A DNA stretch of 63,722 nt, filler included, from Hyphochytrium catenoides (taxonomy: Eukaryota > Protista > Hyphochytriomycota): NCBI GenBank assembly GCA_900088475.1. It is 7 parts of 7 records of this genome, joined end to end, with 100 filler letters (N's around TTAATTAATTAA, not from the genome) between each part and the next. Parts side by side here need not be neighbours in the genome. Positions count along the whole stretch, not along the records: positions 35,091 to 57,409 come from FLMG01002423.1; 6 more parts are not named here. One strand, given 5' to 3'. Made by a program: the position numbers and the translations under genes. Of this stretch, positions 1-63,722 are shown one piece after another (position 1 is the first letter of the stretch; every line of letters starts with the position of its first letter). The notes below the pieces were generated by a model. It saw only the letters and a program-made list of their open reading frames with translations. It was not told the origin of the DNA and searched no databases.

Positions 1-358
1 TCTCTCTCTCTCTCTCTCTCCTCTTTCTCTTCGTCCTTTCTCTCCGTACATATCTGCCCGTTCTATCTTTTCCGTCCTATGATGACCTTTCTCAATCTAT
101 TTCTTTTCAACCACGGGTCTCTTCTGCTGCGGGGGCCTCTTGTGCTTCTCACTCTTGCTGCCTGCTGCACTTTCTCTTGACAACCATCTGCTCTCTCTCT
201 CTCGTTGCTCTTTCCTCTCCCAGCTGTCCTCTCCCTCTCTCTTTTATCCCCATTTCACTTTTTATACTATCATCCACCTTGCACATTCTTGTATATCTAG
301 TCATCTTCTCTCTCGGTCTATCTCTCTTCTCTCCTCTCTCCCCTCCGTCCCCTCTCTC

Positions 359-394
<36 letters not shown>

Positions 395-917
395 ATCTGT
401 CTCTCTCTTCTCCCTCTCTCTATCTATCTATCTATCTCCCAATTCAGTTTTATCTAGTCCGCTGACAGAACTCCCGACAAAAAAATAGGAGAAGAAGAGG
501 AAGAAACTGAAAAAGAAGAAGTGGAGAAGAAGAAGAAGACAACAAGAAGAAGAAGAGCAACAAAGCTTTGGTCTCCTCTTCAGCTCTGTCTCTTCTCCAC
601 AATCACTGTCAGAAAAGGAAGAATCAAAGTTGACTTCCTCAGCAATAAGAAGAGGAGAAGAGGAAAGAGAAGATGAAGCGCCGACGGACATTCTCATCCT
701 CGACCAGGCAACTAGAAAAGAGAAGGGCCTTGTTCTTTAGCTTTCATATACTCTCTCTCTCTCTCTCTCTCTTTCTCTACTCTTCTCTTTCTCTTTGTGC
801 TTTGCCTGTCCTTGACTAATGAACACTCTCTCTCTCCCCCTTCCAGCAAATGTCTTTCTTCTGGCTCACTTCTTCTTTCTCTTTCAAAATAACTCTCACT
901 TTCTTCTTGTTGACACC

Positions 918-954
<37 letters not shown>

Positions 955-1273
955 CTTATCTCTCTCTCTTATCTCTCTCTCTCATCTTTTCTCCAATAAC
1001 CTTTCTCTCTTCTATCTCAAAGGGCTGTCCTGACGGAAATCGTCTCTCTTCCCTCTGGTCTCTCTCTTCTTTGTACCTTATCTTATCTTTCCCTTGTAAT
1101 GACTCTCTCTCTCTCCCCCTTTCTTTCTTCCCTTTCTCTCTCCTTCCCATCTTCTTTCTCGCAGCATATTATCAATACAGCTGTCAAGCTACATGCTTTT
1201 CCTCTTTTTTTATAGGTACGGATAAGTTTCTCTTAGCTATTCTTCCCTGAAAAAGAAGAACAAGGAAAGGGAA

Positions 1274-1311
<38 letters not shown>

Positions 1312-1609
1312 CATGCCTGAAGAAAGACAAAAAAGAGAGACTGCCAGAAGACCCTGAGGAATGATCTAAGATATACCACTTTCTCCTTCGTTTCTGGGTC
1401 CACAATAAAATAAGAGATTCTCGGAAGAGAAGAGAGAAAAAAAAAAGAGAGAGAGAAGGAGATGCTTCCTCTCTCTCTCTCTCTCTCTCTTCTCCTTCGG
1501 TCTTCTGAGCTACCAGAGCCAAGTGTGCCAGAGAGAGCCTCCATAGGAGAAAGCGATGACCACGTTCGTTACAAAGAGAAGAACGCTCACGCCACCAATA
1601 ATGCTAGGG

Positions 1610-1645
<36 letters not shown>

Positions 1646-2243
1646 GGGAAAGAGAGACGGGGTAAGAACGGGATAAAAAGAACGGGAGACCCAACGAGAC
1701 GAAGAAGAGGAGAGTGTATCTAAGGCCCTGGTCAACTTAACCAAAAAGTGAGGGTGAAAAAGAGAGGAAGAGAGAAAGAAGTGGGGGGAGAGAGAGAGAC
1801 AATAAAGAGAAGGCAAGAGAGAGAGAGAGAGAGACGCGGCACCGGCCACAAGCGCGCGTAAAAGTGAATGACTGAAGTGGACAATCAGAGGGCAATAGAA
1901 CTGAAAACCTAAGGCAGGTACGGAAAGAAAGGGAGAGAGAGAGAGAGAAAGAGAGAGAGAGCAAAATGTATGCCCAAAAAGAGATCTATTTCGTCTCACC
2001 GTGCTCTCTTGCTTGGCGAGTTCCAGAATAGACAGACCGCAAAGAGCCAGACATAAGGAATCAGAAGTCCCACCGCCAGCCTGCAGAGATGGAGAAGGAG
2101 AGAGAGAAAGAGAGAGACAGAGAGAGAAGGAGAGAGAGAAAGATGATAATGATGAGCACGGCAGGACGTGTAACATATGCGAAGAGAGAGAAAAGGACAA
2201 AATCAACAGAGAAAGAAGAGAGGCTAAAGAGAAGAAACCAAAA

Positions 2244-2282
<39 letters not shown>

Positions 2283-2455
2283 AGAGAGAGCCCTATATGG
2301 TCCTTACACTATCATAGAGAGAATGTCATCGGAGTGTCTTCTCTTATTATCCAGCTCTGCCCGTCTTTCCTCCTCGTCCACTGCCTGGATGTACACAGGC
2401 ATCGGCGCACTGGACGCGTAAGGAGGCACAGCAGTTGCTGAAAAACAAAGAGAAC

Positions 2456-2496
<41 letters not shown>

Positions 2497-2604
2497 GAGA
2501 GAAACAAGAAGAGCGACAGACCCGCGTTAGAATCTCTAGAAGGATCTATTGGAAGAAAGAGTACGCTGTTCCTAGAAAAGAAGAAGAGTACTAGTTCTTT
2601 CTCA

Positions 2605-2652
<48 letters not shown>

Positions 2653-3516
2653 GATCCTTCGTAATTCATCATTCTCTCTCTTTCTCTCTCTCTTTCTCTC
2701 ACCTGCAACATGGATGTTGCCTGCTGGCTGTGCGTAGAGTCCTTCCTTGGGCTGGAGAGGAGGGAGAGAGGCAGGAAGATTGCCTCCTGTAGGNNNNNNN
2801 NNNNNNNNNNNNNNNNNNNNNNNNNNNNNNNNNNNNNNNNNNNNNNNNNNNNNNNNNNNNNNNNNNNNNNNNNNNNGCAGATGGCTGGGTTTGGGCAGGC
2901 TCCATTGCAAGAGAGAGAGAGAGAGAGCAAGAAAGAGAGAGAGAGACCGGAAAAAAAGAGATTTCGGGAAGAGAGAGAAGAGATACTCTTGACCGATAAG
3001 CTTCTCCCTTTATTTTGAGGCGATGGTGAGACTGAAGCTGAGAGAGAGAGATGATGATGATGATCGTGTTTGAAACTCTTTCCTGAAGATTTGGTCCTGT
3101 GCGGAAGAGACGGAGAAGAGAGAGAGACTGGTAGTTGAGGCAAAGGAGGGGAGAAATCTTCAGCTTCTCTCTTTCTCTTCGCTTCGATTCTTTGTCTCAG
3201 TGACCTTGTGAAGTGTCCCGCGGTTGCTTCTTTGCTCGCTCCCTCGCTCTCTCTTCTCTCTTCTCTCTCTCTTTTCTCTCTCTTTCTCCTTTCATTCTCT
3301 CTTCCCTCTTTCTCTTTCTCTCCCTCTTTCTCTTTCTCTCTCCTCTCTCTCTCCCTTCTCTATGACAAAGTTTGTCTCACATCTCACATGCTTCTGACGA
3401 CTGCGGGTGGAGCCAGAAAAGGGAGAGCGCGCGTTGTGCTCTCTTGTGCCTGATATTCTCTCTTCTCTCTCTCATTTCNNNNNNNNNNNNNNNNNNNNNN
3501 NNNNNNNNNNNNTCTT

Positions 3517-3581
<65 letters not shown>

Positions 3582-3600
3582 TCTGAGCCAGACCTTGAAG
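1..3600. repeat. (CT)n/(GA)n microsatellite-rich low-complexity region with two internal N gaps
   Basis: Dense CT/GA dinucleotide tracts; ORFs here translate to SL/ER repeats; N runs at 2794-2876 and 3479-3512. Confidence 0.95.
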
Positions 3601-6279
3601 CTTTCGAAGACCAATGTCCACCCCCTATTACTACCGCCTTTACAGATGCTTTCCTATACCCTCACACGATATTACTACGCCGATTCTACGCTCTAGTTAT
3701 TATTATACCCACTCATTCGGCTCTATAAGCAGTCGCAGTCCTAGGTTATTATTATGGGGCGGTAAGAAATGACAAATGACGGGGTCAGAAGAAAGAAGCC
3801 TGGGATTTATACAGTTCATCCTGCTCTTTCTACTAGCACCGAAATTACCAACTCTGATTCCATATTTAGTTGTTTCCTTGGCCTAAAGAATCTGTTGAAT
3901 TCCAGGTCTGTAGCTCTCTAGCCCTACCCTTGAGCAGGACCGACGCTAAAGGCTTTTACCCGAAACTAGACGACCGCTTCCCTCATACTACAAGAACAGC
4001 AACAAAGACACATGGAGGTAAATGAAGACCTTGCCCTCTGCTCAAAGGCAAAAAAAGAAGGCAAAGAAAGACTCAACAATCAAACAGGAGACAGAAGACG
4101 ACGGGAGACAGGGACGACAAAAAAGGCAATGGAAGCTTGACTGCGGAGCTGCCGAGGCTAACTCGCTAAGTAAAGCCCGCTTATTATTATCAGAGCATCT
4201 CTTCTACCACCAGGGAGTCTCTAAATGAATCTCTATTATTGCCGCGTTATTATCGGATACTCGAGAAGCGGTCTGATTGGTCAACGACTGGGTTTATCGT
4301 TAGGGGCTCTATAGCGATGATAGAGTTGCTCCACCAGCAATGGAGGAGTCAAGCCCTTCTGTTTTATAGAAAGTTCTATCTCTCGCCGCCCCAAAAAGAA
4401 GCAATTTTGCTCCTGCTGACACAGACAAACTTAGTACAAACTAGACAACGCAGATCAGGCCAAACCCATTGCATCTGCTTCACTCACATAGTTCTAGTGT
4501 TCATCAAAAAAATCACACTAAACTGAAAACCCACAACTGCCTGAAATAGAAACTGAGAGCAGCCGTCAACCGATAAACAGTCCGTCTCTATTCATTCATT
4601 ATTCATTCAGGTGCCAAATAGAGACGACTCTATCTCTCTACTAACCGGCAGCGTGCTTGGGTATGAACGCTAGTTCTACATAGCGATAGAGACACCTGGT
4701 GGAGCAACAACGTTTTCACATGAAAGTTCATATAGCGATAGAGATAGCGATAGAGACCCCCGGTGGAGATGCTCTTTATTATTATTAGCCCCAGATCCTC
4801 TCTCCGTAGTAGGAGGAAATAAGAGACCATTCAAAGAAAAATAATAACCTCGACGAGATCTTCTAAACTATTTTTTTTTTAAATAAAAAAAGATTTTTAG
4901 GAGAAACTTAAAAGGATGTCCATTTCTTTCGACACCGCCTCATGAGGAAGCCGCTCGAATGATTCTATTAAGGTTGGCTCCTTCTGCGCCCTTTCTTCTT
5001 GCTGCTTTTCACTCTTCTTCTACTGCACTCTCTTCTTCTTTGTCTTCTCCTTCGTCTCTTCTTTTTTCTCACCATGTTACCACTGCCCCTGCTGCTATAA
5101 ATTCTCCACCTGCTGTCGCTCCTCCACCAGAGGAGAATCAAGGATTTTTTCTGGGCACTCAGTTCTTCTTTTCCCTCTCTCGGAGTACTCTTCTTCTCGC
5201 CCTCCCACCGCATGATTCTTTCTTTTCCCTGCATTGAAGTCTTTTGTATCAAAGTCTCATGAACCGAAGACATTTATTGGTTACTTGGAAGACATTTGAT
5301 GTTTATCATCGTATTAGAAACTGCAAAGGTTGGAGCTTTGAGTGTCTACTAACATCAATAAAGGACATTCAAAAGCAATCTCATTGATACGATGATGGCA
5401 AATGGAGTCCTTTCACAAGTCCAAGTCCAGCCAAGTCCAAGTACTGGAAGTCACTTATTTACTTGTACTTATACTTCCTCTTCTGTTGTTTCAGTTGACT
5501 GCTATTTCCGGAAACGCCCTTTCGCCTTGACTGGGTCTCACAACGAATGGCGAGAAGGAGGTTACATTTCAAATCGTGGAGAGAAATGGCGATTACCAGA
5601 TTTTAAAGAGCCAAGAAACCTACACTTTTACCATCCGCAAGTATCCCACCCGCCCAGATTTTCAGTATTTCTAAGCCTCTAACAATGTACAACTTCTAAA
5701 GACCCACCCTCCCCTGTAAGCTCATTGAAGCTTTCCCTTGAAAGATTTCTCATGAAGAAAAGTATCCATCATCTCTCCTTTAGTTGAAACGCCCTTGGTG
5801 CACTATTCCCGCGCACACCCATTACTTTCGGTCAAGATTACTTTCCGAATCCCAGGAACATTGCCTGGATTCGGGGCCGAAATTACAGGAATCACTGGCA
5901 CAATTCAAACTCTAGGGACAGAGGGGCGGACCGTTCCTACCAACGGCTCCTAATATTAACATAGGCTTCTGAGCCTCTAACATAAACTAAGGCCAATGGC
6001 CCGCCACCAGTTTCCAACTCCTCTCAAAATCAAATTTCGGAGCTCCAGCGCAAATCTATTTTCGGAGCTCGTCGCCGTCCCCAATTTTGAAGATTCTCGG
6101 TTCAAAAAGCTTCAAAAAGAGAAAGAAACAGAGACTCTACCTGAAGCTCAGAGCTGCATTAGCTCCCGGTCCGCGATTGTTACGTGGGGCTTAGGCGCAT
6201 ATAGATCCCTGGCGGTGGACCATCTCAATAGAGATTTGCAGTAAGGAGCCTTGTCGCGGTTTCTCTCCTTCGAAGAGTC

Positions 6280-8658
6280 ATGACCAAGGAGAAGGATGCA
6301 GCTCCAGCGGAGCCCAGAGAGGCATCCACTGACGCTCCGCCGTCACCGGTCAGGAAGAAGGCCAGAATGGACCTAAAGAAGAAGGGAGAGTCCGGCGGCG
6401 GCGATGAGACCGCTAAGAAGCGCTACACAGCTCCTTTCAAGCCCTCTCATGAACTTGCGTACGGGCTTAGCATCCATACCAAAGACCCTCAGACGAACAC
6501 TGTGGAGTCTGTCGCCTGCCGCTTTTGTCAAGCCTTTGGTCGCGAAGAAAGAGACGGCCGCATAAGGAGAGCTACGTCGCGCGTGAAGTACTTCAAGAGG
6601 CCCTTTCGCGTTGACAACTATACCTCACATCTCAAGGGTCAGCATGCGGCTCATTGGGAGACCTACGCCAAGCTTTCTGACCAGGCCAAGACCAAGTACT
6701 TTGATGAAGGCAACGAAACAGCGCTGAACGCCGCCGCACGGACGACTTCTAACAGGCAAGATTCTGGCGATAGCGCCGCGCTTCGGGTGCGGGTTAAGAA
6801 GTCCATAGTAGACGAGGTTATCGGGGATATTCTCTTCGATCTTCGTGATGACTATGACGATAAAGAGGAAGGTGGCGCTGCGGTGAAAGGCGAAGAAGAC
6901 TGGGATGGCAAGACGAGGGCGCTGCGTATCTTTGGAAAGGACCGTGATAGAAAGGGAGCATCACCGAGCTATTGGGCTAACATTCACGCCTTGGAGCCCT
7001 TCAAACTCACGATACGGTTCCTGTCTGCGGGAAGCACTTCTCTTCACCAAGTGGCTCAGCTGATCAGGGACGCTAGAGAGATTACGGGGCTCAGCAGCGT
7101 CAGTGGCTCTACTAATAAGCACAAGGTGGCGATGTACGCGCGAGCTCTGGTGGCGGTGAACCTGCAGAGACTGTCTGAGCTCCTAACCAATACGTGGGCC
7201 TTCTCTCTTGCATTAATTGAGTCTTCATCTTCGGTCTCTGGTGAGCTAAAGATGGTAGACTGCCGCCTGCGGTTCTGTGTGAATGGACAGCTCTACAGCT
7301 TCCATCTTCTCTCTCTTCCCCTCTCCTCGCCTTCATTTGTCTCTTCAACGCTGATGAAAGCTCTCACTATAATTTACCCTGGCTGGGAACGCAAAGTTAT
7401 CGGGATTGTGACTAATGGTCCGAAAGAGAGCTCTCTCAAAGAGAGTGTCTCTGCTCTTCTTGCTGCTATCAAAGCAGAGAAAGGTGAGGCTCAGCATGTA
7501 TGGTACGCCTCGCAGCAGCTGGACGAGGCAATGCAGTCTGTCTTCAGTGACGTTCTTGATGGACCTTTCTTCCAGATGTTGATAGCTATCCTGGCCTTTG
7601 TCCGGCGGCAGTTCTCTCTCCCTTCCGAGATGAAGAGGAGCTGCCCTAAGGTTCCTACGACGAAGCACTGGCAGTCTCTGGCTGAGGCAGGAGTGTGGAC
7701 AGTTAGCAATAGAACGCGCATCCTGGACAGCCTGGAAGGGAAAGAGGGAGAGAAAGAAGCGTCTCTCCTCTGGTGGGTTCTCCTCTGTGGGGTCAGCAAG
7801 ATCGCTATGGAGATCAAGACAGCGATGAATAGTCTCAAGGAACTGAACAGCAACGCTGCGAAGAAGCAGCTTGAAGATCTTCATCACTTGGGCTCTTCTC
7901 TCTGCAACATCACGGGCGTTAAAGGCCCGCTTACGCCGCAGGAGAGAGCACGAATGACCAGCTCCGAAGACTCTTATGTCTCTGGAAACTATGGCGTCAA
8001 GCGCTCAGACGTCAAAGAGTTTCTCTTGGACCAAGTGGGCTTTGTCCGGGAAGCTCTAGAAAAGTTCACAGATCAGGAGCTCAAGAACGTAGAAGACACT
8101 CTTGGTCCCATCTTCGTCCGCGCTGTAGAGGCCATCTTCCGCCTGTCTGGCCCTCCGGCTCGCCCATCTTCTTCTCTTTCTCTCTCTCCTGATGATGAGC
8201 TCCCCCCTGTTGTCCCACACGTGGTTGTCCATATGAGAGGCAGAGATCTGGCAAAGCTCGTCCGGACGCATACAGAGCGCTTGCGTCTCTCCTGGTCGCG
8301 GCACCAAGTGGACCAGATTGAGCTTGAGCACGGATATTTGGTCACAGCTTTCCGTCACGAGCCAGACGTAAAGAGTTTTCTAGGAAAAGAGTCAAAAGTT
8401 GCTTATTCTTTTGCAGAAGCTTGGGGTTCTCTCTCTATGAGACTTCCCAATCTCTCCGATTTCTTGGGAGGACTGGCGACGCTTTATCCTGTGGGCGGCG
8501 CGCTGTTGGAGGAGGGAAGCGCGGTGTGGGAGAGAGAGAGAGAGAGAGGGACAAGCCCAGGAGAGAGAGAGAGACTCGCGACAGAAGGCATGTTGCATGG
8601 GAGACAGTATGACATTATCTCTGAGGCACTCTCTTCCCGGGACGTACAGGCCGTATGA
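6280..8658 (+). CDS. Intronless 792-aa hAT-like transposase-derived protein, predicted catalytically inactive
   Basis: Uninterrupted ORF. N-terminal C2H2/BED-like finger (CRFC...HLKGQH) with the YGL...FGRE...KYF.RPFR.DNY pattern of a hAT-related family. RNase H-like core order is kept, but WAFSLALIES, GIVTNGP and HVWYASQQLD stand where ALD, TDG and WCxxH are expected. Confidence 0.75.
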   Translation: MTKEKDAAPAEPREASTDAPPSPVRKKARMDLKKKGESGGGDETAKKRYTAPFKPSHELAYGLSIHTKDPQTNTVESVACRFCQAFGREERDGRIRRATSRVKYFKRPFRVDNYTSHLKGQHAAHWETYAKLSDQAKTKYFDEGNETALNAAARTTSNRQDSGDSAALRVRVKKSIVDEVIGDILFDLRDDYDDKEEGGAAVKGEEDWDGKTRALRIFGKDRDRKGASPSYWANIHALEPFKLTIRFLSAGSTSLHQVAQLIRDAREITGLSSVSGSTNKHKVAMYARALVAVNLQRLSELLTNTWAFSLALIESSSSVSGELKMVDCRLRFCVNGQLYSFHLLSLPLSSPSFVSSTLMKALTIIYPGWERKVIGIVTNGPKESSLKESVSALLAAIKAEKGEAQHVWYASQQLDEAMQSVFSDVLDGPFFQMLIAILAFVRRQFSLPSEMKRSCPKVPTTKHWQSLAEAGVWTVSNRTRILDSLEGKEGEKEASLLWWVLLCGVSKIAMEIKTAMNSLKELNSNAAKKQLEDLHHLGSSLCNITGVKGPLTPQERARMTSSEDSYVSGNYGVKRSDVKEFLLDQVGFVREALEKFTDQELKNVEDTLGPIFVRAVEAIFRLSGPPARPSSSLSLSPDDELPPVVPHVVVHMRGRDLAKLVRTHTERLRLSWSRHQVDQIELEHGYLVTAFRHEPDVKSFLGKESKVAYSFAEAWGSLSMRLPNLSDFLGGLATLYPVGGALLEEGSAVWERERERGTSPGERERLATEGMLHGRQYDIISEALSSRDVQAV

Positions 8659-8659
8659 G

Positions 8660-9079
8660 GAGAAGAAGAAGAGAGACTTCTGCTAGAAAGAGAGAGAGAG
8701 AGAGACTGCGAAAGGAAAGAGGAGAGAGAGAGAGACAGAGAATATTATGTGTGGTTGCAGTAAGAGAAAGGTTGCCTTTTTCTGCTACAAGTAGTTAGTC
8801 ATGTGTCTCAAGCTTACTCTACTATATATCTCTTCTCTCTCTCTCATTCTTTCGCCATTTCTTCCCTTTCTTCTATTCTTTCTTCTCTTCGCTCTCTTTC
8901 TCTCCAAAGCTCTCTCTCTCTCTCTCCCTTTCATCACGTTAGGCTGCTTCTTTCCTGTACTTTCATATGTGAAAAGAGAAAGAAAAGTCATAGAAAAGAG
9001 AGAGAACTCAGGAAAGGAAGGGGACTTTGAGGCGGTGGCAGACGGGACAAAGACAGCAACACTTGCGATGCGACCTCTT

Positions 9080-9144
<65 letters not shown>

Positions 9145-9593
9145 GGCAAGAAAGTCAAGCTGGCAATTATGAGTCTCTCTCTCTCTCTTCAATCATACAG
9201 AGACCGAAGCAGAGAGAGAGAGAGATGAGCGTGTGTGTGTCTGTCCTCCTCCATCCCTCAGAATAGCGCATTCTACCATACATAGACTTCTCTAGTGATT
9301 GGTACTAGTCATTTCCTTTTCTTGTCTGGTATTATCTATGAGTTAGCGCATTCAAGGATCCGAGGATTGGCGTATTTTATCCATCTTAAGAGAACAAGAG
9401 AGAGAGAGACAGAGAAGAAAGGGGAGAGAGAAGGTTGGGAGGGAAAGAGAGAAAGACGGAAGAGAAAGGGAGAGAGAGAGAGAATGAGTAAAGGCTTGAG
9501 GGCTTGAGCGGAGAGAGAGAGGAGGCGAAAGAGAGAGAAGGGAAAGAGGATGAAATGGTGCGGGAAAGGTGGAGCCAAGGAAAGATCACCAGA

Positions 9594-9634
<41 letters not shown>

Positions 9635-9893
9635 TGGAGTTTGCCCTTCTGAAGAGCTTATAATACTTCCCCTTTACTCTCAAAGTTGCGAGCACGGCAA
9701 ACAGAAGAAAGACAGTCAGCAGCCGCACGAGGATCACAGCCAAAGAAGTTGTTTCTCTCTCGGTGTCTCTCTCTTCCACGCGTCTCTCTCTCCCTGTGCC
9801 ACTCTCTCTCTTGCGCGGTCTCTCCTTCAACCGCAGAGACAACGCCTTGTTCCCGAGTCAGAGGAGAGAGAGAGCTTTCAAGACTGGACGAAA

Positions 9894-9929
<36 letters not shown>

Positions 9930-10154
9930 TCTGGAGCCCATGCTGCCAGGGATCTAGCGATGAATCGTTCTTCAAAGGAGGAAGAAGAGGCAAATCGGTA
10001 GGGCTGCCTCTTTCTGGCTATCGTTTTCTCTTAGTTCTCTCGCTTTCTATCTCTCCCTCTCTCTTTCTCTCTCTCTCTCTGTTTCTCTTTCTTTCTGACG
10101 CTTCGTGGTCACCTCTTTCCACTTTCAAATGTTAACTCTCTCCCTCCTTGTCTT

Positions 10155-10188
<34 letters not shown>
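8660..10188. repeat. (GA)n/(CT)n microsatellite-rich region
   Basis: Many pure GA/CT tracts; no recognisable protein motif. Confidence 0.9.
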
Positions 10189-10232
10189 NNNNNNNNNNNN
10201 NNNNNNNNNNNNNNNNNNNNNNNNNNNNNNNN

Positions 10233-10244
10233 TTAATTAATTAA
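10233..10244. other. Artificial contig-joining linker TTAATTAATTAA (also 23188-23199, 35035-35046, 57454-57465, 61376-61387, 62651-62662)
   Basis: Identical 12-mer with stop codons in all six frames, always flanked by N runs on both sides. Confidence 0.97.
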
Positions 10245-11924
10245 NNNNNNNNNNNNNNNNNNNNNNNNNNNNNNNNNNNNNNNNNNNNTCCCGTATTATT
10301 ATTTGTCATTGGCATGGGAATTGGTATCGCCGATCTATGAACCTATTGAAAAAGCCTATGCCCAGCCCGTAAAGGATATTCCTTCTGATAGTCTGGACAC
10401 TCTCCATGAATAACCTGACAAAACATTCTCATACTACTCTTGGTGGGTCGATGACTAATGGTAGTTAGTGTCAAGGACGGCATTTCATCACTCTTATCCT
10501 GCTTTATTATGTTGCACAGGTGGTGCTTTGTTCCTGCAGAGGATGATGATGTCCGCCTTCTCATCGAGGATGAATATGTTGGGAAAGAGGTAAGTCACAC
10601 GGACATTTTGATTTCCTTATAACGGGAAGGAGCAAAAGGATATGTATCGTGGAGGCGAAGAAGGATGAAGGCAAAGTGCAGAAACAGCTTGATAGGAAGG
10701 TGGGCAGCCGAACTGGACAACTTGTCCCTTGTCTACGGTATTGTCACGAACTACGCAGAATGGTGCTTCCTCACAAGCTAGGACGACTTGATCCTTGATC
10801 CTAGCGGACTTCGACACGCTTCAGTTGAGCTAGAAATAGTGACAAGGAAGTCTTTGAAGCGAATAGCTGGAAAGAAGATCTATGCACTTCTTTGTGATGA
10901 TTGAGTTATTGCATACTCAGAATCATATACTAAGCATACGAACACGACATACACGACATGAAGCTCCAACAGAGACAGGTCCCAACTATTAACAATGATA
11001 ACAACCTTCATGGCTTGAGCCATGAAACGTTGTCCCACTGATTATTTTCCAGCACAGCGCCCCCACCTTCACATCGACAGAGACACAGATTATTTGCCTG
11101 CGTATATAGAGACATGCACGACAAACGGACGGTGATGCATTCCTCAGACAATGGTTCGTGCCAATAAGAGTAGGGCTAGCCGCCTTGCTAGCCGCCCTAC
11201 TTATAGACTGCGGATGAAGAGAAGGCTGCTGGTGGGAGGACAACCTTCTCTTTTTCATTGTACCAGGTGGACGAAGCATCATCCGTTATTATAGATTGTA
11301 GACTGTAGATGTCTGAGAAGCTCAGATGATGATGGCTCATGGTCAGCTAAGAATGGACAACCGCCCAAAGGTGTGATTACCTACTTTCGCTAGAAGTAAA
11401 TGTTAGAGAAATTAACGATGTCCTCGATGTCATTCCCTCAAATCCGGTCCACGAATGGGTCGGTAGCCTATGATAATCAAAGAATAAATCAGCAACTGAA
11501 TCAGGTCTGTCGAGCAACATCAAGATCTGGCCCCAACCCTTAGAAATGAGCGCAGTGACCTCGCTCCAAAGAGCCAAAGACTTGACAGACAATCTCTGCT
11601 GTCCCTTCGTCGTCCAACCAGAGCTTTCAACAAGGATATCATAGTGGCCCCACCAGCAGAAAGTGTGTGACACGTTGAGATACCGAAGTAAATGTCAGGC
11701 AAACTGTCGATGTCCTCGATGTCCTCTCGAGTTAATCAGTTCGCGAATAGTTGACAAGAGTTGAACGATGTCTCCCTCAATCACCCATCATGGCCGACGA
11801 CCCCTCAGCGTCCCACATAATCTTTAATCAAGCAGCACCACCGTCGGAGGAGCAAGAGTCTATGATTGTATGTCATTGATGTCGCGATGGAGTATCAATG
11901 TTTGATAGTTCGTCAATGGGAAAG

Positions 11925-13431
11925 CAGGGTTTCGGCTTTATCTCGCATGCAATCTTGCAGGTGCAATTTCACATTGCAAGTTTGCAGTGCAAGATAAGTA
12001 TCTCGCATGCAAGAATTGGGGACGGGGGGGTAACTTGCAGCAGAAGGCGGGTGGTCATCTCACGTGATGTTCCTTGCTTACAAACTACAGGTACTACGTC
12101 GTACCCCCTCTCAACCAGTCCTTCAAGGCTCCTTGTTACCTGTACAGTACACATATATTTTTCCAACTTTCTTCTAAGAATTAAAAGAAGAAGAGAAGAA
12201 GAGGAGGAAGAAGATCAAGAAGAAGAGAGAAGATGAAGAAGGAAAAGAGAAAGAAATAAGAGGGAGAAGAAGAGTGAAGATGAAGAAAAAAAAGATAAAG
12301 AAATAAGAGGAAGAAGAAGAGTGAAGATATAGAAGGAAAAGAGAAAGAGAAAAGGCTATAAAGCCTTGGGCTCTTCCTCATCAGCTCGATCTGCTCCATG
12401 CTCATCATCAGTAAAGAAAGAGTCGTAGTTGATCTCTTCAGTAACGATAAGCGGAGAAGAAGGAGGAGCGAGGGGGAGGTGAACCACCAGCAGCCATGTC
12501 GTCACCACCGAGCTCAGCCGTCGCAAGACAAGCAAGAGAAGGGTCCAGCTCATCAACATGAATACGCTTCAGAATCTAAAGCGTATTTTCTTCATGGATC
12601 GCTAAAGAGATTCTGGTATGGAGGCGTAAAGCAATGGCTTTATAATATATGTCTGTGTGGGAGGAGGAGGCTGACCAACATCATCATGGACACATAAACC
12701 AGAAGAGATTCGTCGAAGGAAGCCTTCTTGTTTTAACTATATATACGTTCTCCTCCTCCACGCTGGAGGGCCTACTACTACTCTTCTTTCTTGCTGTTGC
12801 CATGACTATTCGTGATAATAGTAGTGGCTGTTTAAACCTCCGCTTCTGTGGCTTCTTTACCACCGTCATCATATCATCATCTATTTTCGCTACTGCTGTT
12901 GTCAGAGCTACTAGAGTAGGCAGAGCAGAAGGATTCAACGACACTGCTGAATTCTTGGTCATTATTGCACTATTATCACTTGTAGGTATAGGACTAGTAG
13001 GAAGACCAAAAAGATATGCTTCTCGTCAACAAGAAAAATTAGGAAGAAATAATGTGGCTTCTTGATCTTATCAAAGGACCACCTGCTTCTTGGCTCTTCC
13101 CTGGTGCCTCAGAACTAAGAAGCCGCAGTGGTATGTTGGGAGGAGGAAGAAGAAGGGTGACGACTCACTACTACTCCTGCTGCTGCCGGCCGCGGAAGAA
13201 GCTCCGCTCCTACTACTCGTACTTGTAGCAAAGCACCATCAACACAAGAAGGCTAGTTCAAGGTTGACCAACCGCCAAGAGGTGTGACAAAGATACTAGC
13301 CTCAATGAGGATTCCTGCCATAACTCTTGTTAGGCGGCAATTTATCTTGCATGCAATCTTGCATGCAACTTGCATGCAAATTTGCAATCTCGCGCGAGAT
13401 ATTTTATCTTGCATGCAAGATAGAAACCCTG
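11925..13431. mobile_element. Non-autonomous hAT-superfamily DNA transposon (1507 bp)
   Basis: TIR CAGGGTTTC (11925-11933) / GAAACCCTG (13423-13431); perfect 8-bp TSD TGGGAAAG (11917-11924, 13432-13439); subterminal clusters of TTGCATGCAA-like motifs at both ends; no transposase ORF. Confidence 0.92.
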
Positions 13432-14140
13432 TGGGAAAGATAAAGTCTTTGATGACTGAATCTTATCTGTGACTGATGACGACCCATGCAAGACTTATAA
13501 GACATTGGCAGACGACGATCTTCATCCCTCTAACGACGATAATTTGAATGAATGCACTCTTGAGACTGTATGCACTGTCTGATTCCAACCATAGGATCCA
13601 ACGATGAGAGACGGCGGTGAAGAAAACATAGATCTGAAGAGCACCAGTTTAACGAACACTGACCTGTACTCTGTAGAGGAAACTAGAGCTTAAGATGACA
13701 TAGAACTGAAGAGCATAGTAGATCGTGGAGAGGCAGACAGATACAGGAGAAAACCTTTAGTGCTGATGAGACCGTGATTAGGAGGAGCTGTGGTTCTGCA
13801 AAAGGCTTACAGATAGACTGTCTGCGGAGGATCTCCAACCAGTGGTGAAGACGGACAGAAGATGAGACGTAAGCCTATTTTTGGAGCTTTCCTGAGCCCA
13901 TATGCACCGAAAGCTTGTGGCCAGAAAGTAGGACATGAGATAGATACTGCTAACTTATCAAGAGTCAATAGACTAGACTAGGGAGACAGAATAACTTGCT
14001 GTCGAGGGTTCTTCTATACATGAGACGGGGCTATGTCGTGTTCTCCCCTGGAGCAAGAGTAATAGAGAGGCCTGTGTGTCCGAGTTTGTCCTCTCAAAAG
14101 GCTCCTTATCTTCGCTGGACGATGCTCAATCTCCTCTCTA

Positions 14141-16418
14141 CTATTGAGATTCTGGCCCTACGACTAGGGAATGTAGGCCAAAAAGTAAGAAGAGAACTCC
14201 GCCTGCAATAGCAACTTGTTTCTCCGAGATTCTGGCGGCTAGCAGTCTACCTCCTACGACGGCCAAACCCGTGCACATCGCATGCCCGATGATGGCGCCC
14301 AGCGTCACTAGAAAAAAAGTGGAAGATTTGACAAGGCGGATGAGCACCAATTGAGAAGAAGAGCAAGATAGGGTCACCAAACCGAAGTATAAGGTGTTAC
14401 ATTGGAAAAAGCTTTGGGGTTGGGAATGGAAGGCACAAGGACGAGAGACGAACCTCCTACAGCGTCCCGAATAGCGGAGAGAGCGATGGTGGCTACTTGT
14501 GAACGATCTCCCCACTCCGCAAGAAATGTTAGCGAAAATGCCTGAGTGAAGACCTAAAGCAGCGACGCCGTCAACCCGTAGACAGCAAAGCTAGAGATCG
14601 AGATGGTTGTCGAACAAAACTAGCGTGACCAAAGAAAGACTCACTTGAAGGATGAGGCAAACGACTAACACATGTCAGAGTCTTTGGTGCCAGGATGAAG
14701 CTGAGGACTCACCTGGATCTGCTTCTGAGTTTTAAGTGATCCCAGCACCGGCCCTCCGCCATCTTCCATGGTTGCTAGTTGCTCCTCCCCTTTTTTGGCG
14801 TTTAGCTCCTCTTCGACTTCAGCCAGCTCCTCTGAGGGTTTACTAGTAGAAGAGAAAAGAAGACACGTCAATGTGAGCTGTAAACCCCACTGTAATGCTA
14901 GTTGAAGAGGCAGAGATAAAGAAAGAGAGACACATATGGCCATAAGAGAGACAAAGAAAAGGCAGAGAGGTAAAATAATGAATGAAGAAGAGAGAGCTAG
15001 AAAGGGAATATGACAGGCGCTCAAGGTCAAGGGTGTCGCTGGTCTTACTTCCCCTCCATTCCTTGAGCATCTTTCAGCATCCGGGCCCCAAAATAGAGAA
15101 ACTGGATGGGCACGCTCAATAAGCTTAATTAACTCTCTTCGATGGATTGAGACATGAGGAAGACAAAAGGAGATACAGAGAGAAGCAGACCTGAAAAGGA
15201 AAAGCAAGACAATATTCTCGACGAATGAAGATGCGGCTGAGGCAAGAAGGAGAAGCGGCAAAAGCCGTAAGAAGTCCATGAAGAGTACCATTGCCGCTCC
15301 TGCATAGTGCGTGTAAGTTCTGGGTAAGAGTGAGAGAATGGAACCCATTACTACGGAGAGAACTGTCATCACGACGAGGGCACCGATAGCGCCAGCAAAG
15401 ACCAACAGTCTACGAATGCGAGGAGTTGGCAAAAGAGATAAATAGAGTGTGTGTCAGAAAGTGAGAGATAATAAAGGAGGGAACAAGGGACAAAGAGAGA
15501 GAGACAGAGAGAGAGAGGGAGGAAGGGAGAAAAGTTAGTCTTAGGGGGAAAAGAGAGGGAGAGGAGAGGAAGCCAGCCCTAGGCGAAGGTGGAACCATAT
15601 ACATGGTAACGTTGATTGAGGGGACATGAGAATGTACCTCTGAAAGCGTGAATGCGGAGACAAGGGCCCCGCTTAGGGGGCACGTGGGAAGCAATGCAGT
15701 TCAAGAGAGGAGAGAGCAGAGGCGCTTGACATAAAGTGAGAAGCGGTGATACGGGCAAAGTATATTGTCTAATAAACAACAATAGCGGAGAGAACTCGGA
15801 CGAGAGTGATACCTCGGGTTCCTCATCGCCATGATGGCTGCAATAAAGAAAGTCTTATCTCCTATTTCTGTGGCCCAGATCGTGATCAGACTGTTGACGA
15901 AGGCAGTCCAGAAGGCTGTCGTCTTGGCCATCACTGATGATGCCGGGCCGTGGCTCTCTTTTTGGCTAGGAGCTCCGACTCCAACTCCTACCCCTGCTAC
16001 TTCTCCCGATATATCAAAGTCTAGAGACAAAAAAGACACAGGAATCAGAGAGAAGGTGAAGGAAGTCTAGTGAGAGACGATGCGCTGGCTGAGATGGGCA
16101 GGACTAGAAGGACGGGAGATGGGCAGGACTAGAAGGACGATAGAATGCAAAGCGAAGAAGGGAGCCAAGGGGAGGCAAAGTCTAGACATGGTCGCCTCTC
16201 CCGTACTTACCGCCAAGGAAAGGGACGATTGCGTCCCTGATTGCCTTCGTCCACTGCTGAAACTCGCTGTGATCGATGTGCCCGTCATGGTTCTTATCTG
16301 CAAGGTCGAAGGGGTCCGCCGCGCTCACCACCGTGAGAAGTACTGCCAGGAGCCCCGCGGCCCCGAGAAGGGAAAGCCCGCTCGTCAAGGATGCAGGAAC
16401 CGGAAACAAGGGCCACAT
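14141..16418 (-). CDS. TMEM165: GDT1/TMEM165 (UPF0016) Ca2+/Mn2+ transporter with N-terminal EF-hand, 7 exons
   Basis: Both family motifs present: EIGDKT and EWGDRS. Exons 16418-16211, 16020-15813, 15409-15289, 15101-15049, 14842-14713, 14553-14454, 14307-14141 join in frame through GT-AG introns. Confidence 0.93.
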
Positions 16419-17788
16419 TCTAAGAGAAATGTAGTGGGAAGGGAAGAGGTCAACGCGCCTCTTCTCTCCTTTGCCCGTCCTCTGTGATGGCTCTTCCTCG
16501 TCAGACCTCTTTCTATCTTCCTAGAACTCAAGGCGTCAGTGTAAGGATGATCAGCGTCCTCGTGGCACCTGCAGCACTTTCCTCTTCTCCCTCAGCGCAG
16601 CTAATTAAGGTCTGAAGACATTGGACCTCGGCCCACGAAGCTGCCTGATGAAGACGCTGCTGCACGCTGCGGTTGAGTGTGCACAATGGTCTCAATATGA
16701 TGGCTCTCAATCCTTCCGTTCTCTCCCCCTCGCCCTTTGGATCTCTCTCTCTCTCCTCCAGTTCCCTCTCTCTCTCTCTTCCTCTCCTTTTCTCTCTGTC
16801 CTGCTCGCCGTCTCGCTCCCTCTGCCTCTGTCTTTTTATCTTTCTCTGTCTCTCTCTCTCTCTCTATGTCTGTCTGCTCTGTCTGTTCGTTGGTGTCTCT
16901 CTGTCTGTCTGTCGAAATCTCTCTGTCTCTCTGTCTCTCACTTTGTGTGTTCTCACTCTATCGTCTCTCCCTCTCTCTCTCACTCTGTCTCTCTCTCCTT
17001 CGAGCGCTTTTTATTGCAACATCTAACGCCATCCTTCAGCTTTCTCTTGTCGTGACTCTCTTTCGCTCTGACACTCTTTAAAACGCCTACTTTAATATAA
17101 GTCTTAGGGGTCATCTCGTGTATCTCAGCTCCAGTCTGTCTCACCTGCGCATACGGCCAAATTAATTTTCGGGACTGGCACCTAACCTAGAAGAAAAAAA
17201 AGACTCCCGAAAATAACGGAATCGCTGATAACTGAGCTCTTAGTTACTCCATTGATTAGTGGTAGCTGAGCTCTTCCGAATGCTTGATCATGAGTGCGCC
17301 AATCACCTCAATCACTTCACTCTCTCCATCCTCTCTCTCTCTCTCTCTCTCTNNNNNNNNNNNNNNNNNNNNNNNNNNNNNNNNNNNNNNNNNNNNTTCC
17401 CTCAACCTCTCTCCCCATTCTCTCGCTCTCGAGTTCTACTCCGTATTGTGTCTCTTCTCTCTCGCTCCCATGCTCGCTCTTACTTGGTCGTGCGGTGGCT
17501 GCCTCTTCCTCTTCGCGTCTGGGTGATCATCAATCACACTCTCTCCCTCGCTCACTGTGTCCTCTCTCTCTTCTCCTTGCTCTCTCTTTCTCCTCCTATC
17601 CCTGTGTCGGGTAAGCCCGCTCCATAATCACCTTCCGACTTCCCATCAGCTGCCATAGCGCTTCTGGCTTATTGGAGGCTCTATCGAGTAGAGCTGAGGA
17701 CCGACTCTCCCTTGCGTTCAGACGCTGCCTGTTGAATCCTCAAAGACTGATGGCAGTCTCCAGTGCGTGACCCAAAAGAGACTGCAAG

Positions 17789-19728
17789 ATGAGCGAAGAG
17801 TACGTGTCCTGTTCCCCTTCTGTGTCTCTCACTTCCATCCCTCTGCCTGCTTCTCTTTATGTGTGGCTCCCGTGATCTTCTCCTCCTGTTGTCGTCATGG
17901 TCGCTCGTCCTCCCTCGTTGGCGTTGTGTGGCTCATCTCCTCTCCTCCCGGGCTGCCATCCCAGGCCGCAGCCCCAATCGAAAAAGCAGAAGATGGGAGA
18001 AGAGGCAGCTGAAGAATCGAGAGACAAGACTTCGGATGGGCCAGGACCAGAACAGACAGACACGGCTAATATTAACAGACAGCAGGAGAGAGTAGGACCT
18101 CACATGGCCCAGGAAGAAGATGTGGATAGCAAAGAACTAAGTGAAGGATTGCTTAACCCTTCCACAGGGAGACTACGAAGCATGGTAAGTGTCTGCATGC
18201 TGCAGAGCTGACTCTTTCCCTATGTGCGCTCATCCGTTGCCCTTCTCTGGTTTCGTCTTTCTTCGCCCTTCTTACTCGCTCTCTCTTCGCCGTTAGTCTC
18301 TTGTCTCTCCTTCACAAATTCTTCATGTCCACGCTCCGTTATCTAATGAGCAGAACGCCCTAGTCCATTTACAGGCTCCCTCTGTAGCTACTCTCTGTCT
18401 CTTTGGGCTGCCGCTTACCTTTCTGGTTGACTTACATGCTCTGGGTCCGCTCCGTTTAAAGGGAAGGTATCTCGTCCTTGTTCTTATTCTGGCTGCGCCT
18501 GTCTTTTCTCTCTCTCTCTCTGTCTCTCTCACACTCTCTGTCTCTCTCACTCTCTCTTCTGTCACTTGGAAAAGGTTGAGCGATACTTTACCCGCTTCTT
18601 CGTGGTGGACACTCGCGAAGGTGGACGCGAGGACCAATTCGTCTTCTTCCACTCAAATCGACTTTGCATGGTGAGGGCGGGTGCTGTCTATCTCTTTTAT
18701 CCTATAATACTTCTCTTCGTCTCTGTATCACACTCTGCCTTTCCTCTTCCCGTCACCACTTTGCCTTACTAACCGCTTCACCTCGGTGGTTCTTTCCTGT
18801 TATCTTGGCGGTCTTCAATTCTTTCCTCCGCCTCCGCTGGTCTAGATTGGACTCTCTCCCTTCCACCCTTTGGTGTCTGAAAGCCCCAAGATAGAGAGTA
18901 TAGACTTTGACCTCACTCGTCGAGGAGGAGATCTGAGAGAGAGGAAAGTCAGTGGAAAGAAGAAGAAAGGAAGCGCCTGGATGCAGCCAGAGACCAAGAT
19001 CTGCAAGGTCAGCTGCGAAGGAGGAAGAGACTTTATCATCAGAAGGTACGAAAGAGCAAGAAGGAGACGCGGCACAGCCCAAGCTCTGCCTCAGAATTTC
19101 TTGTTATCTCAACATCTCTGACCTTCCAACGCTACCACCAGTTCCGTTCTTTGGCTGCCTGATCAAGGGACATATACAGAGAGAGATTTAAAAGATTTAA
19201 AAGCTTCTTTCCTCTTGTGTCCCTCTAAAACTGAACGGAGTCCACCCTCTCTTCTTCATCTTGCAGTGGAGTGAGGGGCTTCCTGTTAGAAGTCAATGAA
19301 AAGCTCACTGAGACTGCCACTCTGCTGCAGACCAAGGTACGATAACCAGGATAACACTTAGTGCCCAATCAAGAGAAGGAATAGTTGATGAGTTGGAGAG
19401 GCATAGCGGTGATAGAGGAAGTACTGGTGCTCCCGATATCACGAAGGGAGCTAATGATGTCAGAATTGGAGGGCGGTATCATATCAGAGTCTGACGAAGG
19501 AAGCAGCGCAGCGCAGCGCTAGTAAACCCTTTCCGGCAGAGACAATTGATATGCCTGCTAACGCTCATATGCTTGCCTCTCTCCCGTTTCTCTGTTTAGC
19601 CTGTATCTCGTGGCTTTGTTGCCATCCTACGCCCTCGACTGGAGGAGGTGAAAGAACTGATGAGCACGTTGGTCACCTACGAGGAGTATAAAGCGCTAAG
19701 AGGACTTGAGGATGAAGCTTTCCAGTGA
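17789..19728 (+). CDS. ABITRAM: Abitram / FAM206A (Simiate)-like protein, about 6 exons
   Basis: Motifs VERYFTRFF, HSNRLCMIGLSPFHP, KVSGKKKKG, GVRGFLLEVNEKL, GFVAILRP, YEEYKALR across in-frame GT-AG introns; the start exon is inferred. Confidence 0.85.
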
Positions 19729-20031
19729 TACGGGAGCAGAAAAGAGCTTGAAAACACGAGCCATTGTTGGAGAATAGACCGAAGTAAGGGTAGATCGGAC
19801 GTTCTGAGGATGGATTTTAGCGGCTAGCATTGAAGAGAGCTGCCAGAGGAGCGCGCTTAGCTTCCTCCTCCGCAAGCCCCTTTTGAAAGTATTTATTATG
19901 CAAGGATAAGCAATAGATTGTCAACGCAGCGAGAGAATGGAAGAGTTTCTGTTTTTTCGATTTTTTGGCCTCTGGCTTCCGCAGTCACCAGAGACAGAGA
20001 TGGCAGTTGACAGTTGTTAGCGAAAAGGAAG

Positions 20032-22757
20032 TTACATATACAAGGACCGTAAGATCTTGGTCACGAACACAGGTGCCTGTGTCCTATCGAAAGTGATCTC
20101 ATCCTAAACATGAAAAGCGATTCAAAGTTTAGCTCAAAAGGAGAAAGCGGAGAGAAAGAAGGTTCCGATGGAAAGTATAGCAATCCTTTCATTAAAGGTC
20201 AGGCGGAAGCATAGGAGGCGGCTCAAGAGTTTTGACACACACCAGAAGAGAGAGAGGGAGAGAAAGAAAAGAGAGATAGCCCACGATAGGAAGGTCCTGC
20301 CTCACCTGCAAAAAGTCGGGCAGCAGATGAGCATTGCCAACTGGAGCATACTCCACCTCCTCAGAAGCCTTCTGAGGGACTGGCATCAAAAGAAGGCAGA
20401 ACAGACGTCAGAGGCTCTGAAGGCCAGCCCGCTAGATTGTCTAATATTCGTCCCTCCTAACAGCATGCTGGCCCTCTAAACTGCTGATCTTGGCTTTCCT
20501 TTTCTACATCATCTTTATGTTTCAGTCTTAAACGTACCAAAGAGCTCAAACTTGACAGCTTTCTTCTTCTTGGAGTTGGCCGCCACGACTTCGAGTCTGT
20601 CTCCCGCAGGCGGCTCTTCATCATACTCTTCCTCCTCATCCTCTTCTTTGATCAGCTTCAGTTGTAGGGCGGTCAGCTGCTGATACATGGAGATAATCTG
20701 ACATGCACCAAAGGGTCAGAGAGATTACGGACATTAGCGGCCAAACATGCGTCAAAACAGTGTAGGAACTATAGAGAAGACGGATCTTCTTACCTTTGTC
20801 TGCGTGGCTACTAGCTGCTTCTGCTCGTTAAGCTCTGAGACTGGAGGAAAGGAAGTGGAAGGGCATTATTTTAGCGCATAAGGCTGTGGCACAAGAGAGA
20901 ACTCGGAGGAATGGAGAGAGCAAAAGGATAACGCACCAATGCTAATGGTATTTGCTGCCTCTTTCACCGAAGAGATAGGTGCAGCCTTCTGGCTGGGCTC
21001 GAGGGAGGACGGCTTCGCTTTCATCTCGCGTTGAAGCTTCTTTTGCTGGTGCAAATATTGATTATCGTCAAATGATAGAGTAACTGGAATGATAGGGCAA
21101 AGAGATGGATCTTCTGGAGAGGGGAAACCTCTAAAAAAAGAGATGGACAAATAGGAAAAAGGAACTCCACGGCAACGATAGAAGAGAAAAACCGACAACG
21201 AGAAGACTGGCGATATATCACCGATACAAATCCAAACAGAGGGAGAGAGAGAGCGAGAGAGGGGGAAAGAGAGAGAGAGAGAGAGCAAGGCGGCGAAAGA
21301 GATGGAGTGAAAGAGAAAGCGGTGTTGGACTAACCTGTGCTTCCTGCTCCTTCATAGTTGTCTCCAAGTGTTTGATCTTCTGTCTGTACGCTTCCACTTG
21401 CTTCTTCGTGTCAGCGATGACTTTCTCGAGCATTGCTTCCGGTTTCGTCTCTCGCAGCTGAAGAGCAACAATAAAAGCTCATTTTTAGACTACCTCCGCA
21501 ATGATGATGAGGGAGAGAGAGGAGAGGACACACGGATATAGGTGATTTGTCCTTTCTTACCTCCTGCAGAGTCTCAAACTTCGACTTCCACTTGGCACAT
21601 TCACGCTGTAGAGCAGAGAGAGAGCCTGATATTTGCTTTTCTTCTTTCTGTGCCTCCCGGCTGTCTTCTCTCTTTGGCGCTTTGGTCTTTCGTGTGTCTG
21701 CAGCTTCCAGGTCAGTCTTTCTCTTGGTCGGTTTCTCAATATCTTCTTCCTCTGGTGCAAGCTTTCTCTTCTTCTTTCCCATGTCTTGCCCCAGCTTCTC
21801 TTCCTTGGGCCTGTTAGCAGACTCTGCCCGAGGCTTTTGATTTTCCTTTGCCGCGCCATTGTCGTTTCCTGCCTTCCCTTTCTCTCTCGTGTCTCCTCTG
21901 AGTCTTCTCCCTTCCACCGGTGCTCGATCTGCCTTTTGTTCCTTCTTTGTCTCTCTTCCTTCTTTCTCTCTGGGCTTCTTTGGCGGCTCTGGAGCTCTCT
22001 TTGGTTTCTCGTCAGGCTTTCGTTCTTGCTTCGCCTCCTTGATTCCTTTCTTCTCCGCGGCCTTCGAAGCTTCTTTCTCTTTCTTCGTCTTGTTTTCTCT
22101 CTCTTGATCCCTTCCTTTAGCGCTGCTTTCGAGGGCGCCTCCCTGTGTGTTCAGGTCAAGCCCGGGAGTGAATCCGTGGAGAACGAGGGACGGGCAGAGA
22201 GAGAGAGAGAAAGGAGAAAGAGAGAGAGAAAACGCCGCTATGAGTGAGGAGGAGTACCGAAGTGGTAGAGGAAGATAGATAAAATAGGAGACAGAGAGAG
22301 AGCTATGCTGGTTCCTTTGACTGCGTGTAATCGATAGGAAAAGGAGAAGGGGAGAGAGAGAGAGAAGAGAGAGTGAGAGTAAAAGGAGAAACAAGAGAGC
22401 GAGAGATGAAGAAAGGCAGAGAGAGAGAGAGAGAGAAAGTAAGGGAGAGCAAGAAGAGAGCCCCGTCCAGAGAGGACACTTGCGGCTGGCATTTACCTTC
22501 GTCTTTAGCTTCAACTTCTGGTGATTCTTGTCCGAGGGAAGATGTTCTTGCTTCTCTTTGCTGTTCTCTTTTTCAGGCTCCTCTCTCTTCTCTTTCTTCC
22601 TCTGTCCTTCTTCAGACTTTCTCTCTTTCTTTTTCTTCTTCTTCTTCTTGTCATCCATCACCTCGACTCCCAGCATCTTCTTGAGCTCTTTGTCGGTATC
22701 ATAGTCTGACTCCTCATAACTGACCGCAGTGCGATTCCTCAGTCTCTGCGACACCAT
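20032..22757 (-). CDS. Monopolin subunit Csm1/Pcs1 (plant TITAN9)-like protein with long charged N-terminus, multi-exon
   Basis: Coiled coil (KWKSKFETLQE-LRETKPEAML), then YQQLTALQL, and C-terminal VEYAP...LLPDFLQ-DEITFDRTQAPVFVTKIL, resembling the Csm1 C-terminal domain; internal exon boundaries only partly traced. Confidence 0.6.
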
Positions 22758-23098
22758 CGTGGCTCTCTCTCCCTCTGCTTCTGAGCTCTCTTCTTTTTCT
22801 CTTCTATAATCAAGCTGCTCCTTCCTCTCTTTCTCTCTTTTCCACTGTGTCTCTCTCCGTCTCTCTTCTCCGCTGTGAATATCTCGTTGCGTGAAACGCT
22901 TTCTTGAGGCAATCTCAGTATGTGCCCAGATTTCTGCAGTCAAGAAAGTACGAGTGTCCGGAGGACGAGAGAGAAGCAACTCCAGAACTCGGCCTCTATA
23001 ATTCTCTTCCTTTCGTGGGTCCTAGGTGTCCTTGGTCTTGGCTCCTGCGGTCGCTTTGCAGAAGAGGAGAGAGTCAAAAAGGAATGGGAGAGAGAGAA

Positions 23099-23143
<45 letters not shown>

Positions 23144-23939
23144 NNNNNNNNNNNNNNNNNNNNNNNNNNNNNNNNNNNNNNNNNNNNTTAATTAATTAAN
23201 NNNNNNNNNNNNNNNNNNNNNNNNNNNNNNNNNNNNNNNNNNNGCAACTAAAGTACGGTGTACTTGTACCTGTACAAATAATCCTGCCGGTCAAGGCTGG
23301 ATTACCCCTATCTAAAAGGGCGAGCCCTCAGGCTTGCCTGCTGTATTGATAATTCTTGTTGGTAGTGCGCATAGCACGTCTTCAATGTTGTTCTGCGATA
23401 AGAATCTCATCTATGGCACTTGCACATAGTTCCCCCGTTCCATGCACTTGAATGGCTTGAGCAATACCTTCATATGAGGGTGGAGGAAGGGCCATAAGTA
23501 CTGCGGCTTTGTAGAGATTGTCGTAGAAATCTTTCTTCTCCATCATTTCTCGTAGTAAATCAAGCTTTCTTCTCTGCTCGCAAAGGAAGAGGCTTATGTC
23601 TTGTTCTTCATCTGCCTTTGCCGATAAGAAGGAGGTAAGAGTAGTCACAATGTTGTTTGCGCTTCTGCTCTCAAAAGATTCTTCCACTTTGAGCCAAGCT
23701 TCTCTCGCGGTTCCTCTACGCGGTAGAAGTGGAATAATGTTGTCAGCCACTGCCAAAACAATCTTGTTGAACGCCCTTTTGTCATTCTTTAGCCAAGAAG
23801 ACTGCATCGTAGCCCTAGACGTAGACATGGACTTGTTCTTTGAGGAGATATCAGGGGATCGTTGGCTCCCGTCAACATGATGAAGGAGGTTCAATTCACC
23901 AGATAAGCCTCCATCTTCAATCGCCAAACAGGGTAATCC

Positions 23940-24390
23940 TACGCTCCGGTATATCCAGACACCCTCCAATATTAATTCAAAGTGCTCACCATCAAATGAT
24001 AAAACCTAACATGCTGTACGCTCCGAGCGATTTAACTCGGGCAATATAGTGAGCCATTCGGTTCTGTGACCACGGATGACCATCACAGTTCCATTTGAAT
24101 CTAGAGCTTACAGAGTTCTCTAGATTCCGGGGGAGTGTTGAACTGTGATTGACGCTGAAACCAAAAGGTGTACAGCGGACGACGCAGAGGGGAAATTCCC
24201 TGGTATATAAAGAAAAACGGAGAGTAGTCAACAGTACGTTTGGTGTATGGTGCATACTGGTTAGGGTGTCGGAATCAAAGACAGAGGTCCTGGGTTCAAA
24301 TCCCGGAGCGTACAAAACTTTTCTCCGGTATATCCAGACACCCCCCAATATTAATTCAAAGTGCTCACCATCAAATGATAAAACCTAACA
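23940..24390 (+). mobile_element. TRIM-like miniature LTR retroelement with a tRNA-like unit in its LTR; 5' LTR truncated
   Basis: TSD AATCC (23935-23939, 24391-24395). 68-bp direct repeat 23944-24011 / 24323-24390 with 1 mismatch, ending CA. PBS-position sequence at 24012-24025. PPT GGGGGAG at 24129-24135, followed by a TGTTG...TAACA LTR at 24136-24390. Removing the element restores the host gag sequence. Confidence 0.85.
24234..24314 (+). ncRNA. tRNA-like Pol III unit (tRNA-Pro-like) inside the TRIM LTR
   Basis: 7-bp acceptor stem GTACGTT/AGCGTAC plus discriminator A; D arm with TGGTGTATGG A-box; T arm CTGGG-TTCAAAT-CCCGG (B-box); TTAGGGTG resembles a Pro(AGG) loop, but the anticodon stem is degenerate with about 9 extra nt; TATATAA about 30 nt upstream and TTTT at 24319-24322. 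Confidence 0.72.
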
Positions 24391-25054
24391 AATCCTCCAT
24401 CCCTTGTAGCTTTGATATCATAACCACGAAAGAGCTCATAATGCTGATGATTCTGGCGGCTTGAAAAAGGTCTTGATAATGAGAATGGAAAGAGAAATGG
24501 ACAATATGAGACTGTGTGTCGATAGGATTCGGTGTTCTTCTTGCCTTGATAAATTGGACGATATCTCCATGACGAAGCGGTTTCAGAAGAAAATGATGGC
24601 ACCAATGAACTCAGCGACGCCGATTTACCCCCTGTCACTCTTTGAAAGCTCCGAAAAGAGGTGATTTTGGGCCGAAATCGTGCTTGAAACTTTCCCTTTA
24701 AAAAGTGCTCATATGGTTGCAATTTTCGCTGTAGGGGTTGAAGTTTATACCGAAATTTTGGATGAAACTTCTCAATGTTTCGAATGTTTCTGCGAAGTTT
24801 TCGTTGAAATATTTCCGAAAGTTTCGATGAACCAAGATTGTCGTTAGCGGGTATATAACCGTACACATAGCCGGTACTGTTAGTTGTTATGTCCGCCGGC
24901 GAGACCGGGTAGCCGTTATTGCCCAGTGGAGCTCGTTGGCTGCTCCAGGGGGCCGACTTGATCTTGGTCTCGGCCGGATCGCAATGGTCCTGTGGTTGGC
25001 TCAGAGGCCTCAGAACAAGTTTCCGAGTCCTGGGGGACGCGTGGGCCCATAACC

Positions 25055-25383
25055 TGTTGGATTATATGGGATGATTGGACAATGTCATTAGATGAGAGTG
25101 CTCTACTTATTAGCCCAACTGGGATCCCATAATCTAAAGCTATCCTGACTATGCCAACTATTCCTAATATAGTCTAAGATATGGAGTTATAGAGATATCC
25201 CTGTCTGGAATAGTCAGTCCTGAAGGTGTTCCTGGGTACTGACCATAAGCCATAGATATAAACAGGGACATTTCGTTTGCTTCATATCTCGGCTTCTACT
25301 GGGGGTTTAGAGCTGAAAGTTGAGTAGTTAAGCTTGCCAGCTTGTAGTCCACATAGTTGTGCCCTCAGACTCCAAAAGTAACA
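25055..25383 (-). repeat. LTR family A, copy 1 (5' LTR of element A)
   Basis: TG...CA bounded, about 329 bp, closely similar to the copies at 30521 and 32113; the right boundary is uncertain by a few bases. Confidence 0.88.
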
Positions 25384-28300
25384 GGCGTGCTGATTGGGTT
25401 ACAATCTTCCATGTCATAGCGTTTTAGAAGGTCTTGAATAAATCTTCGTTGGCGAAGGTAAATCTTTCGATTTTTTCGATCCCTAATAACTTCTACTCCT
25501 AGGAAGTATTGGAGTTCTCCTAAGTCCTTCACATCAGATCGTCCTTTAGAAGTCCTTTAACTTGATCCGCACGAATGTTGCTTGGGTTGAAGATCAGCAG
25601 GTCGTCTACGAAAGTCGACACGATAGTCGGCTTGCCATCCTCCCCGGACCTGTTGATGTAGACGCAAGGTTCACACAAGCTGGGTGGCGAGGACTTTGTT
25701 TGAGCCCATAAATGCTGCGCTTGAGCTTACAAACCAGATGTTCCGGTCCTGGTTGAGCGAATCCTGGGGGTTGGCGCATGTATATGGTCTCGTCAAGATC
25801 TCCATGGAGAAAGGCAGTACGAATATCCAGATGGTAAACTCAGGGACGTACATCGCAGCTAGAGAGAGGATACATCGGACGGACTCATAGCTGACTACTG
25901 GCGCAAATACCTCGTTGTAATCGAACCCCTGTTTCTGATTGTAGCCTTGAGCAACGAGCCGCGCCTTATAGCGATCGATGGTGCCATCACTTCCATATTT
26001 TACGCGAAATACCCATTTACACCCAATGACGTTTGCTCCTGGAGGACGTTCAACGATTCCCAAACGTCGTGTTGTTCCTCCATAGATGCCATTTCACTGA
26101 GGATAGCGGCGTTCCACCACTCCGACGCATCCGGTCCAGAAAGAGCTTCCTCTATCGTTCGGGGTTCATTGGGTGATAAGGAGTTGCCAAGGTGATTAGC
26201 CATAGAGAAAGTAGAGTCTTCTTGTTGAAGTCGGCGTTTGAAGAAAAGCGGAATGCGAGAGGGAGGTACTTGTTGTTGTGGGGAATTGGTTGCTCATGCT
26301 GGGGTTTGGACAAGGGGTTGTGCAGACTGTCTGGGCAATCGCGCAGGTTTCCGCAACGGCCATCGGGAGGTGAACACGGATCTATCGAAGCTGAATTGTC
26401 GTTGCCGCATACGGCGTCTGCTGGTTCAGGGGCTGGCAAGGTACGGGCAGCAGTATCGGGGTCTTTGGCGAAGGTATTCGTTGGGGGGAGGCACTTGTGC
26501 TTGGATGGACATATGTTGATCAGAATCCCCTTGACTATTCGGATTGGTAGGGAGGGAGCTGTCGTCCTCGCTAGTACATCAAAGAGATGGAGTACGGAGT
26601 CACGCAGCTGAGGCGAGGTTTGAAGTAGCGAATCGAGTCAAAGTCCCCTTCATCGAACACAACATCCCTACGCTCAATGATGGTACCACTCTCTCTTTCA
26701 TAAAGTCGATAGGCCTTTTGAGTTGTCTGGGTAACCAACGAATATGTAGGGCTTTGAGTTGGGGTCCATCTTCTGCCTCTTCGAGTCCGATACGAGTGCA
26801 TAAGCAAGACAACCAAAGACACGGAGATGACTAACGTCCAGTTTTGGCATTGAACCATTTTTCATAGGGAGTTGCTCCATGTAAGGCGCTTGTTGGGGAG
26901 AGATTACCTACGTATGCAGCCGTTAACAAAGCTTCACTCCAAAAGGAGGGCGGTAGCTTGGCAGCATGTAGCATGCACCGGGCAGACTCCACAAGAGTCC
27001 TCTGGGGCCGCTCGGCAACTCCGTTCTGCGCTGGACTGTATGGAGCTGTAAGCTCATGTAGAATGCCACGTGTCTTGCAATACTCCTTCATAGCCTCGGA
27101 GCTGTATTCGCCACCTCGGTCGCTCCGAAGACATTGAACTTTAAGTCCTGTTTGGCGCTCAGCCATCTTGATGAAGGTGTCAAGGTGGGTGATGACCTCA
27201 CTCTTACTGTTCATGAGGTACAAAAAATTCCGACGAGTATAGTCATCGACGAAAACCACATAGTAACGATGACCGCCAAGGCTAAGTGTATTGACAATGC
27301 CAGCATCGGAGTGGACTAGTTGAAGGGGGCGTTGTGTTTTACGGTGTGATTGTTTAGGAAACTTACGGCGGGTCAGTTTCCCCGAGACACAACCCGACCA
27401 GAGAGACGTCGTTATCGTTGGTGATCTTCATGCCCGAAGAAACCGTTGCCAATTTCCGTACATCTGGAATGTTTAGATGTCCCAATCTGCGATGCCAGAT
27501 GGTGACTGATTGGCGGCTGATAGCGGAAGCAGAAGAGTCTATTGTCTCAGTATCGGATGAGGTGGTGTAGGCACTGGGAGAACTGCTTGCTGGAGTACAG
27601 TCAGTTAAGGTACCGGTAGAGCCCGTCACGTAAAAGAGACTCCCAATGCGTTCGCCAAGGGTACTGGTTGGTGCGACAAAAAGCAGCTGAGGTAGGGGTT
27701 TGGGCGGTAGATAATAGACCTGTCCATCTTGGGTAAGAAGTACGTGGTAACCTTTATCGAGCTCCTTGCTGATTGAGAGTAGATCTTTGGTGAATCCAGG
27801 AGCATGTAGGACGTTTTGAAGAGTTACAGTGGCTGTCCGGTTGGTCGGTGATGTGAGAGAGAGCTTGACTGATCCTTGTCCGATGGCCCGAACGCTTCTG
27901 TTGTTGTCGGCTGTGAGTAGTAGAGGTATTGGATCTATGACTTTGTAGTCCTGGAAAAGCGGCCCGTTGCCGGTGATATGATCTGTGGCACCGCTATCAA
28001 TGATCAACCGTACTGCGTTGTTGCTCTTCTCTGTGAAAGCCACTTTTGCTTGTGATTTTGGAAGGGGGTCTTTTTCGTTTTCGTCGGCACAAGGAGACTT
28101 GGTATAAGCAACAATTCCAAGAGAGTTGATTAGCTCCTCGCGCTGATTCGCGTCAAGGGCATTAATAAAGGCCGCAAATGCAGCTGCAGATTTTGCAGCT
28201 GGCTCAATAATATCTTTACCATTAGTGCGCGATTTCCAACCCGCCGGACGACGATGAGCATTGGCCTCCAATTCCCAACATAATTCTGCACGATGGGTCC

Positions 28301-28930
28301 GTCCATTGCAATGGGGACAAGGATTGCGTCTTCCTTTTCCGGTGTCTCCTTTCTGAGGATTCGGGCGTTCGGTGTGAGAAGCTTCTCTTTCATCAGTAGT
28401 GGTCTACTGCTGAGCAGCTACAGCTCTACGGCGATTAAGCTCATTAATGAGAATCTCTTCCACTTGATCAGCAGTCAGAGTGCCAGTACCGCGGACCTGA
28501 TTTGCTTCCACAGTGCCCCGGAATGATTCTGGCAACCCCATTAGGATGGATGCAATGAGGAGCCTGTCACTGAAGTCTTCGTTAGTCATCATCTCAAATC
28601 GCTTTGTCTGCGTTGTTCATTCAGATAGGTTCTTAGATCATCTCCATCCCTTTGTTTGTTGGTAAGGAAGGAGATGAGGGTTGTCACAACATTCTTGACA
28701 TTGCGGCTCTCGGACTCCTCTTGCAGTTTCAACCATGCCTCCCTGGCAGTTCCCTTCCTTGGTAAGAAGCGCACGAGGTTGTCGGACACGGCAAGGACAA
28801 TCTTGTTGTAGGCTGTCTTGTCATCCCTGAGCCATTTGGAGTCCTGTTCACGTCCGGCGGTTTTCTTGTCCTCCTTTTTAGAATACGCTGTAGAGGCTCC
28901 AGAGGGTTCCGGATCCGTAATGTGGTCCAT
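25384..28930 (-). mobile_element. Ty1/copia element B, decayed gag-pol interrupted at both ends by other elements
   Basis: gag (WLRDDKTAYNKIVLAV), CCHC knuckle CPHCNGRTHRAELCW, protease IIDSGATDH, WHRRLGH, integrase (VFVDD, SDRGGEY, QNGVAER), RT (KWVFRVK, RYKARLVAQG, FVDD); several frameshifts; copia domain order PR-IN-RT. Confidence 0.93.
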
Positions 28931-29683
28931 TATTAGGACATAGACGTTACGGGTACTTCTGTGTGTTATGGGAAAGAGGAATGTGAAAAGAATTTCCAGA
29001 AGAACACAGGAACAGCACAGGAGAGAGAGATGATGAGGGAAGCTGGGCCGAGCAAAAATCTCGAGACCAGACTCTCAGGACTCAGCAATCATTCAGAGAA
29101 ATCTCAATCATAGATCAATACCAAGTCCCTTTGTTATCGTTTGATCTGGATTGTGCTCATACAGAAGCTTCAGGCATTGTCACCCAGCTCTGTAAAGTTC
29201 ATCACTAGTATAGACGCTAACTTGTATAACCTCAATAATCACTCAGTTTTTCCCGTCACCAGAGACATCTCCACAAATCTGACTAATATAATGGTAGCTG
29301 AGCGAAAGAATAGTGTCAAGGTGGTACATGCCGCACTGGACTTGCGGGACGCAGTACGAGTGGCTCAGAGGGAGGTGGTGAGTGCTACAATGTTCGTTCT
29401 CAGTAGTACAGTAGTCACACCTAGCTCTCAGGGACATAGACGTTACGGGTACACCTGTGTTATGGGAAAGAGGGATATGAGAAGAATTTCCAGAAGAACA
29501 CAGGAGCAGCACAGGAGAGAGAGATGATGAGGGAAGCTGGACCGAGCAAAAGATCTCGAGTCCAGACCAGGCTCTCAGGACTGAGTGATCATTCAGAGAA
29601 ATCTCCATCACACATCAATACCAAGTCCCTTTGTTATCGTTTCATCTGATTTGTGCTCATACAGAAGCTTCAGGCATTGTCAC
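28931..29683 (+). mobile_element. LTR family D: putative full LTR 28931-29288, PBS, and a second partial LTR copy 29432-29683
   Basis: About 250-bp diverged direct repeat (28936-29183 vs 29432-29683); inverted ends TATTAG...CTAATA; TGGTAGCTGAGCG at 29292-29304 resembles an initiator-Met tRNA PBS. Confidence 0.65.
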
Positions 29684-30164
29684 TCATCAGGAGGACCCTG
29701 AGATTGCGAAGATGCGACAGCTATTAAGGGATTCGTCGGAAGAGCAACGCAAGCGGATCGGTTATGTGGTCGAGGAGGGCCTCCTGTACCGTGATTTAGA
29801 AGTCGTCCCTATTGGACAAATGAGGAAGACGATAGTAGTGCCCCAGGCTTATCATCGTCAAGTACTCCGGTGGTTTCACGATGAAGCCTCACACATCGGT
29901 CGGGGTCACGCGTACGTACAAGTCCATAGTGTTGCGGTACTATTGACCAAACCTACATAAGGACGTTCGCCAATATATTGCTGAATGTGTGATATGTCAA
30001 GAGCCTCCCTCCGCACACGAAACAGCAAAGGAACGGCCAACCCTACAGCTTGCAGCCAGAGTCTGTCAACGACGTGTGGGTCTTGGACGTCAAGCATTTT
30101 TCGGCGGCATGGGGTGCCTAAGTTCAATGTAACCGATGAGGAAGGAGAAGAAAAGAACTACGAA
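29684..30164 (+). pseudogene. Ty3/gypsy integrase zinc-binding (H2C2) fragment
   Basis: QEDPEI...GLLYR...IVVP...VLRWFHDEASHIG, then after a frameshift and stop YYxPNLHKDVRQYIAECVICQ. Confidence 0.8.
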
Positions 30165-30520
30165 TGTGGTCAAATCTGTCCAGGTTCAATGGCCTAGAGT
30201 GCCTCTGAGGCACGTGTAAGTGCCAGTGTGGTCACATGAGGCTTTGTGTCATAAATCTTGTGACACTTATACTGGCTGCCAGTCAATGCCTGTCAGCTTG
30301 CCCCATTGAAGGTTGCAGCCCAAGTGTGGGAGTCCCACATGTTCCAACACTCCCCCTGAGTCTCACAACGTTAGGTCCCTAAAGTTGTAAGGAGCCTTTG
30401 AGGAAGTGCAGGCGGAAGAATGCCTAGACGCTCCCGCAGTCTGCAGAGAGCATTGCGAGGCAGGGCCTCGGTCAGAATGTCTGCCACCATGTCACCAGTC
30501 GGGCAATAACGCAGGCAGAT

Positions 30521-30845
30521 TGTTGGATTATATGGGATGATTGGACAATGTCATTAGATGAGAGTGCTCGACTTATAAGCCCAACTGGGGTCCCATAAAC
30601 TAGAGCTATTCTGACTATGCCAACTATTCCTAATAAACCCTAAGATATTCAGTCATAGAGAAATCCCTGTCTAGAACAGTCAGTCCTGAAGGTATTCCGG
30701 GGTCCTGACAATAAGCCATAGATATAAACAGGGACATTTCGTTTGCTTCATATCTCGGCTTCTACTGGGAGTTTGGAGCTGAAACTTGGGTAGTTAAGCT
30801 TGCCAGCTTGTAGTCCACATAGCTGTGCCCTCAGACTCCAGCAAG
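30521..30845 (-). repeat. LTR family A, copy 2: solo LTR in the RNase H of element C
   Basis: Matches 25055-25383; flanked by duplicated CAGAT (30516-30520, 30846-30850); removal restores KDICLRYCPTGDM. Confidence 0.9.
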
Positions 30846-32112
30846 CAGATATCCTTGGCTTTAATCTTTTCTCGTGCGTAGAAGTACCGAACGTCAACAA
30901 ACTTAGATCTTCCAGGTGGATTGTCTGTCTTCGAGCAAAGTGTGATGCAGGACTGATTATCCTGCCAGAGTGTTGTTGGGCTTGATTGTTTGAAGCCAAG
31001 TTCTTCTTCCAGCATGCTGCGGAGTATTAATACCTGTTGAAGGACTGCTGTAAGTGCAACACATTCCGCATCTGTTGTAGAGAGAGTCACGAGAGACTGC
31101 TTCTTCGATCGCCACTGGACAGCTCCAAGCCCTAGAGAGCACAGATAACCCGATATGGATCTTCGAGTGGACGTACAGTTGGCCCCGTCAGCATCTGCAT
31201 GTGCTTCTAACGGCTTTAGATCAGCGTGTCCTCCTAGACGAAGCTCGTAGTCCTTGGTTCCTTTGATGTACCGGAGTACCCTCTTGACTGCTGCCCAGTG
31301 ATCCTGCCCATAGCTGCAGCTATGTTGTGAGAGCATGCCGATGACGGAGGCCAGGTCAGGACAAGTAGCTACCATCAGGTACATGAGAGAACCAAGTGCT
31401 TCTCGATAAGGAATTGCTTTGTCTGATCTAATTGGCCGGTTAGTTTGGGCAACTTTAGTGCAACTTCACATGGTGTCTGTGCTGGGTGACAGTCTTCCAT
31501 GCTGAATCGTTCCAGAATTTCCTGCACGTATCTTTCCTGGGATAAGTAGATAACCCTCTCATCTCTGTCCCGACGAATCTTGAGACCAAGAAAGTAGAGT
31601 AGATCACAAGATCCTTGATCTCAAAATTCCGCAGGAGCTCCTTCTTCAGAGCCTTGACTTGGGAGAGGTGAGAGCCAAATAGGATGAGATCGTCCACGTA
31701 GACAGCTACAATCAGCAATGCAGAATGGGTCTTCTTCAGATATACGCAGGAGTTGAAGAAGGTCGTTGGTGAAAAACCTTGATCCTTCAAGAAGCTGTCC
31801 AGCCGCTTATTCCATTGCCTTGCGCTTTGCTGTAACCCATAGAGACTCTTCTTGAGTCGACAGACTCTTTGATCACCAGTATGCGGCTGCATCATGTATA
31901 TTTCTTCTTCCAGTTCGCCAAAGTGAAACGCAGAGCAGACGCCCATTTGTTGAGATTCCATATCCAAGCTGGCAGCTAGAGCAACAAGGAGAATACGGAG
32001 CGAGTCGAAATGAATGACTGGGGCAAAGGTTTCGTCATAGTGAATGCCGTATTTTTGCGTAAAACCCTTGGCAGCTAAACGTGCTTTGTAGCGCTCCACT
32101 GAACCATCGCTC

Positions 32113-32349
32113 TGTTGGATTATATGGGATGATTGGACAATGTCATTAGATGAGAGTGCTCGACTTATAAGCCCAACTGGGGTCCCATAATCTAGAGCTA
32201 TCTTGACTAACCCAACTATTCCGAATAAAGTCTAAGACATGGAGGTATAGAGATATCCCGGTCTGGAATAGTCAGTACTGAAGGTATTCCGGGGTCCTGA
32301 CCATAAGCCATAGATAAAAACAGGGACATTTCGTTTGCTTCATATCTCG
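32113..32349 (-). repeat. LTR family A, copy 3: truncated solo LTR in the RT of element C
   Basis: Matches the first ~235 bp (plus-strand sense) of copies 1 and 2; GCTC on both flanks; removal restores WVFKIKLKSDGSVERYKARL. Confidence 0.88.
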
Positions 32350-34629
32350 GCTCTTCAGTTTAATCTTGAACACCCATCTGGCTCCAACGGTAGCTTGACG
32401 ACCAGCGGGAAGTTCCACTAGTTCCCGTACTCCAAGTCTCTCCATTGCTGCCATCTCTTCATCCATAGCCTGTTTCCAGGCAGCTGGGACGATTGAGCGC
32501 TTCTTCCTTCACAGTCTTTGGTTCAGAGAGGAGAGGAATGCCCTCCAGAGAATTCAGTTGTGAGTTTTGGAGAAGACGCGTCTGCTTCCGCGTCACCGGG
32601 CCATCTCTTCTAGTCAGTTCAGCTCCGTCCACAGAGTCATCATCAGATGAGGCATCTTCTTACTCAGAGAACTCATCTGCAAGAGGTGCTTTACGGTCGC
32701 TATCAGTAGATTCTCCCCCTAGACCGTTAGAGCCGTCGCTGTCATAGGACCACCAGGATGCAGGTGAGAGAGAGGGTTGACGAGAAGAAGAAGGATATCC
32801 ACTAGCCGCCTCGTTGAAGGTCACACTGCCGCGCACCAGCGTCTGTCCAGTCTCGGGGTCATAGAGGCGATAGGCCGGCAGGGAGAGATGGTAGCCAAGG
32901 ATAAACACGTAGGGCTTGGACTTAGGGTCCAACTTCTTCCGCTGTGGGTCAGGAAGGAGGGCATACCCGCGACAGCCAAAGACCCGAAAGTGACGCAAGT
33001 CAGGTTTCTTCCCTGTCCAGGCTTCGTATGGGGTTTTACCCTCAAGAGCTTTAGTAGGGGAACGGTTGCGGAGATAGGCAGCCGTTGCCATCGCTTCAGC
33101 CCAAAACGAAAGAGGGAGAGAAGCCTCATGGAGAAGGCTGCGGGCAGCTTCCATAAGAGTGCGATTGCACCGCTCAGCTATGCCATTCTGCTCTGGAGTA
33201 TGAGGAACGGTAGTCTGGAGAGTGATTCCACGTTTCCGGCAGAAGAGCTTCATCTCATCAGAGACATACTCCTTCGCGTTGTCGCACTGCAGAATGCGGA
33301 TCTTGCCACCGCCAGTAGCAGTGCTAGACCAGGCGTAAAAGGACGATAAACTGGCAACCACCTCCGCCTTAGACTTCGTAAAATAAAGAAAGACACCGTT
33401 AGAAGCTTCATCGATAAAAGTCTGCCAGTAGACAGCACCGGAGAGAGATGGAACGTGAACACTACCAACATCAGTGTGTACAGTCCAGACAGTCTGGGTG
33501 GCTCGAGGGGTACTTCTTTGTTTTGGTACAGGTGCCTTGCTCAGTTTTCCCAGAGCACAGCCCTCACAGAACGCATCTGGGGTGCTGGAAGAGGAAAGTG
33601 TGAGACCAGTGGCCATGGTGGCAAGGCGTTTAACATCACGGTGGTTAAGGTGACCAAGTCGACGATGCCAAAGCATACAGGAGCGGTCCGACAAATCTCC
33701 ACTACCACCCATGACAGCATCGGCGTGGAGATCATGGAGCGGAGGAGGTGTGGAAACTTGCCAGGAGCAGAAATCGATCCCATCTTTTTAGAAGCTAATC
33801 TTGTCTCTAACTTTACCGTCCTTGCGAATAAAGATAACAGAGTCTTCCAACAAGGAGAATCGGGCCGTAGGATCTCCCTCAGCCTTCTTATGTTCCCTCG
33901 CCTTTCGAAGCGAGAGAAGGTTCTTTGGGAAACCAGGTATGTAGAGGACGTCTCTTAGGACCCAGATTTCTGAAGATTCAAATTTGCGCAAATGAACCTC
34001 CCCAATGCCTTGGGCTGTGATTGCTTCATTGGTTGCAGTATACAGCGTGAGCCCAATCGCGATGGGTTGGTATGTAGAAAGCCACTCAAGATGACCTGTA
34101 AGGTGCTCAGAAGCACCAGAGTCTAAGATACACCAAGAAGCCTCATTAAAGGAGGAAGAAGAAGAGGATGCCGCCGGAAATGGCGGAGAGGGAGAAGGAT
34201 CCAGAGAGGGGTCCGAGTAGGGGTGCAGGTGAGGGAGAACAGACTTTTGCACTCTTGTCAGTAGAGGCTGTGTATGCAGTCCCATAGCCAATTTCATCTG
34301 GAAGATCATTCTCTTCTGAAGATGGAGAAGTGTCTCGCTTGGTGGCTGCAGCTGCGCTTTTCCTCTTGCCAGGCTGCTTCTTCCTAGACGTCCACTTTTC
34401 AGGGCGTTGACCCGCATTCTCTTCCAATTCCCAGCAATTCTCAGGACGATGAGTAGTGAGGCCACAGTGAGGACACTTCTTCTTGGCCGTTTCACTATCG
34501 TCTCCTTTCGCTTTGTTGGAGCGTTTTACTCGTCCCCCCAAACTGATTCGCTTGTCCAAAAGGAGAGTCATCTTTTGATGGAGGACTGGGTGAGCTCCTT
34601 TTCTTCCTTGACAGATAGCGCAGGTTGGC

Positions 34630-34990
34630 TTCCGAGCCTTGATAGCTACGAGAATTGACAATGCCAACGTCGGCGTGCAGAAGTTCAAGCAGTCTTGTTG
34701 TCTTACGGGGCTGAGCGTGGTAAGGCTTACGAGTTAGCTTCGCAAGAATGTAGGTCTCACAAAGACAGAGCTGCTGAGAAGCTCTATCAAGGGCTCGTCT
34801 GCGAATATCTGTGTGGTTAAGATGGTTAAGCCGTTTGTGCCACAGGGTGATAGGCTCTTGCTTGCTCGTAGTTGCGGGTAGTCTTCGAGGAGAAGAGTCA
34901 CTTTGCCCCGTGCATCGTCAGTGTCCGAGGAGTAATAAACGGTTCCATTGGTCAAACCAATACGTCTCACTTGTTCTTGTGAGCTTAACT
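34630..34990 (-). pseudogene. Ty1/copia integrase N-terminal fragment from a further element (E)
   Basis: Translates as ITLWHKRLNHLNH...CLCETYILAKLTRKP...LLELLHADVGIVN (GAG-pre-integrase domain and start of the integrase core); not shown in this frame in the ORF track. Confidence 0.8.
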
Positions 34991-35695
34991 NNNNNNNNNN
35001 NNNNNNNNNNNNNNNNNNNNNNNNNNNNNNNNNNTTAATTAATTAANNNNNNNNNNNNNNNNNNNNNNNNNNNNNNNNNNNNNNNNNNNNGGGGAAAGCT
35101 TGGCTGCAAAGGATGGAAAACCAAAAATAGAAAAGGAACACAGGGAAAGGCTGGCCGAAGAAACGGAAAAAGGAAAAAGATTCAGTCTTTATCAAAAATC
35201 GCGGTAGGAACCACCAGCGGTAACTGAATTCAGAACTGCCGTATAAGTTATCCCTAACCTGATTCTTTTCAGCTTGCTTTGGTGGATCAAGTTGCTGTAA
35301 GGGTCGTTACCGGTAACAGAGGTGAAGCATGTTAGAGAAATGATAGGGTTTACATTCACCAAAAGGACCGGTAACGCTCATGATAAGAAGCGTGATCGGC
35401 AATCCATCAACCAGCGGCAAGCGCACCTTGAAGCTTGCTTCAACACCAGCTTCTGATCTTCCTGAGCTTCTGACGGATTATTAGCGCGCCGGCTAGGAGT
35501 CCCAACAACTACAAGTACGTCAGGCAAGGAACGCGGAGCTGGATCTTGCAGGCAGAAGGATCCTAGTTGCACGTCGTTCTGGCGCGTCTTCATCCTCAAC
35601 TTGCTCCTTTCTCCTAAGGGTACAACTGTAACGGAGAGCTGCTTCCCTACTTGGACTCTTGAAGGCAGGAGAGTCTTCGCTTCGCATGACAGAGA

Positions 35696-37545
35696 ATGTT
35701 GCGCGAGTCCTTACCTTACAAGCCGAAAGCACCTCGAACCTTGGAAGAGCTCTGTATAAGCACCATTGCCTTCAACCTGCCCACGGTGGTGTCACATGCC
35801 GCAGGAAAGCTTTCGCAGAACCAGAATGAGCCGCTCGCAAAGGCGAGAAGATGGGGAAAGCCTTCCTCATCGGTGGTGCTGTTTAGGCTTCCTTTGATGC
35901 TACACCAACGTCTGTTTCGTCAGCTGATAGAGGTTCGAGGGATAAATGAGGCAAGAAACCTAGTCCACTGCAGAGAGAGACTGCTGTCTTGTCGAGGCTT
36001 ACACTCTCAACTCCCGCAGTACACCATCCATCACGCTGTCCACGAAGAGATGACAGAATTAGACTTTACCGGATACCAGCTGTTGACGGACTACATTGCC
36101 AAAGAGGCTCTGTCACTCTTAGACGAGGTAGAGCAGTTCCACGCCGCAGGTTGCAACCGCTTGACTGGTAAGAGTGAGAAGCAGGAACTGAAATGACCCT
36201 GCGGTCTGACGGTCCTAACAGATTTTGGACTTCAAGAGATGCTCAAATGTGACAGCTCAGTGTTCATGCACACCGTCGATATCTCAGGGACTGGCGTGGG
36301 GGACTATGGGGTAGGGATGGGAGAGTTTCGAGTGCACATCATCTTGCGAACTAATGCAGCCTCCTAAGGTATTCACAGTTCTGCGGAGCTGTCACAGCCT
36401 TCGGTCCCTGATCCTCCAGGACCTGAGTAGTGTGTCTCTTGGTTTGATGAAGACTGTGGTCGAACACTGCGAAAAGCACCGAGGTAACGAGCCTTCAGAC
36501 CTATAACCTGGAACTTACTCTGGTTGTTAGTCATTTGCACGCTCGCCTTACCCTCATTATCCACTAGTTCCGATGACTGGACTCCTTGATGTTTGCTACA
36601 GCGCTAACTTGAAAGCGCAGGTAACAGCTGCCAGCCCGTCTTTTCCGCGTCACTCGAGCTTCTGGACCTCTCGGGCTGTCAGAATGTGGGCCATGTCATA
36701 CAGAGAGGCAAAAGAGCTGCACCTATAACCCTAGGGCGATTTCTGTCGTGTTTCCGGCACTTGAAGGCGGTCAGTATATTACGGCTGTAAAGCAGTGTCT
36801 TGATCCTTCCTTTGTCTTCCGTGGAAAGTCCCTGTTCTTTTTGTTAGGCAGATGTTGCCTTTCGTTGCGTGGTACTTCTAATGCTTTCCACGTACAGTGC
36901 CCGGTTACATCCAACTTGAGCTTGTCTCTAGCAACGTCCCATGAGGCCTTTTGCGTCGTTTTTGAGAGGTTATCTACTTTCTCAACACCATCTCCTACCA
37001 CGTAGGTCTTTCTGGAGGGCATCACCACCCTTACATGCTACGTCTGCTTGTCTGGATTTGACCTGCCAGACTTGCGCCATCTCTCTTTGGCCTGGTCAGG
37101 AGAATCGCCATCTTATGTTAGGACTCCGCACCAGGTCGTTACTGCAATCAACCCGAGACATGCTCCCTCTTCGCTGTCGCTTGCTGGCTTGTACATTGAT
37201 CAGCAGTGGCTAGGAGAGCTGATGGAAGAGCAAAGAGGAAAGCTCAGGGGACCCTGGGAGTTGACGGCCCAACTTCGTGAGTTCTATGAGGCTCCGAAGG
37301 CAAAGAGATGGCTTCTGCTTTCACCCTCTGCGTACCTTCAAGAGCTCCAGGAGACGGTCCCGGGCGGCGGACTAGCGTTATTGGACCTGAGAGGTTGTGG
37401 CGGCATCGCAACAATAAAAGAGGACCTCTGCACGGCGTTGGAAAATACGAAGCTTCTTATGACGCCGGCCAGCTCTCTTGTGACGACGTCATCTAGAGCT
37501 TTCGGGACAACGTCATCGAGGCACCTTGGTTGGCGTTTCAGTTAA
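35696..37545 (+). CDS. Leucine-rich repeat protein (FBXL/AMN1-like repeats), multi-exon
   Basis: PRTLEELCI N-terminal motif; repeats ELDFTGYQLLTD, FHAAGCNRLTD, TVDISGTGVGD, LDLSGCQNV, LDLRGCGGI; start and exon structure approximate. Confidence 0.6.
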
Positions 37546-38226
37546 CCCCAACCTCGACAGCGCTAGGCGTAAAGCATTCCGTCTCTGAGAGCTTGCTTCG
37601 TCCTGTCAGATAGATCACCTTAGCGAGGTCATGTTCAATCGTGATTTCGATCATGCCTAACCCTCGGGCCTTTCCGCTCTTAAATGGGACAGCTCAGTCT
37701 TTGTATAGAAGAGAGAAGTTTTTGACAGACCGGACACTGTACTCAGAGTTTAACTTTGCATGTCTCTGGTTCGGCGTCCTCGCCGCAGGCGACTCTGGCA
37801 CGGACTAGAAGACATCGGCTGTTAGCAAGGGACGGGCTACAAAGACAATTGGCGCGCGTCTCCAACGCAAGAAGGAGCTGGTAAGGGACTGCAGCGAATC
37901 CTTTGACACTTGCAATGGCCAACAACGCTAACTGATCTCTTCAATTGTAATGTTGCAGAAGGTAAGGTGGGCAAATGGCGTTGTCGACCAATAGACAAAG
38001 AATCGTCTTTTATCGAAACTCCGCGCCTTCAACTGTCCCTGTGCCCGAGTGGACCTGCGCGGGATAATCTCAGATTACGGAGAAAGGGCGTACGAATACG
38101 TTACTTTATTCTAACAACAGGAAGAGTCCACTCTTTCACACGCGGTGCTGCCATTGTTCGATGGATCAGGCAATGTCCTGTGTATTTTTGTCGAGGAGAG
38201 GGCACTCCACATAAATAAGGTTCCTG

Positions 38227-41200
38227 CTAAGCAGACTCTATCTCTCCTTGTGCATCCCGAATTGATCTCTCCTGAGGACCCTTATCTGAAGTGGCTGACC
38301 CTTCCCGTGCAACGGAGGCGTCCTCATGGAGTATTGATGCGGCCTCTTCAGGGCTTATTTTGAAGCTCTTGATAGGAGTCGCTTCAACCTCTCCCTCGAC
38401 TAGTTCTGCTGTCTCACGGGAAGACACAGATTGAGAAGAAGGCACCGGGTCCACTGGAGTGCTACCTCCCGCCACAAGGAAGGAAGCTTTGGTTGAGAGC
38501 AGTTGAGCTGCAAAAGGACATAGAGTTGGTTATTCCATGGCAGCAGCTGTCATTTCATAGTGAAATATCAACTACTACTTTTGGGCCCACGAATCTCCCT
38601 CCTTTTCTACGCTCTACCCTCTACTGTTGTCGCACGGTGAAAGTCTCCCTGTCCTACCTTCTGTAGCGGTGCTGTGAAGATCTCTAGCAGGCTTAATCTT
38701 GTGGAGTCGATTGTGTCTGAATGCTCGCAGCGCCCTGATCAGGCGCTGATAGGCGACATAGTGCTTCGTACTGTAGAATGACTTCATGTCCGTCCCTGTT
38801 GAGAGAAGCGCGGTTGGAGTGATGATGCCAGAGCGAAATCTAGCACTTGTCCCTGATGCCTGGGTTCAATTCTAAGGCACTTCTCCAATGCACTCTATCG
38901 TCTCCCACCGGAACCGTTTACCTTCTCTCACTCGCTCTCCCTGTCGCTGTCTTTCTCTATTAAATGTATGTGCATGTGCCCCTATCTGTCGCTCTATCTT
39001 CTCTAGCAAGATGCTATAGTAGGTTCTCCTGCCGAGGACAATGCGCTCTCAAGAAGTTGGCTTTCTTTCTTACCGGTGATCCGGCTTCCAATCCTCCTTT
39101 CTAACATGACGCTCTTGAGTTCTTTGTATAGCTCATTGTTCTCTGGTATCGGAACCCACTTCTTCCCTTCACTCTCTAGCTGGGTCTCCAGCACGAACAT
39201 TGCAAGTCCAGCCAAGTAGTCATAGTAGTAACAGCTAGGCCCTAAGCGAGGATGATGCACGAGGGGTACCTCCAAGGCGGCTGAAAAAGGTAGGGGATTA
39301 GGCAGATGGACGTGGGAGCCAATGTGAGAAGGGCTAAGAGGGACACAGAGGCCAAGGAGTGAGAGGACAGAAGTTATTGAAGAGAAGGGAACATCACAAG
39401 ATGAGCGGAGAGCGCAATACGAGAGAGTGAGCGCTCTCCTCTGCGAGCCTCACCTAAGAGCCCATAAACCTCCTTCATTGAAGGATTACTGGCTGGGAGC
39501 TCAGGAGCGTTTTTTGGAGGAGGCTCCAACAGCCTAACGATGACGTTGTCTCGTAGCAGATTCTTCGCGATGACAATCATAGACGACACCGTGGTGTGCC
39601 CTTCCGCTTCTACGTCAAACTCCGACCAGGTTGTGGTCACCTCGTCCATCATCTCTGTGGATATGAGCTATTACAGGCAGAGATGGGAGATTGAACGGAG
39701 AAGAGGAAAGAAAAGCTTGAGCATCAATGTTTCTAGACCAGTCTCACACTAACTGGTGCCAGGAAAGGCGATCTATCCGCTTCCAGAGCTCCCTCTCTCG
39801 CACCCACTCCGACCATTTTAACCACGCGTACTAACTGTACGACAAGAGGTTCTACGCCATCTTACCGTCTTAATCTCTGAGCCTGACTCCATGAATCCTT
39901 CCAGCACTACAGCGACAAACAGATTGATCATGATGAACGAGACGCTGATCATATAGCTCAGCATATAGAAGAACCCAAGGTCAGTGCCACAGCCTTGAGG
40001 AGGAATGCAGCATTTTAAGTTGCCTGCGGAAGCCGAGTAGAAGAAGAGAGAGCCTTAGACAAAACGAGACACGCTGCTAGCCTTTGAGAACAACAAAACT
40101 CCTCACTGCTCTGCCTTTCTCAATCTCTTTCTCCTATGTCTTTCACCCTTTAATTTCCTTGTTGTCCAGCTCTCTCGGTACTCGCCTGCAATGACATCTT
40201 CCGTCGATAATGTAGAAGGGCAAATCTTCCTGCCCTTGCTGAAGCCACAGGTGATCTCCGAGACGGAGTCATCCACTGGTTGACACCCAGGAGATCGCCG
40301 TGCAAGAGCGTACATCATGTCCGTCCATTTATCTCCGGTAGCCGAGCGAATCATGATTTGAAAGGCACCGAAGAATGAGGCGAAGTTTGACTGTTGTTGG
40401 AGTCCAAAATGAAGGAAGTTAGAAGAAACATTTAGACGTCAGCCGTGAAAAATGGGGACAGGCCATCAAGAGTAACGTCTGAAGCGAAGGCAGCAAGCTA
40501 TGGAGTCTCAGAGACGCATGGGTCTACAATGGAGGAGCAATAGAAGATGGCCCTTAAGGGCAAAAGTATTCAAGGAGCCGCATTGGGCATAGAGGAAATA
40601 AGGGCGAGAGGGTCAGAGGCAGAGATGACCTCCTCCACCTTTTGCGTCTCCTACCGTTTCCGTGATGACCTCAAAGTCCCAGGCAACAGCTGCGAAAAGC
40701 TGGTTTCCAATAACGGCATATATTGCGATCGTGAGGAGCAGCAGGGCCAAGAGGTTCCTAGACGAAAAGACCAAGGTTATCGTGATGGTGATGTGCCAGG
40801 GCCACGCTACTTAGCTCAGCGAAGATAATTGCCAGAGAAGGATCAGAAACAGAGGTTGGACGGGTGGCAGAAGGTTGCGTAGGGCTTTAGCAGAGTTGTA
40901 TGGCTAGAGAATGCGAGCGGCTCTTTAGCCACAAGAGGCTAGTTGAGCCATTTGAGCATTGACGAAGTAGAAGATGTCACAGTCAATTTAGAGCCATTAC
41001 CTTAGGGAATACCATGTCAGGGATAAGGTGATAAACATGGACCTTAAAGCCTTCGCATAGTAGACGGTCTGCAAGAGCTTCAGCACTCTACAGACCACCA
41101 AAATAGCCTGAAGACTAGGCCGCTGCTGGAAGGGAAGAATGGGGAGGAGGATGGCAAGGAAGAAGGCCGCGATGCCGAGAAGCATGTCGAAGAGAAGGAG

Positions 41201-44200
41201 CCTATGGTGGATGACTGCTCGCCTCAGAACATAAACGTGAAGGCAGACGTTGAAGAGGTAGAAAGCTGAGCACAAGATGTTGAAGACCTCCAAGGCTATG
41301 GCAAAGGTTGGATGCTGTCCAAAGTACGAGAGGCTCATACTTAGAGCGTTCAAGAGAAGAACCGTCCGCATCGCCATACGCCAATGCTTTTTCGAGACGA
41401 ACTTCCATACCAAAAAACGGAGCTTCTTCAGCGGTGGAGCCCTAAAGGATTGTACAGAGATAGGAGGAGTGAAAGGGGTTGATGAGCTGCAACTAGAAGA
41501 GATCTCAACGTCTCTGGCTAAACGCTAAGAGTGTTGGCCTCATAGAGCTGCTTGCGACGCGCGAAATAGGGGGAGCTCTTACCTAGGATGCGGCTCCGGG
41601 CGGGCTACGTATGGTCTTGGCTTCATTCGGATCATCAATCGTTGCGTCTTAATCCATGCCCTCTGGCTCTCGTTCAGTGCTTCCAACCCCATTTCCTTCA
41701 GCTCATTGAAGTTATCAATGACTACGCCCACAAAGAGATTCAGGACAAAGAACGAGCAAACCACTACGTAGAGAGCAAAGATAGGAGCCCAAAGAGCGTT
41801 ATACCCTCGAACGGGCTCCATGTCAATCCCACGGTGGGCCATAGCTGCGAACATGGCGTCCACCCAGCCAGCCATCGTGGTCATCTCTAGGAGAGTGCGG
41901 AAGCCAACAAGAGAGTTATCAAAGCTTTGATCTAGATATTTGACCCATGTAAACCCCAAGCACTCGCAGACGAAGCGGGATTTAGGAGCAAGAGAGCCGT
42001 AAGAGGCTTGATAGGAGTCGAGACATGTGGAGTTCATAGCAACTGACAACTGCTCTTGGAAAGAGGAAGAGAGGTTGGACCAGGGCTGTGGGTAGGTCAC
42101 GGTTTCTTTGTATTGTGGAAGAGTGAGATTCAGGAGGCCGTAGCTGCTGCTGCTGTCAAAAGCTGCCAGGATTTAAACGGTTGCAGAATGGAAAGTTAGA
42201 GTACAGTTAGGCTTAAGGGAACAGAGAGTTGCATGAACGGTCGTCAACCAGATGAAGAGAGGAAAAATTTTGCATGCTATTGAGCAAGAGAGAATGTCAT
42301 GAAAGTACTGACACCTATAGGGATAGGAACACGGAGCAAACGGACTGTTTTGACACGTAAGATGATCTTCGAAGGTGCTTACCGCTATAGTCGCACCTCC
42401 TAAAGGCGCCCTTCAGGAAGTTCACAAAGCCAATATCAAAGATGTAGATGAACAGAGAGCAGACAATAGTCGCGTTAAGAATGGCGGGGAATGAGCGGAA
42501 GAGGCAGCCCAAGACTTCTTGCATCCCTCTGCTTTTGTTCACAATTCTCAAGGGCCGAAGTCCTCGAAAGCCACGAAGTGGGGAGATGGCATCCGAACGG
42601 AGTATGAAGTCTGGTCACAGACGAGGCGTTAGATAATATCCATCGACAAAAGGCAAATGTGCAGCTGGGGTTAGATTAGAAAGAGTTAAAGAACCTTCAA
42701 AGCGGAAGGGGAAGAGGAGACAGAGAAAGACAGAGGGAGAAGATAGATAGATAAACAGAAAGAGAGAGAGGGAGAGGCTGAGAAGCAGTCAACATAAGGG
42801 AGCCAGATCCAATAAGAGTATCCAAAAGAAGGTGAGGCGTCCTTAGACTATTGCCGCTTACCTGACAGCAAGCTAACTACCACCACGAACAGGTCCAGAA
42901 TATTCCATCCGTCCGAGAGATAGTCAGAAGGCCCAAACGCAAACAGCTTAAGCACAACCTCTACAGAGAAGCAGATTGTGATGCCTTTGTTGGTCCAGGC
43001 AATATACCGCGCTGTGCTAGAGTCTGCACGATTGGTAGGGGTGTCAACTATCAAAATAGCGAGAGAAGCGAGAGTGAGAAGAGTCATCAGGACCTCGAAC
43101 CACCCGCTGGCGGCAACCAATCGAACCCCACGTTTCACTCTGCCCACAAGCGAGAGAGAAGGAGAGACAGGGATGCCTAATTTGGTTCCTTTCAAACCAG
43201 CAGCATCCTTGGTTTGGGGCTTCCTAGGCGATGCTTCTGTACATCTGATCTGTGAAGCTTTCCTCCTTTCCACATCTGCGCTCTTTCCGTCTCCACTTTC
43301 TGTCGCGCTGCTGGCCTCTTCTCCCTCCTTTCCTCCTGCAGGATCTGGAGCTGGGGCCACTTTCTTTTGACCTGAGCCAAGCAGCCTCTCGAATGGCTTT
43401 TGGACGTGCATTGACATCTTTTTAATGTGCGTGAGGAGCGCTTCCTGGGCGCCGAGAATAGAGTCCCTGCCTTGCTTTATCTCTTCGAGGTTTTGAAAGT
43501 TAAAGAGAAGGATGGAGAAGAAGAGATTCATCACTACGTAGTTTCCTCCCATAATGAGAGAGATATAGTAGGGAGCAGCCTTCCATCCAACAGCCCGCCA
43601 CGTGTCATGAAACACTTCTTCCCACTTCTCCCCTGTAATGATCTGACGGTGGAGAGAAGTATCGAAGAGAAAGAAACTTCATAATCAGAGATGGGGGGTC
43701 GATAGGAGAAGATGGAGTCGGGTAGGAGAGTAGTAGGAAGTTCAGTGGGAGATAGAGGCACTTTAGCCGTGAAGTAAGGAACAGCAAAGCCCTTGTTTTC
43801 AAGGAAAAAGAGCGAGAGGAGAATGATTATGAATGAAGTGGAGCCAATGTAGATAAAAATAACCCATAAGAGCTTGCCGCACACGTAGCTCGTTTGCAAG
43901 GACGGAAGCAAAGGGGCTTTAGACGAACGACTGACAGAGCGGGCCGTACTGACCTGGAAAACGGTGAGCATGGAGATGCCAATATTATCAAAGTTGCTCT
44001 CCGGCTTTTGGATCTCCGTGTTATTCGCTGTATAAGGGATATAATAGCCATCGGCATCAAACTGGATCTGGTAAGCGAAGAACTGCATGCCCAGCAGAGC
44101 ATAGATGTAGATGAACAGAGTCAATAGCACCAGGAAAGACTTCAACTCATTGACGGTGTTCCAAATGACCTGACATGGGCAGACCGGATGACAGGGTTAT

Positions 44201-47200
44201 AGTGGATAGACGCCAGAGAAGCTGCCGGTGGCAATAAGAAGACTGAAAGAAAGCGAGAGAGACGATACTGTCAATGAAGATGAGAGCAGAAGTTTAACAG
44301 GGTTGCAACGGCAGACGATTCATACTGTCTGATAGTGAGAAAGACTCACTTCGGCGTTAAAAAGGAGAAGAGAGTAGGGATCGAAGTGCCGTCATTCTCT
44401 AAAACGAGTCTTAGAGAAGTGGAGGATAGCGAGGTTGCATCCCATTATAGGAATGCTAAGCTAAGGACTTAGAGGTGTTGGAATGACAGATGATGAGGTC
44501 TTTCCAATACCTGGAGAAGGACATTGAGACTCTTCCAACTCTTGGCCAACTTGAATATACGGAATAGCCTAAGTCCGCGCAAGACAGAGAGAGCTCGATT
44601 GGCTTGTCCTTGAACAACAGTTTCGGTAGAGTGGCAGCATGTAGCGTGCGTATCAAAGATTAGATGCGTAACCTGCATAACACTGCCGAAAGTCGTCTGC
44701 TGCTTTGCTAACGTTCTCACAACATTGCCCACTATTATGTCTCTAACTGCCTCCGTAGTCGGTTCCCTAGTCACTGCTCTTCTCTTTTCTTCTTACCTGC
44801 TTGACTGCTGGCTCCTAAAGAAAAGGAGGGAGGGTTGACAATGACATCACAGAGTCCAAAGATCACGAGAGCAGCGTCCAGCAATCCGAGCACGGAGTTA
44901 AATGTGGCCTTTGGTATCGCGATGGCGTTCAGTAGGAGCTCAATTGCTATGACGATAACGTGAGTAAGTTTGGGTCAACAAACTTATAGTAAGGGCCCGA
45001 GAAAGAGACCGAGCACAAGAGCTAGCAAGGTAACGGGATACAGTGGCTAGCGGTCTAATAAATCTGTATGGACAGCGACCTAAGTCGATGACTCTTCCTT
45101 TAGCAGGAATAGTAGAGCAGAGGGTAAAAGGAATCCTCAGCCCAGAAGCTCAGAACAGAAGGCCGCTGAAGTAGATAAGCGAGAGATAACGGGAGACATC
45201 CAGAGTCCGAGGGTTCAAAGTGGAGAGAGGGAGATGGGATAAAGGTTCAGAGCTCCTACCGAATATTAAACAGCAGATGGCATTGATCCATCCAGAGACA
45301 AAGTCGTCTAGCTCCGAGGAGGGATATCTCACCATCCCGAGGGCGATAACGTTCAATAGCACCACAACTCCCATCACTGCCTTGTACGTAGTGGTAGTCA
45401 CCAGCCGAAATATATGACGGCGTAAGGGATGAGATGGAGCTTCGCCTACAGAGGGACTTGCGAAGGAGGAGGCCATGGGAGAACCATTAGCCTTAATATC
45501 CCGGAACAAAAGCTAAAGAACTGACTCTGTGGCAGTAAGGATACATCCAAGGCAGCCAATCTCTCAATAGAGAGGTGCAGCAGGCACACTAACGCCTCTC
45601 ACCCCATAGTTGCCCTCTTAGCAATAGCTGAGCCACTGGGCAGCTCCTTCATTTTCTCAGCAAAGCCATACGCCGAGAAGTTGTCCCAAACCACAGCTTT
45701 CAACAGGTTCGCCAGGAAAAATGCGCCAAACATGATAAGACCTGAGAAGAAAATACCGCAGAAAGGGACGGAGTAGCTGTCCATCGTCTAAGAGAAGTAG
45801 GCATAAAGGAAAGATGCAAGAAGGAGAGGGAGAAGAAGGCATCGTTAGAAAGGGGCGGACGTGAGGGCCAGAGTTTATGGAAACAGCCACTATGTCCCGC
45901 CCAACTAAACGAGCTTTTAGGATAAGGAAAGGAGGAACGTAAGTGGGAATGAAGCGAAAGACCGCGACGTGAGAAAGGAAGCAATGACGAGAAAGTGATG
46001 CGCCAGGCGCAGGAGAGACTTGCCATGAAGAGGATACTAGACCAGCCAGCTTGCGTCATACACTGGAAAATTGTAACCACCGCTGCCAGGATGTTATCGA
46101 AGTAGGTCAATGACCTACTCCGCGCCAGACGCAGCAAAAATCATTAGTACAGCACACGTAAGTGGTTCACGGAACAGAGGCTAGTAATGAAAATACAGAG
46201 AGAGGATGATCTAACCGTAGAATTAAGCTGAGCAAGAAGGAGAATGAGAGATGTCAGAGGGCCGACCAGTTAAGCTCTGCAATATATTGGCCGTGGTCCA
46301 TAGCCTTAGTACTCTTGAAGCGTTTGTTCCCAAACATATCGTAGTTAGATCCGCAGGTCTGATTTAAGGGACACGTGTGCATCCCTAGCGATACCCCGGA
46401 CACACAGAAAGCAAATTTTAGGTTTTTCTTCGAGAAGCGAAGCCAGACGAAGCCACATAGAAGGACCACATGCATGGAACAAGCGGAAGCTTGGCCGTGC
46501 ATTCAGAGTAAGAAATAAAGTAAAGAGAACCTACCCTTCTGTGCTAAGGGAGTCCCGGTGCACACTCTTCCATCATCAGGCCAAGCAACAGGCCAGAAGC
46601 AGTCTCTTGGTATCCTCCATGGTGACGAGAGGAGGTCCCAAGCAGGGTCATCGTTCTTATCTGGAAGGCACCGCCACTTTTGAATGGAGCAGACGGTGAT
46701 AGAAAGGGAAAGTTAAAGTCAGTAGCGAGCAAAACTCTTAGCAAAATGAATGGCAAAACAATCAGACAGGGGACACTGAGCTTTGGGAAGAGCCGAATGC
46801 GCATAAGAAAGCATGAGATGCTTTGGCTTTCTTAAGTACCTTTTCTAGCTCTGCGTGATCTAGAGTTAAGGTCGCTGCCAGACTGGTGAAGTCTACAGAA
46901 GAGTTGTAGGTTTCCGGCAGCTTAATGGGCCACGGCGTCGCCCTACATCGGGGATGAAGAATTCCCTTCCACAAATGTACGCCTAGGATTCCGAAGACAA
47001 GGAAGAAAAAGAGGAGGACGACTGCAAGAGAGCGCAAGGCTGGTAACGAGCGTATAAGCCCCGTGATCAACGCCTTGAGCTCTTTATATGGAAAACGAAG
47101 CCACAAGGAGGACGGAAGAGAGCTACGATGAGATCTAGACCATGGAAGAGCTTTAAAGTAGTAGTACTAGAGTATGAAGAGTATGGTGACAACAACAATT

Positions 47201-48718
47201 CTCTAGATAGGATAGTCAAACAGATTGAAGTGCCATGGCTAGCCATGTGGACTTGAAAAGAACAAAGCTATATGGGGGAACGGCCAGTGGCCTCCCTTCA
47301 TGAACCACAAGCATATCTTAGACCAAGAATGACACAGGATGAGTGAGTGATTGGGTCCCCCAAGCGAAGAAAGATTAATGGGTCTCAAAGGCGCCCGTGT
47401 TGCTCTATGAGTATTACCTGGTATCCCTGTCAGAGTTCTAAGTGGACGAAGCACCCGAAAGACACGCAAGACTGATACGTTGGGTATGGAGGGAACGTAG
47501 CTCAGGGCGCTGGATGTAAGAGAGCAAGAGAGCAAAAAGCAAGCGATTTGTGAGAGCAGAACAACATGGTGCGTAAACGCGACAGAATGGCCCAGGACCT
47601 ATAGCGCGATTGGAGGAGCCAAAGTTTGAGAGTTAGACAGAAGTCAGTAGGACGAGACTTCGCCCGATGTGGCAATAATGTGGACGCTGCCCAGCGCAGA
47701 GTAGATAACCATTAATCAAAACGTAGACATGCTTCCGAGAATCGCGAGGGATAAGGAAGGGAACAAAAGAATTGGGCGGCGGGAAGCGCAACACCTATCG
47801 AAAAAGAGATCTCTGGGACGATTGTATTCTCGGGCAAGACAACTGCATGAACACATCTCTTTCCCTTCCTCACCTTGCCACAACCATTGTGAAGTCGAGC
47901 ACATTGAAGCCATCGCTAAGATAAGTGTTTTTGCCCTTATATAAGCCAAACGCTATGATCTTGATAATGCACTCCACAGTGAATATTCCCGTAGATACGG
48001 CGTTAGAGTAAGTGAGGAGGCGATTGCGGGCTGAGCCCTCCGTCTTAAGAGTTCCATTAGGGTGAACCTGCCACATTGATGACGGACAAGAAGATGGGGG
48101 ATGACAATCTGGAAGAATTTGCAATGACGGGAGAAGGAGAGCGAAAGCAGAATCGAGAGCCTAATGTATGTTGAAAAGAAGACCAAACAACACCTGTACG
48201 ACATACATACTAAAGGCTGTTCCGGTCAGGGCATGTTACCTTTGAATAGTCCGCCAGCCCAAGCGCTAACGAACTTAGAATGGTTATGATGGTGATGAAG
48301 AGCTCGAAGGTTCTCTTGGACACTATCCACAAGCAGAGTTTTCGGCATGGATTTGTCTTGCTGAAAAGTAACAGCGAGCGGTCTACATAGTTTGCCTGGT
48401 ACGAGGCGCAGGCGTAAGGAGAGGAGGGCGGTTATGAAGAGTGACCATAGAGAAATGGGTCCTTTGGTGGGAGGTAACTAACGATAGGTCTTGATCATTG
48501 AGTAGATAATAGAGGAAGACGACGTTTGAGATAACAGACACAGAAAGCTAGCCGGGGAATCAAAAGACTGTCGAAGATGCTCTACAATGTCCGCTGACCT
48601 GTGTTAAAAGCCAAGGATCTTTGAAGCCTTGCTCAGCCTTTGCTGCAGAGATTGCAGCTTGACGTTTATCCTCGTTAGGGCCCTCTCTGGACTCCCCCTG
48701 CTGGCCCGCTTGTTCCAT
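38227..48718 (-). CDS. Four-domain voltage-gated cation channel alpha subunit (Cav/Nav-like), many exons
   Basis: N-terminal SLLLFSKTNPCRKLC; S4 segments VLRVFRVLRPLR, VLRGLRLFRIFK, LRGFRGLRPLR; four pore loops FQCMTQAGW, FQIITGEKW, EMTTMAGW, RSATGDKW; S6 FVLNLFVGVVIDNF and INLFVAVVLEGF; EF-like and IQ-like C-terminal segments; start codon inferred. Confidence 0.93.
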
Positions 48719-49785
48719 GTCTAACCCTCCGACCAAGCCCTTCTGGGTTCAGATAGTTGCACAGTTAAGGCATCCTTCAGCCGAACAATGATCTTTCTTG
48801 CTCATGAGAGCGAGTTTGAACAGCAATGATGGCTAACATGTTGCTGGGGCAGTCGAAGTGAGGCTATTAGGCTTGAGGCTTCCACCAAAACATCTTCAAT
48901 TCAATAGGTAAGGACACGAGATGCCCTGCGAATGGTTTCTCCTGCCAGTTTTCGCCTTAGAACGGCCTTCCAGACGCCCGATCCTCTTCGTCCCTCACCT
49001 GCCCATGTGCCAGATAAAAAATCGTCCTTCCTTCTATGTTAGCCTCTATCCTGCCTTTGATATCTTAAGCAGCCACTCCCAACCTGTCTTCCTTTCGTCT
49101 GTCTCCACTTCCTATTCCTTTGATGCCAACCGCGCCTTGCTGTCCTCCCTTGTCCTCTTCCAGCCCGCTCCAAGGCACCAAGACAGTTACGCTTGACAGC
49201 GTCTTACAGCGGGCTCCAAAAGACTTTGGGAGTTGATGAGCTGCCTCTGTTCTCTGTTGCCAGTTATGCCCTTGCCCTCTGCTCATTGCTTGCGCTGCGC
49301 CCTCTGTCAACATCAGGTCATCCGCGCCTGTGTCGCTTGATGGAAGATGAGGGCGTTACAACGTCCATAATTGACATGGAAAAGACCCTTATTTGACATG
49401 AATAAGACCCATTTTTGTGGCAACTTTGGGTCTTGGAACTTTGTCAGTCGTCAAATATTTACGAGAAACCCATATTCGACATTTGACGATTCTTGACATG
49501 ACCCACAAAAGAAGGCAATACTCACTACTATGACACAGAGCCTGTCCCATTTAGACAGGTTTGTAGGCTGATTCCGTTTGAGCACTGATCTGCTTTTGGG
49601 TCCAAAGGACGGACTGGACCGCTCATTGTCATTGCGTCTCCAAGCTTCATCGGAATCTCCGTCTGGTCAATCAGGATCAAGATATCCATCCCTTCGGAAG
49701 ACTGGCCAACGAGGGATCGAAGACACAGTAAAAGGAACTTACGTGGGAAAGATATTGTCTATCTAGGCGAGACTTCCACGTTGCG

Positions 49786-51449
49786 ATGAAGCTGGCCCTC
49801 CAACTTGTAGGAGCCTTTCTGGCTGCCGCCATTTTCAAGGTATCGTGATCAAGAGTTCTGAGGCTGTTCCCTTTTTATGAGCTAAACGGCAACCTCCAGA
49901 CAACGGATGCCACCGTAGTCGAACTTAACGCTGAGAACTTTTACCCCAAGGTTACGCAAGGGACATGGTAAGTTGATTGCCAATTTTGATTCTGTCTTTG
50001 CCTTAGAGCTGTTATGCAGGATGGTCAAGTTCTACGCCCCTTGGTGTGGTAAGTTTCTAAGGTGGCGCTCCATGACAACCCCTTCCCAACAAGTCTAAAT
50101 CTACCATCTGCATAGGGCATTGCAAGGCTCTGGCTGGCCCTTATCATGACTTCTCGGAGATGGATCTTGATGTAAGATGACGTGGTCTTGGATTCTATGG
50201 TTTCCTAGCTTTTGACCAGGTGGCTTGATCTAGGGTGCAAAAGTAGGAAAGTTGGATTGCACTGTCTCGCGTGCGATCTGCAGCCGGCTAGGCATCAGAG
50301 GGTATCCGACGCTTAAGGTTATCTCTGACTCCCAGCAGTATGAGTACAGCGGCAGCCGCGATCCCAAGGCAATGGCTGCCTTTGTGACGGAAGGGTACAA
50401 GGTACGGAACGCAACTGCTTAAACGCTTTCAGCATAATATAGCAACTAAAATATATATAGGAAGCTCCATCAGTGCCGCTTCTGTCTGAGTCGGACCACG
50501 GTAAGCTACAACCTTTCTCATCGTACTTCTGCGTGGGTTCGTCTATTGCCATCGCTCATGTCACTGTGAATTTCCAGAGAAGAAAGAGCGGGACATGCAA
50601 GAGAAGCTACGGAAGCTGGAGGCGAGGAGTAAAGTTGTGACGCTTTCCAAGGACCAGTTTCTGAAGGATGTCATGAACAGCACGGACCCTTGGTTCGTCA
50701 AGTTTTACGCCCCCTGGTGCGGTCATTGCAAGCAATTGTCTCCCACTTGGACACAGCTTAGTATCGAGCTGGACGAGAGTGGAAGCAAGAGCAAGATTGG
50801 CAAGGTCCAGCTTGCTTACCTCACCGATAGTACCTTTTACCTCGTATTTACTGAATAACTATCTTACTCATGACTCATCAGGTGGATTGTACTGAGGAGA
50901 GATCCCTCTGCGGTCGTTTAGATGTGACGGGATACCCCACACTCTACCACTTCCAGGGTGGGCAGTATCGGAGGTTTAAGGGCAGTCGCACATTTGAAGC
51001 GTAAGAGGCAGGACCTTCCTCTTCTCGAATTGGCTGCATCTCATCATGTGGGCCTTTCTTAGGCTCAATAACTTCGTGCAGCATGGATGGGAAGAGGTAG
51101 AGGCAGAGCAAGTGCCAGTGGAAGATAAGCTATCTGACCGCCTGCAGGTAGACAGAGAGATATTTCGGTTTGGATCTTACGCGAAGGTTGCGATGCTCTT
51201 GTGCTAATATGTCATGTATAGGATTACTTTGCGGAAAACCCCCTTTACGCCGTGCTTCTGGGGATCTTCTTCGTCCTTTCCTTCTTTTTTGGCATCCTGA
51301 AGCTCCTGGATACGGTATTCCCAGACGAAGGGTTTATTCCTTGGGCTGCGCCAAAGGAATCGAGCACTCAGACTGTTGAAGGAGAAGAGAAAGATACTAC
51401 TTCTACACCTGCTCCTGAGAAGTCTGCGGAGGCTAAGAAGAATGAGTAA
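49786..51449 (+). CDS. Membrane-anchored PDI/thioredoxin-family protein with two WCGHC domains
   Basis: Signal peptide [17 protein letters not shown]; two [12 protein letters not shown] motifs (the first split by an intron); GYPTL twice; C-terminal TM helix and KKxx ER-retrieval end (AKKNE). Confidence 0.9.
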
Positions 51450-51533
51450 ACTATCTCAGACGGCGTCTGGTCTAGCTCAGAAATAAATATGAGAACGTCC
51501 TGGACGCAAAAGCGGACATCGCGTCGTCTATCC

Positions 51534-53118
51534 TCATTTACTACCAAAAAGGCTCGAGAAAGAGACCTTCGCTTTCTTCTTTGGTGCATCAGCTGACGCA
51601 GGAGCACTCCTAGGAGCATTAGGCGCCGAGAATGTGGCTGTGGCTGCGCCTCGAGCCTGATGTATGGGGTCAGAGAAGTTGCAAAACTCACTTGGAATGG
51701 ACGCCTTACCCTGACTACCTTTGAGCGTTTGCTTGAGACGGCCTCTTGCCGTAATTGCTTTCTAGTTTCAGCGGCACCCCGAAAGGTCCCAAGTGCGGCT
51801 TTCCGGCCTTTATATTCTCCACCGGTTAGTTGATCCACGGCCCCAAAGTCGTCAATAGCTGCAAGGGTCCCAACTCCGGTAGCTTCTCTCTCTCTGGATT
51901 AGCAAAGTGGCACAGGATTAGCTCGGGCCGTTAGCCATAAAACGCTTCTGTGCCTCTGAGCAAAACCGTACCGCATTCGCTTCTTGATCTTATCCTTCCG
52001 CGACACAACAGAACGTACAAAGCGCTCTTCTTCCCAGTTACTCCTCTCCTTGTCTTCACGCTGCATAAGCAACCTGGTCAAAGTGCTGGCTCACGACCAC
52101 TTACGAGAAGCTATAGTACCTCGATCTCCTTGTCAGCGTACTCTGCACCTATTGATCTCATCTCTGATGGACGCTCACTAATCTCATCATGCATCTCCTT
52201 GAGTAGGCCACTTTTTTCCAGTTTCTTTCTTCTCCTCTCATCCTTTTTCAGCTGCAGAACAGCGGGAGTCAGCGCTTATAACCTCAATTGGGGACATACA
52301 GCTTACGGGGTTACCTGTGCCTTTCCAGTACTGTCGTCAAGCTCATAGGGCATAGAAGTGAGACGAGGTGCCCGGTACACACCCGATTTCTTTTTGTCAT
52401 TGAACTTGGAAGTGTCAGTAGCCTGTTCGCCGGCTGAGCCCTCCTCTTCATGTTCATCTTCTTTGGCCACGAGGTTATCCACGTTGGGTTTAAAGGATAA
52501 AGCATTATTAGCTGCATCTTCAGCGTTTTCCCCTGCGATGGCTGTTTTGACGAGCTTGTCCACTTGATACTTCAACTTCGCGTCGATCGGTCTACGCAAC
52601 AAGCATTAGCGCTTGGTTATGGAGCGCCATAAGCTCAGGACCTACCTCAGCCTCTCCATAATCGTCCTACTTCTCACCAACTTATTGACGAGATCACTTT
52701 CTCCTATACTTCCACCTTTAAGCTGCACCAAGGTTCATGAGTGATCAAATAAAGTCAGACAGAACGGCTGAAGATCCTACCTTGATGTTCAAATAGTACG
52801 CCAAAAACCCCGAATAGGAGAGCATCAAATAATTCTTCACCTCTAGAAAAGAAACTCCGCTTTGCGTCTCTCGGTCACCAGCCTGACAGTGACATGAAAC
52901 TTAGCTCAGTCTAACTACGTGGAACAGGTATGTACACGTACCTTCAAGCCCCCTAATATGGACTTTATTCTTTCGCGGACACCTTCTGCGTCCTCATTGA
53001 ACGCATCCAGAAGGGCCCTCAGCTCTGATACATTACAAAGAAGGTTTTGAGTTTCACGTCCTTCAGTGGTGAAAGTGAAATAACACTTACCGGATAGCTT
53101 TGCTGCCTCAACACCCAT
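51534..53118 (-). CDS. NGDN: Neuroguidin / Lcp5 (Sas10-Utp3-C1D family) SSU processome factor
   Basis: SFLEVKNYLMLSY, RTIMERLRPIDAKLKYQVDKL, GVYRAPRL and WEEERFVR motifs across short GT-AG introns. Confidence 0.88.
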
Positions 53119-53546
53119 GGTGAGTATCCTCTTTTTTATTGATAACTTTAGTTCCCAAGTACGTCAATGATGAAGCTCTGATGCTCTGATGATGAGGCTC
53201 TAATTTAGAGACTGCTGAAAAGCTTCAAACCATCTCAGTTGAGTTTCCTGCATCACCAATCATCACCCTGGTTCGCAAAGATAGCCGTTAGCAGCCCCTA
53301 CTGGAGGCGTTACTGTGCTTGTTTGTACGAGCCAGTATTTTGGTTCTCATTTGCGAATTTGCTCACTAATTTGGGAAGGAAACTGGAAAGCTTCTTGACT
53401 TCAATCAATTCACTCTGTGAGTACGAGGAATGTTTTGCGGCCCGATGTGAAGAGTGTGTTGGCAACAGGCATTTTGCATTTAGCGGACCTCTAGTCACGC
53501 TGTTGAGACGCTCTAGTTTGCATGGTATAATAAGCATCTTAACACG

Positions 53547-54704
53547 ATGGAGTCTAGTGCCAATAAGCCTGTCTTTATCGTGAGCGAAGAGCTCTACAAG
53601 TCTTGCAGAGGTATATCAGGTGTTCTGCAGGTCGCGGCTTCATCTTCACTATCTCTATTTAACGGGATTATTGCTATCTCCTGCATCGTGCCTTAAGATA
53701 TACCGAGCCACCTAACTGAGTTTTATGGCATGCGAGAGCGACGTAAGCAAACAAAACCAAAGCCGTCATCGGAAGAAGTAGCCTGCTCTCTCTAACAATT
53801 GATCAACAGTCTCATCAAAAATCCACCCAGCGGGTACCAACCTCGTGAAGCTGTTTTATCGTCTAGTTTGATGTAACGTGCGTGCCATACCTTGACATAG
53901 ATATAATCATCCCCGGAAACGGCACAAATCTAGGGATTGCTTTCCTGGTGAGCCCACCCTGCTTCCAGTACAGCATCTGACCCTTCCTCAGCATTTGTTA
54001 CCTTAAAAGATCATCCTGAAGATTCAAGAGCGGCCTAACTTATTGCAAACGTAAGGGGGCAAGCTATCTATTATTGCTGCGATGTGTGATTGAACTCTTC
54101 TGCTCCCCATATCAAAGCCTACAGAAGCTTCACTGTACCCATAAAAGAGCATTTGTTCTTTTGCTGGACCTTCAAGGGTTGCCAGAGGTCCAGAAGCTTA
54201 TGCTACTGCACCTGCAGACAAGAAATTCTACCCCAGGAAAGCTCTCCCTGTACCCCGGTAAGCGACCTTGCTGACGCTAACCTGACCGACTAAATACACT
54301 CATTTAATGCAAAATTTGCCAGCAAAGTCTATACAAGAAGCCTGTCACTTCATTGTAGGTGACAGACAAAAACCAAGTAATTCATTTTGCTTTTAGTTCA
54401 GATACGCAGTAACGTCGTGCGGTAGACTAGGGCACACGAGGTATGCACAGTCAGGAAGCAACAAATGGCTCGCAACTACTTTGATGGCCTCAGGAATCAG
54501 CTAGCAAGCAGGCAAGTTGCCCTTGGTATGCTGCAGCATCTTGGGGCTATCTCAAGCGAAGAATGGGACCACCTTCTCGATGTCTTTCCATCCATTGCCG
54601 CAATTGCCAACGCCACTGTTGAGGATATCTTGCAACACAGCGTGCTCGACCCAGAAGCGGCAAAAAGAGTAGTAGCCGCTTTTGCGGTAGACTCCTTACC
54701 GTAG
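53547..54704 (+). CDS. PARTING DANCERS / SPO16 / SCRE-like ERCC1-family meiotic protein
   Basis: GIAFLII, LQKLHCTHKRAFVLL and LSLYP..SIQEA segments resemble SCRE/PTD; C-terminal HhH region FPSIAAIANATVEDILQHSVLDPEAAKRVVAAF resembles plant PTD; exon structure partly inferred. Confidence 0.65.
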
Positions 54705-54824
54705 GCAACACCAGACTAAGTTGTGGCAACACGAGTCTGTCGAGGAGCTGACATGCAAACAATAACCTAACCACTATTCTCAAATTTCTCTCGCTATTCA
54801 TTAAGAAACATCTAGAAGCGTTAT

Positions 54825-56973
54825 CTAGCGGAAAGGACTACGACTGCGGCCTCTGGGTCTCATCGGCGGCAAAGCACCGGGTGGGCCTTGTCTGGGTGGG
54901 GACCTATAATATATACAGTGAGTGTCTGCGCGGCTTAGACAACCATTAAGAACAACTGTACCTGCTGCGACTGCGCGCCCAACGACGTGGTGGAGATGCC
55001 CTCACTGGTACATCTCTTGGGGGCATAGCACCAGCATCCTGGCGATAGACGTCCCTTCTTGGCGGACTGCGGCGAGATGCTTCGGGGCGTCTATAATTAT
55101 CGTTACGGTAGGAGTCCCGAGTTGCGGGATAGTCTGGGTGAGCTCTGAGAGGCGGATCCCGCCTATCATCTTTCCAAGCTGCTCCTCGTGGTGCTTCTCC
55201 CCTCGCTGGCTCCGGATAGCTTGACCTTGATGGCCTATCATACTCTCGATATCGTCCGGCTGAGGGCGGTGGAGGATCATCGCGATAAGCAGGCCGTCTT
55301 GCGTCATCAGGATAATCACGACGGGAAGGTGGTGGATAGTCTCTGTCGTATGGCCGTCCAGGAGGATTGTCATAACCACGGTCGCCGTCCCTTCTATCAT
55401 AGTCCCTGGACCTTCCTCCGCCAGCTCGGTCCCTACTCCGGCTGCGACTACGGCCTCGACCAGCTTCCATACCGCGATCGTCATAACCTCGACGGTGATC
55501 ATCCTCCCTTCTTTCTGGGTAGTAGCCACCGCGAGTTGATGGAGGAGGTGGGCTGCGGAAGTCTCTATCACGACCATTGTATCTGTCATAATCCCGGGAA
55601 TCCGAAGGCGGACCCCGTTCGTACCCCCTTTCCCTACTTCTTCCAGCGCGGTCACGGGCTCCAAACCCAGCATCTTCTCGGGGCATATCGCGTCTGGATG
55701 CAGATTGGTGGGGTTGAGCACCTGACGCCCGTGGCCTTCACAGAGGTAGCGTTAACTCAGTAATCGATCTCAAAAGCCTACGAAACTGTGCGCCCGCGAA
55801 AGATAGTGTGGTGCGTAAAGTACCTTCCTTTAGGTTGATTGAAGTCCAGCCGGAGCACCGCACCTCCTTCTAACTCACGACCATTATAAAATGCGTCCTC
55901 TGCGCTCTTTAGGTCCCGAAAGTCAACAAAAGCAGACTTGTCACCACTCTTCTTTATCGGAAGCATTGTAACATTTTCCACTGTTGGTTACCATTGTGGG
56001 AAAGACCAATGTGCATCAGAAGGGCGATATCCAGGTTTAGGCCAGCTTTTTATGGGCGAAACGTAGAAAGACGGCATTACCTTCTCCAAAACGATCGAAA
56101 TGCCTTTTAAGTCCGTCCGCCTGCACTGTTGGAGGGATGCCAGCAACGTAGATATGACGAGTGGGCATTTTGGTGCTACCCGTGGAACCAGGCTTTCCTC
56201 CTGATGGCGGACCCGCAGCTGGAATTTTGTCTTGGCCATTCTCCTTAGAGTCCATCGAGTTGCGGCTGGCTGGTGGGACTGCTCCTGTAGCACGAAAACC
56301 ACATAAAAAAGGTGATTGTAGGTATAAGCCCTTTATCATATGCAGCGCTCGTGAAAGGCGGAGCTAAACCCAATACGAGCCCGCAACCATTGCGCTGGAG
56401 TCCACACCTCTGTCGCTTGTGGCCAGCTCCACTTTGATGGCCCTGCCGTCAATGTCTTGGTTGTTCATGTGTGCAATAGCGTCCTAAGGTAGGAGTAACA
56501 TAAATGAGCCCATAGTACCATCCTACCACCGAAATCTCCAGATAACCATTGCCAATACCAGCCAGCCCCAAAGGAAAGCCTAGAAAGGGCTTCGATGACA
56601 ACCAAGCTACTTTCGAGACACTGCGACTGGCCGCTAATCCTCGCGGAGAATGCCATAAATGAAGCTGGATGCCAGAAATCCACATTCAACTGCCGCCCCA
56701 ACCAAATCCCACCACGCAACCACTTTGGAGACAGTGTAAAGACACGAGAAGACCTACTTCTGCATCTCTTTGGTCTTCATATTCCACGAAAGCGAAACCT
56801 TTCCGCTCGGGCATATCAAAGCTCACAATCTTTCCCCACTGGTATCGAGAAACAAAAGAATGCTTAGCGGCGCTTCGATGGTCCTGAGGAAAATTACCTA
56901 CGTTCTCAAAGCTCTTGAGAAGGGACTCCTTAGAGGCATTGTACGAGATGTTCCCGACGTAAACCCTCGGCAT
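54825..56973 (-). CDS. SR-like RNA-binding protein with two RRMs and an RD/RS-rich tail
   Basis: RNP2 VYVGNI and RNP1 KGFAFVEY; second RRM IYVAGI / SAFVDF; long R/D/S/P/Y-rich exon ending GRSRSPFR. Confidence 0.88.
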
Positions 56974-57509
56974 CTTGTGCAACGTGAACCCTCGAACAGG
57001 TAAGTGCTGCTCTAGTAACTGGCGACAGAGAATCGCCCGTTTTGATGGGTTTGAGGGCCAGACGACTGCTGCAGCCTCTGCTGACCTACTCCTTCGGGAA
57101 AAACGCGAGGCTACTTTCAAGCTCTGTGAAGATCGTTGAGATCTTCAGGTGAAATATCTGGATCTGCTGTTATCCAACACAAACAGCTCTACGAGCAATG
57201 CCTGGAAGCAAACACACAGCGTGCGTCTATAATAAAGGAGGGCTTACAGATCTCCGTGCCTTGTGTGAGGAACTGTAGAAAGCTAGGCAACACTGGCTTA
57301 CCCACCTTTCCTTGTCTCCTGTCCTTCACCTCCTACAGCGGCTTAACCCTCCAAGGACGAAAGTTGCGAGGAGCGAAGGTTTGCACGCAATCTTGCGCGA
57401 ATGTTGATTNNNNNNNNNNNNNNNNNNNNNNNNNNNNNNNNNNNNNNNNNNNNTTAATTAATTAANNNNNNNNNNNNNNNNNNNNNNNNNNNNNNNNNNN
57501 NNNNNNNNN

Positions 57510-58054
57510 GTTGAAGAGGGGCATGGAGATCCTGATGGCATGACTATCGATAGCGACGGCATGCTCTGGGTTGCCATGTGGGGAGGCTGGCGCGTGAACA
57601 GGTAGCCATTTACTCTCTCCTCGTTCCTCTTCTTTCCTCGGTAACGCTGTTGTTCCCGTCTCTAAAATTGGAATGCCATAGATATAACCCCACGACCGGA
57701 GAGCTCCTGGACTTTGTCTCTGTTCCGGCGAGCCAGGTACGTGTCTCGCTCGCTGGCTTTGTCTTTCTTCATCACAACAGCCTATATCGAGGAAGGGTTG
57801 GTGACCTACTGTTGCCTTCTTTCACTCTCTCTCCCTCCTGCGGCTTGCGTCCTCCCTGTGTCTGCTGATTAAAGGTGTCATCCTGCGCTTTCGGCGGGTC
57901 CAACCTGGATCAGCTCTTCATCACAACTGCGAGGGAAGGCCTGTCAGCCGAGGAGCTTGCCTCTGAGCCTCTGGCGGGAGGACTCTTCCGGATCGATCTT
58001 AGTGAAAGAGGAATCAGAGGCGTTCCTGCCAACGCTATGAAGGTGTCACTGTAG
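57510..58054 (+). CDS. Regucalcin / SMP-30 / gluconolactonase family, 3' partial (3 exons)
   Basis: [45 protein letters not shown]; 5' end lost at the contig edge. Confidence 0.9.
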
Positions 58055-58128
58055 AGTGGCATGGTCATGTTGGAGATCTAGGAGAGAGAGGGAGGCCGTA
58101 GTACGGCCGCTCTCTTCCCGAATAGAGT

Positions 58129-61331
<3,203 letters not shown>

Positions 61332-61970
61332 NNNNNNNNNNNNNNNNNNNNNNNNNNNNNNNNNNNNNNNNNNNNTTAATTAATTAANNNNNNNNNNNNN
61401 NNNNNNNNNNNNNNNNNNNNNNNNNNNNNNNAGTTGGAGTGGATTTGGCTCCTCAGTATAGTATGGGGAATAGGGAAAAGCGGAACAACGACTACAGAGT
61501 ACAGCGCCGAAAAGAACTGAGAGTACAATTAGACTACTGTATACAGTACCGAAACCTGCCCCCTTTCGTGAAACATATACACCCTTTGGCTTGTTTTGGG
61601 AGTGAACTAATGAACCCAAAGGACGAACAATATACTTTCGATGAATTGATTATTTGGTGATTACAAAAACTGACCAATCACAGAATTAACGACATTTGCA
61701 TTTGTTTTCAAAGTCCTTTTGGCTTCTTTTCACCCCCCTTTCATGTTCCTATTAACGTAAGCACTAAGCACTTACAGTTATTCGAACCGAGAAAGCTTAT
61801 CTAAATGGTGATTGGAAACAAATCATGAATTAACGTCAACCTCAAATCTGTGCTGGTCCGGGGGTACGATTTACTACCTGTGAACAGACAGACAGACAGA
61901 CAGACAGACAGACGCGGACAAACAAATCGGAAAAAAATTCTGCACCGCCTGACGCAAAAAGCTAAACAAG

Positions 61971-62626
61971 TGTAAGGTCCTAGCAAGGTGAGAGGGGAGC
62001 TCGGGAAATGCCAGAATGATGATATTGATCTTTAGCGCGCCGCTCCAAGCCACTCGATGACCTCAGTCACTCCATGGCTCCAGGGGGAGGTCTAGGCTAC
62101 TCTACTGTACTTGTACAATCCCTTACATGCCCCTCCGCAGCTCGAAGGTGAATGTGGTGTTATGGAATGATCCTGAAGAGCGAAAGGTTGTGGGAATTGT
62201 CAATTGGCAGTGTAGAGAGTCGCTATTTTTGTAACGACCCGATCATGACCATGCGCTTTGTTTCTTTGTATTCAGAAGGAAAAACCTCCAGTTCTTGAGC
62301 TGGCAGGAAACAATCTGTGGTTTATAGCGTGATTGGAAAAACCTCCCTTCTTGTCTTTGCAAGGTGAAGGAAACAATCACTTGTTTGTTGTTCTATTGGG
62401 ATGGTGATGGTGGAGGACGACGGCTTTTTGCTCATCGCTTTCAGCGGTTGTATCGCCATCTGTGTCTTGTGCCGGTCGTATGTGTTTCCGATGCACAATC
62501 ACTGTCTTTTGGCGTGTTTTGCCGGTCTTAGTTGTTCTTTTGTACCCTAACTTGTTTGTAAGGCGTCAACTTTTTCGAGCACTTTGTACCCTTGTTCCCA
62601 ATATGTNNNNNNNNNNNNNNNNNNNN
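61971..62626 (-). mobile_element. Ty3/gypsy 3' end: integrase C-terminal fragment, PPT and 157-bp LTR (61971-62127)
   Basis: YWEQGYKVLEK...KLG...IVHRKHIRP (GPY/F-like, frameshifted); purine tract GGAGGGG next to an LTR with perfect TGTAAGG...CCTTACA ends. Confidence 0.72.
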
Positions 62627-62706
62627 NNNNNNNNNNNNNNNNNNNNNNNNTTAATTAATTAANNNNNNNNNNNNNNNNNNNNNNNNNNNNNNNNNNNNNN
62701 NNNNNN

Positions 62707-62743
<37 letters not shown>

Positions 62744-63691
62744 GATGTCTGCCTCTGCTCTCTCCTCTGCCTCTTTCCCTCTCTCTCTGTCTGTTCGTGA
62801 CCTGCTGATGGTCCCAGCAGCAGGACCAGAGTGCCTGCCACATGTACACATGTCCCAGATCTCTAAGAGAGAGAGGAAAAATGTCTCTTCCTCGGTCCGA
62901 AGAGACAGGAAGAGAGAGAGGGCGCTTGAGTGTGGAGCAGACGTTAGCAATATTAAAGGAGGAGATAGATAATGAGAAAGAGAGGAGGCGCGGGAGACAA
63001 GGAAAAAAGGAGAGGAAGAAACACGAGGCACAAGAGAGAGAGGGAGAGAGAGAGGGAGAGAGAGAGAGACAGAGAGAAATCGAGAGAAAGAGAGAAGGAG
63101 AAAGAGAAGCGTAGGAAGAGCGTATCAATAAGACAACGGCAGTTTACGCAAGACAAGACGAAGAGAGAAACAAAGGAGAGAGAGAGGCAGGGAGACAGAG
63201 CTTATCAGGGAGAAAATACTTCGCTGTCTAGGAGAAAAGATACACGAGGAAAGAGAGAGAAGGAGACAAGACAAGAATGAGAGGAAAAGACGCAGAGAGA
63301 GAGAGAGAGAGAGAGAACAAAGAGAGAGAGAGAGAGAGAGAAAGAGGGAGAGAAAAAGAAACAGAGAGAGAGAAAGAGGGAGAGAAAAGAAACAGAGAAA
63401 GAGAGTGGGAGAAGGACAATCTGAAACGATAAAGGTGGTAAGGCAAGACAAGACGGAGGGAAAGAAAGCAATCGGGGAAGAGAGACGAAGAAGACAGGGG
63501 GGGAAAAAGAGATAGAGAGAGGCAGAGAAGCAGGAACACTGAAGAGAGAAAGGAAGTAGTGGGAGAGAGAGAGACGTTCAGGAAAGGCAGGCATCGCAAA
63601 GGAAAGCAGAGTGAACCCCAGTAAGCATGGGAAGAAGGACGGAAGGTATTGAAGTGGAGAGAAAGCGCCAACAAGCGAGGGGACGGGGAAC

Positions 63692-63722
<31 letters not shown>
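62707..63722. repeat. (GA)n-rich low-complexity region
   Basis: Strongly purine-skewed GA tracts, no protein motif. Confidence 0.9.

Follow-up and report, generated by a model that had tools for sequence, protein, structure and literature searches.

Neutralisation of the glutamates of the EEEE filter ring in Cav1.2 is said to lower the Ca2+ affinity of the channel, and Nav channels mutated from DEKA to DEAA reportedly lose their discrimination between Na+, K+ and Ca2+. Acidic residues at the position directly after the ring (+1) matter for Ca selectivity, which can also be set by residues of the turret (PMC5824947). In animal Cav channels DII +1 is an Asp that has been called the "Ca beacon"; the "Na beacon" is the Glu that Nav1 and Nav2 conserve at DII +4, and a ring Lys is a known determinant of Na+ selectivity (PMC6259924). 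Nav2 of S. rosetta (DEEA) is non-selective, with roughly equal permeation of Na+, K+ and Ca2+ (PMC6259924). In NALCN (EEKE/EKEE) and the fungal Cch1, both derived four-domain channels, the ring is altered and S4 segments are poor in charge, the latter taken as a sign of weak voltage dependence (PMC5824947; PMC6259924). A Chlamydomonas channel with a T/E/N/D filter has already been published, as "unusual" (Pozdnyakov et al. 2018, PMC5824947).

We find in Hyphochytrium catenoides a gene whose predicted product combines an A/E/A/D ring with Lys after both acids. The gene lies on the minus strand at 48718-39003 of the window (the whole stretch of DNA analysed, 63,722 nt with filler), and its model, predicted from reading frame, splice sites and alignment to homologues, has 22 exons encoding 1656 codons and a stop. 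The coding frame of 4.97 kb starts at an ATG at 48718, ends at a stop codon at 39005-39003 and is without internal stops; an in-frame stop lies 5' of the ATG, and 20 of the predicted introns are GT-AG and one is GC-AG. The presence of four six-transmembrane repeats in one polypeptide is indicated by Pfam Ion_trans matches on exons of all four, by collinear tblastn and phmmer matches to four-domain homologues, and by PDB matches that follow the expected order of DI, DII, DIII and DIV. From its sequence we identify the product as a four-domain voltage-gated cation channel (FVCC) of the Cav/Nav type, and the Ion_trans matches together with the ordered phmmer alignments of the four pore loops bear out what a sequence-only reading of this DNA had proposed.

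The N-terminus and domain I are encoded by the first nine exons, all features being on the minus strand. The first (48599-48718; start codon and N-terminus, donor CAG/GTCAGC) has no homologue support and is the least certain of the model. It is followed by exon 2 (48240-48395; S1, bounded by GT-AG sites), exon 3 (47874-48067; S2-S3, tblastn HSPs of homologues, donor GTGAGG), exon 4 (47418-47509; S4 with four Arg, one per third position, core at 47475-47431), and exon 5 (46840-47081; S4-S5 linker, S5 and start of the turret, with a match to Ion_trans). The extracellular turret, rich in Cys and Trp, continues through exon 6 (46535-46676), which has tblastn HSPs of P0001, P0004 and P0009, and exon 7 (46267-46384), also with tblastn HSPs. 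The pore loop is found in exon 8 (46024-46114), directly after which comes the sole GC-AG intron (donor GCAAGT at 46023), and exon 9 (45603-45787; Ion_trans, tblastn) encodes S6 and a I-II linker of only about 35 residues.

In domain II, exons 10 (45260-45456) and 11 (44797-44946) cover S1-S2 and S2-S3, exon 12 (44511-44608; tblastn at 51-70% identity) the S4 with charges R, R, R, K, K (core 44588-44541), and exon 13 (43954-44169; tblastn) S5, the turret and the first half of the pore helix, ending in TVFQ. Exon 14 (42862-43642; Pfam, tblastn) runs from the DII pore loop through S6 and the II-III linker to DIII S1-S3. The DIII S4 (core 42578-42534), S4-S5 linker and S5 are encoded by exon 15 (42383-42610; tblastn), and the DIII turret, pore loop, S6 and III-IV linker (41716-41612) by exon 16 (41583-42162). 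Exon 17 (41001-41486, with a possible alternative acceptor at 41441 or 41492) holds DIV S1-S4 (S4 at 41101-41042), and exons 18 (40655-40757), 19 (40249-40390; Pfam, tblastn) and 20 (39866-40023; Pfam, tblastn) encode DIV S5, pore loop and S6. The proximal C-terminus falls in exon 21 (39454-39667; no Pfam match), and the remainder with the stop codon in the less certain exon 22 (39003-39280). Exons 1, 2, 10, 11, 18, 21 and 22 are predicted from frame and splice sites only.

The filter ring of the predicted protein is A377/E672/A1101/D1413. It is formed by T-Q-A-G-W in DI (Ala GCT at 46050-46048), T-G-E-K-W-E-E in DII (Glu GAG at 43630-43628, then Lys673, AAG at 43627-43625), T-M-A-G-W in DIII (Ala GCT at 41872-41870) and T-G-D-K-W-T-D in DIV (Asp GAT at 40333-40331, then Lys1414, AAA at 40330-40328). 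All four loops keep the T-x-x-x-W frame, and in phmmer comparisons with solved Cav and Nav structures each aligns without gaps: FQCMTQAGW with FQCITMEGW of Cav1.2 (DI), QIITGEKW with QILTGEDW of Cav1.3 (DII, which is therefore of Cav length), LEMTTMAGW with LQVATFKGW of Nav1.5 (DIII, the Ala falling at the position of the DEKA lysine) and RSATGDKW with RSATGEAW of Cav2.3 (DIV). Thus the A/E/A/D ring is not an artefact of alignment, and the ring with Lys after both acids stands at exactly the codons where it was first read.

The two ring acids, Glu and Asp, sit on opposite sides of the pore. At the ring and the +1 positions the filter is roughly charge-neutral, as had been suggested, but this description fails once the outer carboxylates are counted: Glu is found at DII +3 and +4, Asp at DIII +4 and Asp at DIV +4, so that the outer vestibule would still be net negative, with six carboxylates against two Lys at the pore mouth, although the DI loop contains no acidic residue. 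Lys at DII +1 occurs in none of 224 homologues and Lys or Arg at DIV +1 in 5 of 214, and the Glu residues at DII +3/+4 are unique to this protein among the aligned relatives. The exact A/E/A/D ring with Lys at +1 was absent from the homologues examined and from the literature searched.

We considered whether the protein belongs to a described family. Cav1/Cav2 is rejected, as the ring is not EEEE, DII +1 is Lys and not Asp, and neither an AID nor a C-terminal IQ motif was found (regular expressions gave neither a GY..WI nor an IQ-type match, and the C-terminal exons had no match to Pfam GPHH or to Ca_chan_IQ). Cav3 (T-type) is rejected as well, its ring being EEDD, and Cav3 proteins fall outside the clade of the query. 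Nav1/Nav2 is rejected on the ring (DEKA, DKEA or DEEA), on the Cav-length DII loop and on the absence of an IFM-type latch. Nav2 and the DEAA mutants do share fewer than four ring carboxylates and small neutral residues with the query, but Nav rings are asymmetric, with a neutral residue in DIV only, and have a DII loop one residue shorter. The query shares the DII +4 Glu with Nav1/Nav2, a feature that is not by itself family-defining. NALCN is rejected since the ring here has no Lys, charge depletion is limited to the DIV S4 and NALCN structures match less well (PDB NALCN chains E ~1e-12, against 1e-25 for Cav/Nav); the first two differences separate the query from Cch1 as well. Two-pore channels TPC1/TPC2 also have a two-fold symmetric filter built from two alternating kinds of pore loop; they are, however, dimers of two-repeat subunits, match the query weakly (E 0.002-4e-7) and resemble it in design only.

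In a library of 1.84 billion proteins the best identity to any homologue was 37-39%, and nothing closer was found. IQ-TREE analysis, on trees without NALCN or Cch1 sequences, puts the query inside a clade with 100/100 support where the ring is EEEE except in a TESD subclade. This clade includes oomycete proteins from Phytophthora cactorum (annotated "Sodium channel protein"), Nothophytophthora and Pythium insidiosum (KAJ0412146.1), the ochrophyte Phaeomonas parva and many environmental sequences. Like its EEEE relatives, the query has four six-transmembrane repeats, T-x-x-x-W loops, charged S4 segments in DI-DIII (full sets, with Arg or Lys at every third position), a short III-IV linker starting DNFN, and no AID. 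It differs from them in its ring and in the Lys at +1 of DII and DIV, in its DIV S4, which has lost 3 and kept 2 of the 5 charges that relatives carry at regular spacing, and in a degenerate latch motif: where relatives have LLT, FLLT or IFMT, the query has E-A-L-N and a deletion of 4-6 residues, and the hydrophobic triplet plus Thr is lost.

Rings with the same order of neutral and acidic residues are found in other protists. Besides the published T/E/N/D of Chlamydomonas, they comprise T/E/S/D and T/D/S/D in an environmental clade (P0149, P0153-P0156, P0095), S/E/S/E in the volvocine algae Gonium pectorale (KXZ52367.1) and Edaphochlamys, and A/D/S/D in one protein (P0059). As in the query, a small uncharged residue stands in DI and DIII and a carboxylate in DII and DIV, the latter being Asp in most. 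In contrast to the query, their +1 residue is N, D, A, G or S, their DIV S4 is still charged and their latch still hydrophobic. No functional characterisation was found for any of these channels. FastTree joined the query with the TESD clade, with a long-branch warning, whereas IQ-TREE did not; common descent with that clade (P0149, P0153-P0156) was rejected (p-AU 0.006), as was a single origin of all such rings (p-AU 9e-47). The tree requires four separate origins, namely the TESD clade, the volvocine SESE, ADSD and this gene. The two-fold symmetry noted in the sequence-only reading is thus present here without being unique: within the sampled protist homologues it has at least four origins. 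That the same ring design arose four times argues for a workable functional state. We conclude that the exact filter is unreported, but that with similar half-neutral filters in other protists it is not a new kind of channel.

The gene is intact and under purifying selection. We compared the window with contigs from three public DNA runs (X1, X2 and X3) of one study, possibly including the source data of the window. Among the best-supported 40 of 160 base differences, 30 are exonic, and 28 of these, as against other haplotypes or strains, are synonymous and 2 non-synonymous, both conservative, giving a pN/pS of about 0.02 (0.022; binomial P 6e-16) for this one study; all 12 indels listed fall in introns. 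The DIII pore exon carries only synonymous changes among the differences listed, and none of the listed differences affects a ring codon in the contigs that cover them: X3 record 24 for DI, X1 record 5 and X2 record 13 for DII, X1 record 2, X2 record 11 and X3 record 19 for DIII, and X3 record 17 for DIV. Hence, in the differences listed, the contigs covering the two Ala codons match the window, with no GAx in place of GCT, and the earlier rejection of random decay holds on the intact 22-exon frame, the pN/pS and the intronic indels. The query is also the longest branch in the tree, at about three times the median length, and this together with strong present-day purifying selection is suggestive of a paralogue whose function shifted before it became fixed.

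On balance we lean towards reading this constrained gene of an intron-rich protist as encoding a divergent four-domain channel with a two-carboxylate ring that is weakly Ca-selective and voltage-gated through DI-DIII. The pore would still conduct cations. A high-affinity Ca2+ site like that in EEEE channels would be missing, and weak Ca selectivity is therefore expected; Lys occupies the calcium beacon position at DII +1. Monovalent cations may pass non-selectively or with some preference for Na+ or K+, and on comparison with known filters the channel is probably weakly Ca-selective, monovalent or non-selective. From the charged S4 segments we infer gating that depends on voltage through DI-DIII, and fast inactivation would be slow or absent.

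A bolder proposal, which we regard as unlikely, is that the A/E/A/D ring, taken together with the Lys that follow its two acids and with the carboxylates placed further out, amounts to a new selectivity design. The design would be convergent with three other protist lineages in which the ring residues of DI and DIII became neutral, and here it would be coupled to the loss of DIV charge and of the latch to yield a persistent Na+/monovalent or leak-type conductance. Such a channel would play an NALCN-like role, having evolved from a Cav-like ancestor along a path unknown from animals. Improbable in our view is true Na+ selectivity by a new route, with the +1 Lys of DII and DIV reaching into the filter as the DEKA/EEKE lysine does and the DII +4 Glu acting as Na beacon. 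The Lys lie directly beside both ring carboxylates, and the distinctive Glu pair at DII +3/+4 and the known roles of ring Lys and DII +4 Glu in Nav channels (PMC6259924) fit the idea; however, these Lys are at +1, outside the ring, the gap-free alignment with Cav1.3 shows none of the shortening of the DII loop seen in Nav, and no precedent was found in the homologues or literature searched. We likewise doubt that the channel is still Ca2+-permeable or Ca2+-preferring, the two ring acids and the outer carboxylates together binding the ion. The excess of carboxylates over Lys and a clade of mostly EEEE, presumably Ca-permeable channels speak for it, but half of the high-field-strength site is gone, the beacon position is Lys and DI contributes no acid.

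A voltage sensor or scaffold that conducts ions poorly or not at all, with constraint on the voltage-sensor domains and not on ion flux, appears quite improbable: the fully charged, conserved S4 of DI-DIII beside a degraded filter and the longest branch are what it would predict, yet the T-x-x-x-W frame, pore helices and S6 are conserved and under purifying selection, the listed changes in the DIII pore exon are all synonymous, and the convergence of four lineages on this ring pattern points to a design that conducts. A pseudogene, or errors of sequencing or assembly at the Ala codons, is very improbable and largely refuted, for although a non-canonical intron adjoins the DI pore exon and the branch is very long, the frame is open over 22 exons, pN/pS is low with listed indels in introns only, the ring codons are the same in the contigs of the three runs wherever covered, and no alternative pore-loop exon was found in the piece containing the gene. 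The mean lengths of exons and introns are both about 226 nt, and the nearest relative, P0001, is intronless where this gene has 21 introns.

The piece at 35091-57409 of the window has a G+C content of about 50%; its minus strand encodes a eukaryotic gene rich in introns, whose exons match Pfam Ion_trans. We modelled this gene by chaining stop-free segments via frame-consistent splice sites, using tblastn of homologues as a guide; exons 1, 2, 10, 11, 18, 21 and 22 are based on frame and splice signals only. The model runs from an ATG at 48718 to a stop at 39005-39003 in 22 exons and predicts a four-domain channel of 1656 residues with zero internal stops, and the frame, in which frameshifts would have counted against the sequence-only reading, stays open end to end. 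Exons and introns both average about 226 nt; of the 21 predicted junctions, one (43954|43642) divides the DII pore loop, and 20 introns are GT-AG. The remaining intron (46023-45788) is GC-AG and lies directly 3′ of the exon with the domain I (DI) pore loop; its donor, GCAAGT, is the sole non-GT donor in the gene, and no GT donor that leaves an open frame was found at this intron. No further pore-loop-like exon was found across the whole piece.

The four pore motifs claimed from the sequence are all present at precisely the codons named, on the minus strand. The DI loop TQAGW, with its ring Ala encoded by GCT at 46050-46048, aligns gap-free with TMEGW of Cav1.2, and the DII loop TGEKW, with Glu encoded by GAG at 43630-43628, with TGEDW of Cav1.3. 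The DIII loop TMAGW (Ala, GCT, 41872-41870) likewise aligns with TFKGW of Nav1.5, which places Ala on the lysine of DEKA, and the DIV loop TGDKW (Asp, GAT, 40333-40331) with TGEAW of Cav2.3. As the loops are gap-free against solved Cav and Nav structures, the selectivity-filter ring reads A/E/A/D from DI to DIV (A377, E672, A1101, D1413), followed by G/K/G/K at the next position (+1), with the lysines encoded at 43627-43625 (DII) and 40330-40328 (DIV).

The channel has the four repeats and the T-x-x-x-W pore loops that define the four-domain superfamily, with regularly charged S4 segments in DI-DIII; it lacks the ring and motifs by which Cav1/2, Cav3, Nav1/2 and NALCN are each recognised. A few animal rings, namely EEEE, EEDD, DEKA, DEEA and EEKE, are the usual basis on which selectivity of such channels is explained. 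Here, natural evolution has produced a channel, under clear constraint, whose ring has no more than two carboxylates, with two lysines next to them. Such a pore bears on how Na+ and Ca2+ signalling evolved and on the extent to which a change at the +1 'beacon' position can alter selectivity. Unusual protist rings have already been published, including T/E/N/D in Chlamydomonas as well as D/D/D/D, A/G/K/E and others (PMC5824947), and for this reason present views are not overturned. In the paper library searched, we found no channel paper with AEAD as a selectivity filter or with the four pentapeptides of this channel, nor were they found in the supplement of PMC5824947. The novelty therefore lies in the precise ring, in the pair of +1 lysines and in the way both are combined with a DIV sensor short of charges and with loss of the latch; a half-neutral, two-fold filter design is not new.

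An exhaustive HMMER search with the DIII exon against 1.84 billion representatives gave 3240 matches, the best with just 37% identity, so that neither the channel itself nor a close orthologue is present in that library. Scanning JGI metagenomes with the same exon returned 203 pattern matches (MAGWVDAM among them) and zero relatives, and the ESM Atlas held nothing beyond generic Ion_trans clusters. A word search with a 276-aa exon gave no match; it covers similar-length proteins only and is uninformative on full-length relatives. The names of the clusters related to the channel point to stramenopiles. Among the best 150 of the 3240 matches, 66 have a complete and collinear ring; 57 of these read EEEE and none reads AEAD. 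Alternating rings do occur among these 150, in P0149 (T/E/S/D), P0095 (-/E/S/D), P0059 (A/D/S/D) and, by inspection, P0099 (Gonium pectorale KXZ52367.1) and P0129, both S/E/S/E. A search from P0149 added Edaphochlamys P0210 and four JGI sequences with TESD or TDSD rings (P0153-P0156), which together with P0149 we call the TESD clade. The reverse alternation, with DI and DIII acidic and DII and DIV neutral, was found in none of the 269 fetched proteins; DIV alone is neutral in Nav-type rings (EEEG, -EEG, -EEA, -EKA). Lys at DII +1 is absent from all 224 homologues, and K or R occupies DIV +1 in 5 of 214.

Members of the TESD clade all come from JGI or Logan environmental assemblies, and two of them (P0154, P0155) combine ankyrin-repeat Pfam domains with Ion_trans, a domain pairing that is uncommon among four-domain channels. 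The nearest relative, P0001, has an EEEE ring and 39% identity, and is encoded by a 4.2-kb gene without introns. This gene lies on compact metagenome scaffolds (ENA KOPF15 samples; L001-L003), where its neighbours encode RIO2 kinase, a RING-finger protein and RICTOR; no synteny was found between these three loci and the window. Among the S4 rows displayed from the supplement of PMC5824947, those of DI and DII of two Perkinsus marinus channels, which are not among the fetched matches, are closest to ours; their DIII and DIV rows differ. The resemblance may hint at the affinity of the organism.

IQ-TREE (LG+G4, 42 rows, 1290 columns; a site-homogeneous model, more open to long-branch effects than a mixture model) gives the Hyphochytrium channel the longest branch in the tree, 1.6 against a median of 0.52, and places it, at an unresolved position, within a 100/100 clade of 34 channels. 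This clade is EEEE except for the nested TESD subclade, and includes Phytophthora, Nothophytophthora and a cluster containing Phaeomonas parva. Within this clade the TESD subclade has a different place, next to P0053, which is EEEE. FastTree had paired the channel with P0149, a join flagged as long-branch; IQ-TREE does not keep this pairing, and the AU test rejects a grouping with the TESD clade (p 0.006). The neutral-DIII state requires four changes on the tree, and constraining all nine neutral-DIII rows, a group chosen post hoc after the tree was seen, to a single origin lowers the log-likelihood by 373 units (p-AU 9e-47). Rings that lost their carboxylates in DI and DIII and kept them in DII and DIV have therefore evolved convergently, with four separate origins among the sampled homologues. 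Four origins, with the reverse pattern unseen, point to the two-fold-symmetric filter as a favoured solution, echoing the DI/DIII and DII/DIV pairing left by two ancestral duplications.

Outside the ring, the S4 segments of DI, DII and DIII have the normal four or five charges; that of DIV is charged at only two of the five positions where relatives carry a charge. The III-IV linker opens with the conserved DNFN. At the latch site 4-6 residues are deleted, and E-A-L-N stands in place of the hydrophobic triplet and Thr of relatives (LLT, FLLT, IFMT). The I-II linker has about 35 residues, and no AID-like or IQ-like pattern was found in the protein. The common Asp at DI +4 is lost, so the DI loop is without any acidic residue; the DII loop, by contrast, has acquired Glu at both +3 and +4, and an Asp stands at DIV +4.

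Ca2+ affinity falls when glutamates of the EEEE ring are neutralised, and Nav channels mutated from DEKA to DEAA no longer discriminate between ions. By analogy, our pore would be without a high-affinity Ca2+ site, and we therefore favor a voltage-gated cation channel that is weakly Ca-selective and monovalent or non-selective as the most likely reading. Gating would run through the DI-DIII voltage sensors, and fast inactivation would be slow or missing. A non-selective channel is also known in the DEEA Nav2 of S. rosetta (PMC6259924). Na+ selectivity via the +1 lysines is unlikely. In its favour, a ring Lys limits permeation to Na+ and Glu at DII +4 is the 'Na beacon' of Nav channels (PMC6259924), a Glu that our channel has; against it, the lysines of our channel stand beside the ring and not in it. 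Retained Ca2+ permeability via the outer carboxylates is likewise unlikely; the 'Ca beacon' at DII +1 is Asp in all animal Cav channels (PMC6259924), acidic residues at +1 are important for Ca selectivity (PMC5824947), and Lys occupies this position here. A voltage sensor of little conductance would agree with the charged S4 segments of DI-DIII, and we consider it somewhat less likely still. S4 segments with few charges are generally taken to indicate that a channel senses voltage weakly (PMC5824947).

Contigs of three public DNA runs from one study, possibly including the window's source data, were compared with 40200-46150 of the window, and 40 listed base differences were mapped on the model; 120 weaker differences lie outside these 40. 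Among the listed exonic differences, 28 of 30 are synonymous and two conservative (I to T, L to V), which gives a pN/pS of 0.022 (763 synonymous and 2492 non-synonymous sites) and a probability of 6e-16 for at least 28 synonymous changes, and all 12 listed indels are intronic. This pattern is evidence of strong purifying selection and also backs the modelled reading frame; with the frame intact, the earlier view that the gene is not in random decay is upheld. The four ring codons are identical to the window in every listed contig covering them, and the Ala codons, where GAx had been considered, show no change from GCT. A pseudogene, or Ala codons due to sequencing error, is essentially excluded.

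In the same interval, indels occur at roughly half depth in the contigs of each of the three runs, and many contigs are only 90-95% alike, which suggests that the samples contain two diverged haplotypes or strains. From the listed differences, the divergence at synonymous sites is at least 3.7%. One base, at 44508, is absent at full depth from the contigs of all three runs; this is the +3 base of the intron that follows the exon for DII S4 (donor GTATTG in the window), and GT is retained either way. GA/CT-rich low-complexity sequence in the intron after exon 14 (region 42588-42786) reaches a depth 5-7 times that of its surroundings. A contig joint from 43176 to 42756 with 17 foreign letters, seen in all three runs, is probably an assembly-graph artefact rather than a deletion allele, because both of its ends, one of them at 43150-43176, sit in GA-rich sequence. 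One full-depth contig spans 42867-43213 intact.

Rfam and tRNA scans gave no matches. On the plus strand, 50505-50855 is a thioredoxin/PDI-A6-like exon with a WCGHC motif (Pfam Thioredoxin, E 8e-15), the relatives of which are environmental fragments only. The minus-strand gene at 54949-57144 looks like an SR-type splicing factor: it encodes an RRM domain (Pfam RRM_1) and, after it, has a long exon of low complexity rich in Arg, Asp, Tyr and Pro.
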